DNA of 63,354 bases, the filler included, from Folioceros fuciformis (lineage: Eukaryota), in NCBI GenBank assembly GCA_049999805.1. It is 17 parts of 17 records of this genome, joined end to end, with 100 filler letters (N's around TTAATTAATTAA, not from the genome) between each part and the next. Parts side by side here need not be neighbours in the genome. Positions count along the whole stretch, not along the records: positions 33,464 to 42,837 come from JBNGIO010000278.1; 16 more parts are not named here. One strand, written 5' to 3'. The notes below the pieces were generated by a model. The model searched no databases and was not told the origin of the DNA. It was given only the letters and a program-made list of their open reading frames with translations. Shown piece by piece: positions 1-63,354 of the stretch (positions within the stretch are counted from its first letter, which is position 1; each line of letters starts with the position of its first letter). The translations under genes and the position numbers were made by a program.

Positions 1-2488
1 TGCTGCACCTGAGGTAGACGTACTTCCCAATCTCCCCATTCTCATCCCCCTCTTGGAATGGAAGCCCCAAATACTTGTGGGTAGAGCCTTGCGTCACTCG
101 CTTGATGTGATGGATACATTGAGGAGGCTCTCCATCCAAGTGAAGACACATCATGCGCGTCTTACTCCAATTCACCTTGCAGCTAGATAGTTCACCAAAA
201 ACCTGGACCTGTTGGAGCAACGCTTTCAATGATGCCTTCTCAGCCGAAGAAAAAAGAAGAGTATCATCTGCAAATGTGGAGACCCTCAGTTGCGTTCCGT
301 CAGGGTTCCGAATACCCACCACTGTCGGGTCTTGCTTGATTGCTCTGAGAAAGAAGTCAGTGACGATGATAAATAAGAACGAAGCAAGAGGGCAACCCTG
401 ATGTATCGACCGAGAGATGCCAAAGCATTTTGTAAAAGACCCATTAACAGCCACTTTGGCTCCTGCGTCTTCAGTCAAAATGACTATCCATCTACAGAAA
501 TTATTGCCAAACCCGAAGCTACGCAAGCATCGCCACAAGAAATGCCATTCAACAAAATCATAAGCCTTGTAAAAGTCAAGGGAAATGAAAACGGTGGCTT
601 TCTCTAGTACCTGAGTGTTGTACTTCGCTTCCCTCAGCAGTAGTAAATTGTCTAGAATGCACCTATTCTAAATGAACCCTCGCTGCTCCTTCTCAATCCA
701 ATCATCAAGGAAGGGTGTAATTCGGTTAGCCGTACCTTAGCAATCACCTTGTACGTGGTAGTGAGCAAGGTAATCGGGCGCCAATTGGAGATTGATACAT
801 TGGCGTCTTGCTTAGGGAGTAGGGAGATAACCCCCATGTTGAACCACCTCCCCATACTACCTTCTTCCCAAAACATACTGACTGCTTCCATGAATAACAA
901 CTGCACAAAATCCCACCCCCAAAGCAAGAACTCGGGAGGGATACCATCAAGTCCTGGGGATTTGTCCCTCGGCATCCCCTTCAGGACCTGGAGCACCTCA
1001 TCAGCAGTTATCGGCTTATCCAAAGCCTTGTGCTGATCATCCGACACTTTAGCTGAAAGCGCACCATAAGAAGAAGACCAAAGCCTTTCCCACCCTGCTA
1101 CCTTCCCAACGCTAGAAAATATGCCAACAAAGAAGAGGGTAATAAGAGTTTTTAAACCTTCGAGCGATTCTTGCACCACGCCACGTGCGTCAGGGAGGGC
1201 AGGAATCCGTGTTCGATGTCGGTTGGAGGCCACCTTGTTGAAGAAAAATTTAGAGGGGCCGTCCCCCTCCCTCACTCACTTGACCTTGGCCCGCTTAAAC
1301 CAACCTCTAGCCCTGTCTTCTTCCAACTTGGCCAAAGCACATTGCACCTCCGTTTTCCTGGCCTCTTTCGCACTAGTGAGCTCCCGGTCCTTGCTGCTCC
1401 TCTATAACCAACACAAATCCTCCCTCAAAAAACGTTCTTGCTGACGTTGTTCTCTTGTTCGTTGAACCCCTAGCCTCCTCAAATACCTAGTCGCCTCGTT
1501 GTTAGCATATATCAATTTGACCGCCGCATTTTCCTCCCCCTGCTCAACTCCTTGCCAGATGGTTTTGATATCATCAAAAAACACCTTTTTCCTTCAGTAA
1601 GGATGTGTTCATCCGAAAGTTTTGCATATGCCTCCTTGGACGCTCAACCTTCGGGGCAAGCCTTAAGTGCAAGCTAATGGGGTGGTGATCGGAGAGTATT
1701 GTACCAGCGAGAATACTGTATGATTGTACAAAGCCCAACCACCCTGCAAGTATATAAAACCTGTCCAACCTACGCGCACCCAAATTCTATTGTTGTTGAT
1801 TGGACCAGCTGAAACACAAGGGCTGTGGTTGGCGATGAGTCGGGAGGGACACCCAAGGATCCTACACAGCCAGGACCGTGTCTCTCAACTCCTGCCAAGA
1901 CATAGGCACTGCCCGAATATCACCTGGGCTACCCCCTTGGATGTCCTCGCGGCGTTCAACAAAGTTGAAGTCGCCAGCCAGCATCCACGGAATCTGCTCA
2001 TCAAGCTGATCCCCTAGCCTGCACCAAAGCATACTCTTGTCGATGGCAGCATTAGGCGCGTAAATATTGTACATTCCAACTGGGCCTTGAGGAGTTTGCA
2101 ACACCTACCACACAAACCTCCCCTCCTCATCTTGCCCCGATTCCAGGATGTTCTGAGTTTGCTCTGGATGGATTGTAATGGACACTCCCCCGCGGGTTGC
2201 CAAAGATCGTTGGGAGGACCTTTCTTTATCACTTGTAGCCTCTGCTCTTGCTGCTGCCCATTCTGTTCGACCAGGAAGAAAGATCTTCTTCACTCTCTGG
2301 ATATGTTCCAAAGACAGTTTGTGCTCTTGCAAGCACACAACATCCCATGTGACTTCATCTTGTAGCAGGTTCTTTAGTCATCGACACTTCGACGCCGTCT
2401 TCGACCAACCTCCCAGACCCCTCACATTCCAGGAAATGATCCACAGCTGAGACCCCCTCTCATAATTCTTTAGAGTGTCGATACCCAT
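1..2488 (-). mobile_element. L1-clade LINE ORF2 (AP endonuclease + reverse transcriptase), disrupted by stops and frameshifts
   Basis: Minus-strand endonuclease motifs IISWNVRGL, CLQEHKL, NIYAPN, LAGDFN, RLDRFY and SDHHPI. RT motifs KSPGLDG, NWRPITLL, LDFYKAYD, QGCPLA and FADD (~260-275). Confidence 0.92.
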
Positions 2489-2695
2489 TTAGTGGGACTT
2501 GCTTGAGAGACGCCGGACAGCAGAGGGCTTAGTCATCCAAGCCCCCAACACTGACTTGGGCTGCGCCAAATGGTCCTTTGCTTTGAGCTCAAGGGACAAC
2601 CTTTGAAGCCTTTCAGATTTCCGCACAGCGGGGGCTTTCCTCCTGTCCTGACCAACTAAGAATCCCTCGACATCACCCACTGCCATGCTTGGACT
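2489..2695 (-). pseudogene. Probable 3' end of LINE ORF1
   Basis: Open frame ending in TAA (2491-2489) directly before the ORF2 ATG (2488). Basic C-terminus with no diagnostic domain visible. Confidence 0.5.
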
Positions 2696-2795
2696 NNNNN
2701 NNNNNNNNNNNNNNNNNNNNNNNNNNNNNNNNNNNNNNNTTAATTAATTAANNNNNNNNNNNNNNNNNNNNNNNNNNNNNNNNNNNNNNNNNNNN
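2696..2795. other. Artificial contig linker (44N-TTAATTAATTAA-44N), first of 16
   Basis: Identical 100-bp spacers start at 2696, 4860, 6981, 10559, 13296, 16275, 18190, 20344, 23488, 30886, 33364, 42838, 44981, 46603, 49929 and 61329. The 12-mer gives stop codons in all six frames. Confidence 0.98.
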
Positions 2796-2979
2796 GAGCT
2801 GGAGGGGAGCCCTCGAATCCATCATCGAGTTGATCAAGTCCGACCCTCCATCCACAGCAGCAAGGAACCCCATCGCTCCTTCGTGGGAACGAAACCCACT
2901 GTCTCAACGACAGTGGGATAAGTGTGGCCACTAAAGGTGGAACCCGTTGGCAATCAGTGCCCGGGGTTTTGCCTCCACA
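2796..2979. repeat. LTR terminus family A, copy 1 (ends ...GGTTTTGCCTCCACA)
   Basis: Highly similar to 10844-11027 and ~43015-43198. Similarity stops sharply at CA and the three flanks differ. Confidence 0.8.
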
Positions 2980-3452
2980 TAGATGTCAGTGATTTGCTTC
3001 CAAGCTTCAACAGATGTGAACACACCATCCTTGTGATGTAAGGTAACCTCGTCGAGGCTAGAGATCAACATTTACATAGCCTGTCGATCTTGACGAACCC
3101 AAGCATCAATGGCAGCCGGATTAGCGGAGGGCTTGGGAATGGTTCCTTCCACAATGGGGAGAAGATCCTGAGTGTTGAGCGTAGTCTTCATGCGCTTTGA
3201 CCACACCTCAAACTTCGTACCGTTAAATCTATCCTTTTCCTTGAAGTCAGTATTGATATTAACGATGTTGACGTAAGGTTGAAGTGGGGGAATACCAACT
3301 TGGGTCGGAGGCGGTGGGTTGCCTGCTGGGCCACCAGAAGGTGGTGGGTTGATGGTTTGCCCACCGGGAGGTGGTGTGGGTGGTGATGGGGGTCTGGATC
3401 CTGGCCTTGGAGACCTAAGAAGCCCCGACCCAAAGGTAGAAGCGCCTAACAT
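2980..3452 (-). mobile_element. Ty1/copia gag N-terminal fragment, cut by an LTR family A insertion
   Basis: Pro-rich start, then DRFNGTKFEVWSKRMKTTL...DLLPIVEG...AWVRQDRQAM*MLISSL...EAWKQITDI, typical of copia gag. Confidence 0.85.
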
Positions 3453-5224
3453 CTCTTGTGGATTTTAAACCAAAGCGTAAGCCAACGATACATTATGACA
3501 CAACGCCGAGAGTACGAGTGAAAGAAGAATCATAAGAGATTATGTAATAAAAGTATTACCCTTCGTCTTTTAGAATCCACCCACCACAGTTATTTCCTCC
3601 CTTGCTTCAAGTGATCTAAAGGAGAAGAGGAGGAGGCTCGGTGACTTCAGCCCTCTCAGAACTAGCAATCCCTTGAAATTCTTGAGTTTGGGTAGCCAAG
3701 TGGAGAAGATCTTCGTTGGCGTTGGCCACTTATTTCCAGAGAGCAAGAAGTCTGGCAGGCCATGTAGGTGGATCGAATGAACCAAGAGAGTCTCTAGACG
3801 AAGCATAAATTTCTTCAATGGATTTCCAGTGAGGATGCACCCGCATTGCCAAAACACGATGAGGAGGAGGCAAAGGATCGGCCTCGATCTTCACAGGTGC
3901 AAGGTTGAGTCCTTCTCCAGTCGAAGTCGTAGGAAAAACAGAGGTAAGTCCTTGCTGTGCCGGAAAATCGCCATGAAGGGGTGCCAACAAGTGTGAAGAG
4001 GCACAAAATGGAATCGGTTTGGAGCCCGTGCCAAAATCAGCCGCATTCACATTGGTGCGTGGATAAAACGAACCCACCTGCACGAAACGACGAGTTAAGA
4101 TGTCGTTTCGGGGTGTCGCACCGATTTGGGGGTCGCGCACCAATTCGCAGGTGCGTGCACCTCCCTGCGTGCAGGGTGACCGCCCTGGGCGCAGTGCTCC
4201 ACCGCGACCACAATGGCGACAGCACGCTCCTCGCTGAGTGCGTGCAGCCTCGCCCACTCTTGATGGTGGTCTGGCGTCAGTGCGCCCCAAAAAATTCCTT
4301 CCTCCTGTACAGGATTCAAACCAGATTGAGCTCCTGGCTTGCCGATTTGCCCGTGCACCTGAGCAGAAGCAAATCCACCATCATCCGAACAAATCCTCAT
4401 AGATCCTCGTCCTTCAGGATTAGAGAGGAGAGAATTATTGATTGTCTGCTCCTCAGGAAGTGGCAGAAGGCTCCAAGACGCCCAGGGGACATGAGCATCT
4501 TCTGAAAAACCGTGTTGAAGACAATCAACTGTTGGGCTTGATCTTGGGGTGCAACTGCAGGCACGGTTCCGATTGTGGCCAAGTGCTCGGGTCCTTATGA
4601 TAAGGTGGAGGTCCTCTCCAAAATTAGATCATGATTTGAAGCAAAATGGCCAGAATCCTCCCCAACAAAGATGCCAGAGAAAAGCTGGAGCTCTCTTGCC
4701 ACAGATTGCACCAACCTTGGTACGATTCGATGGGCAGCAATTGGGGTTGATCCAAGGCGAGTTCGCCTAGGCAATCGTGCATGAAGAAGACGGGGAGATC
4801 GAACAGTCTGGTGCCGTCTTCTGGCCATGATCGGGCTGGAATGTCGTGCGCGACGAATTNNNNNNNNNNNNNNNNNNNNNNNNNNNNNNNNNNNNNNNNN
4901 NNNTTAATTAATTAANNNNNNNNNNNNNNNNNNNNNNNNNNNNNNNNNNNNNNNNNNNNCCTGCGGCTGGGGCGCTTGCGGGGCCCTCTCTATGCTTGGG
5001 CCCTGGGATGGCCTGGCGCTGCTACTTCATGGCGCGCCACGCTGCGGGATGGTGCGGCAGTGCCATCTCACTACCCCGCTCCCGCTCTGTGCCGCTACTG
5101 CTGCCGCTTCTATGGCCTGCGCACGGCGGGGATGGAGCCCCTTCCACCCCAGGATGCCGCATACAGATTCACCCCAGTGCCTTCCTCACGGAGCACCTAC
5201 AACTATCACCCTTGCTCCAACCTT

Positions 5225-5525
5225 GCTCGGATACTAGTTAAAGGATCGCTAGAGGAGCTGCATGGTGAAGGAGGAGAGGAGGAGGCAAGGAGGAGAGGAG
5301 AAAGAGAGGTCATACTCTCAGTGTCTCAATAGCAAGGGAGCTCAAGGGGGTATTTATACTCTCTAGAAGAGCTCCCTATGAAGCTTCACAAGAAGTGTTC
5401 AGGAAGCTGCGCAAGAAGCTTCCTACAGATTAGCTTAAGCTAATCTAAACAAATGATACTTAATTAGACACTAATCTTAGACTAAACACATTAGTCTAAT
5501 CACATTGGGTTTTAATAACCCTACA
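5225..5525 (-). mobile_element. LTR family B 5' LTR (5239-5525) with degenerate tRNA-iMet PBS (5225-5236)
   Basis: Homologous to 28805-29070. Starts TGTAGGG on the minus strand, contains TATAAATA, and is followed by TAGTATCCGAGC (consensus TGGTATCAGAGC). Confidence 0.85.
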
Positions 5526-5885
5526 AAGGGGACTAGCGGTGAGATAAATAGCTTCATCAAAGGCAACAATCTTGGCATACACAAGAGTCTTGGTATGTAT
5601 ATCAATCAACTTATAGGTCTTGTGCTCCTCTCCATATCTGATAAATATTGGGTTGGTGTAGATCAATTGCTATTAAACCATTACATTATCATTAAACATA
5701 TAAGCACACAGTATATGAAATGTTAATTGTACTTAAGTTATTACAAACAGACATGACATTTCACTAAGGGACGTAACCCTAATGAAAGGGGTAAGTAAAC
5801 TAATAATATCTATGTACACACACACTATAAATGCTGATATTACTAAGCCCTAATGAATTAGCACCTATTCTCATCGCTCCCACTT
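5526..5885 (-). mobile_element. Polypurine tract and start of a 3' LTR of another LTR element
   Basis: Minus-strand AAGTGGGAG (5885-5877) followed by TGAGAATAGG at 5873. AT-rich body. Shares AGCCCTAATGAAT with the solo LTR at 28346-28635. Confidence 0.55.
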
Positions 5886-7165
5886 GGTGATCATTACAGG
5901 TTGGTGAGTCTTCTCCTTCACGAGTAGCTTGTGGAGACTGAACTCAGCTGGGCTTCTTGCTTAAGTATGTACTCTGTGCAGCGTAAGCTCCCAATGGAGT
6001 AGGACATTGTGAAGGCAGCTCTCTCCAGGTTCATAGTTTAATAGTTCTTGTTTATGCCCCATGCCAAATAGTAGCTAGGCTTCTAGGGTGCAAGCTTAGA
6101 TCTCTTGCAACCATGATGTCTTCAAAATGTGACGAGAGCACACCTCTTGCAAAGCGGCGCACTTACCAGAGGGATTGCCTAGGGAGCTTCGCAGCACTAG
6201 AACAACTGCCTCTTTTCGCAGCGTGCCCAAGAAAACATCTACAACAACTACTAAGCTAGGTGTAAGAGGAGCAATCAGCACTGGGCGGCCACGAGGAAGA
6301 CCCTGAGGAACAACCAAGGCTGTTGTGGAACTGAGACGGCTGGGCGTGGCAAGCACATCCATTGCAGTAGCACCTTCGCCTCTAACTTGTTCAACTTCTT
6401 GCATCAGAATTGGTGAGCGCCTTAGCACGGCATCAACAGCAGCAATGGCCACGCCTCTACCTCAATCATGCATAGTTCCACCAACTAGAAGAATCAGGGT
6501 GCAAGGCACGTAGGCACAACTTGGTCAGTGGCCGCAGCACCTCGGGCTGAAACCCCTGCAACATCTATAGCCATGGGAGGTTTATCGAGGAGCACGACAT
6601 TGGAAATAACACACACTCTCAGGTGGCGATGGAGAGATGCAGGTACAACCGGGGTGAGTTTGAATATCAAGGTCCTAATCAGTGCCCTCCTATTCTGCCT
6701 AGCTTCCCGATTCCCTACGTTGTTATGTCCAAGACCAAGATTGTGACCCCTGGCAATTGGGAAACGCCCGGCAGCCCTCTCAGGTACAAATGCCCAGCAA
6801 CTAGGCTGGTGATGAAATGTGTAGAGGTGAAGCTATTCCGAGAATTCCATGGCCACATGATTAGCATCTACAATAAGTTTCCACACCTGTTTGTGTCTGT
6901 TATTTTGTTCATGAAAAAAAATAGTTGAAGCAAAAAATCTAATGTTTGGCTTCGTGTATGACCTGGAAAGGTCTTAACCTNNNNNNNNNNNNNNNNNNNN
7001 NNNNNNNNNNNNNNNNNNNNNNNNTTAATTAATTAANNNNNNNNNNNNNNNNNNNNNNNNNNNNNNNNNNNNNNNNNNNNTCCCCAGCTGATGGACGGGC
7101 TGAAAGCCTGAAAAGCACGATAAGAGCTACACTCCTGGGCTGGTCATACTTGCTGCATCCGGTTG

Positions 7166-7265
7166 GCACTCGGGACAATACCAAAGTTGCTCCGGTACAC
7201 TGGTAAGTGATGGCTGTAAGCCGAAAAATTGCAACCGTCACAAAGTAACATGAGGGCAGCATCAT
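7166..7265 (-). pseudogene. Frameshifted PHD-finger remnant
   Basis: Minus strand gives NDAALMLLCDGCN in one frame and FGLQPSLTSVPEQLWYCPEC in the next, matching PHD C4HC3 spacing with the His segment deleted. Confidence 0.75.
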
Positions 7266-7277
7266 TGTGGAGTGGTA

Positions 7278-7400
7278 CTTGCACCCAAGAACCACCAAGG
7301 GCCACACTTCCCCCTTATTATCGTCGTAGTACTAGGATTCGCTCCCAAGGGAGTGAACTAGTGTCAAGGTACCCCACAATCTCCCCCACACTACCCAAAT
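7278..7400 (+). repeat. LTR-like family C 5' end, diverged copy
   Basis: Core CCACAC...GTCGT(A/T)GTA...GGATTCGCTCCCAAGGGA.TGA is shared with 21153, 22048 and the minus-strand copy at 27560-27667. Confidence 0.65.
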
Positions 7401-8206
7401 CTAATCCTATCTATCAGCCGGCTCCTAGACCTAACCACCCTACAGCAAAAAGATCAGAACCCTGTCTTCAACACCAACCACAACCCCGGTTGAATGAGGA
7501 CTTAGCATCATCTTCAGCACTTTCAGCTCCGGGTATCAGCCGCCTCAGCAGCTAGGAGGAGGCCCTAGCCCTAGCCTCGACCTCCACTCTCAGACCTAAG
7601 TGCCAGCCACCTCAGCAGCTGATTGAGAACTTCAGCACCTAAGCTCCTCCTCCAGCACAACAACTCCAAACTCCAGCACTTCAAGTCTCTATCCCAGCAC
7701 TTCTCCAACACTTCAAATCTCTACTCTAGCACTTCAACTCTTCAACCCTTCACCTTCACGTCTCACTCCTGGATTTTGGAACACAGTAGCCCCTCACTTG
7801 CAGTCCTTGAGGCAAGGATGTGCAGACCCAGGCTGGATAGCCTCCTCGGCTCATAGCCCTGCAATTCGTCGCCTTGGAAACCCCTTAGGGACGTCAAGGT
7901 ACCCCAACCACCCAACCAGCATGCAAGAAAGGTTAGCCCCTGCGGATCTGGCCACCCAGATCTTAGCGATTTTGGGAGCCACCACATTCCCCTAGTGGAG
8001 TGGGGAATCAAGGCCGAGGCACATCTGCACACTGGGTTAAACCTCTAACCCAGCAGCCTGCACACAAGGTCAAGGGCGCTCTTCACCAAAAAAAGCCTCC
8101 TCCCTCAAGAACAGGCCTAGCCTCTTATACTCCCTTGGCCAGGAACCCCATGTCACCGCCTAACCAGTTCAGCACGCCTCAGACAGAACCCGCCACTCGT
8201 CAAAAC

Positions 8207-8316
8207 CCTAAACCTAACTCCGACCTAACTCTAACTCTAACCTAACCTAACTCTAACTCTGACCTAACCTAACTCTAACTCTGACCTAACCTAACTCTGA
8301 CCCAACCTAACTCCGA
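8207..8316. repeat. CCTAA/CTCTAA/CTCTGA minisatellite
   Basis: Tandem run of CCTAA, CTCTAA and CTC(T/C)GA subunits forming a unit of about 22 bp. Confidence 0.85.
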
Positions 8317-10658
8317 CGGTGGTGTCTAAAGGGCACCATTGGGTGCCCTTACCAAAATTGGCCAACCTCTCAAAGACTACCAAAATTGTTAGTGCCTCTC
8401 GACACTCTCTTCCTCTCTCTCCTCTGACCCTCTCCTTTCCCTCAAATCATCTGCAATTCTTTAGAGACCCTCTTCTTTCCCTCAGATCGTTCCCTCCATT
8501 CTGATGGCCAAGGCCCATGACCCGGTAGAGCTACCCATCTAGTGCCCATGAGTGGGTAAGCTTGGCACTGGAAGCGTCAACCCACCACCTCTGCCAACAT
8601 AACTATCACCGGCTTCTCACCCACTAGCAGCACGCTTGTACTAGATGTTCCGCCTACAAGCAGCCAGGCGTGCTACCCCTGGATGGTAAGCCAAATGCTA
8701 CTTATGTCATCTGGCTGACCACAGGGCAGGAGAGATGCATCACTCCTGACCCCGATACCTGGATGGGGCAGTTCGCAGGTCCCTCAGCTTTGTCTTCACG
8801 CATTCTCCTGGCGGTTGCGCCCCCACCTTCGTCCAGGCCACCGTAGCCTCCTTACTTGAAGCCAGACTCGAGCCGGAGTCAGACTCGAGTTGTTTCCACT
8901 CCACCTTGTCCCTACTCCTCGAATTCTAGCCCCACCCCCTTGATCCACTCTTTAGGGGTCTGGTGCCCGGCGGATGAGATTGGCCTCTCTTTCACCTCAG
9001 CCAGCCGCCGTCTGCTTGGATCCAACTCGGACACTGCTTGTGACCCTGCCCCGACTAGCCGTCAGCCAGGTTACTGATCTAACTCATTCAGTGCCGACCC
9101 CCATCCGAGCTAGCTAGCCATCCTGCTAAACACAGCCTAGGCCAGCCTGCACACGATTGCGGCCGGCCCATCTAGACAGGCCACCTGCCTTCCCTAGCTA
9201 TTGGGCCGCCTGCCTGCATAACCTGTCCAGAGGTCGCAAGCCGACCTTCCGTCTTCCAGGTCCGGCAGTTGCTAAGCCGCCTGCCAGCTTCCCGATCAGG
9301 CCCCAATCTCAACCAGCCTGGATTCACTTGCAGCCCGTGCTGGCTGCTCGTTTGCACCCGCCTGGTGGGTCCCTCTTCCCCCTTTTGCCCTGCGGCCAGC
9401 CTGCCCGCTGGATCCAGCCGGGACCTCGGCCCGGATCTGGCCCCTGATTCCACCACAGTCGCAAGAGCAGCTTCCTACCCCCGACTAATCTACCAGCCGT
9501 GATCCAGCCAGCACCGGACCTTCATACCATCTGACTGCCCGCCAGCCTGCTATTGGTCCGCCCGCTGGGCTGCCTGGCAATCCGGCCAGCGCCCACCTTT
9601 GATCCACCTGGACGACTGGACCGCCTAGCTTGCCTGGATTCCGCAGACAACCCGCATGCTAGCCGACCTCCTGCCTGCTAGGATTCGCCTGCGCCCCTAC
9701 CTGGCCGATTCCTCCCAGCCACCAGCCATCAGGCGGCAGCCTGGCTGCCTTGCGATCCGGCCATTTGCCAGGCCGCCTGCCAGCCACCCGTCTTGCCTAC
9801 ATGGCTACTTGCCTAGACCCAGCCCCTGCCAGGTCGCCTGCAAGGCCTGGCGGCTCCTTAGTAGCTGGCCACTGCTAGGCCAGCCACCTGCTTGGCTGCC
9901 TGGCGGCCGGCCTCTAGCGCCCAGCCAGCCCTCCTACCTTGCTCCGTCTCGACCAGCAGCCAACAAGCCGGCCGGCAGGACGGCGTGTCTTCTTGGCTGC
10001 CTGCTTACACCGGTGTCGGCCCGCCGATTGCGCCAGTGTCGAACCACCTGCCCCTCAGCCACCAGCCACTACTCCACTCCAACCCCACGCCTGGAGACCT
10101 GCACCCCTGCGCCCAATCGTCTAAAACTGGCTCTGACCTTGTCGCACAAATCCAACAGCTTGGCTGGCCTTCCCGTCTCGACCCAACCCGCATGGCCCAT
10201 CCTTGACCAGCCGGCCGGTTTGCTTGCTGGCTGGATCTGGCCGCAAGGCAGCTGGACTCGACGGCCAGGCCCCTACCATCCTGCCGCCAATGCAACCAGC
10301 TAGTCAGCCCAGCTAGTCGCACCGCCGGGCCGCTGCTGGCTCCAAGCCTCGGCCAGGCAGCCAGCCTAGCTACCCGCCGTAGGCCTCCCTCCTACTACCC
10401 TACCCGGAGCCATCTTGTGGTCACCCCGGCCTGTTGCTTCCAGCCGAGGCTTGCAACCACCGATCAGCCGGCCTATTAGGAGCCCCACAGCCGCAGGTCA
10501 GCCCACCTGCCGACTAGGATCCGGCCAAGCCTGGCCCTGCTCCTGGCCTATCCAACTGNNNNNNNNNNNNNNNNNNNNNNNNNNNNNNNNNNNNNNNNNN
10601 NNTTAATTAATTAANNNNNNNNNNNNNNNNNNNNNNNNNNNNNNNNNNNNNNNNNNNN

Positions 10659-11027
10659 GTGGTGTCGTTGCTGGTTGCTAGTAGTTGCTGGTGTTGGTGT
10701 TGGAGTGAGAGAGTGAGTGAAGTGTGTGAGGGAAGTCGCAGATCTGAGAGGTTAGAGTCGTTGTAGTGACTGGAGTGAGTTTGTGGGCACCGAGAGAGGT
10801 GCAGCTGACTGCTGAACAGCGAGGCCTATCCTACGCCTGATTGGAGCTGGAGGGGAGCCCTCGAATCCATCATCAAGTCGATCAAGTCCGACCCTCCATC
10901 CACAGTAGCAAGGAACCCCATCGCTCCTTCGTGGGAACGAGACCCAATGTCCCAACGACAGTGGGATAAGTGTGGCCACTACAGGTGAAACCCGTTGGCA
11001 ATCAGTGCCCGGGGTTTTGCCTCCACA
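10659..11027. repeat. LTR terminus family A, copy 2
   Basis: Matches 2796-2979 and 42938-43198. Ends CCTCCACA. Confidence 0.8.
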
Positions 11028-12720
11028 GTCTGGCTAATCTCTACCAAGTTCAGAACGTCATGACCCTTGTAGAAGTAAGGATGATTTTTCAGTCCTTGCG
11101 TTTGAAAGAAATTACCTAGGAAAATTTAGGTACCTCCGTTCACGACTCTCACTCCTCGGCTCTAAGATGACAGAGCTGAATGTCGTTGCACAACTGCTGG
11201 CCAGTCTCCCTCAAAGTTGGGAGAGTTTTGCTTCACAACAATACGGGACCCTACAGACAGCTTCGGCTGCTATTGCAGCGGGTGGATCTTCAACACTCAC
11301 AATTGCAGATCTATCAGCTTCAATGTTGCAAGAAGAGACCAGGAGAAGACTGACCACAGCCTCATCTTCAACTGTGAATTTTGACAAAGTGCTCCTAGCT
11401 GAAAGGAAGCCCAAATGGAGTAAGAAGGGAGGGCAGGGCAAGCCTACTAGCATTAGCTACAACAAAGGTGATAAGAAGAAGAAGAAGAAGAAGAAGTAGA
11501 AAGGAGCATGCAATTGGTGTCTAATTGAAGGGCATTGGGAGCGTGACTGCCGTAAGAAAAGGGTAGGTGAACCACGCAGGAACAAGCCTCACGAAACACA
11601 TGTTGCTAAATCGACAAGCAGGACTGTACCTTTAATTATGATAGTCTGCTTCCTTTCTACTCGTACATCATCCTCTTTGTGGTACTTGGACTCCGTAGCA
11701 TCTGCTCACATATGCAACAACATGAGTTGCTTCAAAACATTTGCTGCTGATTCCTCAGGGCAAGTTGTTATAGTGGCTGATGACAGATCAGTTGCTGTGA
11801 AGGGCAAAGGGACAATGATTTTACACACCTCTGTAGGAACAGATTTGCACCTACGGGATGTCCTCTACATACCCTGCATGACCAAAAACCTGGTTTTAGT
11901 GAAGGCCCTTACCTCTAACAACAATGTCACCTTCCTGTTTACCAGACAGGGTTGCGGGTTATTCTAGGGTGACACAACTGATCAATGCATCACTGAAGGA
12001 ACAACGCACGACTTGTATGTATTACAACTCTTACCTGCGGGCTCTTGTACCACCCCGTCGAGTGGGAGTAATGTTGCTTGTGTGGCACACTCTTTTTCTT
12101 CGAGAACACTCTTGTGGCACATGCATTTTGGCCACATGAATCTCCCAAAACTTCTACGTCACACACAGGCTGATTATTTTAGAACAGGTGAAGGTCTCCC
12201 CAAATTAGGGAAACAAATGCAAGTCTATGAGTCTTGTGTTATGGGTAAGCACAACCAGCTCCCGTTCACCAACAGTAACCCTACAAAGAGCAACCAGCCT
12301 GTTAGAATTGTTACACGCAGACATATGTGGACCGCTAAGTGAACCTTCACTAGGTGGAGCAGAGTATTACCTGTTCATCGTTGACGATTACAGTAGGTTC
12401 ACTCACACCTATCCACTGAAGAGGAAAAGTGAGGCATTCACTGTCTTCCAGGACTTCACAACAATGGCTGAATCATAGATAGGATCCAAAGTTCGCTGCT
12501 TACGGACAGATAATGGGGGTGAGTTCAGCTCTAATGCTTTTAAGGACTGGTGTAAAGCTCATGGAAGCATGCGTCAATACACGGTACCTTATACATCCCA
12601 ACAGAATGGGATAGCTGAGAAGAAGATTGGAGACATTGCCAGCGCAGCAAGGACAATGCTCTATGCCTACAATCTCCCCAAGCCTTATTGGGCTGAGGGG
12701 ACTGACTACACAACCATATT
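11028..12720 (+). mobile_element. Ty1/copia gag-protease-integrase, degenerate
   Basis: VAQLLASLPQSWESF, zinc knuckle CNWCLIEGHWERDC, protease WYLDSVASAHIC, LWHMHFGHMN, and integrase LLHADICGP, VDDYSRF, RTDNGGEF, QQNGIAE. Several stops and frameshifts. Confidence 0.93.
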
Positions 12721-13432
12721 CGTTCATGGGAGGAAAAAGTTTGGATTCTTACACATATCCTGATGACGATAATCTCGATGATGATGATAACAACCCCGAT
12801 CCCAATGCTGGTTTCCATCTACCCACTCCAGGTGTTTTCTCTGGTTTTCAACCGGCCTTCATTGATCACAGCCGTGATCCGGCTCACCACAATTTTGGCT
12901 TGTATCCCCTTGCCCATGAATCGGCAGAATATGCTGATGATGAGGAGGAGTTGCAAGACAGCACGACATTGCCACATTCATCCCTTGCACCTGTGCCTCA
13001 CGGACAGGGAGGCCGTCGCAATGAAGGGCAGGCCGTCGCGATGAAGGGCAGGCCCCTGTCCTCCCCCTCGACCCAGGACCGGGACGGCATGCTGTAGAGG
13101 AAAATATTCGCAAACCCCTTTTTGAGTGACGAATTTGGTGGATTTTGATTTTTTTTGTGGAAGTGCGAGTGAAACGGCCTAGGTTGAGAATAAGACTTAG
13201 GTATTTATACCCAAAGTCTCCTTGGACCATGATACTTTGGGCGAATCGGTGGCCAGACCAAGTGTCTGGGGGTGGCTGGACGTCCTTGGCCTTTGNNNNN
13301 NNNNNNNNNNNNNNNNNNNNNNNNNNNNNNNNNNNNNNNTTAATTAATTAANNNNNNNNNNNNNNNNNNNNNNNNNNNNNNNNNNNNNNNNNNNNATTTA
13401 ATACAATTATTATTTAAAGGGTAAGCGAATCC

Positions 13433-14086
13433 TCATCCAACATGCTCCTCTTGCAGGAGAGCTCCAATCACGTCCACCAAATTGATATGAGGTGCCTTAC
13501 CTACAGCCACAGCCTTGTCTGCTGCACGGATAGAGGCACCAAAACCAGAAACAAAAGTCTGGTAGCTAGGGGGAAGACAAGTGAGGAGTTGAGCGACGAC
13601 ATCCAACTCCAGAAACTGAGAACCCAGATTCAAAAGTTGAGCCCTCAGTTGTCGAAACTTTATGACGAAAGGTCCAACCTTCTTGCCTTCTTTAAGCCTC
13701 ATTGAGAACAACTCTCCACGGATTGCACACTGGGTAAGGATGTTCTTAGCTTCGTACGTCTACAATAGCTGAGTCCAAATCTCATTAGAGTCTTGCAGGT
13801 AAGCCACATCGAGCAGGAGTACGTCATCCAAGCCACTAATCAAGACTGCACGGGCAACATGATTCACGTTCTCCCGCTTTTCGATTTCATCCGCTGGAGC
13901 AATTCTGGCCAGTTTAGGAAGCGTGTCACTAACAATGCCCCACACATGTCTGGCTTGCAGGGCAGCTGTCATATGCACACGCCATCCATGGAACTTGGAG
14001 CCATTGAACCGGTCACGGTCTTTAAATTCCATGGAGTAGGATGGCTGAGGTATCACTGGCACTGGTGGAAGAGGGGGATTACCTCC

Positions 14087-14138
<52 letters not shown>

Positions 14139-14162
14139 TCTGCTACCACCTCCTGAAGCCAT
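13433..14162 (-). mobile_element. Ty1/copia gag fragment with a poly-G tract
   Basis: DRFNGSKFHGWRVHM...EIWTQLL*TYEAKNI...FSMRLKEG...VAQLLTCLPPSYQTF. Related to the gags at 2980 and 11028. Confidence 0.88.
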
Positions 14163-14587
14163 TCTGACTTACTTTGATGAGATTATCAGGTGCTCACGAG
14201 TGATCAAGCTGATTGCACAAGGTACTCTTCTTGAAGTAAGTCGAAATGCCAAAGGGAAGCAGAGAGGAGGGGCAGAGGAGAAAGTGCAGCAAAGGTCGAT
14301 GAAGAGGTGTATGCGAAAGGTCAAATGTCACCAGACATTACGCTCTTCATCGGTTGACAGTTGGGGATTGTGAATTGTTGACGTGGGGTGGCACAGCATG
14401 TCACTTTGCAGGGTCGCATCCCGTGAATGCCTGACGCAGGCAGACACCTCCATCTTGAGGCGCCTCCCGCTAGGAAGCACGGTTGGGACACCGAAGCTGC
14501 GGACGCGCCACCCTTACCGCGATGAAGGCGATGCTTGAGATCAAGGTTTCGTTGATCCTGAGCATCCAGATTGGGTTTGTCACCTCA

Positions 14588-16274
14588 AAAGACTATATAC
14601 GGTTTGAAGCAGTCCGCTAGGAAATGGTACAAAACTATTGATAAGTACCTCAAATCCATTGGTTTCCTTGAGAATCCCGGAGATGCCAATGTTTACTTCT
14701 ACTGCAAGGATGGAAAACTCGTTGTTCTCGCCTTGTACGTCGATGATGCCATCCTCGCATCCAATGATCCGGGCTTGTTATCCTGGGTCAAAGATATGTT
14801 GCATCAAAAGTTCGATATGAAGGATATAGGGGCACTCACCTTTGTCCTTGGAATTCAACTTGACGCAATATGGCCTCTAGCACTGTTATGCTCCACCAAA
14901 CCAAGTATATAGCAGAGACTTTGCATCGTTTTCACCTTGATGCTGCCAAGCCTGTCTCTACTCCCATTGTTGCAGGCCTAAAGCTTTCCCTTGATCAGTG
15001 CCCCCAGACAGCTGAGGAGCGTCAAGCCATGGCTAGGGTTCCTTATCGCCATGCCGTGGGTTGCTTGAACTACATCAGTTGTTGGACTCGGCCAGATATT
15101 CAATACGCCATTAGTTCTGTCTCCCAGTTCTTGGATAACCCTGGCCAGGCCCACTGGAGTGCGGTTAAACGAGTGTTGCGCTACCTGAAAGGCACCATGA
15201 CACACGGCCTATGCTTCCGAGGGCGAGATAAAGAGCCTACCTTGTGTGGATACTTCGATGCAGACTGGGCTACAGACCCAGATGCCAGGAGAAGCATATC
15301 AGCCTATTGTTTTACTCTAAATCATGCTGTCATTCACTGGAGCTCTAAGAAGCAAGCCTCTGTTGCTTTGTCGTCAACTGAGGCCGAATATAAAGCTTTG
15401 ACCGAGGGTGCCAAGGAAGCTGTATGGGAACGATGTTTCTTGGAAGGTCTTGGTTATCTGCAGTCACAGCCGACTCCGATTTACTACGACAACATGTCCA
15501 CAATAGCCATGACTGCCAACCCACACTTCCACGCACGTACAAAACATATCGAAGTGCATCACCACTTCATCAAACACTCTGTGGAGCAGAAGCAAGTGAA
15601 AATTCAGCATGTGTCCACAAACTTAAACATGGCAGACCTTCTGACGAAGTATCTACCCGCTAGCAAGCACTATCAACATATGGAAGCAATGGGCGTACAA
15701 GCCTGCACCGATCCTCAGCCCTAATTCCTATGCCACTATACCCAGCTGCAAACTATGGTGGATGAAGCCTCAAGCCCAACACAATCGCATACTGCAGCTA
15801 TCAGGTCACTTATCTATCATGTGGTAGCGAGCTCGCAGTAGCGTATTTGAACTGCACCTGCAGCTCACTCTCCTCAAGATGGAGCGCTGGAGTGTTTTCA
15901 ACCCTGTTTAATAATAGCCAGATTTGCACCCGGCACTCCCAGCTAGCGAATTGCCATCGCTGCTCCGTTGTGAATTCTCTTTCTCCTGGGTGGCTGTTCG
16001 ATGGTTGGCCCGCTGTTGTGCGAGCTCTCCGTCTCCTGTTGCATCTTTGTTCTTCTCGCCAGTGCTGGTACAAGAGGTAGATTGAGATCACAAAGGAGCA
16101 GAGCGCGAGACACTGAGCTAGTGACCCTGGTATCGTTGTTCTTCTCGCCATGCTAACCAGTGTGCCCCGTTTACGGGGGCATGTTAGAGTAGAGCCCCGT
16201 TATGGTTCCTACATATAAACGGACCAACTGTTAGCTGATGTTTACTAATATTTAGTTTATATGAATAGTCGTGA
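14588..16274 (+). mobile_element. Ty1/copia RT-RNase H, 3' region, PPT and start of 3' LTR (16182)
   Basis: KTIYGLKQSARKW, LYVDD, TRPDI, DADWA, SSTEAEY and RTKHIE, with one frameshift near 14870 and a stop at 15724. GGGGGCA is followed by TGTTAGAG. Confidence 0.95.
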
Positions 16275-16374
16275 NNNNNNNNNNNNNNNNNNNNNNNNNN
16301 NNNNNNNNNNNNNNNNNNTTAATTAATTAANNNNNNNNNNNNNNNNNNNNNNNNNNNNNNNNNNNNNNNNNNNN

Positions 16375-17835
16375 ATATCTTGCAAATGGGTGTTCAAACT
16401 CAAACTCAATGCCCAAGGAGAAATTGCTAGGTATAAGGCCAGGTTGGTGGCACGTGGCTTCACAAAGGTCGAGGGTCTCGACTACCAAGAAACATTTTCT
16501 CCAGTCGTGAGGACACAGTCCATCCGCATGATTTTGGCCCTTGCTGCTGAATTTGACCTAGAGCTTTATTAGATGGATGTAAATACTGGTTTCCTCTATG
16601 GATCACTTGACGAGGATCTGTACATGACACAGCTAGAGGGATATGAGGATAAAGCATACCCGAACAAGGTCTGCAAATTGTTAAAGACAATATATGGCTT
16701 AAAGCAAAGCAGCAGAGTGTGGTACCTGAACATCCATGTGTTCCTCTTGAGCCAATCCTTCTTGCAGAGTGTTGCAGACAGTAATGTCTACAGACTGGTA
16801 AAAGGCGCAAGCTTTCTTATACTCGCCCTCTATGTAGATGATGTAATCATGGCTACTAATGATAACAGGCTGTTAGCAAGCGTAAAGGAGATGCTGAGCA
16901 CGAAGTACGACATGAAAGATATAGGGGAGCTCAAGTTCTGTTTAGGGATACAGCTCCTTCGAGTTAGATCTGAAGGACTTCTCATCATACCCCAGAATAA
17001 ATATATCCAACAGCTGCTGAATAAATTCAAGCTCGATGAGGCACGTCGAGCATCTACTCCATCTGCCCTAGGAGCTAAACTTACAAGACTACAGTGTCCT
17101 CAGTCTGCTGAAGAATAGAAAGAGATGGTAGAAATCCCCTACCGTCATGTTGTAGGCAGTCTTCTGTTTGTTGCCAATTGGACTCGTCCAGATATACAAT
17201 ACTCTGTTAGCACCCTGTCACAATTTCTAGAGAGACCTGGTCGAGCTCACTGGGTAGCAGCTAAACGAGTATTTAGATATCTGAAAGGGACCCAGTCCTA
17301 TGGACTTGTCTATAAAAGCAGTGGACAGGGACAGCTTACTTTAAGGGGATTTACTATTGCTGATTGGGCATCAGACAGTGACAGCCGCAAGAGTTTAGCT
17401 ACATACTGTTTTCTATTCGCATCTGCGGCTGTAAGTTGGAGCTGCAAAAAGCAGACATAAAGTGCTTTATCATCGACAGAAGCTGAATATAAAAGCTTGA
17501 CAGATGCCTCGAAAGAGGTAGAATGGGAACGTACCTTCCTACAAGACCTTGGTCAACAGCAGACAGTAGCAACCCCACTCCTGTGTGACAACATGTCAGC
17601 ACTTGCCCTGGTTGCAAACCCTCGTTTTCACGCAAGGACAAAGCATATCGAGATACGGCATCACTACATCAGGGATGTAGTTGAACGGGGAGTTGTGAAG
17701 GTTGATTATTTGAACACAGAGGAGAATACTGCAGACATACTAACCAAGCCCCTGCCTAAATATAAGCACTATTTACACATGGCAGGACTTGGTCTACAGG
17801 ATTTCTCAGTATATTTCAAGGATCAGCTGGTTTGA
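16375..17835 (+). mobile_element. Ty1/copia RT-RNase H, degenerate
   Basis: YKARLVARGF, DYQETFSPV, MDVNTGFLYG, YGLKQS, LYVDD, TRPDI and RTKHIE, with in-frame stops. A G-rich tract follows at ~17855. Confidence 0.95.
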
Positions 17836-18339
17836 GCAACTGTAGACTTATCTGGTGGGTGAGGGGGGGTGGGAGCCCTTGCTCCCTAATATGGATGTTA
17901 GATCAACAGCCTCTTTGCCGCCAGGTTATAAGAACTGCGACAAACACACAACATCGGTTTTCGTTAAGCAGTAGTTACAGTATGCTCAGCACAGCAGAAA
18001 TGATCATCAGCAGGCGGATGAGGCCCCACGATTACCTTATCGCCTGGCTGCTTGACACCTCAACCTCCGTTCTCGCCATCTTCCTTGAGCTGGCCCGAGA
18101 GCTTCACTGCCTCCCTAAGACGAACGACCAAGCTAGTCTCTCTCTCTCGATGCTCCTCCCCATCAGTCACAACTTCAGGCTCCTGGACANNNNNNNNNNN
18201 NNNNNNNNNNNNNNNNNNNNNNNNNNNNNNNNNTTAATTAATTAANNNNNNNNNNNNNNNNNNNNNNNNNNNNNNNNNNNNNNNNNNNNCTTTTTCAACC
18301 AAAACAAACTACTACCCCAAACTTTGGAGGTTCACATAC

Positions 18340-19354
18340 ATCTAGCACCAAGCAGCCAGCTATCTCTATCTCAATTTCAGGAGCGCCACAATCCACAAGT
18401 TCTACATCTATATTCACCACATCCTTACATCTCTCCCATGTAGTGACTCCGGCATTCCTCGGATGGCCTCCTTCAACACTTTCCTAGTTTTGGGGCTAAT
18501 TGACAGAAGTTGCCTCAAGCTCACCACAAACTCTTGATCTAACAGGGCCTCCGCAAACCCTGCCACCTTCATGGCCAAAGCCTCTCGGGCTGTCTCCGCC
18601 TCTTGGGGAGTGATTACCTCCCCTCCTCCTTCTTGCTAGCAATCCTCTACTTCTATTTGCTCTCCCAACGGAGGAGTACTCTCTACCACTCCTGTCACCA
18701 AAGGTTCTGAAAATGAAACCTTCTTAGCCTTCTTCATCAACCTGCCCAATTCCTCCTCTAACATCACAACCACTTCCTGACTAGTGTTAGGAGGAAACAA
18801 TGACTCTCCTGTCCTGACCGAATCCTCTTCAGTCGGATCTTCCTCCTTCCAGTTTGTAGTATCCTACGTCTGCTCACTCTTGTTTGTTAGAACTGACTCC
18901 TTCCCAGTATATAGATCCTTCTGCCCCATAGACAGATCGTTCTGTTCGACAGAAAAATCCTTCTTCTCCTTTTCAGCCGATGTTGCCCTCCTTGTCTCAA
19001 CAGCCCAAGGAGGATTGTCCTTTTCCTTCCTCCTCTGGTCCTTCCTACTTTGATTAGATCCCTTTTTTCGCTCCTTCTCTTTCCTTTGTGACCTTGTGAC
19101 AACCCTTGCCACTGAAATTTCCTCACCATCACTGTACCCACTGGCATAGCCTTCCTCCACAATCCCTTAGTACATCTCAAATTCAGTCTCGACCGCCTCC
19201 TCAACCTCCACGGACAGAACTAGTGCACTTGTCACCGGGATAGATGGTTTCGTCACGATAGTAGCACCCTCTGTGGCTGCCTTGGTGATCCTTACTCCTG
19301 ATGTCCTAGGAGGTATTGTCTTTGGAATCCCCGTACACCTAGGATCTCTTGCTC
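18340..19354 (-). mobile_element. Probable Ty3/gypsy gag-protease linker fragment
   Basis: Minus strand ARVVTRSQRK, VSLRQLLSISPKTRKVL and PEIEIEIAGCLVLDV resemble the segment before gypsy aspartic proteases. The catalytic motif is not reached. Confidence 0.5.
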
Positions 19355-19548
19355 TGTTGGAAGTAAAGCCAACACATAGTCTAAGTGACATTAGGGTTTA
19401 GGTGATAGGCCCAAGATGAAATGTCATCTAGATTTAGTATATAAGTAGCACTTATAGACATGTTTAAAATACAACTCATTTTTGTCTTTCTATATTATAA
19501 AGTTTAATTAAGCCAAATTGCTCTCTGCATTTTTCATGGTATCAGAGC
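19355..19548 (+). mobile_element. Short 5' LTR (about 19355-19536) with perfect tRNA-iMet PBS (19537-19548)
   Basis: TGTTGG...TATATAA...TTTTCA immediately followed by TGGTATCAGAGC. The left boundary is inferred. Confidence 0.75.
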
Positions 19549-20443
19549 ATGTTCTTAATGCTCTCTACCTCTCCTAAGACATAATGCTTGGTCGGGGTAG
19601 ATCTCATGCAGATCAACGCCAACGCAAGAGAAGACTTGGTGGTGGAACATTTTGTCCACGACACCCTAACCAAGTCCTAGTTGACACTGTCCCTGATCTG
19701 TACGAGGTAAACTACCCCGACATACGGCTACTGCAGTGGCCTGGGAGGAATTCAGGCATATCAAATTCTAGGGCGCGTGCTATCAGGCTTCAGCAATTGA
19801 GAATCTCATAAACAGATTCTCATTACCCTGCCCGGTGCACCGCCAGGAACCTACTTGATCCTTGCTTCCGACCATTGACTAGGAGTGCTGAACTGGAGTC
19901 ACTAACTTCAGCATTACCAATTTACACCCCTGACTTCCGTCCAATTGCTGATTGGAAATTGGAAGCTTCTGGAGAAGTTTGCAACGTGCCACATCATCAA
20001 CGGACGATCAAGCGGCGACGGGGAGACAAATCTGCTGAAGATACAGAGCGAATTGAGAAATTTGCTAAAAATAAAAAACAAATTTCCCAACCAACTCCAG
20101 TTGAAACATCCCTTCAGAATCTTCTAATAAACCAGAACATCTTGGGAGACGGCGTTGCTCACCTGCAAGTTTGCATCGAAACACAGATATCCAGAATTGA
20201 CAGTAATATCTCTCAAATTGTGGAATGCTGCGTTTGATGGATCTTGGACAAGGATTTTCCACATAATTCCTGCCTGCGAATGGAGACTCTATCCTGTGAC
20301 CTTGCTTCTGTTGGCGGGGAGCGCAGGAGATGCCAAATAGTGCNNNNNNNNNNNNNNNNNNNNNNNNNNNNNNNNNNNNNNNNNNNNTTAATTAATTAAN
20401 NNNNNNNNNNNNNNNNNNNNNNNNNNNNNNNNNNNNNNNNNNN

Positions 20444-21152
20444 TCCCACGACCTGAGAGATATTGTCTGATCCCTGCACATTAGCCATGATTCAGGCTCC
20501 TTTACGCACCAACACTTGTCCTGCAACTCCCTGCACTGCTGTAGAGCTCCAGCACTCCACAAGCCTCAATCAAATCTCAACAATTTCTGAATGTGCTGCT
20601 GACTCTTCGCTAAGCAAAAATAGCCTTAGCTCAAGATTTCAAAAAACAAAACAAAAACAAAACACTGTTTGCCAAGTTCAGGCCTTCTTCCTCGCAAATC
20701 CTGGGCCTGCTGTGGCTTCCACGGCCTGGTTGCCTCCAGAAGTTGCTGCTCCTCCTGAGTCTCTCTCCCTCTCGCGCCTCTCGCGCGCTCTTGCGCCTGT
20801 AGCGCCTGTTGCGGCTTCCTACGCCGCCTACGCCGTTGCGCCTCCTACGCCTCTCCTGCTCCTCTCACCGGTGGCACCAGCACTCTCTCTCTGGCTCTGA
20901 TACCATGTTGAAGTAGCACCACAGGCCTAAAAGGACTCCACAGTTCCTTTCTTATGGTGCACAGGATGCTACATATATAGCCTTCAGGCGGGGCAACCCT
21001 CGATAAGGTAAGCCTTAGTCTCGAGGGTGCAATATCTTAGTATATCCTGATAACACTTAGGTGATAGATAACTACGAGTTCAATATGGGATAATCTACAC
21101 TATTCTAAGTGTTGTATGCTCTTAATAACGATTTAGAGCTTGATTTCTAACA
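20444..21152 (-). mobile_element. 5' end of a copia-type element: LTR 20906-21152, PBS 20894-20905, gag start at 20488
   Basis: A 247-bp segment with TGTT...AACA inverted ends, TGGTATCAGAGC on the minus strand, and an ORF starting MANVQGSDNISQVVG that runs into the gap. Confidence 0.85.
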
Positions 21153-23030
21153 ACCACGAGGTCCACACAAGCCCTCTATGTCGTTGTAGCCATGGGATTG
21201 GATCCCAAGGAAATGATTTGTGTTAAACAACACAGGTTTTCTCTCAAAGTCAGTTACTACCAAAGGTCAGGCTTTACCTACCTTCCGCTACCTTCGTTGC
21301 GGCTCAGCTACCACAGCTCTGCACTACCTTACAGACTCACTCAACTACTAGGGGAGGGGGGGGGGTCTCTTCAACTGCTGGCCCCTCAGCTACCCGGGAG
21401 GTACTTCTACTACCTCGGATCTCGACTACCTTGGTTGTTACTCCACAACTATAGTGGACTCCACTACCGCGGTGGGTCCCACTCTTACTCTCTCTCTCTC
21501 CCTTTCTCTCTCTAAACTTAAGTTACCTCCTGCCAATTTCACTCGAATCCGAAACGGCGTTTCGAGGTCCCACCCTACCCAAGCCTGTTATGGTCCTCCA
21601 GCCACTCTCACCAACGGTTGCCTCACATCCGATCCCTGTCTTCTCACACCAAGGGTTTCTCTCGCCACCCTCACACCCATCCACAACCACGATTCAACCC
21701 AACTACTCTTGCCTTCACCTTCTCTCTCTTCCTGGTGACTCTCTATTGGATAGTTGGGAAGCGCGGCTTCCACTCGGCGAGGCTCCTCCTCCTGATTCGT
21801 CCCCGAAACCTTGGTCGCAAAGCAGCCACAACTAGCACATCGCACCCTCAAAACGCTATGTGCGCTCGCCTACCTGGACCTCCCCGTCTAGTAGCGGCCA
21901 TTGCTAGGCTTCCACAGGGTCAGAATGTCGGGCTTGCTTTTGCTACCTTTTTGAGGTATCCATAGGCCCCTTATACATCACGTTTGGCGGGTCCGAAGCC
22001 GCTATTAAAGTCTGGTCTTGCGGACAAGGAGGTGCTTGTGGGGGAAAATATTGCACCAGGGGGTCCTGCAAGGTCCACACAAACCCTCTTTGTCGTTATA
22101 GCACTAGGATTCAATCCCAAGGGAATGATTTATGTCAAATAACACAGGTTTTCTCACAAAGTCAGTTACTACCCAAGGTCAACCTCTACTTACCTGCCCC
22201 TCGTCTACCTGCCGTTCGACCACCTTTACCCCTGTCGCGACTCGGCTACCTCGGTCGCGACTCAACTACCTCGACCCTGGGCTACCTGTCAGACCCACTC
22301 GACTATTAGGGGGGTCTCTTCAACTACCGTCTCTCGGCTACCCCGAAGACCCTTCGACTACCTTCGTTGTCTCTCTACAACGGTCGCGGTTTTGGCTACC
22401 ATGGTGGGTCCCATTTTCTCTTTCTCCCACTCTCTCTCTCTACTTTCTCCCCCTTGCCTCCTCTCGCTCTCTCTCTAGCTCCAAGCGACTTACCTCACTA
22501 GATCACACTTACCTACACGAGGTTCAGGAGTTTCACACTATCCCGGCACTCGTGATTGCGTAGTCTATTTCCCAAGCACCACTCACCCAGTGATCAGTTG
22601 ATTTTCCTTCAGGGATCCACTCACATACGCACCCTCCTCTACAGTCGCAATCAGGCACTGCGTCCCTCTCACCTGCAACCGTGCTTGCCTCACAGCTTAC
22701 ACCATTATATTCGCTCACGTCTGTCCACAACCCCCCACTCGGGACCCACCGGTACTCGATTCACATACATAGCATTCGTCAAAGAAAACTCGCTCTAGTT
22801 ACCACGCGCACTCCCATACCTCTTCAGAGTCCGCCCTCATCAAATAAACCCAATCTCACACAGCTCCTAGGCTGGTTAACACGATCACTTCTCACACACA
22901 CACTTCAGCTAGGCCTCCAAGATTAGATCATTCACAACTCGCTTACATCCCACTACACTCCAATCACACATACACACAGTTCCGCCGTCAATCTTCAAAC
23001 ATCTCTTTGTGGCGCATGGCCACTTCCATT
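21153..23030 (+). repeat. Two diverged LTR-like family C copies (from 21153 and 22048)
   Basis: AGGTCCACACAA.CCCTCT...CCCAAGG.AATGATTT...AACACAGGTTTTCTC occurs twice. The second copy follows a purine tract, GTGGGGGAAAA. Confidence 0.7.
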
Positions 23031-23587
23031 ATCCTCCTCCTTCAGCACTCTAGATGCCTTCTATACTTTTGGGACTCCCATTTTGAAGAGCAGAATGAAC
23101 AGGTAGTGTTTTTTTTTGTGAAGACACAAGTGGATCGGCTTAGTATGGAAATAACACTTGGGTATTTATACCCAAAAGGCTCCTTGGCCCTTGGTGATTT
23201 GATGAGATTGAGTGACAGGACCAAGGAGAAATGGGTGCGAGAGTGTCCTTGGCCCTTGGTGGTTCGAGGGTACTTAGGTGTCTATATATGCACCCCTCCC
23301 CCTCGGGGAAATAAGAAATGGGAAGTGGGGGTAGGAGCTTAGGAAGTGCGGACTTAGGCAAAAAGAACGGGGTGTTGAACTGGGCGACGGTAGCTGGTCG
23401 GGCGACCGTCGTGGAAGGGGAACCGGCGGTAGCCCAACCGGCGGCATAAAACCCTAGAGAGAGACAGGGAGAACTTGGGCAGTAATCNNNNNNNNNNNNN
23501 NNNNNNNNNNNNNNNNNNNNNNNNNNNNNNNTTAATTAATTAANNNNNNNNNNNNNNNNNNNNNNNNNNNNNNNNNNNNNNNNNNNN

Positions 23588-26230
23588 GGGCGCAGTATGG
23601 GTGGAGGCGGGTGAACGGGACAAAGGCGAAGCCTGAGCGCGGCGACGGCTGAGACGGATCAAAGGAGACGCGAAGCGGCCAGTATCAGGAGGGGCGGCGG
23701 CGACGAAGCGATGATGGACAGGAGCCTAATCGAGGGAGCGGACACAGGCTTGGCGCCAGCGAAGGAGTCCAGGGATGCAGCTCTAGAGCCGCTGCCTCAG
23801 GTGGAGGTAGCCCTCTGGCCAAATATGGACCACTGGAAGGCCAGAGCCAAAGGGTTGGTGGAAGAGCTAGGCCTCGGGTTCATGACCAAGAGATGGAACC
23901 ACGTGACACCCGCTTTGGTGCAGGAGTGCGCGCACGGGTTGAGGAACAGGACAAAAGGGGAAGGGACCAGGGAGAGGTCCCAGGACTAGGACGTTGAGCT
24001 TGTCAGGATAGTATATGGGCGGAGCCAGGAGGAAGCCGGGGGACTCGTGATCGAGTTCCTGAGGAAGCACAGTACCACAGCGGCGGCAGCAGCACTGTTC
24101 AAAGGTGGAATCAGAAGGGAGGCCAATGAATGGCTCGCGCGGGAGATGGCGACTGCCCAGCTCATGGGCCTGATGGCTCTTGTGTTTTTTTGCAAAACAA
24201 GAAGCAAGACTACCTATCGAACCACATGCTGTTGTTCCTGCATGAAGTGGTCAAGGGGAGTAGGATCGACTAGGGGAAGATTATTTATGATCGAATAAGG
24301 AGAGGCAAAATCTGACTTCTCCCACTCCCCGCCCATCTTTGATCTCACCCTTCCTGGTCCATTTGTATTGCTATGCTAACAGTCTGCCAGACATGGAGGT
24401 GGTTGCTTCCTTGCATATGTGGAAGCTAGTTCAGGAGGTCAAGTGGAAGCCGGAGGAGCCCAAAGAGGAGGCCGAGTTCAGCAGTTGGAAGTCTAGAGCC
24501 ACAGGGAGTTCGGAAGAGGAGGCAACTACTAGCAGGAAGAGAAACATAGGGGTCAAGCAGAAGACCCCCGTGAGGAGAAGGAAGGTCAATGGGCGCACCA
24601 CCAGAGCAGCGGGCGACTCTGCACTGCAAGATTCTGCCCGGAAAATATGCGACATGCAACCAGGCACCCCCTCGACTGAACTCAAGGAATCAGCATCAGC
24701 AGAGGGAGGAAGACCGGCTGAGAGTGGCAGGGAAGTTAGGGTTGACCCCGGGGGAAGAGCCTTTTCCAGGGTGGGAAGAGATTTTCAGGGCCACCCCCTT
24801 GGTGGCAAATTTGCAAGAGGAGGAGTTGGTCAGGGTGCGCACGCTGCTGGGCACAGGGGTTCTAGACAGAGGAATGGCTACCGGAGGTACGCCCCAGCAG
24901 GTGGATTTACCAGGCTTGACAGCGGCCATGGTTCGGGCGCAAACAAACATGTTGGACCAGGTTGCACGGGTACTCACTTGGCTGAGCATGTAGGGGCAGA
25001 AGGAAGAGGAGGTGCAAGCTAAGTTGTCTGAGGCAGAAGCAAACCGGAAGCAATTGGAGGAAGCTCGACAGTCACTGAGTATAGCCAAGGAGCAGGTGCA
25101 GGAGAAAGTACGCTGGGCCAGGGAGGAGATGCAGGCCATGAAGGATCAGTAGGAGCTACTCCTGACTCAAGTCAAGGAGGTTCGTGAAGCTAATCAGGAG
25201 ATGCAACAGGAATTTTTGAGGGCACAGGAGCAAGAGGCGCAGTGGAGAAGGTCCAGAACCTTGCGAACCGGTATAAATGGGAACAGGATGAGGCCCGGAG
25301 CAGCACAAAAGGGAAAGGAAAGGCTAAACGGAGTAGCAGGTCTGCGACCGAGGTAGCCAAGAGTTGCTACCGCTTAGAGGGAGACCACACTAGCGGAGGA
25401 CAGCCCTATCAGGGTAGAGGAAGCAGCGACCGTCGAGGAGCCCGCAATCGGAGGAGCTGGAATGGCAACCCATACCAGGAGGGCGGGACTAGGAGAAGCC
25501 ACAGTTAGGGGAGCGATGGATTCCCTAGTACCTTTGGAGAGCAGAAGACAAGCAGTTCGGGGTAGCCCACGGGAGGAGGGGGTAAGCACCTCATCTGCAG
25601 CAGAAGGCCAAATTGTATAATAGCATCTAGATGAGGCAACTTACGTTCCTGGGCTCTATGTGAATGTGGACCATGTGCTTAACGTGATTGTCCATATGTG
25701 TGTGGAAAGAGGAGGAACAAGGGCTTACTGCATACAACTGAGGACTCGTGGGGGATGCTTTTCCCACTGCTTCCGGGTGTGGGGACTGCCTCCTTGTTAT
25801 TCGGAGTCAGTCCTGCAGAAGCTGACGGAGGAAGAAGCGCAGGCATGGGTGGAGCAAAAACCCGTGATGGTCCTCAGCAACAGGCAACCGAATGGTGGGG
25901 GAAGGACCTCTCGGCGGACCCCACCCACGCCTCAACAGGAGAAGTCAAGTGGCAGTGAAAGCGAGATAGAGGTTTTATGGGAGGATCTACCTGATTAGAG
26001 AAGAGGAAGGAGGTCCCAGGGATTTGGTGGCTGAGAGAGGGGCATGCAACGGCCGGATAGGAGGCGAGCGCGGCGATAGGATAGGCCAGAATCCATTGCA
26101 TCTTAGAATAGTATTCCATACGATTTGGTGAAGATGCTTTCTTGGACCTAATACCGCTCATAATTAAGAACGTCGGACTGCCTGAAGACTGAACTTAATG
26201 GCAGCTGCGATCCCGCCCGTCGTATGTACA
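23588..26230 (+). mobile_element. Degenerate accessory ORFs of a repeated element, probably LTR-retrotransposon-associated
   Basis: Stop-ridden ORFs (ALWPNMDHWKAR...FMTKRWNHVTP, a coiled-coil segment, TYVPGLYVN...QLRTRGG) collinear with the reverse complement of 61429-63354. Confidence 0.7.
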
Positions 26231-27299
26231 AAGAGGCCTGTTGGCGCCCCACCAAGCAGTGAAAGTTGGTGACTCATTTCGATCGAGGTCCCCGCGCTGT
26301 CCATAGCTGGATTGGAGATGTCTGAGTGGGCAGCGTGTGCGCGACGCTCCTAAGAGTGGTTGAGAGTTTTTTGCAAATTCTCTGCTAAGTGAAAGGTCAC
26401 CTTCCCTTATTCCCCGAGCTCTCATTGTGCGCTGCAGCTGGTAGTGAGGGGAACGAATCCGCCCGCTGTGCAAAGTGGAAGGAGAACCCCTCCTTCCCTT
26501 ATTCCCTAAACGATTGGCTGTGGCCCGTAACTAAGATGAGAGGAACGAATCCGCCATCTGTGCGGAGTGGAAGGTGAAATCCTCCTTCCCTTATTCCCTG
26601 ACCCGTAGGTTGTGTTTTGAATATGAGAAGAGTGTGTGGGACGACGCGGTGGTGAAGGGTGTGTGTGTGAAGATGAAGAGCGAGAGAGTAGGAAGGAGAA
26701 AGGTGAAGGAGTGAGAGCGTGAGAAGAAGACTGACTGTGGACCGTAGCTGAGGAGAGAGGGACGAATCTGCCCATTGCGTGGAGTGGAAGGAGAACTCCT
26801 CTTTCCCTTATTCCCTGATTCATTGGCTGCATTTCGAATCTAGCGTAGAAGAGTGAGCGTGTGAGAGAAGAGGGAGATTGAAGGAGTGAGTGAGTTGAGG
26901 AGTCGAGAAGGACCCTGGAAGATTGCTGCAAGATTGTTGAAGGGAATCACTAAGAAGTTGGTAGATGATTGAGAAAGATTGCTGAAGCTGGGATGTGAGT
27001 TCTGAAGAATTTCTGGGAGATTCTAGGACATTTGTGGAAGATTGTTGGAGATTGGGAGAGATTGTGGAGGATTGTTGAGGGATTGCTGAAGATTTGTGGG
27101 CGATGCTGAAGATTGAAGATCCTTAGGAACGGGCCTGTGAGAAATAAGTGTACACCAGAGTTCTAGGGTGTTTTGCATATGAGGAGAGTGTTGCATGTGT
27201 GTGTGTAGGAGCGTGGCTAATCCACGGGGTCTTATTTCCTAAGGATTAGCATTTGTATATGTGTGGAGCATCCAATAAGACCAGATCTGTGAGTCTAGA

Positions 27300-27667
27300 A
27301 GCCCCTGGGACAGAAACCCGTGGTGGAAACCCGCAGCGGCACATGCGTCGGAAAATATTAGTTAGGGTTGCTAGTGGGACCCACCACAATCATAGACACC
27401 ACTACTGGTCACGGAACCAGTGACCGGAGTCCTAGAGTAGGGGCCGGAGTTGTAGAGTTGGGTCCGTGGTAGCTAGGCTAACTGAGGGGTAGGGTAGGGC
27501 GTAGTTGGTCGTAGAAACGATAGTGGATAGGGTCGGTCTTAGGAAAGAGTTAGTAGTAGAAGAAACCTATGTTACTTGGCACAAATCATTCCCTTGGGAG
27601 CGAATCCCATGGGTACAATGACATAGAAGGTTTGTGTGGGCCTCGCGGTGTCCTCGAACACAACATT
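27300..27667 (-). repeat. LTR-like family C 5' end on the minus strand
   Basis: The reverse complement starts TGTTGTGTTCGAGG and carries the GGATTCGCTCCCAAGGGAATGATTTGTG core and GGTGGGTCCCA. Confidence 0.65.
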
Positions 27668-28339
27668 TTACTCCATAGGTTTCCATCTTCCGGAAGCTGT
27701 TCTTGTTTCCACAATTGCTACCGGCTTCCAATACTTTTTGCTCCTTTCTGCGACCACCTTCTCCATTCCACGATCGTCGTCGGGCTTCGACTACCTACCT
27801 TCTCAGACTCAGTCCACACACAGACTAGGACACTTTACTCCCGATTCGACCTTTAACTCCTAACACAAAATGACTCTAATGTCTCTAGGGCTTCCCCCTT
27901 ATATAGGCTTTTGCGAACTGTTCAAAGGCCAAGGAACAATCAACCCTTCAAACGCACACGTTAGTAGGGAGTTCCTCATTATCAGATCGTTCACACAGGC
28001 TACATGACCTAGGTTGCCCACACAAGCTTGGCCACAGGACAGGAGAGACGATCCTGGAAGCTATCCTTAAAGATGTTGGAAAGCATGGATTCGGCATTGA
28101 AGTGCGCAATGGAGGAAGAGCCCTCAACCCTAAAGGAGGCTTTAGAAGCAGAAGATAGGGAGAAATGGCTGAAGGCCATACACGCCGAGTACAACGCGTT
28201 GATCAACGACCAGACTTGGGACTTAACCAAACTCCCTCCCAAATGGAGGCCAATTGGTAGCAAGTGGACTTTCAAGTTGAAGCACAAGGGAGATGGGAGC
28301 ATTGAGTGATACAAAGCATGATTGGTCACAAAGGGCTGT

Positions 28340-29070
28340 TGAAGGTGATGAAAATATAGCCTTGCTCTTAGATGTGAATCCCACAATGTAATTGAATTAT
28401 AATGAAGTAAAGTACAAGCCTTTATGTAGGCTAGGTGGTTGAGGTGGTTGGGCGGTTACAACTATAAGTAATTGTAACCGAAAGTGGTTGTAACCATAAG
28501 TAGTTGTAACCGTAAGTGGTTGCAACTACTAACTACCTAGAATAACTACAAAGTATTTAGCTAATGCTATAGACGTAAATAAGCTAAATACTACAGCCCT
28601 AATGAATAGTGCCCTAAACTAGATATATTTCATCAGAAGGATCGCTAGGGAGCCACATGATGGAGGAGGAGAGGAGAAAGCAAGGGAGGTCTCACACTCT
28701 GGTGCCTTCACTGACTCCGGTGCCTTCCTCACGCCTTTGTGCACCTTGTTCGTAGCACCTACAGACATCACCGTCTTGTTCCACAACCAAGCTCTGATAC
28801 CAGTTGAAGGATCGCAAGGGGAGCCACATGATGGAGGAGGAGAGGAGAAAGCAAGGGAGGTCTCACAATCTGTCTCGCAAGGGAGCTGTAGAGGGTATTT
28901 ATACCCTCTAGAAGAGCTCTCAAAAGAGCTTCACAAGAAGCGCATAGGAAGCTGCGCAAGAAGCTTCCTAAAGATAAGCTTAAGCTAATCTAAATAAATG
29001 ATGCTTAACTAGACACTAATCTTAGACTAAACATATTAGTCTAAGCACATTGGGCTTTAATAACCCTATA
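28340..29070 (-). mobile_element. Internally deleted LTR family B element with 5-bp TSD (GCTGT/GATGT)
   Basis: Full LTR at 28805-29070, PBS at 28791-28802, and a second LTR stub at 28340-28345 plus 28636-28697. Removing it restores copia TKGC-DQHHGEDY. Confidence 0.85.
28346..28635. mobile_element. Solo LTR, 290 bp, with perfect 5-bp TSD GAAGG
   Basis: TGATGAAA...TTTCATCA inverted ends. GAAGG at 28341-28345 and 28636-28640. Internal 16-bp tandem repeat (TTGTAACCGTAAGTGG-like, about 4.5 copies). Confidence 0.9.
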
Positions 29071-30985
29071 GATGTGACCAACATCATGGGGAAGACTACC
29101 ACAAGATGTTCTCACCCGTTGTAAACTTCACATCGATCCGATGCATGCTGACACTGGTAGCAATCAAAGACATGGAGATTGTTTGAATAAACCACCACAT
29201 GGATGTCTGCAATGCTTTCCTCAACGGTGACGTGGAGGAAGCAATCTTCATGACACAGCTCGAAGGGTTTGAGCAGCGTGGGAGAGAGCATCTAGTCTGC
29301 AAGTTGAGGAAGGCTCTTCATGGCTTGAATCAGGCCGCACAAAGGTGGTACTTCAAGCTCGACACTCTCCTAAAGGCCCCAGGCTTCAAACGGAGGGAAG
29401 CGGATCATGGAGTATCACGCTCGAAGACAGGGAATCGAGGGTATGGATCACCATATACGTTGATGACCTACTGATAATCAGCAATTCCTTTACCTTGATG
29501 CGCTAGGTTAAGTGAGAGCCGTGCCAAGCCTTCAAGATGGTTGACCTCAGAGAAGTCGATTTCATAGTAGGAGTGAGGATCACCCGCGATCGACCAAACA
29601 GAATGTTGTGGCTGGACCAAAGCACATACATCAAGGAAACCTTGGAGGAGCATCACATGCCAGACTGTAAAGTAATGACAACACCACTCAAGCTGGGAAC
29701 ACGACTGGTGCGGAAGGCCGAGGGCATCAAGGCTGAAGGAGACAATATCTTCAAGCCACTCTATGAAAAGGTGGTGAGGAAACTCTTGTACGCCCTAAAG
29801 ATGCAACTTGACATTGCTTACGCAGTGCGATTAGTGGCCAAGTTCTCGGCAAACCCCGGGACACAGCATTGGACTTGCGTTAAGAGGATCCTTTGCTACT
29901 GACAAGGGACAAAGGAGCACAGACTAGGCCTCAGTGGGAGGCGAGCAAATTCTCAACCCACAACTGTAGAAGGTTATAGTGATGCAGATTATGGAAGGAG
30001 CTTGGACAACCTACGCTCAAGTACCGGTATGGTGTTTCTGCTAGGAGGCTTGCCCGTGAGTTGATCATCAGCTAGCAACCGCGTGGGGCCACCTCCACCA
30101 TAGAATCAGAGTATATGGCACTTGTGGAGGCAACCAAGGAAGCCATATGGCTTAGGTACTTGCTGGGAAGTTTGGGCTATGGTAGAGAAGGGGTCATGAT
30201 CATCTACACTGACAACTAGAGCAGCATGGCCCTAGCCAAGAATCTAGAACATCATAAGATAACCTAACATATCGACATTCGATTTCACTTCATTCGAGAG
30301 CGGCACCAAAAACATGTTAGCCGACATCCTCACGAAGAGCGGGAAAGAGCACCGTGGCATGTTGAGGACAGCCCTGCGCCTCATAGAGGCAAACCACTAA
30401 CTAGTCCTCTCGCAAGTTTGGGCAATGGCCCTCAATCACGGCACAATTCACCAATTGAAGTTTACTAGCGAAGATACCACATATAGATGTGCTCCCAGGA
30501 TTTGCAGGGTAGTGCGCACTACCCTCCCTCTTATTTAAGGGGTGCAAAGACACACCTCATTGCACTGTACCTTTTCCCATAGTTACTCCGTCTTAGTCTC
30601 CTTTCGACTGTTGTGCACTCCTTGATCACTGCTCCTTATTGCTGCCATGCTCTCACAGCATCCCGTTACTCCTTATTGCTGCCATGCTCTCACAACATCC
30701 CGTTACTTGTTTGCACTCCCCCCTAGAGCAAGGTGTGGTTCCTCTTGGCACTAGCTCTTTTGTCCCTTGGTTCTCTAGTGCACTCTACATTAATCACTAA
30801 ACCATTGTTTTCACCTTCTACACATGGTCATTATTTTCATTTTATTTAGTGTTTCATAAATCACAAGTAATAAGATCCCTAAAGANNNNNNNNNNNNNNN
30901 NNNNNNNNNNNNNNNNNNNNNNNNNNNNNTTAATTAATTAANNNNNNNNNNNNNNNNNNNNNNNNNNNNNNNNNNNNNNNNNNNN

Positions 30986-31882
30986 CAATTTTGCAATGCT
31001 CTTAGGGCTATCTTGCATGATGTGTATATCCAATGGCCATCCAGAAGTAAGATGGAGATGTATGCAACTGAGTTTGAGGCATTGAGAGGAATTCCTTGTG
31101 TTATAGGAGTAGTAGATGGTAGCCATATTCCCATCATAGCAGCAAAAGAGTACCATGCTGACTATTATTGTAGAAAGGGGTTTCATAGTTGCTTGCTTCA
31201 ATTAGTAGTGAATGCAAAAGGAATGGTTTGGGATTATGATTTCGGTTGGGCAGGTAGCATGAATGATTGGAACTTGTGGGAGCGGTCGAAAATTGGAAAG
31301 AGATGTGTAACAGGTATGCTAGATGAGTTTGCCTTAGTGGGAGATGTAGGTTATTGGCCTCGAGTACATCTATTAACGCCATTCTGTGGGCATAAAGATG
31401 GATTTACATCGGAGGAAGCCAATTGGAATTTTATTCAATTAAGTACTCGAATGGTGGTGGAAAGGACATACAGTATGCTGAAAAGTAGGTTTCGTATTTT
31501 GTTAAAAAGAAATGATATGAAGTTGAAAAATGTACCTTCTGTTGTTAGTGCATGCTTAGTATTGCATAACATGTGTGTGCAGCATAATGATGGCTTTGAG
31601 GATGAATGGTTCAATGAAGCTACTCTTGAACTTCAAAGATCCGCTTCTAGCAATCATTAGTGGCAGACTCCACTGCAACAAGAAGCTTCAAGGGCAGCTG
31701 TAGAGACTTTGTATGAAATCAACAATGCATATGATAAGCATGGGCAAAGACGAAATATGGTGAATGTGAAAGACCATGCCGACGGTGGAGACCAAAACCC
31801 ATATGCAAGGGCTGGTTATAGACAAGGTGTAGCACGTTGGAGGGCTTTAGCCAAAAGCTTGTATGAATTGCGCTTGAAATGA
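30986..31882 (+). mobile_element. PIF/Harbinger DDE transposase (HARBI1-like), 5'-truncated, with a probably premature stop at 31658-31660
   Basis: VVDGSHIP, YYCRKGFHS, GWAGSMND, VGDVGY, RMVVERTYSMLKSRF and ACLVLHN. The frame stays open for 73 codons after the TAG. Confidence 0.92.
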
Positions 31883-32048
31883 CGGGCAAACGAGGTTTTG
31901 GGTCTAGAGTCTAAGACGGAGAATGAAGGTGAACAATAAAAACTAAAACACTTAAATTTCCAAAACCAGCCCTTGGCTCAAAGTCTGAGACCGAAGGTGA
32001 GCAATAAAAACTAGAAATGCAAATTCTACCAAAACTAGCTCATGTGTT

Positions 32049-32762
32049 CTATTTGTGCATCAAGTATGTTGCCAAGTTGCCAAGTGTGTCATTCATGGAT
32101 TGGAGTAAAGTCACCTTCTGCGCTTCAATTGCCTTGTACTCTTGTAATAAACATTCTATGTGCTTGGCTATCTGTTCCATAGTTGCCAGTCTTGGGTCTC
32201 CCTTTCTTGCCTTGTTCTCTTTTTGGCCACCTATTAACGGGGCTTGACCATCTGACTCCTGGTGTATAGGCTCACCATCTAGTGGTGGCTCAAGTTTACT
32301 CTCCAAACCATCTGTGACATCCCAAAAAGTAGAGCCCATGGTAGAGTCCATAAAGCCCCCCCCCTCGGGCATAGCAAATGCTCTAGGAAGGGAGCTGGCA
32401 TGTGCATGGCAATTGACCACATGACGTTTACCATGGTATTCATCCATGAGATAAAAAAACTTACATTTATTAGACCTTCCATGCCCACTTGTCTTGTTCT
32501 CGTCTTTGTCCTTCCTGCAATTGTTCATAAGGCTCTTGTGCATCTCACAACGTGCCTTAGAATCCTTGTCGAAATTCAGGCAGATCGCACACAATCTCGT
32601 GTAGAGCTTGTTCCACACATCGATACCTTGCTTGGGTGCTTTGTTGAAATCCTCCTCCATAGAACCCCTAAGGTGGATCAAGTGGATGGTATGGTGTTTA
32701 GTCCATTGTGGACCCCTTCCACCACTTGTCCTTCGAACCTGATCCTCCCCTTCAAGTCCCAA
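32049..32762 (-). mobile_element. Myb/SANT (trihelix)-like partner ORF of the Harbinger element
   Basis: QWTKHHTIHLIHLR...DVWNKLY...CKFFYLMDEY with a C-terminal coiled coil. Convergent with the transposase on the same contig. Confidence 0.82.
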
Positions 32763-34335
32763 GCATTTTTTGCTTTTCCCCGTACGCTTCTTGACCCTCT
32801 GCCAGTGTCCTATGAATTTGGAACCTCATGACCAGTTTCTAGGTCAATAACATTGCCTAGTGCAGGCCGTTTGAAACTAGAGCCTAGCATGACACTTCCA
32901 AGCAGAGGCATTGAGAATGCTTGCTGCTCATGAGGGGAGCATCCTTGTGATATTTGTTGACTTGAAGGTTGGCTCCACGTCTAAGAGGACTGTTCAAAGT
33001 TGTAGCTTTGAACTGTTGACTCCCCTCCTAAGCCAAATAGATAACTTGAAAAAGTTTGGGAAGGTCGTCTTTGTAGTGAAGACTCACCACTATGACCTTG
33101 TTGCCTAGCCATAGCCAAACCTAAAAGCCTAGAAACCTGCCAAACTTGTTGAGATAGAGAGCTTGTTATGCCAAGCCAAGGTTAGCCAGAAACTTTAGAG
33201 AGCCCGTTGTGCCATCCAAAAATTTGATTGCCACTGAATACCTTGGAATTACCTCACAACAAGGCTGCAAGCGCGTGGCGACGATGGGCAGATCCCTACA
33301 CACAACACACACGAAGTGAAGGACTCGGCTCTTCGGCGGGCACTCTTCTGCGTGGCTCAACAGNNNNNNNNNNNNNNNNNNNNNNNNNNNNNNNNNNNNN
33401 NNNNNNNTTAATTAATTAANNNNNNNNNNNNNNNNNNNNNNNNNNNNNNNNNNNNNNNNNNNNGCGCATCTGTGTTTCGGCATGTGCAACTAAGTTGGTC
33501 TCGGAGTTTCTCATGATCGTGTTTGTCCGTAACTTAGCTCCGGTGCGAGCCAGCGTCTCAACTTACTACTTTCACGGTACGTCCTAACGTGAATCCCTTT
33601 TTTGCTTGCTGGCGATCTGCGACCTTCGGGCTCGGGGCTCCTGCTCATGGATTAGATTGTCTGCAGGAGGAGGACCTGATGGCGGAGAATCTCAAGCTGG
33701 ACGAGGCTAGGAAGCAGTAGCAGCTCAAGGCTGAGGCGCAGAGGGATGAGTCTCACTGCCACAAGGAGAGTGCAAGGAAGGTGAGTCACACGCCCCAGGC
33801 TCTTTCCGCCGCATTGGGTGAAACCCTAGTGTTGCAGGGAACGGGTAGAGCCACATGGCCTCCAGCTTGGTCTAGCCTTTCGAAGCAAGTGAAGCGCACC
33901 AAAATGTAGTGATTACCACTGCAGATCTAGACGACGCGATAGCATAAGAACGGGCCTTTGCTCGTATAAAAGATCATCCATCCCAAGCCACCTCCACCTG
34001 GCCGCACACAGACCCGCAGCTCAAGGTGGGAGGTTGCAAAACCTTGCTCCCTCAGGGGCAAGGCATTCAAAATCGAAGGACCAATGTTTTGTTCAACACG
34101 TCACCACTCTCGGAAGGTCGTATAGACACTTCAAGATAGTGCGAGGTTGCAAAATCCTACTCATCTTGGAGAGGTGCTGAGATCTGATGGAAGACGAAAG
34201 CGACCTAGGTGATTGATCTGGAACCCCACTCCCTGGACTTGAGTTGATGGACCACTTTGAAGCCAGAAACTATACCTTCCCGCGCTCTGTGGACACTCCT
34301 TAATTCCCAGGTGGAGACCCGACCCGACAAGACAA

Positions 34336-34390
34336 GTCGAGTCGAGTCGAGTCGAGTCGAGTCGAGTCGAGTTGAGACGAGACGAGACGC
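34336..34390. repeat. (GTCGA)7 microsatellite with a GACGA tail
   Basis: Seven perfect pentamers at 34336-34370, about 70 bp past the pectate lyase stop. Confidence 0.95.
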
Positions 34391-34441
34391 GCTATGGTAC
34401 AAGAGGTCAAGCTTCCTCTGAGTTGAGCTGATCTGAGTTGT

Positions 34442-36154
34442 TCAGAGGTGGAGGACACCAGATCTGGCAGTTAGAGCTGGTGTGAAGAACGGGGCAGCAC
34501 CAACGCTTCCGTAGTGTCCTTTGTCGTAGCCACCTGACGGGGCAAAGTAAGCGCCGTTGAGGAAGAGATCTTTGTTCGAATGACAGCTCCAGTGGCTCCA
34601 GCCGCCAGCCTCATGCTTGGTCACCTGCCAGATGAATTGAGGAACATTAGAGTAAGTGGGAAAACAAGAATTGTACAAAGGCTAGGAGGTGTGGCTCACC
34701 TGCTTAGCTCCTGCAGCCACATAGCGGTTGCCTTCGCTGAGAATGGTGGGATCTCCACTTCCACCAATTGCGTAGATGCCCCAACCATACGCATAGTCGT
34801 TGTTGATGACATGGAACTCGCCAAAGCGGCAGCGGGGCATCCTCTGCACGAGATTGGGTCCGAAGGTGTTGTAGGCAATGGTGACCTTCATATTCCTGTC
34901 GTCGGTGAAGGAATCGCTGTGACCCAGAAGCATCACCTGCGAGGACGAAGAGGGGCCAATTTATAAGCCAATCAAACAGCTGGAACCAGGAGAAGGGAGA
35001 GAGAAGAAGCCAAAGCAAAACATAAACCTTGTCGTGGTCGGAGAAATAGTTGTTGGAGATGGTGACGGCTGTAGAACCGTGGATGACATCAATGAGACCG
35101 TCAGCGGCGTGCCTGAGGGTGCAGTGGTCAATCCAAATGTGAGATCCTCCAAAGACAGTGATAGCATCCCCGTCAGAGCCACCCCGGTGGCCGGTGTGAG
35201 TGGTGTTGCTGATGACATCCCCGCTGTGGCCCGGAGCGCAGTTCTGAAAGGTGATGGACTCCACGATTACATGCGACACATACTGTAAGGTAAAACAGGG
35301 CGCTCCGTTGCCCACAGACACCTTCCTCCCGCGGCCGTCGATGGTCTTGTAGCCCTGGATGATGAGCTCGTTGTCGAGCTTGAGGTCCAAGTCCTTAGCG
35401 AAGATTATCCACAGCGGCTGAGGCTGGATGACGCCGTACCTGAGCGTCCCGGGGGCTGGGTTGACAGCGTCGTCGCCGCCGTCTGTGACGACGTAGTAGG
35501 CACCGCCTTTCCCTCCCGCAGCATCAGACCCGAATCCAACGGCGCAGTCTGCAAGCTTCTGCCTGTCGTCCTCCCAGTTGGGTCGCAGCCAGCAGTTGTC
35601 GATGGGATTGCCCTTCCCGTCTTTGCTACCACCCTTCGGAGGGGAGGGCACTGGGACACGGGGCTTCTTCTTCTTCTTCTGCACCTTCTTGCTTGTCTTG
35701 TTCTTCTTGGTCTTCGCCTTAGCGGACTTCTTCTTCTGCAGTCCCTCCATCGTGGAGAGCCTCCGCCACAGCACGGAACTTCTGCGCTTGCATCGCAACA
35801 GCCGGTGTCAACAACGTTTCTCCCGGATAAACGTTCGCCAAAAACCCACAAAAACCCACGAAAACCCACAAAAGCTACAAACCGGGCAAATGTTCTGGCC
35901 CCAAATTCCCTTTACCTCACGTCCTCATGACCATCCTCCTCCTGGTCGGCGACCTCCGAGTCAGTCCCGTTCCTGCTTCCGGTTGCAACCTCCAGCTCTT
36001 CCCCGACGACGTCCGCATCGGATTCCGCCTGCAGGTCGAGGTGCCCTACCCCAAGCTCCCGCTGGGCGACCGCCCCGAGGCGCAGGCACGAGGCGAGCAG
36101 CGGGAGGAGCAGCAGCACCGACCAGAGGGCGGTGAAGCACTTGACGCGCGACAT
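34442..36154 (-). CDS. Secreted pectate lyase (PL1 family), 4 exons, 470 aa
   Basis: Exons 36154-35916, 35781-35028, 34936-34700 and 34624-34442, all with GT-AG introns in consistent phase (1413 nt). Signal peptide, [36 protein letters not shown] and QRMPRCRFG. Confidence 0.95.
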
Positions 36155-37528
36155 GGCGGGAGAGGGAGAGCAGCAGGCCGGGTGATCCAAATCACCGGTG
36201 GGAGGGAGGCGCCGGCGTCACAAGTGCAGCATTGTGGACAGCAAGCGAGGCCGAGAAGAAGATACTGCGAGCAATCGAAGGGCATGTCCCGCTCTTGTAC
36301 CCCTCGCCTCGCTCAGCCTCCCCCTCAGCTTGCACGGACTGCAATTTGGATGTACCCAGCCAGGCCAACACGATTACGTAAGGTCAGATCAGGTCAGGTA
36401 AGGTCAGGCCAGGTCAGGAGAATCGAGAAGGAGACGTCTCCAACTGGAGACCGTCGGACGCGACCCAGCGGCTTGGCTGCTGTGATGCAACCTCCATATC
36501 CACGAGGAGCAAACATGGGCAGTGGAACGGCGAAATGCGTTAGCGCAACCCCGTCACCCATCCGGATTTGCTCCACCGGCTCCCGCTCTGCCCTTCCCTG
36601 TTCACACACTGTCATTTCTGGTTTTTTCTGCTCCCTTTCCTTTCCTGTCGGAGCGCCGAGGAGGAGGACGTACGAGGGTGCTGTACGTATTACGTATAAT
36701 ATCACCCAATCGTCTGCGTAGCCGTATGCCAGGGTCCCTTTAACCCCCTTCATATCTGTCATCCTGGAGCCCTGCCCCGGCCCGCCCTACGGCTCCTGCC
36801 AGACGACGTACGGAAGCACGCGGCGGCACTGGAACAACCGGCGGCAGCCGGTGGAGCCGCATGAGCGAGCTCTTGCACGCCGCGCTTTCCGTTCTCAACT
36901 GCCATAACTGTCAGTCCGTCAAGAGACGGGTTGCGCCTTTGGGGCCTGGGCAAAGCCCTTTGGGAATCAGACTACGCTTCATTTGTGAGTGGCCCGCGCT
37001 TAAGTCAAGCCCCCAGATTAACGTGTACACACGAAAACAAAAACTAAGCACATAAAAGATTCACTTAAAGTAGAGCATATCTATGTGATTACATTAAATC
37101 ATCTAGTTAAGTCTTTGCACTTTCTGGACCTCTATCTTTCCTTGTACGAAAACATAGTAGTGTGGAATCTCGGAGACATAAATGTGCTTTCACTTGATGT
37201 GCTCTTTTTTATTTCTCTTTCAATTCCTCCGCCAAAATCTGTATCTCAATGACTCTCCCTCTTTAGTTCCTTCTCGACAAATTCTCTCACACTTCCAACA
37301 ACCATTTGGAAGGACAATATAGACGATACTAGTTGTGCAACTTGCAGCTAGTAATCAAGAGCATTGTACGAAGTGGGAACAATTATCGATAGTTGCACAA
37401 GTACTAAAGCATTATGGGCATAAAGTACTTCAGGCATGTTGTACTCAAGCTTCACATCTGTGTTCCATCTCATAATCATAACATGGACCAATGACCCCAC
37501 TTGACTGTACGTGTATGCATTACCGAGA

Positions 37529-37867
37529 GCTTCACTTCATGTTGTCCATGTCCTTTGTAGTCGAGCGTCACTCCTTGTTGTCCTGTCCATGTCCTTTGTA
37601 GTCGAGCGTCACTCCTTGTTGTCCTTTTGTAGTCAAGCTTCACTTCACGATGTCCTTTGTAGTGAAGGCTCACTGCACATTGTCCTTTGTTATCAAGCTT
37701 CAACTCACAATGTTCTTTGCAATGGAGCCTCAATCTCTCTTCACATTGTCCTTCGCAATCGAGCCTCAACCTCACTTAACATTGCTCTTTGCAAACAAGC
37801 CTCAACCTCACACTACATTGTCCTTTGTAGTCAAGCCTCGACGTCACTTCACGTTGTCCTTTGCAAT
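37529..37867. repeat. Minisatellite with mostly 30- and 36-bp units (CTTCACATTGTCCTTTGTAGTCAAGC core), about 10 copies
   Basis: Recurring TGTCCTTTG...TC(A/G)AGC visible throughout the interval. Confidence 0.85.
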
Positions 37868-39777
37868 TTAAACCATAGACTGTGTACTTTTCTGTGTCAC
37901 GATGAACATTATGATGCCTTACATACTTTCTTTCAAAGAAGATCATATCTACCTACAAGAGCCACACTATCTCATAGTATGCATCCTCTAAGTAATTAAA
38001 TCATTAGCAAACACACTTCACAACATCTGTATTATTTCATACTTAGTGTCCTCTTCCCAATCCAAGCTTGGTTCCATTTGAGTGACATTTCAAATCTAAA
38101 AATTAAATGTATTGTATGTGACTATATGCTTATTGGTCTTGATGTTAAGACTTCCAACATTTTGAAGCATTCATCATTTGGTTTCTTAGACTCTATTTGG
38201 CACAAGCTCATTCTATCTCACAAGCAAGGACATCACTTTTAACTAAAATTCATCTCTTCTTGCTCTTCTTGGAAAACTGAAGACCTTTTAATTAAAATTC
38301 ATCTCTTCTTACTTTTCTGGGAAAACCGATGACAAGTTGATGACAAGTTGCAGTTGATGACAAGTTGCAGTCTGCTCTTACACTGAGACCATTCAACAAG
38401 TGCCTGCAAGACGTGAGTATAACAGTCCTTTGCCTTCAGGCAACAACCCTTGCTCAAGGAGCGAATTGGCAACACTTCCACGTATCAGAGTTGACGCCTC
38501 ACTCAATTCTTTCATATGCATTAAAATGAATAATCTAGACTGTGACAAGCCAGCCATTTAACCTGACCGTTTATCTCCGGCACAAGAGTCTTGACACAAC
38601 ACAAGTGCCGCAAAAGCAGCCCATAAGAATGATGAAAAAGGGGGGGACTTGAGCACACCTCCCATAGTTAGGTTTGCTACATTCCTCGAGGAGTCGTCCG
38701 ACAACCTCATCAGCAAAAAGTTTCGCAAGACAGATAAATTGCACTAGCTCTTCAAGGCGAATCATTGCAACGTTGCAAACCCGTGTGCCAGAGCATCATC
38801 ATCATAATCCACATACTGATTTGGGCACATGGACCGCGTCCATACTGTCTTTGCAGGTACCTGCCGTCAAAGCATCAGGTAACTACTTTCTTCCACGAGT
38901 GGAAACAAGCTTGAAGATGGCAGTGCCCGGATACGTCTCCCCAAGCGATGAGGTGATCACACAACCCTTGGCCTGATAACACAAACAGCTCAATTCCTCT
39001 TGCCAAGACCTGGCAGATAACCAGGAAGATGCCAAAACCTTTCCTTGTCCTCAGTCATTTGCATGTAACCAAGTTTACATAGGGGTTGGCTGGGGATGCG
39101 CTCACTTACTACCCACGACAACAGTTCTGAAATCAGCATGGGAAAGGATCTCCTTACCTTACCCTCAGCTGTTACAGGTGGTGCACATCATCTTCGTGCA
39201 AATGCTGCTTGACAAGTTGTTTCCATTTAAAGGCGACTAAGTGGGACAATTATGGATCGAAAGTCTTCAAAGTGTGCACTACCTGTCTCCCTAAGGCTTG
39301 GAACACATAAGCCTCACATTTGCATGCGGAAATGCAACATTTCCACATGCCTGAAGTGCAAGCGTGTAACTAAGGCAGACATCATTGGCAGGAGTCCGTC
39401 GATGAGACACAGCCACGGTGCTAATCTTTCCTGAGCTGTTGAAGTTCCAGCTTGCTTTCATTCTGTGTGATGTGAATGTGCTGTCTGTAAAGGGGACTGT
39501 TCCCCATCCAGCAAGTAGGCATTACCACAAAGAATGTGCCGCCTGTAGCATCAACTAGGATATCGTAGGCTCCATCTTTCTTCATCAGATAAAGCCCCCA
39601 GCACCTGCTGGTTTCCGAACTCTGTCGTTGCAGGTAGCACATGAAACACATCGCCATCGCCTTTTTCATGGTACACCACAAAACAGAGTGGATCCACGAA
39701 GGAACAAAACTCACCACCTGGACACTGGCCTTCGCGTTTTCGAGGTCACCAGCCGACCACTCGTTATTTTCTCGTTC

Positions 39778-42700
39778 TCACGGTCGGCCCTTGCAGCTGC
39801 AGAAGCCAGCTGCAAACCGATGCACACGGTGGGCATCCCTCACAACAATGTCTCTCTTCTCAACCCTGGACAAGACCTCAGTGGAGCTATGGCAGTCACT
39901 GCACATGCGTAAGTTCTTAGTCACCAGCAGAGGTGTGCCGCTGGGAGTGTGCAAGAGACCGTAGGCCAGAGCAAGCTTTTCAGCATGCCCGCAAAGCATG
40001 TCGTTCTTTTCCTTCTCAGACAGAGGCTTCAGCACCAGCTTTGTGTGGGGTGTGTGACCCCCATCCTGCTGCAGGCGGAGGTTCATGCTCGCTAATTTGA
40101 GGGAAATATCGTCCCTGGTTTCTCCAACCATGAATGTATGTACCTCGTTCTTGATCTCGATGCCTGCGACTGCAAGTTTCTTGTTGGCCCCTGCTGCTAT
40201 TCTCCGAGTTTCTATCCTTTCTACGTCTGTCCACCGACCTGCGTCTGCGTACACATTGGCCATGAGGACATATGCGGACGCCTGCTGGGGGTCCAAGCTG
40301 ACTAGGCTTTCAAAACACCGGGTCGCACGCTCGATGTCTCCGTGGCTTTTGCAAGCATTCAGCAGAGATGTCAAGCCCACGTCATTGTCTTGGCTTTCAC
40401 ATGACAGTAGCATCTTCTCTGCCTCAGCTAAATGGCCTGCACGCCCGAAAAGATCAATCATGCAGTTGTAGTGCGCCACAGTAGGTTTGATGCCGTGTTG
40501 TGCAACCATGGCTTCGAAGTACTTACGACCCTCTTCTACCAGGCAGTCATGACTGCATGCTATGAGAAGGCAAACGAACGTAGCATCGTCGGGCTCAATA
40601 CCGGCTGCTAACATCTCCTCAAAGCAAGCCAGGGCTTTTTGACCTTCCCCACAAGTTCCAAACCCGGATATCAGGGCTGTCCATGTCGCAACAGTCTTTA
40701 TGGACAAACTATCAAAAGCCCTACAGGCATCCTCCATTTCACCACATTTCGCATACATGTCCACAAGGCAGTTACCCAGCAGGATATCATTTTCTAGCTC
40801 TCCTCTCCCCGCGAGCTCTGAGTGCAGCTGCCTCCCAAGCTGTATGGCCCCGCCGCTTCCACAGGCCTTCAACAGGCCAGCAAAAGTACAGCGGTCAGCC
40901 AAAATCAGGCCCTCCTGTTCCATTTGTCCATACAGATCAAGTGCCTCTTGGCACAGTCCTTGCTGTGCATACCCTGCTATCAAAGCATTCCACGACCCAA
41001 CATCTTTTAGCGCCAAACTGTCAAAGACCTGGCGTGCATCTTCCAGTTCGCCACACTTGGCATACATGTCGACCAGGCAGTTGCCCACCAGCGTGTCATT
41101 TTCTAGCTGTCCTCTTTCTACGATCTGTAAATGCAGCTGCCTGCCCTCTCGTAAGGCACCAGTGCTCCCGCAGGCCTTGAGGAGGCAGGCAAAAGTAACA
41201 TGGTTAGCCAAAACCAGGCCCTCTTGATCCATTTGAGCATACAGATCAAGAGCCTCTTGGCAATGCCCTTTCTGTGCGTACCCACCTATCAGGGAGGTCC
41301 AGGTCACCACATCCTTTGAACCCAAACTGTCAAAGACCTTCCGTGCATCTTGGAGTTCGCCACATTTTGCATACATGTCCACCAGACAGTTGCCCACGAG
41401 AATGTCGCTCTGCAGCTGTCCTCCTTTCAGAATCTGCGAGTGCAGCTGCCTTCCCTCTCGTAAGGCACCAGTGTTGGCACACGCCTTCAGAAGGCAAGCA
41501 AAAGTGACATGGTTAGCCAACACCAGGCCCTCCTGCACCATTTGGCCATACACAACAAGAGCCTCCTGACACAGTCCTTGCTGTGCATACCCAGCTATAA
41601 GGGCGGTCCACGTCACCACATCTTTTCTTTCCAAGCTGTCAAAAACCCGGCGTGCTTCTTCTAGTTCGCCACATTTGGCGTACATGTCCACAAGGCAGTT
41701 GCCCACCACCAAGTCGCTTTGCAGCTGTCCTCTTTCAACTATTTGCGAGTGTAACTGTCTGCCTTCATGTAACGCACCAGTTGCTGCACATGCCTTCAGA
41801 AGGCAAGCAAAAGTGACGTGGTTCGCCAGAACCAGTCCCTCTCGCTCCATTTCTCCGTACAACGCAAGCGCCTCCGGACCCAGCCCATGATCTGCATACC
41901 CAGCTACAAGGGCAGTCCATGTCACCACATTCTTCGTGGACAAGCTGTCAAAAACCCGGCGTGCAGCTTCCAGTTCACCACATTTCGCATACATGTCCAC
42001 CAGGCTGTTCCCGATGAACATATTGGACTTAATACCACTGTGCAACACATCAGAGTGCACCTTTCTGCCAGATTCCAAATCGGCTGCAAGAGAACACGCT
42101 TGAAGAGCAGCTATGTAAACGTGGGCATCTGCCTTCACATCCGAGCTCCGCATCCTGTGGTACAATTGTATAGCCTCATCAGGTTTCCCGTGTTTAGCAT
42201 GTGCAGAGATTATGGAAGACCACATGAAGGTATCTGCTTTGCCCACCCTGGTGAACACATCCATGGCCTCTTCTAGCCGGCCTCCAGATGCATACATGCG
42301 CAAGATATGGTTCCCCAAGAATGTATTCGACTCATACCCAAGCTTCAGAGTCAGATCATGAACGCGTCGACCCGCAACCAGATCCTTCTTAGCGGCACAC
42401 AGTTTCAGCACATTATAGAACAAAGTCTGAGATAGAGGACACTCTGCATGCACCAACAATTCCAGGGCTTCCACAGCCTCAATGAGCTTTCCATCGTGAC
42501 ATAACGTGTTCACCATCCCTGTTGTTACGCAACCTGGCATATTTGCAAAGCTAGACTTGGAAGACGATGCACCATATCCTGTCTGCATATCCCAAGCAAT
42601 CAGCTGCTCATCCACCCAAGCCGGCTTGGAAAACCTGTCCAACCAGAGGACCTCGCCGGAACCCTTACGCCGGAAGTCAGGAGCACTGGCGCTCCTCTTC

Positions 42701-42837
42701 CCCCGCCTGTTATCCCACCACATGCTAGGGTCCAGAAAAAATTGCCGCCACAGTAGCTCCTGCTCCTGGCGCCGGCCATCGCTGGAAACTCCTTCCCCGG
42801 CTAAAGGTGTTCTGGAAAGCCCTGGGCTCCTTACACC
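39778..42837 (-). CDS. PLS-class PPR-E1-E2-DYW protein of DYW:KP/GRP type with an N-terminal OSB-like PDF motif; 5'-truncated by the gap
   Basis: Intronless frame open from the contig edge (42837) to TGA. About 21 P/L/S motifs, E1/E2, and a deaminase with HAEKLA, CSDCH and terminal CSCKGRP. LWRQFFLDPSMWWDNR...APDFRRK...LWL...PAWV precedes the PPR tract. Confidence 0.96.
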   Translation of the reverse strand, partial: GVRSPGLSRTPLAGEGVSSDGRRQEQELLWRQFFLDPSMWWDNRRGKRSASAPDFRRKGSGEVLWLDRFSKPAWVDEQLIAWDMQTGYGASSSKSSFANMPGCVTTGMVNTLCHDGKLIEAVEALELLVHAECPLSQTLFYNVLKLCAAKKDLVAGRRVHDLTLKLGYESNTFLGNHILRMYASGGRLEEAMDVFTRVGKADTFMWSSIISAHAKHGKPDEAIQLYHRMRSSDVKADAHVYIAALQACSLAADLESGRKVHSDVLHSGIKSNMFIGNSLVDMYAKCGELEAARRVFDSLSTKNVVTWTALVAGYADHGLGPEALALYGEMEREGLVLANHVTFACLLKACAATGALHEGRQLHSQIVERGQLQSDLVVGNCLVDMYAKCGELEEARRVFDSLERKDVVTWTALIAGYAQQGLCQEALVVYGQMVQEGLVLANHVTFACLLKACANTGALREGRQLHSQILKGGQLQSDILVGNCLVDMYAKCGELQDARKVFDSLGSKDVVTWTSLIGGYAQKGHCQEALDLYAQMDQEGLVLANHVTFACLLKACGSTGALREGRQLHLQIVERGQLENDTLVGNCLVDMYAKCGELEDARQVFDSLALKDVGSWNALIAGYAQQGLCQEALDLYGQMEQEGLILADRCTFAGLLKACGSGGAIQLGRQLHSELAGRGELENDILLGNCLVDMYAKCGEMEDACRAFDSLSIKTVATWTALISGFGTCGEGQKALACFEEMLAAGIEPDDATFVCLLIACSHDCLVEEGRKYFEAMVAQHGIKPTVAHYNCMIDLFGRAGHLAEAEKMLLSCESQDNDVGLTSLLNACKSHGDIERATRCFESLVSLDPQQASAYVLMANVYADAGRWTDVERIETRRIAAGANKKLAVAGIEIKNEVHTFMVGETRDDISLKLASMNLRLQQDGGHTPHTKLVLKPLSEKEKNDMLCGHAEKLALAYGLLHTPSGTPLLVTKNLRMCSDCHSSTEVLSRVEKRDIVVRDAHRVHRFAAGFCSCKGRP

Positions 42838-42937
42838 NNNNNNNNNNNNNNNNNNNNNNNNNNNNNNNNNNNNNNNNNNNNTTAATTAATTAANNNNNNN
42901 NNNNNNNNNNNNNNNNNNNNNNNNNNNNNNNNNNNNN

Positions 42938-43198
42938 TGACTGGAGTGAGTTTGTGGGCACCGAGAGAGGTGCAGCTGACCACTAGACAGTGAGGCTTGT
43001 CCGACGCGTGATTGGAGCTGGAGAGGAGCCCTCGAATCCATCACGGAGTCGATTGAGTCCGACCCTCCTTCCTCAGTAGCAAGGAACCTCATCGCTCCTT
43101 CGTGGGAATGGAACCCAATGTCTCAACGATAGTGGGATAAGTGTGGCCACTAAAGGTGGAACCCGTCAACAATCAGTGCCTGGGGTTTTGCCTCCACA
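42938..43198. repeat. LTR terminus family A, copy 3
   Basis: Matches 10767-11027. Ends CCTCCACA. Confidence 0.8.
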
Positions 43199-44595
43199 CT
43201 AACCCCAAAGAAGAGCATGCCGCCACCCACGACCCTACCAGGCATCATGCAAGCATGGTCGACACTGACTCCAGTCCTGTGAGGAAACAAGAATGACAAA
43301 TCATGGGGCATGACATGGAGAGCACGATCAAGAATTAAAGGGACCTAGCCCTTAACCCTGGCCACATCTTCTAAAAGCTTTACCAGACGTTGCACAACAT
43401 GCATAGAGGACTCCTAGCTCTAGTCCCTTCCTCTCTCTACAAGTTGACCACTAGGACACGACAACCAAAACAATAGTTTATAGCACACCATTATTCTAAA
43501 CTAGCCTACCCTACCATCAATTTGGCGAACCGCTAGCCCCCTTGCTGGCCCTTCCAACAGCTTTTGTTGATCCTTGGCTATTGTCTACTCTACTAGATCT
43601 GATGGGTGCCGCCTTCTTATTATTGAGTGACTGTCTACAAAGGCTTCTGCTGCCAATGCTCCCATGACGGCAGAGGTTGCCCTCGAGCTAGCCACATTCA
43701 CTCCTGCAGCATCTCCCCTCATGGTTCCCATGGTGGCTGACACACAGCCCTCATGGGAGGAGCACTTGTCAGTTTGTTAGTTTAGTCTTAAAGGGATGTT
43801 CTATGGGGCCCACAGACAATAGGTCAGACCTACCCGGGACATGTTAAAAGCAAGAAGAACACAGCAAAAGATGTTAGTGGAGAGGTTGCAAAAGTTGAAC
43901 TCTTAACACGACAAAGCTACAAGGGGCTAAATAATAAAGAACACTTGTACATGAAACATGGTCTGCGCCTAACGGTCGGATTCCACCATATCGGGCTTTG
44001 GATGAAATTATTGTGTAATTTTCATGGCACATATCCATGATTCTTTCAGTTTTCTATGCAACATGTGGAAATGAACTATAAAAAGTCAATGTTGTGCTTC
44101 CATGTCTTCATGATGGCAATTAAAGACAGCAAAATTATGGGTGTGTTACAGTAGAAGTGTATGAAACTACACAGTTACATGTTGGGAGTGATGTTGCCAA
44201 CCGCATAAGACTTGCCTTGATAAAATCGCAAATTTGCATTAGAGGTACAATGTCAATATTCCATGGTTCTTGATTTCGAACATTTTCTTCAAGAGTGTGT
44301 CTATAGACCGGCGCACTCTGCACGGACATCAAAGTGCACCGGTAGACTGGCCTTTGCATTTATGAGTATTTATATACTTTAACTGTAGCAAGACATCATA
44401 TTGACATACAAGTTGGTGTAGTGGTTGGTACTTAATTTATAATAGGGGAGGTTGTGAGTTTAGCCTTGGTTTCTACTTCTCAATATCAAAATCTTGATTT
44501 CTCTCTAGAAAACTTGGTTTATGAAAACAAACTTTAATTTCAACCAAGAAAATTTCATTCACATCTTCACTTAATTGAGTTAGAGTGCGCCGGCT

Positions 44596-44980
44596 CACTC
44601 AGACTCAAAAACTTTATTTTTGTCAAGAAAACTTCCTAAACATACTCGCTTAACTACAGGAGTGCGCCGATCTACCGGTGCACCCAGACTCGAAAACTTT
44701 ATTTTCAATCAAGAAACTTCCTTAATATACTCACTTAACTGCAGGAGGTCGCTGATCTACCAGTGCACCCGGACTCGAAAACTTTATTTTCAATCAAGAA
44801 ACTTCCTTAATATACTCACTTAACTGTAGGAGTGCTCCAATCTACCAATGCACCCGGACTCGAAAACTTTATTTTCAATCAAGAAACTTCCTTAATATAC
44901 TCACTTAACTGTAGGAGTGCTCCAATCTACCAATGCACCCGGACTCGAAAACTTTATTTTCAATCAAGAAACTTCCTTAA
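44596..44980. repeat. 85-bp tandem repeat, at least 4.5 copies, running into the gap
   Basis: CAC(C/T)C(A/G)GACTC(G/A)AAAACTTTATTTT recurs at 44596, 44681, 44766, 44851 and 44936. Confidence 0.95.
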
Positions 44981-45081
44981 NNNNNNNNNNNNNNNNNNNN
45001 NNNNNNNNNNNNNNNNNNNNNNNNTTAATTAATTAANNNNNNNNNNNNNNNNNNNNNNNNNNNNNNNNNNNNNNNNNNNNT

Positions 45082-45250
45082 TGGCATGGGAGTAAACCCC
45101 TTATCTCTTATCTTCGTATCTTTGGATGCCTACCTATGCCCATATCCCTTCTCAGCTTTAAGACAACCTCTTTGCTCGTGCTTGTAAGTTGGTATTCGTG
45201 GGGGTTATGGTAAGGATTGCAAGGTGTACAATTTGATGGAATTGAATATT
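45082..45250 (+). mobile_element. Copia integrase C-terminal fragment
   Basis: WHGSKPLISYLRIFGC...KLVFVG. Confidence 0.75.
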
Positions 45251-45257
45251 GTTCACA

Positions 45258-45433
45258 TATTAAAGTGTGTTCTACACGTACGCCTAAGAAGAATGGAAAT
45301 AAAAAAGATTGTATCTGGGCCTTGCACGAGTCTTAAAATAGTACTGGTAGTTATAAATATCAACTTAACCTAACTACCTAAGTTTCTAGCTCTAAGCATA
45401 GCAATGTAAATCAACTACTCAACACTCCCACTC
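45258..45433 (-). mobile_element. PPT and short 3' LTR of an inserted LTR element
   Basis: Minus-strand GAGTGGGAG (45433-45425) directly followed by TGTTGAG. The far boundary is approximate. Confidence 0.6.
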
Positions 45434-46702
45434 ATTGTGAAGTGCTTAGGTACTCTATTAATGTTTATTAATCGAACTGAACTTAATTGTTCGCCAATGC
45501 AGTACGAACACGAGGAGTTGCAAACAAGTACTTCAACTCCCACTCGCGCATGTCGACATCAAATCCCTGGCTTAAAATCTCTGCTCAGGAATACAAGACG
45601 GCATCTTCTGTTTTAGGTTTCAAGAGCTCAACAAGATGGGTCTGGAGCTGTCTCGAGCTACACTAGGGTCTTCAAGTCAGCCAGTTGTGGTGCCAGCTGC
45701 GGCGCCAGGTTCTAGCTTCGAGATCAGTGCGTCTACTGTAGAGAAGTATGAGAACCTTGGACATATTGCTGTTGCTATGGCAGCGGCTTGCGCTGTTCAT
45801 TCAAATGCTGCTCCTGTCAAAGATGGTGCTCCTGCATAAGCTGCCACACACGACTGTCTAGAAGTTGCTCCTCTCCGCCTTTGTCACGACAACGCTTCAC
45901 GTGGGCTGAGACGAGTCAAACGCGAGGCCACACCTTCTGATGCTCACTAGATGAAGAAAATTTGACAAATGGAGAAGCGTGAAGTTCTCCTCACTGAAGA
46001 GATTTCTGCTCTTTGAAGGCAACTTCAGGCTTCCAGTGTTGCAGCTGTAGGCTTAGGCGTTTTGTCGCATGCTCCCACTCCTCCAGCGCATGGTCCCACT
46101 GAACGCAATTGCTTCTCACCTATGGGTCCTCTTAACGCTGTGAAGCTTCCTCTGCAGATTGAAGATGAGTATGTTGTCCTGCCAATGCCACACAATTCGA
46201 GACCCTACATGATGCCTAGAGGACACAGGTTCAAGACTATATGATTGGTGACTGATGGAGACAGGATCAACAACTCTCTTACCCCTGAAGCTTACTTTTG
46301 CACTGTTACTGGGATAGAGATGGTGAGAGAAGACTGGTTCAGATGGGGCGGCAACAACGGGAACTATATTTCTTTCTACAGTAAGTCTGCCTAGCTAGCC
46401 TCTAATCTTATGCACACTATTGCTGTGGTTTGAGGATGCTACCCAAACTAACTTCCTGACTGCAAAGTCATCAACTCCTCACACAGAGTTTCTATCAATT
46501 GTTGGACATAATTACGTTCTCTAAGAAAAGCTTAGAGACGTGATAGACAAAACTAATAATGATTAATTAACAAAATTTCTCAAGTGTGTTTTTAATACCA
46601 AANNNNNNNNNNNNNNNNNNNNNNNNNNNNNNNNNNNNNNNNNNNNTTAATTAATTAANNNNNNNNNNNNNNNNNNNNNNNNNNNNNNNNNNNNNNNNNN
46701 NN

Positions 46703-48638
46703 CCTCCACAGTAACAGCTTATCCCACCTCAACTCTGTCAAGGATCTTTTGCGAAGTGAATTTGAGATGGCGGATCAAGGCCCTCTTCAATTCTGCGTGG
46801 GCATACAGATTCTCAAGAACAGAGAGAGTTGTACTATTGTGCTTCATCAGACTAAGTATCTTAAAGAAATCTTAAAACGTGTTTACCTGGATGAAGCTCG
46901 GCTCGTCTCTACACCTTTTGTTGTTGGTGAAAAGCTTATTGTTGATCAGTCCCCACAGTCTGCAGAGGAGGAAAAGGACATGGTCTCTGTCCCTTATGCA
47001 GAGGCAGTTGGGTGCCTGATCTTTTTGGCGAACTGGACGAGACCTGACATCAGTTATTCAATCAGCATGGTTGCTCAGTTCTTGAAGTCTCCTAGTAGGG
47101 CTCACTGGTCTGCAGTAAAACGGATCTACCGTTATCTCAAAGGCACCATCAACCTTGGTTTGCATTACACGGCTAGTGGCAAGAAGGAGTGTGTACTTAC
47201 AGTTTTGGCAGACGCAGATTGGGCCTCGGATTCTGATTCTAGAAGTCTTTTTGCTTATGTTTGCCTCTTCTCGTCTAGCGCTGTCAACTGGTCCTACAAA
47301 AAGCAATTTTCTCTTGCTCTCTCATCTACTGAAGCTGAGTACAAGGCTCTAACAGATGCCTGTAAAGAGATTGAGTGGGAAAGGCAGTTCCTAGACTCTA
47401 TCTTCATGACCCAGCAGTCAGCCACTCCTCTATTATGTGACAGCATGTCAGCTGTTGCCCTAGTGGCCAACCCTAGGTTTCATGCTCGAACAAAGCATAT
47501 CGAACTTTATCATCACTATATTAGAGATGTAGCTGAAAGAGGAGTTGCTAAAGTGGACTACGTTAATACACATGATAACATTGCAGACTTGCTGACAAAA
47601 GGTCTTGCTAAAATCAAGCACTATAAGCATCTCACTTCTATGGGCCTTAGGGCTTTTGTCCTCCCTACACAGAACAGTTAACAGTAGGTCTTGGTAGGAC
47701 TGCTCCTCAGTGACAGATCTTTGAGCCAAGAATCCTACCAAAAGCATTAACAAGGGCACTCAGTGGATGAAGCATCCTGTTTACATATAATCGAGAGTTG
47801 CTCATAGTAAAAGCTCAATGGTTCAAAAGACCTACCTTTCTCGAGAGGACGAAAACGTTACGTGTTGGCAGCTCCTGAGGCCCCTTCAACTTGGCCAGTA
47901 TATCCAAGCTTTGACAGTTCCTGCAGAAGGGTTTTATCTCAGACTCTAATAGTGGAAACATTGTTGGGTCTCTTGGCGGAAACTTGGCTATCTAGTCCTG
48001 AAGATTCATGACTCGATATTTTGCAGTCTTGAGCGCTTCCTCGGCCTCTTCACATTTCTTCATTGTCTGGAGGAGATAACACACCAAGTTCCTGTCTGAT
48101 TGTGTAGGCCAATCTGCAGGCTCCTTCTCTGCTCGTGTGTCGCTAGGCACAAAGGAGTTACTTTGTTGCTGAGAAGACTCTTCCTGAAGATGGTTCTGAC
48201 AGCTCAAACCTCTGCCTCTCTTGCGCGCCATCGTTGTTGTCGTGCAGGAGAAGGTGACGAAGAGAAAAGAGAAAAAGCACACAACATCGACTTGAATGAG
48301 CTACAGGATGTCATGTGTTTCTTGGCTGAAGCTAAATCGATAGACACGCCGCCTGACGCCGCCTGGTTGTCTTCCCGATTGCACAGCATTAGCTTCTGCA
48401 ACTTGTTTATCATGAAGGGTTTATGATGAACTAGGGTTTAAGAAAATCTCCTTTTAACCTCGCTAGGTTAAGAGGGGGTGTTAGAGGTTATTTAAATAAC
48501 CTATAGTTAACCTAACTCGGTTCTTATCCGATAGGGTTAATAACCTAAGACTATAAAAACAACTTTGTATAACGATTCATAATCAGTTTTCTATATATGC
48601 TCTTTTTCTTGTAGTTCTCTAGAATCTGCCATTCAATA
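46703..48638 (+). mobile_element. Ty1/copia RT-RNase H, long 3' region, PPT (48470-48478) and 3' LTR (from 48479)
   Basis: EFEMADQG, TRPDISY, DADWA, SSTEAEY and RTKHIE, stop at 47681. AAGAGGGGG is followed by TGTTAGAG. Confidence 0.93.
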
Positions 48639-50242
48639 TATATATGGAATTACATATATAGAAAGTATCAAGAGCGGAAGCGACAGATCGTGTCCCATGG
48701 CTCGAGCTCGCAGAGGCCAACCTATCATAGAACGTCTGAGAAGGCATTACCGTCAGCTCATATGGGACTGTGCTTGGGCCTGGATTAGTTCCCAAGACTG
48801 TAATTGGCATGCCCTTGGTCCCAACGGCAAGAGGGAATCACCCAAACTCGCGTTCCCATCCTACATCTTCGCTTTTGAGGAATCTGAAGCCGCCTCCTGG
48901 CTTTTGGACCGATCGGCATGCTGGATCCCCAGTCCAACTGCCTCGCTCTCCTCAGGTATCTCTTCCCTCCATTTCAACACAAAGAGAGGTTGGTGTTGCA
49001 CCTCCCCACACCTCGAGAATTCCTCCACCAAAGAGTTCCTACTGTCGCGAGCTAGTGGTTGGTAGCCGTCAGATGCCTCAGAGGAAAACAGCTGCCACCA
49101 TACACCTGGAGCGCTCACCAGGCTGCACCACTCGTCCTTAGAGCTAGTATCGCGTATAGGCGGCACCACCGACACTTCCTCCTCCTCCCCACCCAGCTGC
49201 CGGGACGGGAGCTCGAAACCCGCATCTAGGAGACCAGGATACTGAGTCTTTACGACCTGGGCCTTGGCCAGGAGGTTCTCCGAAGCCAGGGGACTCGATC
49301 TGTTCCCCCCCATCGGTGACATCCTGCTGCCTCTTGCCTGAGTAGCCCATCCCTTTGCAACTGAGTGACCTCGATCACCTACATTCTGCTTGCCCGTCTC
49401 GACCTGTCCGATCGTTAGCCCATCTGGCGGAAATTCCACCTGCCGATCCACGACCTCCTTCCTAGGGTCAAACCCACGGGGTGCCTTCTAGCAGGTAGCA
49501 GGCACCCAAGGAGCCGGACTCACTTCGCCCTCTTGGACAGCCTCTGCCTGGAGAATTCCGTCATTGAGAGCCGACAACGCCCTCGCCTCGCCCAGGTCTG
49601 CCTGTCGACATCTGGCCACACCAATCGGACGCCTCACGAATCAGCTCTGTCTTCGGCTACGACCCCAAAATTCTCGTGATCACCCGTCGACGGGTTGCGG
49701 CCAGCCCTCGGGACACCCTCCATCCCAACCCAGCCTGCACCTGTGACCAAGTTCGAGCAATTCTTTTGAGCCTTGATAGAAGGGAGTGACGGTTTTGCTG
49801 GCACCGACACCAAGGCCCCCCCGATAGGCTCAACCACCACGTCGACAACCATTCTTGCAACCAAGACTTCGTCCTCCCAAGCCAACTCGACGGGAGGTTC
49901 TTGCACCGATTCCCCACATCCCCCAACCNNNNNNNNNNNNNNNNNNNNNNNNNNNNNNNNNNNNNNNNNNNNTTAATTAATTAANNNNNNNNNNNNNNNN
50001 NNNNNNNNNNNNNNNNNNNNNNNNNNNNAGTAAAATAGAGAGATTGACGGTGATCTAGTATTATACCTTGTGCAAAAATTTTGGACCATCCCAAACCAAA
50101 AGCTTCTACATACACAAGCCATCCCCCGAAAACGATGATCCCTACATGAGGAGCAGAGTGTCTAGAGATGAGGAAACGCATGATATTTATCTAAAGGTCT
50201 GATAGTTATGTAGCCTGATGACTAAGCAGACAAACACTAGGG

Positions 50243-53200
50243 TCAGTGCGAAGCCCACACCTCTCTCAGCAAACTGAATCGTTTAAGGACTCCAGTATAA
50301 CCGGCACCTCCAGTAGAGTCCTGGCGAGGCCTCCCAAAAATCGAGATCTCCCTAATGAGCGAAGATCTGTCATCTGGAGTCCTTGGCAGAATACCCGATG
50401 AGCTATCGGGCATTAGAGAAGGTGGTGATTCTAAGTCCTCCAGTTCGTCGTCGCTTGTATATCCCTTCCTTAAAATGGACGAGCTCCTGCTCAGTCTATT
50501 CGCATCGTTCGGCTTCCCAATGATCTCTTGTACATAAGCTGCAGGAGGCGGGATGTATGTTGTTGGAGGCGCAGACGCCATCGCCACAAAACTAGGACCA
50601 ACCTCTACATCTCCTTGTCTACGCCTCTCTACAGCCACCTGCAAGTGCCTAGTGCTGATTAGCTGAAGCCGCACGGAGGGCTTGCGGTTGTGCATGTTAG
50701 CCCTCGCTGCATCACTGTGCATCTGCATTGCACGAGAGGGTAACAAAGGACAAGCCAACCCACTTACCTCAGCATTCAGAGCAGCAAGAAGAGACGGCGA
50801 GACAGGATCCGGGAAAAATTCGTCCGGCTCAAAAATTGATAGGACCCTCCTGATCAACGGCAGGCTAAGTGCAGGACACACCTGCAACACAGCGTGAAAA
50901 GTTGAAGTGTTCAACAGCAGCGACAGGCCGGGCCCACAAAGTAACCTCAGGTTAGGAGAGACAGACCTCCTTCCTCACAGATTTGTCCATCAAGATATCC
51001 TTTGGCAACATAAGAAGATCAGCTGTAGCTCTGAGGAAAGTGAAATAGAGCGTCCCCTTGTCAACCTCGTCCACACTTCCCACATCATTTTCATGGTTGT
51101 AAACCTCACCAGACGTACTTGCATCTCCAGTACCAAGAACACCTGCTAGCCAATTCGACCAGGTTCCCACCTGTGCTTGTTACAAGCGATTATGTAAGAA
51201 TTTCTACCGACTGAACATGTCAAGAGGAATACAACCGGGTAAAAATCTAAATGGCCGAAGGAGTGAAGCTCTTAACTTACCGCATTCTTCAGCTGTGCAC
51301 CGTCTCCAAAAGTCAACTTTCCAGGTGCCAATGGAAGGACATTTGGATCGCCAATGGGATCGGAAATTGGATCAGTAGCCACAAACTCACTGACATCACG
51401 TAGCAGAGCGTTAAATATGGCAACATCCAACCTCGCGGCACATTGCTCCATCACCTGCAGAACGAGCAGATCAGCCTTAGCGATAGCAATAACAAAAAGC
51501 AGCCCAAGTGCAACTCCCACAGACCTGGGCTCCATGTTACGGAAACAGCGATCTTGCATCAAAACATGACCTAGCTTTCGTCCTATATAGCTTGCACACT
51601 AGATAATGAGCACTTCACTTTGAATAACAGACCAATGTCATTAGTGAGTGTAAGCACCCACAGTCGTGGCCCGCTGCCCGGACAGGACAAAGCCTCTTGT
51701 GAACATCTAACAATGCCTTCTTCCAAATTTCGACAGAGATGTTCCCCTGACGGCCGTCACCAAGCTCGGACGGACCCATGGGCTCCCTTCCTATCAATCT
51801 CCAATCTGGAGAGTTAGGACGGGGACTGGAAATAGGACTCAGCTCCATTGATCTCTGCATGGGGGGTGCCATTGCCTGCAATAGAACCCGGCAAACGCAC
51901 AATTAAACATCTACTCTACAAGCCAAGCTCAATAGCTTGGCGACTCAAACAGATCAGAGAAAACCCGAGTTTCTCTACCTGCCACCAGACACATTCCATA
52001 ACCCTCCCGTGAATCCAAACTTCAACTCTCTCTAATGCAGTTGTATATGTGGCTGGCTCTTCCCAATCAGGCGAAGCACCTTCCCTTGAACTCAGCCTCC
52101 TACTATCTTGCGTGACAAGGATTGAGGACCTCCACAAGCCATTCTCAGAAACAGCAGAAAACTCAGGACTTCGGAGAGGCTTGGCACCACCAGGACTAGC
52201 AGGAGTTGGATTGGATGGAATTGTTCCACAGGCTTGAGATATCATTTCTTTAAGCACAACTACATTCGACCACCAGAAGGTCAACCTGCATCAACATCGA
52301 CCAGTCAGACCACACACGAAGCAGCACAAAGCATCCACAGAAAAGCTGAAGGGTCTTGCTCCCTGCGGCACTTTGTGCTATGCACTCATCTTATATATGC
52401 ATAGCTAGATGAGCCACATGCAAAGCATTTCCTTCCTGAAGGTCACCCGATGGTGGCCACAGGAAGACTGAATTCAATCTGAGAAAAGAACACTTTTGCA
52501 TCTCAGCTAGCAGTGCAAAACCTAACAACAACAACCTCATCAACATTACAGGAGCTTAAGTAAAGAATGCAAAAATTCTTAGAGCAGAAAGCTTGCTTGA
52601 CCTTGGAACATCATGGCCACACCCTCTGACGACCAGCACAATCCCTGCGACTGAATTTCTTGCTGAGATCGCCCTTCGCTCTGGACTCCATACTCTGCAG
52701 GCATAAGCATACAGCCTGGCAAGGCGACGAGCTGGGGCATGAACCTTGTGAGCAGACCCTCCATGTTCAGGAACAACAGAGTACAGAGCAACCTCTGCTG
52801 CTGCAATGTCGGTGAGTTCACCTTCACACAGGCCCACATTCTTTACCATTTTTGACAAATCTGCCTCCAAAAGTCTAATTCTTGCCTCTGCCCCTTCAAG
52901 TTTTTTTATGGCTTCGTCAAGAGCCTTGTTCTCAAACCTTTCTGTTATCTTTTCCCCATCTACACCCTTTGCAAGTCTTGCCCTTGCTTCTTGTAGCACG
53001 CTGTATTCACCTCTCTCTTCAGGCCTCTTGTTGTCATCTATCGTTTTCGATGCCTTTCCTCGTGAAGGCTCTTTGTCCTCAACTCCTCGTTCAACGCCAT
53101 CGTAGTTTTGGTCTGACTTCAGAGCCGACAACCCCACAAGCTCGCCCCTTTGCCCCTTCTGATCAGTTTTCTTCACAGAAACAACACTAGCATTGGCTTT

Positions 53201-54691
53201 AGCCACTAGCAACTTGGGGTCCAGTTTCGTCTCCATGGTGAAATCTAGAATTGTGACGTCCGCCCTCTGTTCAGTTGCAACAGACTTCATATCCACTTGT
53301 CTCTGTTCAGACGTTGCCTCAGGATTATTCCTGACATCCTGTGCTGACGACACAGGACGACCAGCTAATGTGATATCCGCACCTGTAGATGGCGGTGCCG
53401 AGGTAGGCCTCAAAGTGGATGCAGATAGAGATAGCTGGCACTTTCCTACTGGACTCTTCGTCAAAACTGAAGGTGAATGTCCGCCAGTAGAGGTAGGCGT
53501 GAAGAAGCCATCAGAGTCTGGACTAAACGGTTCGGATGACAGATCTGGAGATGAACCCCGGGATGAGCTTGTCTCCTTGCTTGTAACACCCCGCTTTGCC
53601 AAGTAAGCACTGGCAGCCGCCACAGGGGTTGACGCAGCAGATTTAGCTGGTAAGGCTGGAGGTTGAATCATCTGTCCCTCGTCGGCACCCGCATCACCAA
53701 CTTTCTGCATATTGAGGAACAGCTATTGATGAACAACCTTCCGAAGATGACGTCTAGATCTCTGTTCCATGGCAAGTGTGCAGGAGACGAGTTGACCTAT
53801 GCACAGGAAGACAAGGAAGCAGGTGCAGATCGCCCTCACCTGCAATTGAATTTCGGAAGAGGGATCTATCGAGCCCTCGCTTGATAGAACTGAAGACCTA
53901 ATGGGACTCTGAGCTGCTTCCTTGACCACAGGACTAGAAGAGGTGGCCAAGCTTTGAGATGTTTCAGATGCAGGGCCCAGAACCCGGGCCTGAAGAGATG
54001 GCGAGGAAGAACCGGGAGATTGGTCCTCATCATCATCCGTAAAAGCCGCAATCTCATCATCCTCATCGCTCATAAGAGCAGCAACCAGAGCCTCCCTTGA
54101 CTCCGGCTGCGAGATTGGATTACTTACAGACACGCAAGTCGCAGATGTGCCCACGCCCGATTTGCCATGGCCAGAAACGCTTCCGATGCGGCCCGGAACA
54201 TTTTTCTTGCTGAATGGTCCAATGCTAATGAACAAACTTGGAGAGACACCACTGTGGTTCTTCCTGGCCAGTGCCAGAGGAATGCTCGTGCACACGAGAG
54301 CATCCGCAATAGCGTAGTCAGCAAGATCAAGGACTGCCGTACCAATTTTCTGGCCCTTCAAACTAGATTCGAAAAGGCTGAAGATGACGCATTTCTTCTG
54401 GAATTTCCATGGCGCGGAAACTTTGCTGCTCCTTGACTCCTCTCTATAGAGAGTGGCTGGCAACCTGAAGGACTCGTGAAACACAATCCTCCCTCCATCT
54501 GGAGTGTCCTCAGGAGTCACAGCTCGAGTGCTCCCCGTCCGCTTCTCCCCCCGTTGCCATTGGAGGATGACCTGAACAGTGGATTTGACATTGTCCGCCC
54601 TTGGCCATGGTTTGATGTCCTGCACTTGGAGGTAGAAGTCAACTGCGAACGAGGGTCCTTTTTTGCTCTTCGACCTCAACCCTAGAACCAT
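50243..54691 (-). CDS. NT-C2 (EEIG1/EHBP1 N-terminal-like) domain protein with a C-terminal dilute-like region, 8 exons, about 1130 aa
   Basis: Exons 54691-53840, 53704-52602 (alternative acceptor 53722), 52285-51979, 51875-51633, 51454-51281, 51170-50967, 50881-50768 and 50638-50243, all GT-AG and in phase. IKPWP...LQWQRG...LDLADY, PEHGGSAHKVHAPARRL, RLTFWWSN, RLCPVRAAGHDCGCL and PDEFFPDP match a conserved plant family. Confidence 0.92.
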
Positions 54692-56115
54692 GACTCCGGT
54701 GAGGAAAACGTGCTCGATGCATCCGATAATCTGCCGCAGATACAGATGCCCAAACAACGGCGCGTATGCAGCAACTAGTCCCGAGGTGCGGGCACAGCGG
54801 GAGAGGGCCGAGATATAGCAGCAGCCAACGCCGGCAAAAGGGTGGACAGAATGTCATCTGCCCTAAACGTGACAGGGGATTGACAATGCATTCGACATAT
54901 CACAGACGACAAACGTCTCACATAGCCGTGTCTCTTCTGTCCACTAATCGATCAGGAGAGAACGAGGACGATGACGGGACAAGAAAAACTGCGAGTGCTT
55001 TTGAACTGCTCGACCAGCTACCGACGACCATTGCCACAACACATCAAACGACATATAGTCGGAACATCTCCTGATGGCAGACAGAAGGAACTCAACGCCC
55101 AAGACTCGGAATGAGGGCCGACACAGACACGCCAGATCAGCCAACGGTGCCCGTCAGATGTAAGGTTGTAGTGCCTCCCCTTCCGACCTTTAACCCCAAA
55201 ATTTGGAATGGGTTCTGTGCGTTTGTTTTAAAAATTATCATGTTTTGTTTTGTTATTATTTATTTATCACTCCTCTAAAATTCCAGAAAATATGGGAGGC
55301 GTTCCAAATGGAGTTCTATTTAATGCACTTTGTTCCATCCCAATCGACCGCGAGATGGAAACAAGGTGCAATTTCTACACAAGGAGGGCGCCCGCATGTT
55401 GGCTCCCTCCACTCTTTGCCTCCTTGTGCTAATGCAAGAGGCTAGCACCCTCCCCCCTTACCTCCTTGTGCTAATGCGAGGGGGGGGCACCACCATGTCA
55501 ATGCCCATTCGCTTCGTATGTGAAATGTGCTCGCACAGCCCCCACTTTGCTAGGAAGCCTTTTCCCTATTCACAACTTCAATTTCTATGCTTCATCTGCC
55601 TTCAATTGCTATGCTTCATCTGCCTTCAATTGCTATGCTTCATCAGGCTTTTACTACTCCTCTATTGCTTTCCCTCTAAATTGAACAAAAACCAATCTAC
55701 TTGTTAGTTGTCCAACTCTCACTTCCCTCACAGCCTTAGCTAGCTCCTTTGGTAGTCATCATCTTGAGCAATTATATGCAATTGTAGAAATGAGCATTGA
55801 GGCATGCCTCGAGAAAACCCCATAACACACAAGAGTGTTCTCTCTAGTGGCCACTCTTGACCATTGTAGTGTCACATAGTAGGTTCTTTTCTTACCAAGG
55901 AGGGATTACTCTAGCTTCACATTGATGCTCCTTCCACCATGTACTCCCCACGGTTACCCCATTGGGAGGTTGCTTAAGAAATGATTGTTACTATAAAATT
56001 ATTATTTTTGAATATTAAAAAAGAGACAGAAAGTCCCATCTACTCTAGAGATAGGAGGAACATCAAAGGCATGGCCAAAGGCCAACAAGGGTACTAGCCT
56101 CTTCAAACATCATTC

Positions 56116-56400
56116 TCAAAAACTACCTACTACTCCTAAAATGTCATGATGTAGAATAACAAAAGCCCTACCTACCCTCGGTGCCGAAAAAGTAGCTTGA
56201 CTTGCACTTGAAGCTGTTCTAAAAACTGCGTTGGCCAATGCTCTTTGCAAAAGCAATGGATATGTGTTGTCGAAAGAAGGCCACCACATAGGAAAGAGGA
56301 AGAACACCGTTCTTATGACTATGATAAACCTTTGCGCACTCCTTGATAAGCCTTAAAAAGTCCTTGCCCATGGTCCCATGAGTCTCAAGAGCCACGCACC
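56116..56400 (-). mobile_element. 3' remnant of a restriction-like-endonuclease (CRE-like) non-LTR retrotransposon
   Basis: ALETHGTMGKDFLRLIKE...FFRQHISIA, then after a frameshift LQRALANAV, resembling the RLE C-terminus. An AATAATAAT stretch lies ~110 bp further 3'. Confidence 0.55.
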
Positions 56401-56994
56401 ATGTGTGGATGTGTGAAAACATGTAGAGCCACAGTGAGGTGTGGAATGGGGAGCAAAAAACGATCCTGAAGCGAACCGACGACCTGCGTGCCAAGATCGA
56501 GGAGCTAGAAACTCAGCTAGCGAACTACAGGGCTCAGGAGGAACATCGGCAGGTGGCAATGCTCTGAGCCCAGACGGAGGCAATCTCCAACCTCTGATTA
56601 CAGGAATTGGCCACGGTCACCTCAGTGGCCCTAGAGGAGCTCTGGTGATATGTGGCGACTGCAGCAACGCAGCTCGCCAACCTACCAGAGGCTAGATGAT
56701 GACCAGAGTACAAGACCCTTCGGAGAATGGTGGTGGATGCCATCTAACAATTGGATGACAGCCACGTGTTCTTCCATAACGAAGTACTCTGAGTCTTAAG
56801 TAAGATTGCGGAGTCCATGGCTGTTGTGACTGCCCCAACCCCTCCCTCTGGCAAACGGACCACACCAAGCAGCCCAATACTTCAAGCCCCATGCCCCTCT
56901 TCCCCACGTTTAGGGTTTAGGGGCTCATGTTGTATCAAAGGATTCTAAGAACTCATGTTCCTCGTCACTCCTACCTTGGAGTAGCATTACCGCT

Positions 56995-58170
56995 TTGACA
57001 TTTTGTTTAACTTCATCTATTGAAGGACTATCTCACTGGTTTGTTGATTCTAGAGCAACTCCTCATGTTTGTAACAAGCGAGACCAGTTTGTAGTTTTTT
57101 ACTCACAGTCCACTCTACGATCAGTTTTTGTAGGAGATTCTACAGGCATACAAGTTAAGGGTTCATGTATGGTGTGGTTACCTTTGTTAGATGGATCCTT
57201 CCTTACTTTAGAAAATGTTCTTTAGATACCTAACATGAGCAAAAATTTGTTCTCAATACATGCCATTGTTCAAAGCACTAGATATGAATTTCGGTTTGAA
57301 GATGAGAGCTACTACATTTACCTTCTGTTTGATCTTGACAATTATATGGCAAGGGCTACTCTTGTTGATGACTTGTATCACCTAGATACAATCTTAAAGA
57401 GTAATGTTAGAGCTTTTCTATCATCTATCAATGCCCAAGCTCACCTTTGGCATGCTCGCTTGGGTCATGTCAATCGTTCCAAGTTGGATTTGATATCACA
57501 ATCAAACTCTTTTCGTAAACGTCTCTCGTCTTGTTTCAAGCACTTGCCAGTCTATAGCTCTTATGTGTTGTCCAAGCAAAAGGAATTTCCATTTCTAATA
57601 AAATCAGCCACTTGTGCAAGAGAAATTTTGGAGTTAATTCATGCAAACATTGCATGCAAGTTACCCATCAAATCACTTGGAGGGGCAAAAGTATTATCTC
57701 ACCTTGATGACTACTCTTGTTATACTTGGACTTATCCTTTGGCATTGAAAAGTGAGGTTTATGATGTTCTGTCCACTCGGATTCCTATTATTCAGCACCA
57801 CACAAGACAGCAAGTTAAATGTTTCCGTACTAACAATGGTGATGAGTTCACAGGAAGCAATGTGGTTGATTTGTTCCAACAATATGGAATCACCAAAAAG
57901 TTATCCATTCCTTATATTCAACAACAAAATTGCGAAACTTTAAGGAAAAATCAAACCTTGATGGGGATGGTTCGTAGTGTGTTGTCTTGGTTGGCACTTC
58001 TGAAATTTTACTAGGCTGAGGCAATTGTGAATGCTACTTATACACTGAACAAAGTTCTTACATCAATTGTTTCACATCGAAAACCACATGGGGCTATGTG
58101 GGGTAGCAAACCAAGCCTTCTTCACTCGCGGGTGTTTGGCTTGCTTGCTTATGCGTATTTTTTTGAACTC
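56995..58170 (+). mobile_element. Ty1/copia protease-integrase, degenerate
   Basis: WFVDSRATPHVC, LWHARLGHVN, LELIHAN, DDYSCYTW, RTNNGDEF and WGSKPSLLHSRVFG. Catalytic residues are mutated. Confidence 0.9.
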
Positions 58171-59699
58171 AATTGAGGAAGTTAGATGACAGATCGAAAT
58201 AACAACATCTGAAATAATACGGATCTTTCTAGAGAAAAAGTGCTTTGCTTCAAATCCAAAAAACTTTTGCACGTTTTTGCCCAATTCACGATTGTTTGCA
58301 TGATTTGGGACGGGTGAATTGCTTTTAATTGCTCTAAACAAATGCGGCCATCAAACGTTCCACATGTGTGTGTACAACAACTTGTTGATAAATAGGATGC
58401 ATACGATGCAGGAGTTCATTCCTATTTGTATCGCTAAAGGATCCTTTCATTTCAGCATGTCTCAAGTTCTCTACAAACCTTCGATTTCACCATTGTATTG
58501 GCATGGCACGCCCAAGTGCGCGCCATGCCCCTACATTATACTAAAAAAAGTATACATCACCCTAACTGAGCTACGGGCTTATGCTAGTACTTTCTTCTTT
58601 TTCTTCTTCCTCAATAACCGCTTTGGGCTTTCATCAAACATGTCGGCTAACGCACCCTCCACTAGGTGGGTTCCTTGCAAACGTGCTCTTGTTCTCCTTG
58701 CGATTGGCATGGAGGTTGATATACGGGGACTCCCGGCATCCGCCACACCAGCATGATCAATGATCGCATGGTCATCCATAACATCTTGTTCTCCAAGCGG
58801 TGGTTGACACCTACCTAACTCACACATTGCTCCTCCACCGTCCAAAGCTTGCTCTCCAAGACTCTCTTAGTTCAGCATTTGTTGATGTGTGTTGCTACCC
58901 TAGAGGAACCTGCAACATAGGCCTAGTTCATTGGCAGATTGCGCGAAAGCTCAAAAGCAGAGGTACGCTGAAGCATGGAGCAGACTTGCAGGGTCCCGGA
59001 GGACTCCTACGAGTGTACCACCTCGTAAGGCGGACCCTGTCCGGTAGGCCGGAGCTGGCAGAGGCGGGGTGTGGTGCAGAGGGTGAGCGGGAGTAGAGGT
59101 CGTAAAGTAAGAGTGCGAAATAGAAGGGGTGTAGGAGGATGCATTGGTCCGGGTATTTACCTCAAGGCGTTCCTGATTAATCGTTGCAGCAAAGTCCACC
59201 AGGTTTGTCCCTCGAACGTCGAAGTCATTCCATAGTCTCTTTTAAGAAGCACATATTCAATCGCCAGACTTGAGAAGGGACAAGACTCGCACACTAGAGA
59301 ATGAATCCAGTGAGGAGCAGTATTCCCTCAGCAACGGAAGGCGGGGAAGACACACCAAGGAGGGTAGGCGAGCGATTGGAAGGGGAAGAAAGGGACGGAC
59401 AGAGAGTCTGTATGTGAACTTTACACAATCTAAGGCCCCCTGCTAGGATAGTAGGTCCGCCCTTTATAGCAAAAACGGTCTCTCGGCTTGAGAGACATAC
59501 ATAAATGCAAAAATATTCTAAGACTTGCGCACGCTAGTCCTGCCAAGCAACAACTAGCTCGTCTTAATGAGCTGACAATGGAGTGGGCAATGTGGGGCCA
59601 AAGGAGGAATTCGCGGGAGATCTTCATGTTGGTGAGGCGGGTCCGAAGAAGATTCTGCCCCTCCAATTGCGATGGGCAGATGAGTAGAGCCGACTTGAG

Positions 59700-61328
59700 G
59701 GGATCGGACTAATATCTGGAGGTCCGGTGAGGAAGCTCCGACGACGGGGTGGTTAGGGCTACTTGGGGTTGTTCGTCCACTCGTGGGTGTTGGTCCTGCC
59801 AACACTGTTTCCGCTGTGTCGGTCAAAACCCGGAGTATCTTCCCATGGAAGAAAGTGTAACTGTCATCCAATTGTTGGATGGTGTCAACTACCTTGCTTC
59901 GGAGGGTCCTATACTCCGGCCGCCATCGGGCTTTCGGGAGCTCAGCGTGCTGAGCTGCAGCGATGTTGATGTGTCATTGGAGTTCTTCTAGGGCGACGGA
60001 GGTACCAGCCGCTAATTCCTGAAGACGAAGAGTGGACACCACCTCAGTTTGAGCCCGTAGCAGGGTGACTTCACGCTGGTCCTCCTGGACCTTGTAGTTT
60101 GCCAGTTGGGCCTGCAACTCCTCGACCTTGCTCCGAAAGCCATGTGCCCGGTCGATGAGTTGCTTCCTCTCCTGTTCCAAGTCCTCTCCATGACTTTGCA
60201 TGGTTTCGCGAGTCTGGGTGAGCTCCTCCTTCAGCATATGGAGCTCCTACTCAGCTGCCTTTTCAGCCACCTGCAAAGTCCACAATCGTGCCCGGATTTC
60301 CTCCGCTTGCTGCATGACCTTAGCCAACTTTTGAGAGGCCTCCTTCTCCAACTCAAGGGCCCAATTGCGCTCCTTTCGATATTGGTCCCTATCCGCATTG
60401 TGCTGGCGACAAGCGACTAGGGAGTCCGAGTCCTTCTTCTGCCATGTTTGCCGCTCCTCGGCATGTATGGCCTCCATCTCGGAGCGCGTCCTCTCCAAAC
60501 TCACCCTGAGCAGCTCCGAGTTGGTTCTCCAGGTCCGTGTGCCGGCTAGCGAGTTGGACCTTAAGTTCCGTGAGTTCTCGCAGGTAGCTGTCCTACTCCT
60601 CTCGATACTTGGCTGACTCCTCTAGCAGCTCAGTACTATGTCCAGCTGCCTTCTCTTTGAGGTCAAATAACTGAGTAGGCAGCTCAGTCATCCTCCTCTT
60701 AAGTCCTTCGGAGGGCAATGTTTTTGCCCTCCCATGCCGCCAATTGCACGAAGCACCATGCGAGTCCTTCTACTACGCTAGCCACAATTCCTTGGGCTGC
60801 TTGGTTGGCTCCCTCCAAGGTCACTTCGGTGTCAAACCAGTAGTTAGGAGGTAACCTGGCCCTCCCGAAAGACGTCATGATCGCCCTTCACATGGGCTCT
60901 AGGTCCTTGATGCCTCCATCGATCAAATCCTCCAGGACGACTGATCGTGGGAGGGCTTTCCTATGGTCCTCCTGTTCCTGGGCTGGAGTAGGAGTCGAAC
61001 GAGGAGCTGGAGGTGGGATCACTTCAGCGGGAGGTGGCCTGGGCGATTGTGGTCCCTTCCCCTTTTTTCGGCCTCTAGGTGAAGGAGGCTATTTGGCACC
61101 GGAAGGTCTAATGCCATGCTTTTTGTTGTAGTCCAGCTGGGCTGCCAAGTGGACCAGCTCCATCCGGTCTGCCTCTTCCCGAGTCTTGGGTGTAGGGCCG
61201 GTAGGTACCACGGGAACTAGGAGGTCTTCTGGCTCCGGACTAGAAGGGGGCGGGGCGCTTCGGATGGAAATCCTCCTTCCTGCAGTCGACATCGCCCAGA
61301 GCTGCCGTTTCTTGGGCTGGGGCCCCTG
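59700..61328 (-). pseudogene. Stop-disrupted Pro-rich plus long coiled-coil ORF, probably TE accessory
   Basis: Consecutive same-strand fragments rich in E/Q/K/R/L heptads, broken by stops. No introns or known domain recognised. Confidence 0.45.
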
Positions 61329-61428
61329 NNNNNNNNNNNNNNNNNNNNNNNNNNNNNNNNNNNNNNNNNNNNTTAATTAATTAANNNNNNNNNNNNNNNN
61401 NNNNNNNNNNNNNNNNNNNNNNNNNNNN

Positions 61429-63354
61429 GCAGAGGTTCCACTCATTCGTCTCCCTCACCGCCCGTTGTGGAGCAAGAACTCTTGGCTTCCCCTCCAGGGC
61501 CTTGCGCCTGCACAGCCCACCCAGACCTCTCCTGTCTTAGATGTGGATAGCGAGGGGACCTTACCGAGAGCAGGTCAACAATTGTTTGCTGCTTAGCAAG
61601 GCGCCAACAAGCCTCTTGTATACCCTCATCGGTCGGGATCATAGCTGCCATAAAGTCTGGTCTCCGGCAGTTAGGCGCTCTTAATTACGAGTGGCATCAG
61701 GTCCAAGAAAGCATCTCCATCAGATCTTAACTAAATATCATCCTAACATGCAATGAATTTTGGCCTATCCTACTACCACGCTCGCCTCCTACCCGGTCTT
61801 GGTGCACTCCTGCCCTAGCCGCCAAATCCCCACGCCCTCCTTCCTCGTCGTTGGTCAGGCAGGTCCTCCCATAAAACCTCTACCTTGCTCCCGCTGTCGC
61901 CTGACTTCTCTTGTTGAGGTGCTGGTGGGGCCCACCACGAAGTCCTTCCTTCACCACCCAGCCGCCTATTGCTGAGAACCATCACGAGTTCTTGCTCCAC
62001 CCATGTTTGTGCTTCCTCCTCCATCAGTTCCTCCAGGACTGCCTCCAAATAACAAGGGGGCAGTCCCCACACCTGGAAGCAGTGGGAGAAGCACCCCCGC
62101 GAGTCCTCAGTTGTAGGTAGTAAGCCATGGTCCCTCCTATTTCCACACGCACATGGACAATCACGTTAAGCACACGGTTCTCATTCACATAGAGGCCAGG
62201 AACATAAGTTTCCTCATCCAGATGCTGTAATACAATGTGGCCCCCTGTTACAGATGAGGTGCTTACGCCCTCCTGCCGTGGGCTATCCCAAACTGCCTGT
62301 CTTCTACTCTCCAGGGGTACTGGGAAGTCTTCTGCCCCTCCAGTCGCTGCTGTTGTCAATCCTGTCCTCCTGGCGCGGGTCGCTATCCCCACTCTTCTAG
62401 TCGCTGGCTCCTCGACCGTCGTTGCTTCCTCTACCCCTATAGGGCTGTCCCCTACCGGCGTGGATTCCCTCTAACCGGTAGTGGCTCCTGTCCCTCCCTC
62501 CCTTATTAATTTGAACCCTACCTCGGCTTACGACCGAGGTAGGGTTCAAAAGCACAAAAGCCACCTAGCTAGGCCCATGAGCTGGGCAGTTGCCATCTCC
62601 CGTGCTAGCCACCCATTAGCCTCCCTTCCGATTCCGGTCTTGAACAGCGCTACTGCTGCTGCTGTGGTGCTGAGCTTCCTTAGGGACTCGATTACGAGTC
62701 CCCCAGCTTCCTCCTAGTTCCGCCCATATACTGTTCTGACGAGCTCGACATCCTAGTCCTAGGGTCTATCCCTGGCCCCTTCCCCTTCGATCCTGTTCCG
62801 TGACCGGTGCGCACACTACTGCACGAAAACGGGGGTCACATGGTTCCACCTCTTGGTCATGAACCCGAGGCTGAGCTCTTCCACCAGCCCTCCAGCTCTG
62901 GCCTTCCAATGGTCCATGTTGGGCCAGAGAGCCACATCCACTTGAGGCACCGGCTCCGGCGCTGCATCTCTGGAGGTTGCCGCCGACGCCGAGTCCTCTA
63001 CATCGGGCTCCGCTCCGCCACCGCTGCCTTCCCCAGTACCTGTGTGCTCCGCTCTTCTTCAGGTTCGACCCAACGACTACCGCACTCAGGTTCTACCTCC
63101 GCCTTGTTCACTTGCCTGCACCTTGCCTCCTACCTGCCAGCTCCCCGACGCCGCTCCCACTATGGTTGCTCTCCACTTCGAAAATACTTCAGATCCCTCA
63201 GGTCCCACCTTAGGGTTTCTATTCGTCCGCGACGCTTCAGCTCCATCACCCTGCCAGGGTTCCGCTACCGGTTCCACCTTCCATGACGGTGACTTGTCTT
63301 CCCCTATCGTCGCTAAGTCATAACATTCCCTTGTTTCCGCCTAAGTCCACAACC
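61429..63354 (-). mobile_element. Second, internally deleted copy of the element at 23350-26230
   Basis: The reverse complement aligns by eye with 23350-24190 and 25360-26230. About 1.2 kb is missing at a hairpin (62510-62550). Confidence 0.8.

Follow-up and report, generated by a model that had tools for sequence, protein, structure and literature searches.

The window analysed here, 63,354 nucleotides of joined genomic parts from Folioceros fuciformis (assembly GCA_049999805.1), contains in its JBNGIO010000278.1 part an intact, intronless plant nuclear gene for a PLS-class PPR protein with a C-terminal DYW:KP deaminase domain. The first ATG that can be seen in the frame lies at 42723; counted from it, the frame encodes 981 amino acids, and residues are numbered from this ATG throughout. 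Upstream of it, 38 more codons remain open and run into masked N at 42838, behind which the true start probably lies (Table 1). An earlier note on this DNA had placed the feature at 39778 to 40182; the motifs do lie there, but the gene is far larger. Past the stop, 118 further open codons in frame (39424-39777) gave no Pfam match and were taken as chance, and a bacterial promoter and terminator scan of the 3' flank was set aside as irrelevant for a plant nuclear gene.

Table 1. Features of the PPR-DYW:KP locus, with positions along the window.
Feature	Position	Strand	Basis
Uninterrupted PPR-DYW:KP coding frame	39778..42837 (at least)	-	ORF translation
N-terminal leader, ahead of the first PPR motif	42532..42837	-	Alignment with P0002, P0206, P0005
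PLS tract, 21 PPR motifs (residues 65-780)	40384..42531	-	Pfam and hand segmentation
Tandem array, 309-bp unit equal to one PLS triplet (103 aa), 4.2 copies, 79% identity	40705..42009	-	
E1 motif (residues 781-814)	40282..40383	-	Hand segmentation, Pfam E_motif
E2 motif (residues 815-848, last residue K848)	40180..40281	-	Hand segmentation
DYW:KP deaminase domain, GRP subtype, 133 residues (K849-P981)	39781..40179	-	
KP box replacing the PG box, KKLAVAGIE (residues 848-856)	40156..40182	-	Translation, alignment
HAE within HAEKLA: H913 zinc ligand, A914 KP-class Ala, E915 catalytic Glu	39979..39987	-	
K936, Lys88 in DYW:KP numbering	39916..39918	-	Alignment
CSDCH in KNLRMCSDCH: C941 and C944 catalytic zinc, H945 structural zinc	39889..39903	-	
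C-terminal CSCKGRP and TGA stop (39778-39780)	39778..39801	-	

The PLS tract was matched by the Pfam families PPR (E 9e-101) and PPR_2 (E 2e-96), and hand segmentation divided it into seven PLS triplets in register, six of the P1-L1-S1 type and one P2-L2-S2. The protein thereby has the layout of a PLS-class PPR editing factor, in which tandem P-L-S triplets are followed by E1 and E2; the Pfam E_motif (PF20431) matched residues 794 to 852 with an E value of 1.9e-13. K848, the lysine directly before the KP box, is the equivalent of K823 in OTP86 (PMC7611903). As described in PMC12733224, the PLS-E1-E2-DYW architecture is tied almost exclusively to RNA editing. Triplets 3 to 5 are 76-80% identical to each other as protein, and the whole protein is approximately one PLS triplet longer than its paralogue P0002. 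The three near-identical triplets are predicted to give a periodic A-n-U reading code.

Contigs from sequencing run X2, which are RNA by guess only, carry the PPR-DYW:KP gene together with 38562-39919 at zero differences. Between 37000 and 38560 the X2 contigs contain almost nothing, whereas X1 and X3, both of them DNA runs, extend into it. This pattern was not counted as evidence of transcription.

Translation of 39778-40182 on the minus strand yielded 134 residues and a stop. KKLAVAGIE, HAEKLA, CSDCH and CSCKGRP, all previously read from this interval, were recovered, as was a Leu codon in the KP box (L850; CTT, minus strand 40174-40176) that lies one transition from CCT. Zinc ligands were assigned by alignment to OTP86 (PMC7611903) and the roles of the HAE residues were taken from the account of DYW:KP domains in PMC9478123. 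In this alignment none of H913, E915, K936, C941, C944, H945, H968, C975 and C977 is missing; the last two are structural-zinc ligands, and G979-R980-P981 stand where D-Y-W would. The agreement is far better than chance would give: Pfam DYW_deaminase (PF14432) matched residues 889 to 979 with an E value of 5e-34 and a score of 116 bits, the cut-off being 24, while phmmer searches against solved structures retrieved the synthetic PPR-DYW protein 9kfx (E 1e-34), the DYW domain of OTP86 (7o4e, 3.9e-30) and DYW1 (7w86, 1.2e-27). The AlphaFold model has a mean pLDDT of 93.5 and matches 9kfx (TM 0.86, rmsd 2.2 A) as well as 7o4e/7o4f and 7w86, such that a deaminase fold with a gating domain is predicted with confidence. 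An HxE/CxxC zinc site, a second zinc site (H, H, CxC) and the gated fold, which together characterise DYW deaminases of either class, were all found.

The class of the domain was examined by phylogeny and by diagnostic columns. In a tree of 176 domains, the F. fuciformis domain was placed in a five-row GRP clade (SH-aLRT 99) within a 61-row KP-type clade (98). A 91-row tree, for which the KP and PG row sets were taken from the 176-row tree and whose bootstrap was still short of full convergence (correlation 0.981), recovered the split between PG and KP domains at 100/100, the GRP clade at 99/97 and the combined GRP and DRH set (28 rows) at 97/95. The GRP clade comprises the five GRP-ending members; it branches from within the DRH-ending domains, and thus falls with KP and not PG domains at this split. 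Constraining the F. fuciformis domain to the PG rows cost 53.3 lnL and was rejected by the AU test, with a p-AU of 0.032 that is only moderately small. Placement in a DYW phylogeny, the check that had been advised for this locus, thus revealed no clustering with canonical DYW:PG enzymes.

At the four class-discriminating columns, defined as the only ones with a differing class consensus and each at 70% or above, the domain carries the KP state every time (A851, A853, A914 and V967); the contrast between the classes here is Ala-x-Ala in KP versus G-x-S in PG domains, Ala/Cys in HxE, and RVH versus RFH. Measured against the 60 other KP-clade rows, the domain keeps every one of the 36 columns with a conservation of at least 90%. 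Of the 50 columns conserved at 80% or more in the KP clade, 47 are matched, the exceptions being L850, N907 and E949, the last of which is GRP-typical. Domain position 1 is K849, and Lys occupies this column in 50 of the 61 KP rows; the same column is variable in PG domains (E 23, V 19 and I 14 of 115). With residue 849 as position 1, M940 becomes Met92, and both Lys88 (K936) and Met92 are present, although Lys88 is conserved in PG domains too. The HPxx insert is missing from the 133-residue domain: four columns after residue 870 are empty, whereas they are 97-100% filled in PG rows. A length of 132-133 residues without the xHP segment of PG domains is the description given for DYW:KP domains in PMC11845758 and PMC9478123. 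The printed term "KPAxA" had 0 occurrences in a literature search; the alignment does show this pattern.

The GRP-specific states found were G854, P931, E949 and the G-R-P end, which is shared by all five GRP rows. Glu is present at the E949 column in three of the five GRP rows, as opposed to Lys in 50 of the 56 other KP rows and in 101 of 115 PG rows. PMC9478123 describes a lysine, called K103, that is replaced by Glu in the GRP subtype, and in our alignment the equivalent column sits four residues past the His of CxDCH. Membership of the DYW:KP class and of its GRP subtype is shown by these results. GRP and DRH subtypes have been described for hornworts (PMC9478123), which lends indirect support to the hornwort-like source suggested in the earlier note. 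The nearest relative found shares at most 74% identity over the domain; in the search for closer orthologues, this value was never exceeded among near-length proteins and shorter proteins never rose above 71%.

Position 2 of the domain is Leu (L850), and the Pro of the name-giving K-P pair is therefore lacking. In the alignment this Pro falls in one column with that of the PG box, a column filled by Pro in 89 of the 115 PG domains and in 49 of the 61 KP domains. The KP rows without it have Leu (four, F. fuciformis included), Ala (four) or Ile, Arg, Val or Ser (one each), and a further 26 PG domains are likewise devoid of Pro. Because Pro is common to the PG box and is missing from 12 of the 61 KP domains, L850 is an ordinary natural variant. 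The earlier note had called it a natural variant but had also treated Pro as the signature of the class, which does not hold when most PG rows have it. Pro not being class-specific, KP membership was rested on the other evidence. A KP box is told from a PG box by the Lys preceding the Pro and by the two Ala that follow; the F. fuciformis domain has all three. A 782-base contig from a related organism (run X4) covers 40008-40778 with 51 differences; among the 27 listed, none falls at 40174-40176. The substitution of Pro by Leu is not expected to abolish activity.

As a GRP-ending DYW:KP domain it is therefore a candidate U-to-C editing enzyme, a proposal made from first inspection of this DNA and upheld by motifs, phylogeny and fold. 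By analogy, we consider that this nuclear, intronless PLS-class gene probably specifies an organellar U-to-C editing factor for one or a few transcripts. As is usual for the family, the protein would be imported into mitochondria or plastids, where the PPR tract would read approximately 20 nucleotides of one or a few organellar transcripts. The predicted contacts of the P and S motifs are U G n C A n U A n U A n U U n Y G n C, from -22 to -4, and the DYW:KP domain would act on a pyrimidine that follows the S2-aligned base at a distance of four nucleotides in the 3' direction. The likeliest reaction, by comparison with designer proteins built on the GRP consensus, would be U-to-C, with K936 (Lys88) attacking C4 of a uridine held at the zinc/Glu915 site. 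Two such designers, KP2 and KP3, are reported to edit U-to-C at approximately 26% and 22%, respectively, in E. coli, in a reaction that needs HAE/CxxC and Lys88 (PMC9478123, PMC11845758). Lys88 is described as essential for U-to-C editing by designer KP proteins (PMC11845758), and work from 2024-2025 implicates this active-site residue in a crosslinking attack on uridine C4 (PMC11332814, PMC11713852, PMC11845758). The earlier description of the chemistry as unresolved is in this respect partly outdated. Of natural DYW:KP proteins, none had been assayed as of PMC11845758.

A KP-type domain could nonetheless serve an organellar factor that works C-to-U or in both directions. The designer KP6 performs both reactions in human cells, KP2, KP3 and KP6 all become C-to-U editors once Lys88 is replaced, and the editing balance of KP designers can be moved by a small number of distal substitutions (PMC9478123, PMC11845758). 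Because KP6 does both and single substitutions switch direction, editing direction is not securely readable from sequence. The F. fuciformis domain keeps an intact HxE and CxxC deaminase site and has substitutions of its own at positions 2, 59 (N907) and 130 (K978). Conversely, Lys88 is in place as K936 and all four KP-discriminating states are carried, and the results in PMC9478123 for the two GRP-based designers include no detected C-to-U editing in either E. coli or HEK293T cells. We therefore regard a C-to-U or bidirectional enzyme as unlikely.

Could the Leu at position 2, in the first strand region, or the length and triplication of the PPR tract have left a catalytically weak or dead domain, making this a decaying or merely RNA-binding copy? 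The first two strands of the deaminase fold are made by the region of the PG box, and the lysine ahead of this box matters for editing (PMC7611903); the PPR family is huge and consists mostly of dispersed duplicates (PMC13386178), and PLS triplets 3-5 are recent internal duplicates. Such decay sits poorly with more than 1,000 open codons and with the retention of every one of the strongly conserved KP-clade columns. Mean pLDDT is 92 over model residues 31-40, L850 among them, and a residue other than Pro at position 2 is a recurrent feature of both classes, as noted above. Moreover, the listed differences between the gene and the X4 contigs of the related organism number 38, of which 29 are synonymous and nine non-synonymous. 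Loss of catalysis is decidedly improbable on these grounds.

Ahead of the PPR tract, the leader contains a block, LWR..F..PS.WWDNR...PDFR.K....WLD.F.KPAWVDEQL, that is common to P0002 and P0206 and in part to P0005. Translation upstream of the visible ATG still aligns with the paralogue P0002, residue 75 of which corresponds to residue 2 of the PPR-DYW:KP protein. A homologue search with the leader found only one further PPR protein. No Pfam family matched the leader at E values up to 1, the best match in the PDB had an E value of 0.21, and an Atlas search returned nothing but phage families, whose scores of 0.76-0.80 are at noise level. A literature search for "WWDNR" produced one unrelated paper only. 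The block may be similar to the PDF motif found in the organellar ssDNA-binding (OSB) proteins of plants.

Together with the near-identical triplets, the Leu in the box and the Lys before GRP, the leader, as a possible second nucleic-acid-binding module, might mark a recently remodelled GRP editor, a reading that we hold to be very doubtful. Were it true, target range, editing direction or product release could differ from those of the consensus GRP designs, and the protein would offer a natural handle on how native U-to-C editing is completed without a lasting crosslink. A non-editing or additional role exerted through the leader, with the DYW:KP domain secondary, is most improbable: a conserved block of approximately 50 residues ahead of the PPR tract is indeed common to other PPR proteins, but the leader matched nothing in Pfam, the PDB or the Atlas, and the almost exclusive link of its architecture with editing (PMC12733224) speaks against it.

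The organellar U-to-C editing factor that we favour is one more member of a large family already known from hornworts and not a new kind of enzyme; nothing found sets this copy apart in kind. To our knowledge, U-to-C is the only pyrimidine "reverse" RNA editing, and enzymes that perform it are wanted as programmable base editors. The GRP subtype, its motifs and its likely chemistry have already been published and GRP consensus designs have been assayed. Assays so far have concerned consensus-designed DYW:KP proteins only, and those stay crosslinked to RNA. A natural GRP-type gene that is intact and has a defined PPR tract lends itself to tests of the native reaction, and L850 offers a modest experiment of nature on the KP box. 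Hornwort genomes are reported to hold about 1,600-2,300 PPR genes each (PMC13386178).

With the canonical DYW:PG enzymes (OTP86, DYW1, PPR56 and 9kfx) the F. fuciformis domain shares the gated fold, two zinc sites, HxE and CxxC, and a conserved lysine that pairs with the catalytic Glu. The canonical domains differ in their x-P-G-x-S box, HSE, HPxx insert, RFH, Val95, D-Y-W end and C-to-U catalysis; the box Pro is common to PG and KP classes and is Leu here. The DYW:KP domains of ferns and lycophytes, including that behind KP6, lie within the same 61-row KP clade, and Lys88-dependent U-to-C chemistry is reported for DYW:KP domains (PMC11845758, PMC11713852). The fern and lycophyte domains form a sub-clade of their own, in which the boxes are of the WKKPAKAF type, HCE or HSE is frequent and the C-termini are different, and the fern-type KP6 is bidirectional whereas the GRP-based KP2 and KP3 edit U-to-C without detected C-to-U.

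Hornwort DRH-type domains are closer, sharing the K-P-A-x-A box pattern, HAE, RVH and a common KP clade. They end in D-R-H rather than G-R-P, and a designer based on them, KP1, is reported in PMC9478123 to give no editing. Across the 56 KP rows outside the GRP clade, position 6 is mostly Cys, Phe or Ser and never the Gly of the F. fuciformis domain (G854), Thr stands at the P931 column in 44, and the Lys after CxDCH is the rule. The closest resemblance is to hornwort GRP-type proteins and to the designers KP2 and KP3 (PMC9478123), the latter likeness being drawn from published descriptions. They have in common PLS-E1-E2, a 133-residue domain without the xHP insert, HAE, KNLRMC (Lys88 and Met92), Glu for Lys after CxDCH and the G-R-P end. 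The F. fuciformis protein differs from the other four GRP rows in having Leu and not Pro at position 2 and Lys and not Gly before GRP and, unlike KP2 and KP3, it is a natural protein and has a tract of 21 motifs that is its own.

The deaminase domain lies at the 3′ end of a single uninterrupted minus-strand frame, whose first visible ATG, at 42723, gives a protein of 981 residues. Translation recovered every motif described by the earlier note, as well as its CTT codon for the Leu of the KP box (see table). A further 38 codons are open 5′ of this ATG, reaching masked bases at 42838, and the translation of this upstream stretch can still be aligned with P0002, the nearest full-length relative, whose residue 75 corresponds to residue 2 of the window protein. 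Thus, the gene's real start codon, along with a transit peptide if there is one, would be located within the masked bases or farther 5′. Pfam analysis of the 981-residue frame returned PPR (E 9e-101), PPR_2, E_motif (E 1.9e-13) and DYW_deaminase (PF14432, residues 889-979, E 5e-34), and manual segmentation established the order as six P1-L1-S1 triplets followed by P2-L2-S2, E1, E2 and the deaminase domain. Downstream of the TGA the frame stays open for 118 codons, within which no Pfam match was found; since the TGA falls where the DYW alignment canonically ends, this open stretch is probably due to chance.

Features of the PPR-DYW:KP gene and its surroundings in the window
Feature	Position	Strand	Detail
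3′ end of the frame	39778-40182	-	KKLAVAGIE, HAEKLA, KNLRMCSDCH, CSCKGRP, then TGA
Codon of Leu850	40174-40176	-	CTT
Codon of K978	39790-39792	-	Lys before G-R-P
Open frame beyond the stop	39424-39777	-	118 codons
Tandem array	40705-42009	-	309-bp unit, exactly one P1-L1-S1 triplet; 4.2 copies, 79% identity
N-terminal leader block	42532-42837	-	LWR..F..PS.WWDNR...PDFR.K....WLD.F.KPAWVDEQL; conserved, precedes the PPR tract
Paired N runs	42838-42881, 42894-42937		cover the gene's 5′ end
Broken copia-type LTR retroelement pieces	2-667, 11038-12339, 13763-14182, 14562-17115, 57226-58011		flank the gene on both sides
Myb/SANT-like DNA-binding frame	32052-32825	-	likely host exon; E 2e-6
Pectate-lyase-like frame	34707-35807	-	likely host exon; E 3e-8
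NT-C2 domain frame	53726-54853	-	likely host exon; E 7e-12

Relatives of the domain were gathered by word-indexed searches of near-length and of shorter proteins. In addition, 1.84 billion representatives were scanned in full with HMMER, yielding 2,365 hits with E no higher than 0.001, of which the best 150 were taken. From the 204 proteins collected, 28 with a truncated or extended domain were left out and the remaining 176 domains were aligned. A quick maximum-likelihood tree placed the window domain with four GGRP-ending proteins (SH-aLRT 99), in a group nested among DRH-ending domains. A 61-row KP clade (98) encloses this GRP group and contains all HAE and HCE domains, along with five HSE domains bearing WKKPAKAF-type boxes. 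A second, more careful tree (LG+C20+F+G4) combined these 61 rows with 30 PG rows drawn at random, both sets being defined from the first tree and coinciding with the motif states. Here the PG/KP split was supported at 100/100, the GRP clade at 99/97 and the 28-row GRP plus DRH set at 97/95, with a bootstrap that had not fully settled (correlation 0.981). Constraining the window domain to the PG rows cost 53.3 log-likelihood units and was rejected by the AU test (p 0.032). The KP-side placement, which the earlier note had exposed beforehand to refutation by clustering with canonical DYW:PG enzymes, was therefore upheld. Within the domain, identity to the closest relative found is 74%.

The residues of the domain place it in the same class. 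In only four alignment columns do both classes reach a consensus of at least 70% on different residues, and the window domain carries the KP state at all of them: A851 (Ala versus Gly in PG), A853 (Ala versus Ser), A914 (HAE versus HSE) and V967 (RVH versus RFH). It also possesses K849, in a column that is Lys in 50 of the 61 KP rows and variable among PG rows, and M940 (Met in 53/61 KP rows); four HPxx columns, occupied in 97-100% of PG rows, are empty. The GRP state is apparent from the C-terminal G-R-P, from G854 (5/5 GRP rows, 0/56 other KP rows), from P931 (5/5) and from E949 (3/5), which is Lys in almost all other domains. This Lys, four residues past the His of CxDCH in our alignment, is the published K103. 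At the position of K978, the four other GRP-clade domains have Gly, like most DYW domains of either class. Numbering the 133-residue domain from K849 makes K936 Lys88 and M940 Met92, in agreement with the numbering in the available text of PMC9478123 and PMC11845758.

The active site is intact: the zinc ligands and catalytic glutamate all line up with those of the PG protein OTP86. Among the 60 other KP-clade rows, 36/36 columns conserved at 90% or more are kept, as are 47/50 at 80% or more, the exceptions being L850, N907 and the GRP-typical E949. The earlier note had regarded the Pro replaced by L850 as a class signature. This did not hold, as the Pro of K-P occupies the same column as that of P-G and is present in 49/61 KP and 89/115 PG rows. 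The non-Pro KP rows (12/61; 26/115 in PG) comprise Leu (4, the window included), Ala (4), Ile, Arg, Val and Ser (1 each), a Leu count that may be slightly inflated because relatives were chosen by similarity to a Leu-carrying query. The other four GRP-clade rows all have Pro. As replacement is frequent in both classes, L850 is indeed the natural variant that had been proposed, real but unremarkable. In an AlphaFold model of E2 and the domain (mean pLDDT 93.5) it lies two residues ahead of the first strand, within a block of mean pLDDT 92. The model superposes on the synthetic PPR-DYW structure 9kfx (TM 0.86, rmsd 2.2 Å) and on the OTP86 and DYW1 structures.

The PPR tract is internally repetitive. 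Triplets 3 to 5 share 76-80% protein identity with one another and 62-68% with triplet 6, other pairs sharing 15-42%; P0002 is shorter by approximately one triplet. The duplicated triplets have the code residues T/N, A/D and N/D in common, giving a periodic A-n-U reading pattern. The leader block is common to P0002 and P0206, and partly to P0005. It runs 5′ past the first visible ATG, which implies that the start codon is masked, and had no match in Pfam, PDB or Atlas; it may be similar to the PDF motif found in OSB proteins, which bind ssDNA in plants.

The surrounding DNA resembles plant nuclear DNA, and no second PPR gene was found around the gene in the window. The copia-type pieces encode RVT_1, Retrotran_gag_2, Pol_BBD, gag_pre-integrs and RVT_2 domains. 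Across the window, 32 N runs of exactly 44 bases are paired across 12 bases at 16 places; they look like masking and not assembly gaps.

As in the family, the PPR tract would bind one nucleotide per motif, with specificity set by the fifth and last residues, and the edited base would lie four nucleotides 3′ of that aligned with S2 (code and offset described in the available part of PMC12733224). With L, E1 and E2 motifs left open, the predicted reading of the P and S motifs is U G n C A n U A n U A n U U n Y G n C, from -22 to -4. According to the text available of PMC9478123, the GRP-based consensus designers KP2 and KP3 perform U-to-C editing in E. coli (approximately 26% and 22%) with no C-to-U editing detected, and are inactive once HAE or CxxC is mutated. 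Lys88 is described as essential to U-to-C editing, its replacement yielding C-to-U editors (PMC11845758, in part), and plants are believed to resolve the conjugate formed when this lysine attacks C4 of uridine, leaving cytidine (PMC11332814 and PMC11713852, in part). Judged from its sequence, the window protein carries every residue that the Lys88 scheme requires.

We consider the window protein to be probably a U-to-C editor, and go no further because natural KP proteins had yet to be assayed as of the available portion of PMC11845758 and because the designed editor KP6 is described as working in both directions. That precedent favours a C-to-U or dual-activity enzyme, which we nevertheless regard as unlikely. 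An impaired copy is more doubtful still; the frame is intact, and contigs of X4, a sequencing run of a related organism, cover the gene at approximately 93% identity (longest piece 40008-40778, 51 differences over 771 bases). The selection estimate covers 40 differences, 77 more lying outside it; 42237 and 42279, seen in all four runs at high depth, were excluded, and the 38 X4-only differences comprise 29 synonymous and 9 non-synonymous changes, a pattern compatible with purifying selection whether the contigs are orthologous or close-paralogous.

A U-to-C editor of this kind would have much company. Chromosome-level hornwort genomes are described as containing 1,583-2,308 PPR genes each (PMC13386178, in part), and the GRP and DRH hornwort subtypes have already been published, as the available text of PMC9478123, PMC11845758 and PMC13386178 records. 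Its subtype makes it plausible that the gene comes from a hornwort. The gene adds another member to these published GRP-type DYW:KP proteins.

Follow-up and report, generated by a model that had tools for sequence, protein, structure and literature searches.

A gene of the hornwort Folioceros fuciformis carries a PDF module, an element known from plant OSB proteins, in front of a PLS-type PPR tract, E motifs and a DYW domain of the GRP subtype. This fusion is real and recurrent, and it marks an old, apparently undescribed gene family of seed-free plants. We propose to group these genes as PDF-PPR, consisting of a presequence, one to three PDF modules, a short linker, a PLS array and an end formed by E motifs, a DYW:PG or a DYW:KP domain. 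The window gene, with a single PDF directly upstream of its PLS tract, belongs to this group.

Gene structure and reading frame

The window, by which we mean the whole stretch of 63,354 nucleotides that was analysed, consists of 17 separate contigs joined by 16 artificial spacers. The PDF-PPR gene occupies the end of a contig of 9374 bases (33464-42837). Its frame (translation P0001) ends with a stop codon at 39778-39780 on the minus strand and is open to the physical contig end at 42837, so that the assembly lacks the true start codon (Table 1). The neighbouring contig was considered as the missing 5′ end and rejected, the frame not being continued there.

Table 1. Features of the PDF-PPR gene and its surroundings in the window
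Feature	Position	Strand	Basis or remark
PDF-PPR-E-DYW:KP(GRP) gene	39778..42837	-	one stop-free frame, 1019 codons plus stop, 5′ end cut by contig end (translation P0001; Pfam)
27 in-frame sense codons before motif, no Met (GVRSPGLSRTPLAGEGVSSDGRRQEQE)	42757..42837	-	translation
PDF module (residues 22-84)	42586..42774	-	aligned to OSB-only profile
51-residue motif core of the preliminary description (residues 29-79)	42601..42753	-	exact peptide
First in-frame ATG (Met39), inside motif (PS-M-WWDNR)	42721..42723	-	false start of ORF caller
Ser/Gly-rich linker (residues 85-107), poorly conserved	42517..42585	-	alignment A1: no conservation
PLS-type PPR tract, limits approximate	40345..42516	-	Pfam, 12-14 PPR stretches; motif anchors
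Tandem DNA array, 309-bp unit, 4.2 copies, 79% matches	40705..42009	.	
E1/E2 motifs (residues 832-886)	40180..40344	-	Pfam E_motif 832-890
DYW domain, KP class, GRP subtype, 133 residues	39781..40179	-	KKLAVAG, HAE, TKNLRMC, CSDCH, SSTEVLS, C-terminal GRP
Artificial contig spacer (N run, TTAATTAATTAA, N run), not biology	42838..42937	.	

The preliminary description of this locus had noted that the frame is open for 38 codons above the called Met and that the start chosen by the ORF caller splits the motif. Both observations are correct: 38 in-frame sense codons precede the Met, which is residue 39 and falls within PS-M-WWDNR. The 51 residues quoted there were likewise recovered as the exact peptide on the minus-strand translation. 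Translation from Met39 would remove the first third of the PDF module.

In complete PDF-PPR loci a basic, acid-poor presequence of 55-95 residues is found before the motif. By analogy, the 27 codons upstream of the window motif are probably the tail of such a presequence, with the start codon beyond the contig end. The locus is an intronless nuclear gene whose 5′ end was lost to the assembly. No poly(A) tract, which would be the signature of a retrocopy, was found in the 580 nt that follow the stop codon, and an Rfam search of the window gave no match.

Pfam identifies PPR repeats (2.2e-100), an E_motif (2e-13) and a DYW_deaminase domain (PF14432, 5.3e-34) in P0001, and its tandem P-L-S motifs followed by E1/E2 place it in the PLS class. 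Five P1-L1-S1 triplets of 103 residues each lie at residues 203-718; the 309-bp tandem array in the DNA represents recently duplicated triplets of this kind within the gene. The linker separates the PDF motif from the first PPR-like helix pair. As had been claimed, the motif is in frame with the PPR tract, about 23 residues upstream of it, with the E motifs and the DYW domain following.

The N-terminal segment is an OSB-type PDF module

The PDF motif is described in the OSB literature as a 50-residue element that is responsible for ssDNA binding and, in OSB1, sufficient for it. Against a profile made exclusively from OSB-type proteins (192 PDF instances from 79 proteins with an SSB-like OB domain), residues 22-84 of P0001 score 71.4 bits (E 2e-24 for one sequence), whereas 2000 shuffles of this segment reach 11.6 bits at most. 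In 15 columns the OSB-type motifs (188 instances) are conserved to at least 80%, and the window motif has the consensus residue in all 15. In an hhalign comparison, a profile including the window segment matched 16 single-PDF OSB-type proteins, 14 of which carry Pfam SSB (PF00436), at 99.9% over 77 columns (E 4.8e-33). Within the family (alignment A1), W40, D42, R44 and W74 are invariant and L29, W30, F34 and P37 nearly so. Judged by its sequence, the segment, which lies at the mature N-terminus, is a true PDF module with homology to those of plant OSB proteins; this confirms the OSB-type match proposed earlier.

Pfam reports no family at E<=10 in the N-terminal 130 residues of P0001 and none in P0004, a protein with five PDF copies. 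Because Pfam holds no PDF model, the module is invisible to domain-based surveys. Among solved structures, a single-sequence PDF query gave chance-level matches only (best E 0.18) and a profile gave none at E<=1.

We also considered that the fusion could be an artefact, either of a chimeric contig or of a region above Met39 that is untranslated, with the resemblance to PDF lying only downstream. The contig does end 27 codons above the motif with no start codon, and a 38-codon stretch is open by chance in about 16% of cases. Taken alone, these 38 codons match profile positions 5-21 with a weak 7.0 bits, yet above all of 2000 shuffles (maximum 5.9). However, 59.9 bits of the PDF match come from the part beyond Met39, which is translated either way. 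Furthermore, a 386-base contig of sequencing run X1 spans 42294-42679 without a difference and so joins motif, linker and first PPR, although it may come from the same sample as the window. With the same architecture in at least four named species and 17 metagenome gene groups (below), an artefact is very improbable.

The DYW domain is of the GRP subtype

Published definitions of the DYW:KP/GRP domain include a KP box, Ala or Cys in place of Ser next to the catalytic His (HAE), a length of 132-133 residues with the xHP insertion missing, NLRMC, Lys88, a GRP end and Glu at the K103 position. The domain of P0001 comprises 133 residues from K887 to the end, is without xHP and shows a 4-residue gap relative to two PG-type domains. 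Its zinc motif consists of HAE at residue 951 and CSDCH, and Ala instead of Ser follows the catalytic His (HAEKLA). The equivalent of the active-site Lys88 is found 22 residues past the Ala of HAE in TKNLRMC, where PG types have NLRVC. Four residues past CxxCH, at the K103 position, P0001 has Glu, compared to Lys in the other three domains examined, and its C-terminus reads CSCKGRP.

The KP dipeptide itself is replaced. The box of P0001 reads KK-L-AVAG, with Leu at the expected Pro (K-L instead of the Lys-Pro of the class), which is not PG either; its relative P0174 has KMPA in this box and PG types KQPG or KEPG. By the published features, we classify the domain as a GRP-subtype DYW:KP domain. 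The earlier assignment as a GRP-type candidate U-to-C editing factor is thereby upheld through HAE, Lys88, length, Met, Glu and GRP.

The window protein thus resembles the DYW:KP GRP proteins, the candidate U-to-C factors of hornworts, from its PLS and E1/E2 parts to its HAE, Lys, CxxCH and GRP elements, and also in the lost xHP and the Glu for K103. According to the published reports, U-to-C editing has been shown only for consensus designer proteins, with 22-26% for the GRP-based KP2 and KP3 in E. coli, and natural KP proteins are described as being of unknown activity. Unlike P0001, these designer proteins are built from consensus PLS and C-terminal domains. The published accounts of KP proteins that we consulted mention no N-terminal PDF.

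PDF-PPR genes in lycophytes and ferns

An exhaustive phmmer search with a 72-residue piece against 1.84 billion representatives gave 625 matches at E<=1e-3 and 154 at E<=1e-10, whereas word-indexed searches with this piece and with residues 18-95 of P0001 returned none owing to the limits of the index. The best 150 of the 625 matches divide into 79 proteins with an SSB-like OB domain, 11 with PPR repeats and 60 that lack both. For 30 of these 150 we retrieved the source name; one match is named ‘protein OSB1, mitochondrial-like’, and Pfam SSB was confirmed in P0011, P0025 and P0027.

PDF-PPR proteins are found in Diphasiastrum, Selaginella and Adiantum, together with three Pteridium transcriptome ORFs, i.e., in at least four named species. 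Since the Pteridium ORFs carry the fusion, the fused frame is transcribed in that fern. In addition, 42 of 80 metagenome loci are PDF-PPR genes, falling into 17 gene groups at >=90% identity; among them, Pfam confirms PPR, E and DYW domains. The subfamily is old, with members in lycophytes, ferns and unassigned plant contigs.

The preliminary description had tied the PDF to reverse editing and had suggested comparing its co-occurrence with KP/GRP and PG domains. This comparison does not bear the idea out. No KP domain is found in the 42 metagenome loci, most of which end in E motifs: 35 are without DYW, 4 run off the contig, and 3, all of one gene group, have DYW:PG (PG box, HSE, CSCRDYW). None of the 11 PDF-PPR representatives among the best 150 matches has any DYW domain, which leaves the window gene as the only KP case in the genes surveyed (11 representatives, 42 metagenome loci). 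We therefore rejected a motif specific to reverse editing. The PDF belongs to the N-terminal part of a PLS-PPR subfamily in general, and its combination with KP/GRP is one instance.

E-type factors need a deaminase in trans. The PDF could be a protein-protein or oligomerisation module that self-associates or recruits an OSB protein or another PDF-PPR, and E-type members could use it to borrow a deaminase. The scarcity of DYW domains fits such a role, as do long tandem PDF arrays that occur without other domains and published statements that OSB2 and OSB3 are tetramers. Nonetheless, we consider this role improbable: the OSB oligomerisation is not assigned to the PDF in those sources, and the window protein has its own DYW yet keeps the PDF.

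A separate search with residues 1-220 of P0001 gave 8 matches, amongst them P0005 with three PDF motifs and P0169 with a degenerate one. For P0124, an odd PDF protein, the prokaryote genome and viral collections yielded no relatives, and it matches no Pfam or PHROG family.

Shared descent and selection

A phase-0 intron lies directly past the Lys of WWDNRxxK, with GT donors and with AG acceptors five codons before PDF. The same site is used in PPR-linked loci (L015, L018, L020, L029 and L033) and in multi-PDF loci without PPR (L076, L077 and L080), and 33 of the 42 PPR-linked metagenome loci are classed as split by this intron. Because the position is common to both, PPR-linked and OSB-type PDF appear to share descent. 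The window motif is uninterrupted, which fits intron loss.

On a phylogenetic tree, 5 label changes suffice to account for the 18 PPR-linked motif instances, compared to 17.1 with shuffled labels (none of 500 shuffles as low), and the five rows nearest to the window motif are all PPR-linked. A constraint that unites the PPR-linked motifs in a single clade is not rejected (p-AU 0.92) and gives the tree of higher likelihood. These motifs also have their own signature, FFsDPSqWWDNR, compared to Lf.NP..WWDNR in the OSB type.

The PDF part of the PDF-PPR subfamily is under purifying selection: of 120 pairs formed by 16 PPR-linked PDF coding sequences, 118 have a pN lower than their pS, and dN/dS has a median of 0.164 over the 83 pairs that are not saturated. 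The PDF of the window gene could also be an inherited relic, once functional in the ancestor of the subfamily and now neutral baggage. The module can decay, as P0169, a close relative of P0001 over the first PPR repeats, retains the first half of the motif only. On the other hand, the window copy keeps every one of the 15 highly conserved positions and the family evolves at a dN/dS of about 0.16, so a relic is distinctly improbable.

Possible roles of the module

With about even confidence, we favour a reading of the PDF in the PDF-PPR subfamily as an in-cis single-strand clamp beside the PPR footprint. The module would keep the OSB activity, which is to bind single-stranded nucleic acid whatever its sequence. 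The N-terminal repeats of a PPR tract face the 5′ side of the bound RNA; the PDF would therefore lie upstream of the footprint that about 21 repeats make, on the 5′ side of the target uridine and roughly 25 nt or more away from it. There it would most likely clamp ssRNA next to the specific footprint, either raising affinity or keeping the site unfolded. Such a clamp would be an accessory of the whole subfamily and not a reverse-editing device.

The ligand preference of OSB proteins speaks against this reading. A review states that OSB1 and OSB2 prefer ssDNA over dsDNA or RNA, which would favour a DNA ligand over an RNA clamp, and a Kd of 8.6-11.7 nM is reported for AtOSB2 on ssDNA. It is possible, if on the unlikely side, that the PDF binds organelle ssDNA in transcription bubbles, R-loops or replication intermediates and that editing is co-transcriptional. 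As the main reading of the preliminary description had it, an ssDNA tether would concentrate the editing factor where nascent RNA emerges. The window motif with its full set of conserved OSB residues is consistent with such a tether, and PPR proteins with a DNA-binding accessory domain are on record, for example in Physcomitrium, where a SAP domain is listed among the extra domains and At3g04260 (pTAC3, ‘light-dependent transcription’) is given as an Arabidopsis homologue. However, one PDF copy in a monomeric PPR protein could be a far weaker binder than the tetrameric OSB2, and the ligand preference may have shifted in a subfamily with its own signature.

Beyond the single-strand clamp, PDF-PPR might be a large, ancient and unrecognised class of organelle editing factors of seed-free plants in which a built-in single-strand binder plays the part of the separate MORF-type helpers of seed plants or couples editing to nucleoid transcription, the module having been lost towards seed plants. 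We regard this as doubtful. If true, the loss would explain why no model angiosperm has revealed PDF-PPR, and adding a PDF could improve weak synthetic U-to-C editors. For tool building it matters that the published GRP designer editors reach their modest efficiency without any N-terminal module.

Comparison with known proteins

With OSB proteins, the window protein shares a PDF of about 50-60 residues (15/15 conserved residues, 99.9% in the profile-profile comparison), and the intron site inside the module is common to its PDF-PPR relatives and non-PPR PDF genes. In OSB proteins, an SSB-like OB fold comes first, 1-5 PDF copies follow at the C-terminal side and PPR repeats are absent, whereas P0001 has a single N-terminal PDF and no OB fold, then PPR-E-DYW. 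PPR-linked motifs also cluster apart from OSB motifs. Pfam finds no SSB/OB family in P0001 or its N-terminal 130 residues, 27 of which precede the motif on the contig. We rejected an identification of the window gene as an OSB gene on the missing OB fold.

PPR4, with an N-terminal RRM, and the SAP-domain PPR protein (Arabidopsis homologue pTAC3) likewise combine a PPR tract with a general nucleic-acid-binding module in one chain. Unlike P0001, both are described as P-type proteins of splicing or transcription, with extra domains that Pfam recognises. The extra domains given for Physcomitrium PPR proteins are RRM, LAGLIDADG, SMR, NYN, CBS and SAP, and the published lists of extra PPR domains that we consulted do not include PDF.

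MORF/RIP proteins have no homology with PDF. A MORF is a separate polypeptide of unrelated fold, which binds the PPR tract and not nucleic acid. Any likeness would be one of function and is speculation, namely as a non-specific helper that improves RNA binding by the PLS tract, as described for MORF. The earlier statement that MORF is absent from seed-free plants is contested, as a 2025 report describes MORF homologues in two ferns (PMC12561531).

Implications

PPR editing factors are usually drawn with a transit peptide first, then the repeat tract, then an E or DYW part at the C-terminus. An N-terminal module of the ssDNA-binding type that is conserved and under selection changes the working model of substrate encounter for a whole editing-factor subfamily, in lycophytes and ferns and, judging from the GRP domain, also in hornworts. 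A full-text literature search found no PDF-PPR fusion in print, though a mention in class-defining papers or supplements is possible. The earlier remark that the fusion lacks functional characterisation thus stands, and the search found no description of it either. Its role can be put to the test directly, since Anthoceros is open to transformation and E. coli offers an assay for editing factors. For OSB biology, the PDF has had another career of its own beyond the OSB family, including in Selaginella, where one survey lists no OSB gene.

Structure of the PDF-PPR gene

The window is made up of 17 contigs of 1.5-11.3 kb, and each of its 16 joints consists of TTAATTAATTAA flanked on both sides by N runs (at 2740, 4904, 7025, 10603, 13340, 16319, 18234, 20388, 23532, 30930, 33408, 42882, 45025, 46647, 49973 and 61373). 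Features near the joints, including the apparent start of the PDF-PPR gene, are cut by the assembly, and contigs that adjoin here may lie apart in the genome.

The candidate editing factor (P0001) is encoded by a single minus-strand frame of 1019 residues, which is open from the last base of its contig to a stop codon at 39778-39780. The minus-strand translation of 42601-42753 is identical to the 51 residues quoted in the preliminary description. As stated there, 38 sense codons precede the first in-frame Met (residue 39), and the start chosen by the ORF caller splits the motif, since this Met sits in its middle. With the first Met mid-motif and the frame open to the contig end, the 5′ end of the gene has been lost to the assembly; the frame is not continued in the next contig of the window. 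Contigs from three related organisms extend around 500 nt past the contig end of the gene.

Using Pfam, we found PPR repeats (PF01535, 14 stretches, E = 2.2e-100), an E motif at residues 832-890 and a DYW deaminase domain at residues 927-1017 (E = 5.3e-34), while the N-terminal 130 residues match no Pfam family even at E≤10. The PPR motifs follow a regular PLS order and include five P1-L1-S1 triplets of 103 residues each, which at the DNA level form a tandem array (Table). Duplication of entire triplets is recent and makes the RNA-recognition tract partly repetitive. The entire window contains only this one PPR gene and one PDF motif. On the same contig, frame breaks in an ORF matching pectate lyase suggest introns, and the presence of such a gene identifies the contig as plant nuclear DNA.

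Table. Coordinates of the contig carrying the PDF-PPR gene and of features on it
Feature	Position	Strand	Remarks
Contig bearing the PDF-PPR gene	33464-42837		Gene at the high-coordinate end
Tandem array inside the gene	40705-42009		309-bp unit, 4.2 copies, 79% matches; equals the PLS triplets
Exon-sized ORF, pectate lyase match	34704-35807	-	PF00544, 3.4e-08; same contig as the PPR gene

The N-terminal segment is an OSB-type PDF motif

An exhaustive phmmer search of 1.84 billion representative proteins with the 72-residue piece containing the motif gave 625 matches at E≤1e-3, of which 154 reach E≤1e-10, and many proteins match repeatedly, in 2-13 places. Among the best 150 of the 625, an SSB-like OB domain precedes the motif copies in 79 and PPR repeats follow the motif in 11; the other 60, tandem motif arrays and fragments, have neither. 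Of seven OSB-like proteins examined with Pfam, three were confirmed to contain the SSB family (PF00436) and one matches it weakly; it was also confirmed in 14 of the 16 single-motif members of A3, an alignment of single-PDF OSB-type proteins. One match carries the source name 'protein OSB1, mitochondrial-like', and the accessible text of reviews describes OSB proteins as an OB-like domain followed by 50-residue ssDNA-binding PDF motifs.

We built an OSB-only profile from 192 motif instances in the 79 OB-bearing proteins. Residues 22-84 of P0001 score 71.4 bits against it (E = 2e-24), compared to 11.6 bits for the best of 2000 segment shuffles. At each of the 15 columns with conservation of 80% or more among 188 OSB-type instances, the window motif agrees with the consensus, and comparison of a profile that includes this motif with the OSB-type profile gives 99.9% probability. 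The proposed assignment to the PDF motif is thus borne out. The part upstream of Met39 scores a weak 7.0 bits on its own, yet more than all 2000 shuffles, and includes four near-invariant family residues (L29, W30, F34 and P37).

PDF-PPR proteins in lycophytes, ferns and metagenomes

In the 11 PPR-bearing representatives among the best 150 of the 625 matches, the motif is N-terminal and lies 15-40 residues before the first repeat. Sources were looked up for 10 of the 11 and include the lycophytes Diphasiastrum complanatum (two) and Selaginella moellendorffii (one) and the ferns Adiantum capillus-veneris (two) and Pteridium aquilinum (three transcriptome-assembly ORFs). Two more short matches, P0115 and P0121, have PPR-like sequence behind the motif, and the source name of P0115 is that of a PPR protein. 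A DYW domain is absent from all 11, the long ones of which terminate in E motifs.

Scanning metagenome contigs with the pattern Fx[DN]PxxWWDN yielded 202 stretches, of which 125 were confirmed and 80 loci kept. PDF and PPR occur together in 42 loci (17 groups at ≥90% identity), OB and PDF in nine, and PDF alone or as fragments in 26; three have no PDF above the classification threshold. The reading frame ends without a DYW domain in 35 of the 42 PDF-PPR loci and runs off the contig in four. The other three, which form one group (L029-L031), have a canonical DYW:PG end with KKQPGRTWIEV, HSE and CSCRDYW (Pfam DYW, 6.2e-43), and a KP-type end is found in none of the 42. In complete loci, the motif is preceded by a presequence of 55-95 residues, basic overall and poor in acidic residues, that from its composition looks like an organelle transit peptide.

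RefSeq annotates the PDF-PPR protein of Selaginella moellendorffii (P0105, XP_024517303) only as a PPR protein, and the accessible part of one survey lists no OSB gene for Selaginella. Accordingly, the PDF module can persist in a genome via PPR genes alone.

P0169, a 797-residue relative with 43% identity to the window protein over residues 1-220, exemplifies decay of the module: it retains LWYEFFSDPTQWWDSRRN, while the PDF core and second half are gone. On one metagenome contig (L047), two PDF-PPR genes lie head to head at 56-1882 (-) and 2295-3998 (+), suggesting local duplication. In all four sequencing runs concerned (X1, X2, X5 and X19), the summed contig depth of the PDF part (42608-42775) is 100 to around 2000 times that of the linker (42440-42565), and loose ends read as further WWDNR-type sequences. 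Contig depth gives no copy number and only hints at many PDF-coding paralogues (≥85% nucleotide identity) in the source and related organisms.

Full-text literature searches returned no description of a PDF-PPR fusion within searchable text, in line with the preliminary description, whose author knew of no functional characterisation; the motif's own letters gave no relevant match. [quoted passage not shown] A review of 107 Physcomitrium PPR proteins names, in the part available, RRM, LAGLIDADG, SMR, NYN, CBS and SAP as additional domains.

Common descent and selection

In 33 of the 42 PDF-PPR metagenome loci the motif is split over two reading frames. The first part ends at the Lys codon of WWDNRxxK, directly followed by GTA or GTT, and the second starts five codons ahead of PDF, behind TAG or CAG. 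The split marks a phase-0 intron. An intron of identical position and phase occurs in the non-PPR loci L076 (two motifs), L077 and L080, which are OSB-like by motif consensus only, their short contigs excluding the OB domain. The window gene has no such intron in its motif.

We computed a tree of 128 motif instances, comprising all 18 PPR-linked motifs, 60 drawn at random from 188 OSB-type motifs and 50 drawn likewise from 176 others. As the alignment has only 63 columns, most forks are unresolved. The PPR label requires 5 changes compared to 17.1 when labels are shuffled, and none of 500 shuffles is as low; the five nearest rows to the window motif are all PPR-linked. A single clade of PPR-linked motifs is not rejected by the AU test (p = 0.92); the tree constrained to it exceeds that of the quick free search by 52.8 log-likelihood units.

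Nei-Gojobori counts for 16 PPR-linked PDF coding sequences (the window and 15 locus representatives, among them L002, partly overwritten by a second degenerate piece) give a mean pS of 0.64 and a mean pN of 0.20. Of 120 pairs, 118 have a lower pN than pS, and the 83 pairs in which pS is unsaturated have a median dN/dS of 0.164; selection therefore keeps the module within PPR genes. That the module is a relic is very improbable.

The deaminase domain is of the GRP type

The literature, as far as its text is accessible, defines DYW:KP domains by KP for PG in the N-terminal box, Ala or Cys for Ser in HxE, absence of xHP at a length of 132-133 residues, Met at the Val95 position and variable C-terminal triplets. 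Lys88 is conserved and reported to be essential for U-to-C editing. Hornwort variants are given as GRP and DRH, with K103 changed to Glu in the GRP group. The window domain has 133 residues, HAE, the conserved lysine and NLRMC, carries Glu in place of K103, ends in GRP and shows a 4-residue gap relative to two PG-type domains; its KP pair reads K-L. By these published characters its sequence classifies as GRP-type KP with one deviation, K-L, in agreement with the preliminary description. A domain of this type is indicative of a hornwort source. Natural KP proteins are described as uncharacterised in the text available, which reports 22-26% U-to-C editing in E. coli for consensus designer proteins of the GRP subtype.

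The PDF-PPR-DYW:GRP architecture originally proposed for the window gene therefore stands. Its link to reverse editing does not: E-only, PG and KP ends are all found together with the module, which is thus no adaptation to reverse editing. There is also no sign of the deaminase being directed to DNA. A better description of the window gene is as the first KP/GRP member to be recognised in an old and overlooked subfamily, PDF-PPR. The statement in the preliminary description that seed-free plants lack MORF proteins is called into question by a 2025 report, in its accessible part, of MORF homologues in two ferns (PMC12561531).

Possible function of the PDF module

PPR tracts bind RNA in parallel, with N-terminal repeats toward the 5′ side, which would place the module 5′ of the footprint of around 21 repeats. 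The architecture, homology, age and selective constraint of PDF-PPR proteins are established. We infer that the module most likely binds single strands independently of sequence and would aid the specific PPR tract in cis. Its ligand may be flanking RNA, which we prefer, or organelle ssDNA at sites of transcription, as favoured in the preliminary description. [quoted passage not shown] The preference of OSB1 and OSB2 for ssDNA over RNA, reported in the same partial text, speaks for the ssDNA ligand, which we nevertheless consider rather unlikely. A role of the module as a protein-interaction element instead of a single-strand binder seems improbable.

Other PDF proteins

Four sequences of around 185 residues (P0124, P0146, P0118 and the metagenome locus L052) have one good C-terminal PDF motif, preceded by an N-terminal part that resembles neither OSB nor PPR proteins. 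These sequences match no Pfam or PHROG family, have no relatives in prokaryote-genome or viral collections, and may be non-plant. P0046 and P0067, with the source names kinesin and ICR2, look like merged gene models. Long tandem PDF arrays of 9-11 copies without an OB fold are found in P0003, P0008, P0009 and P0014, and the array of P0002 (Kingdonia uniflora, 1160 residues) has 13 matched stretches.
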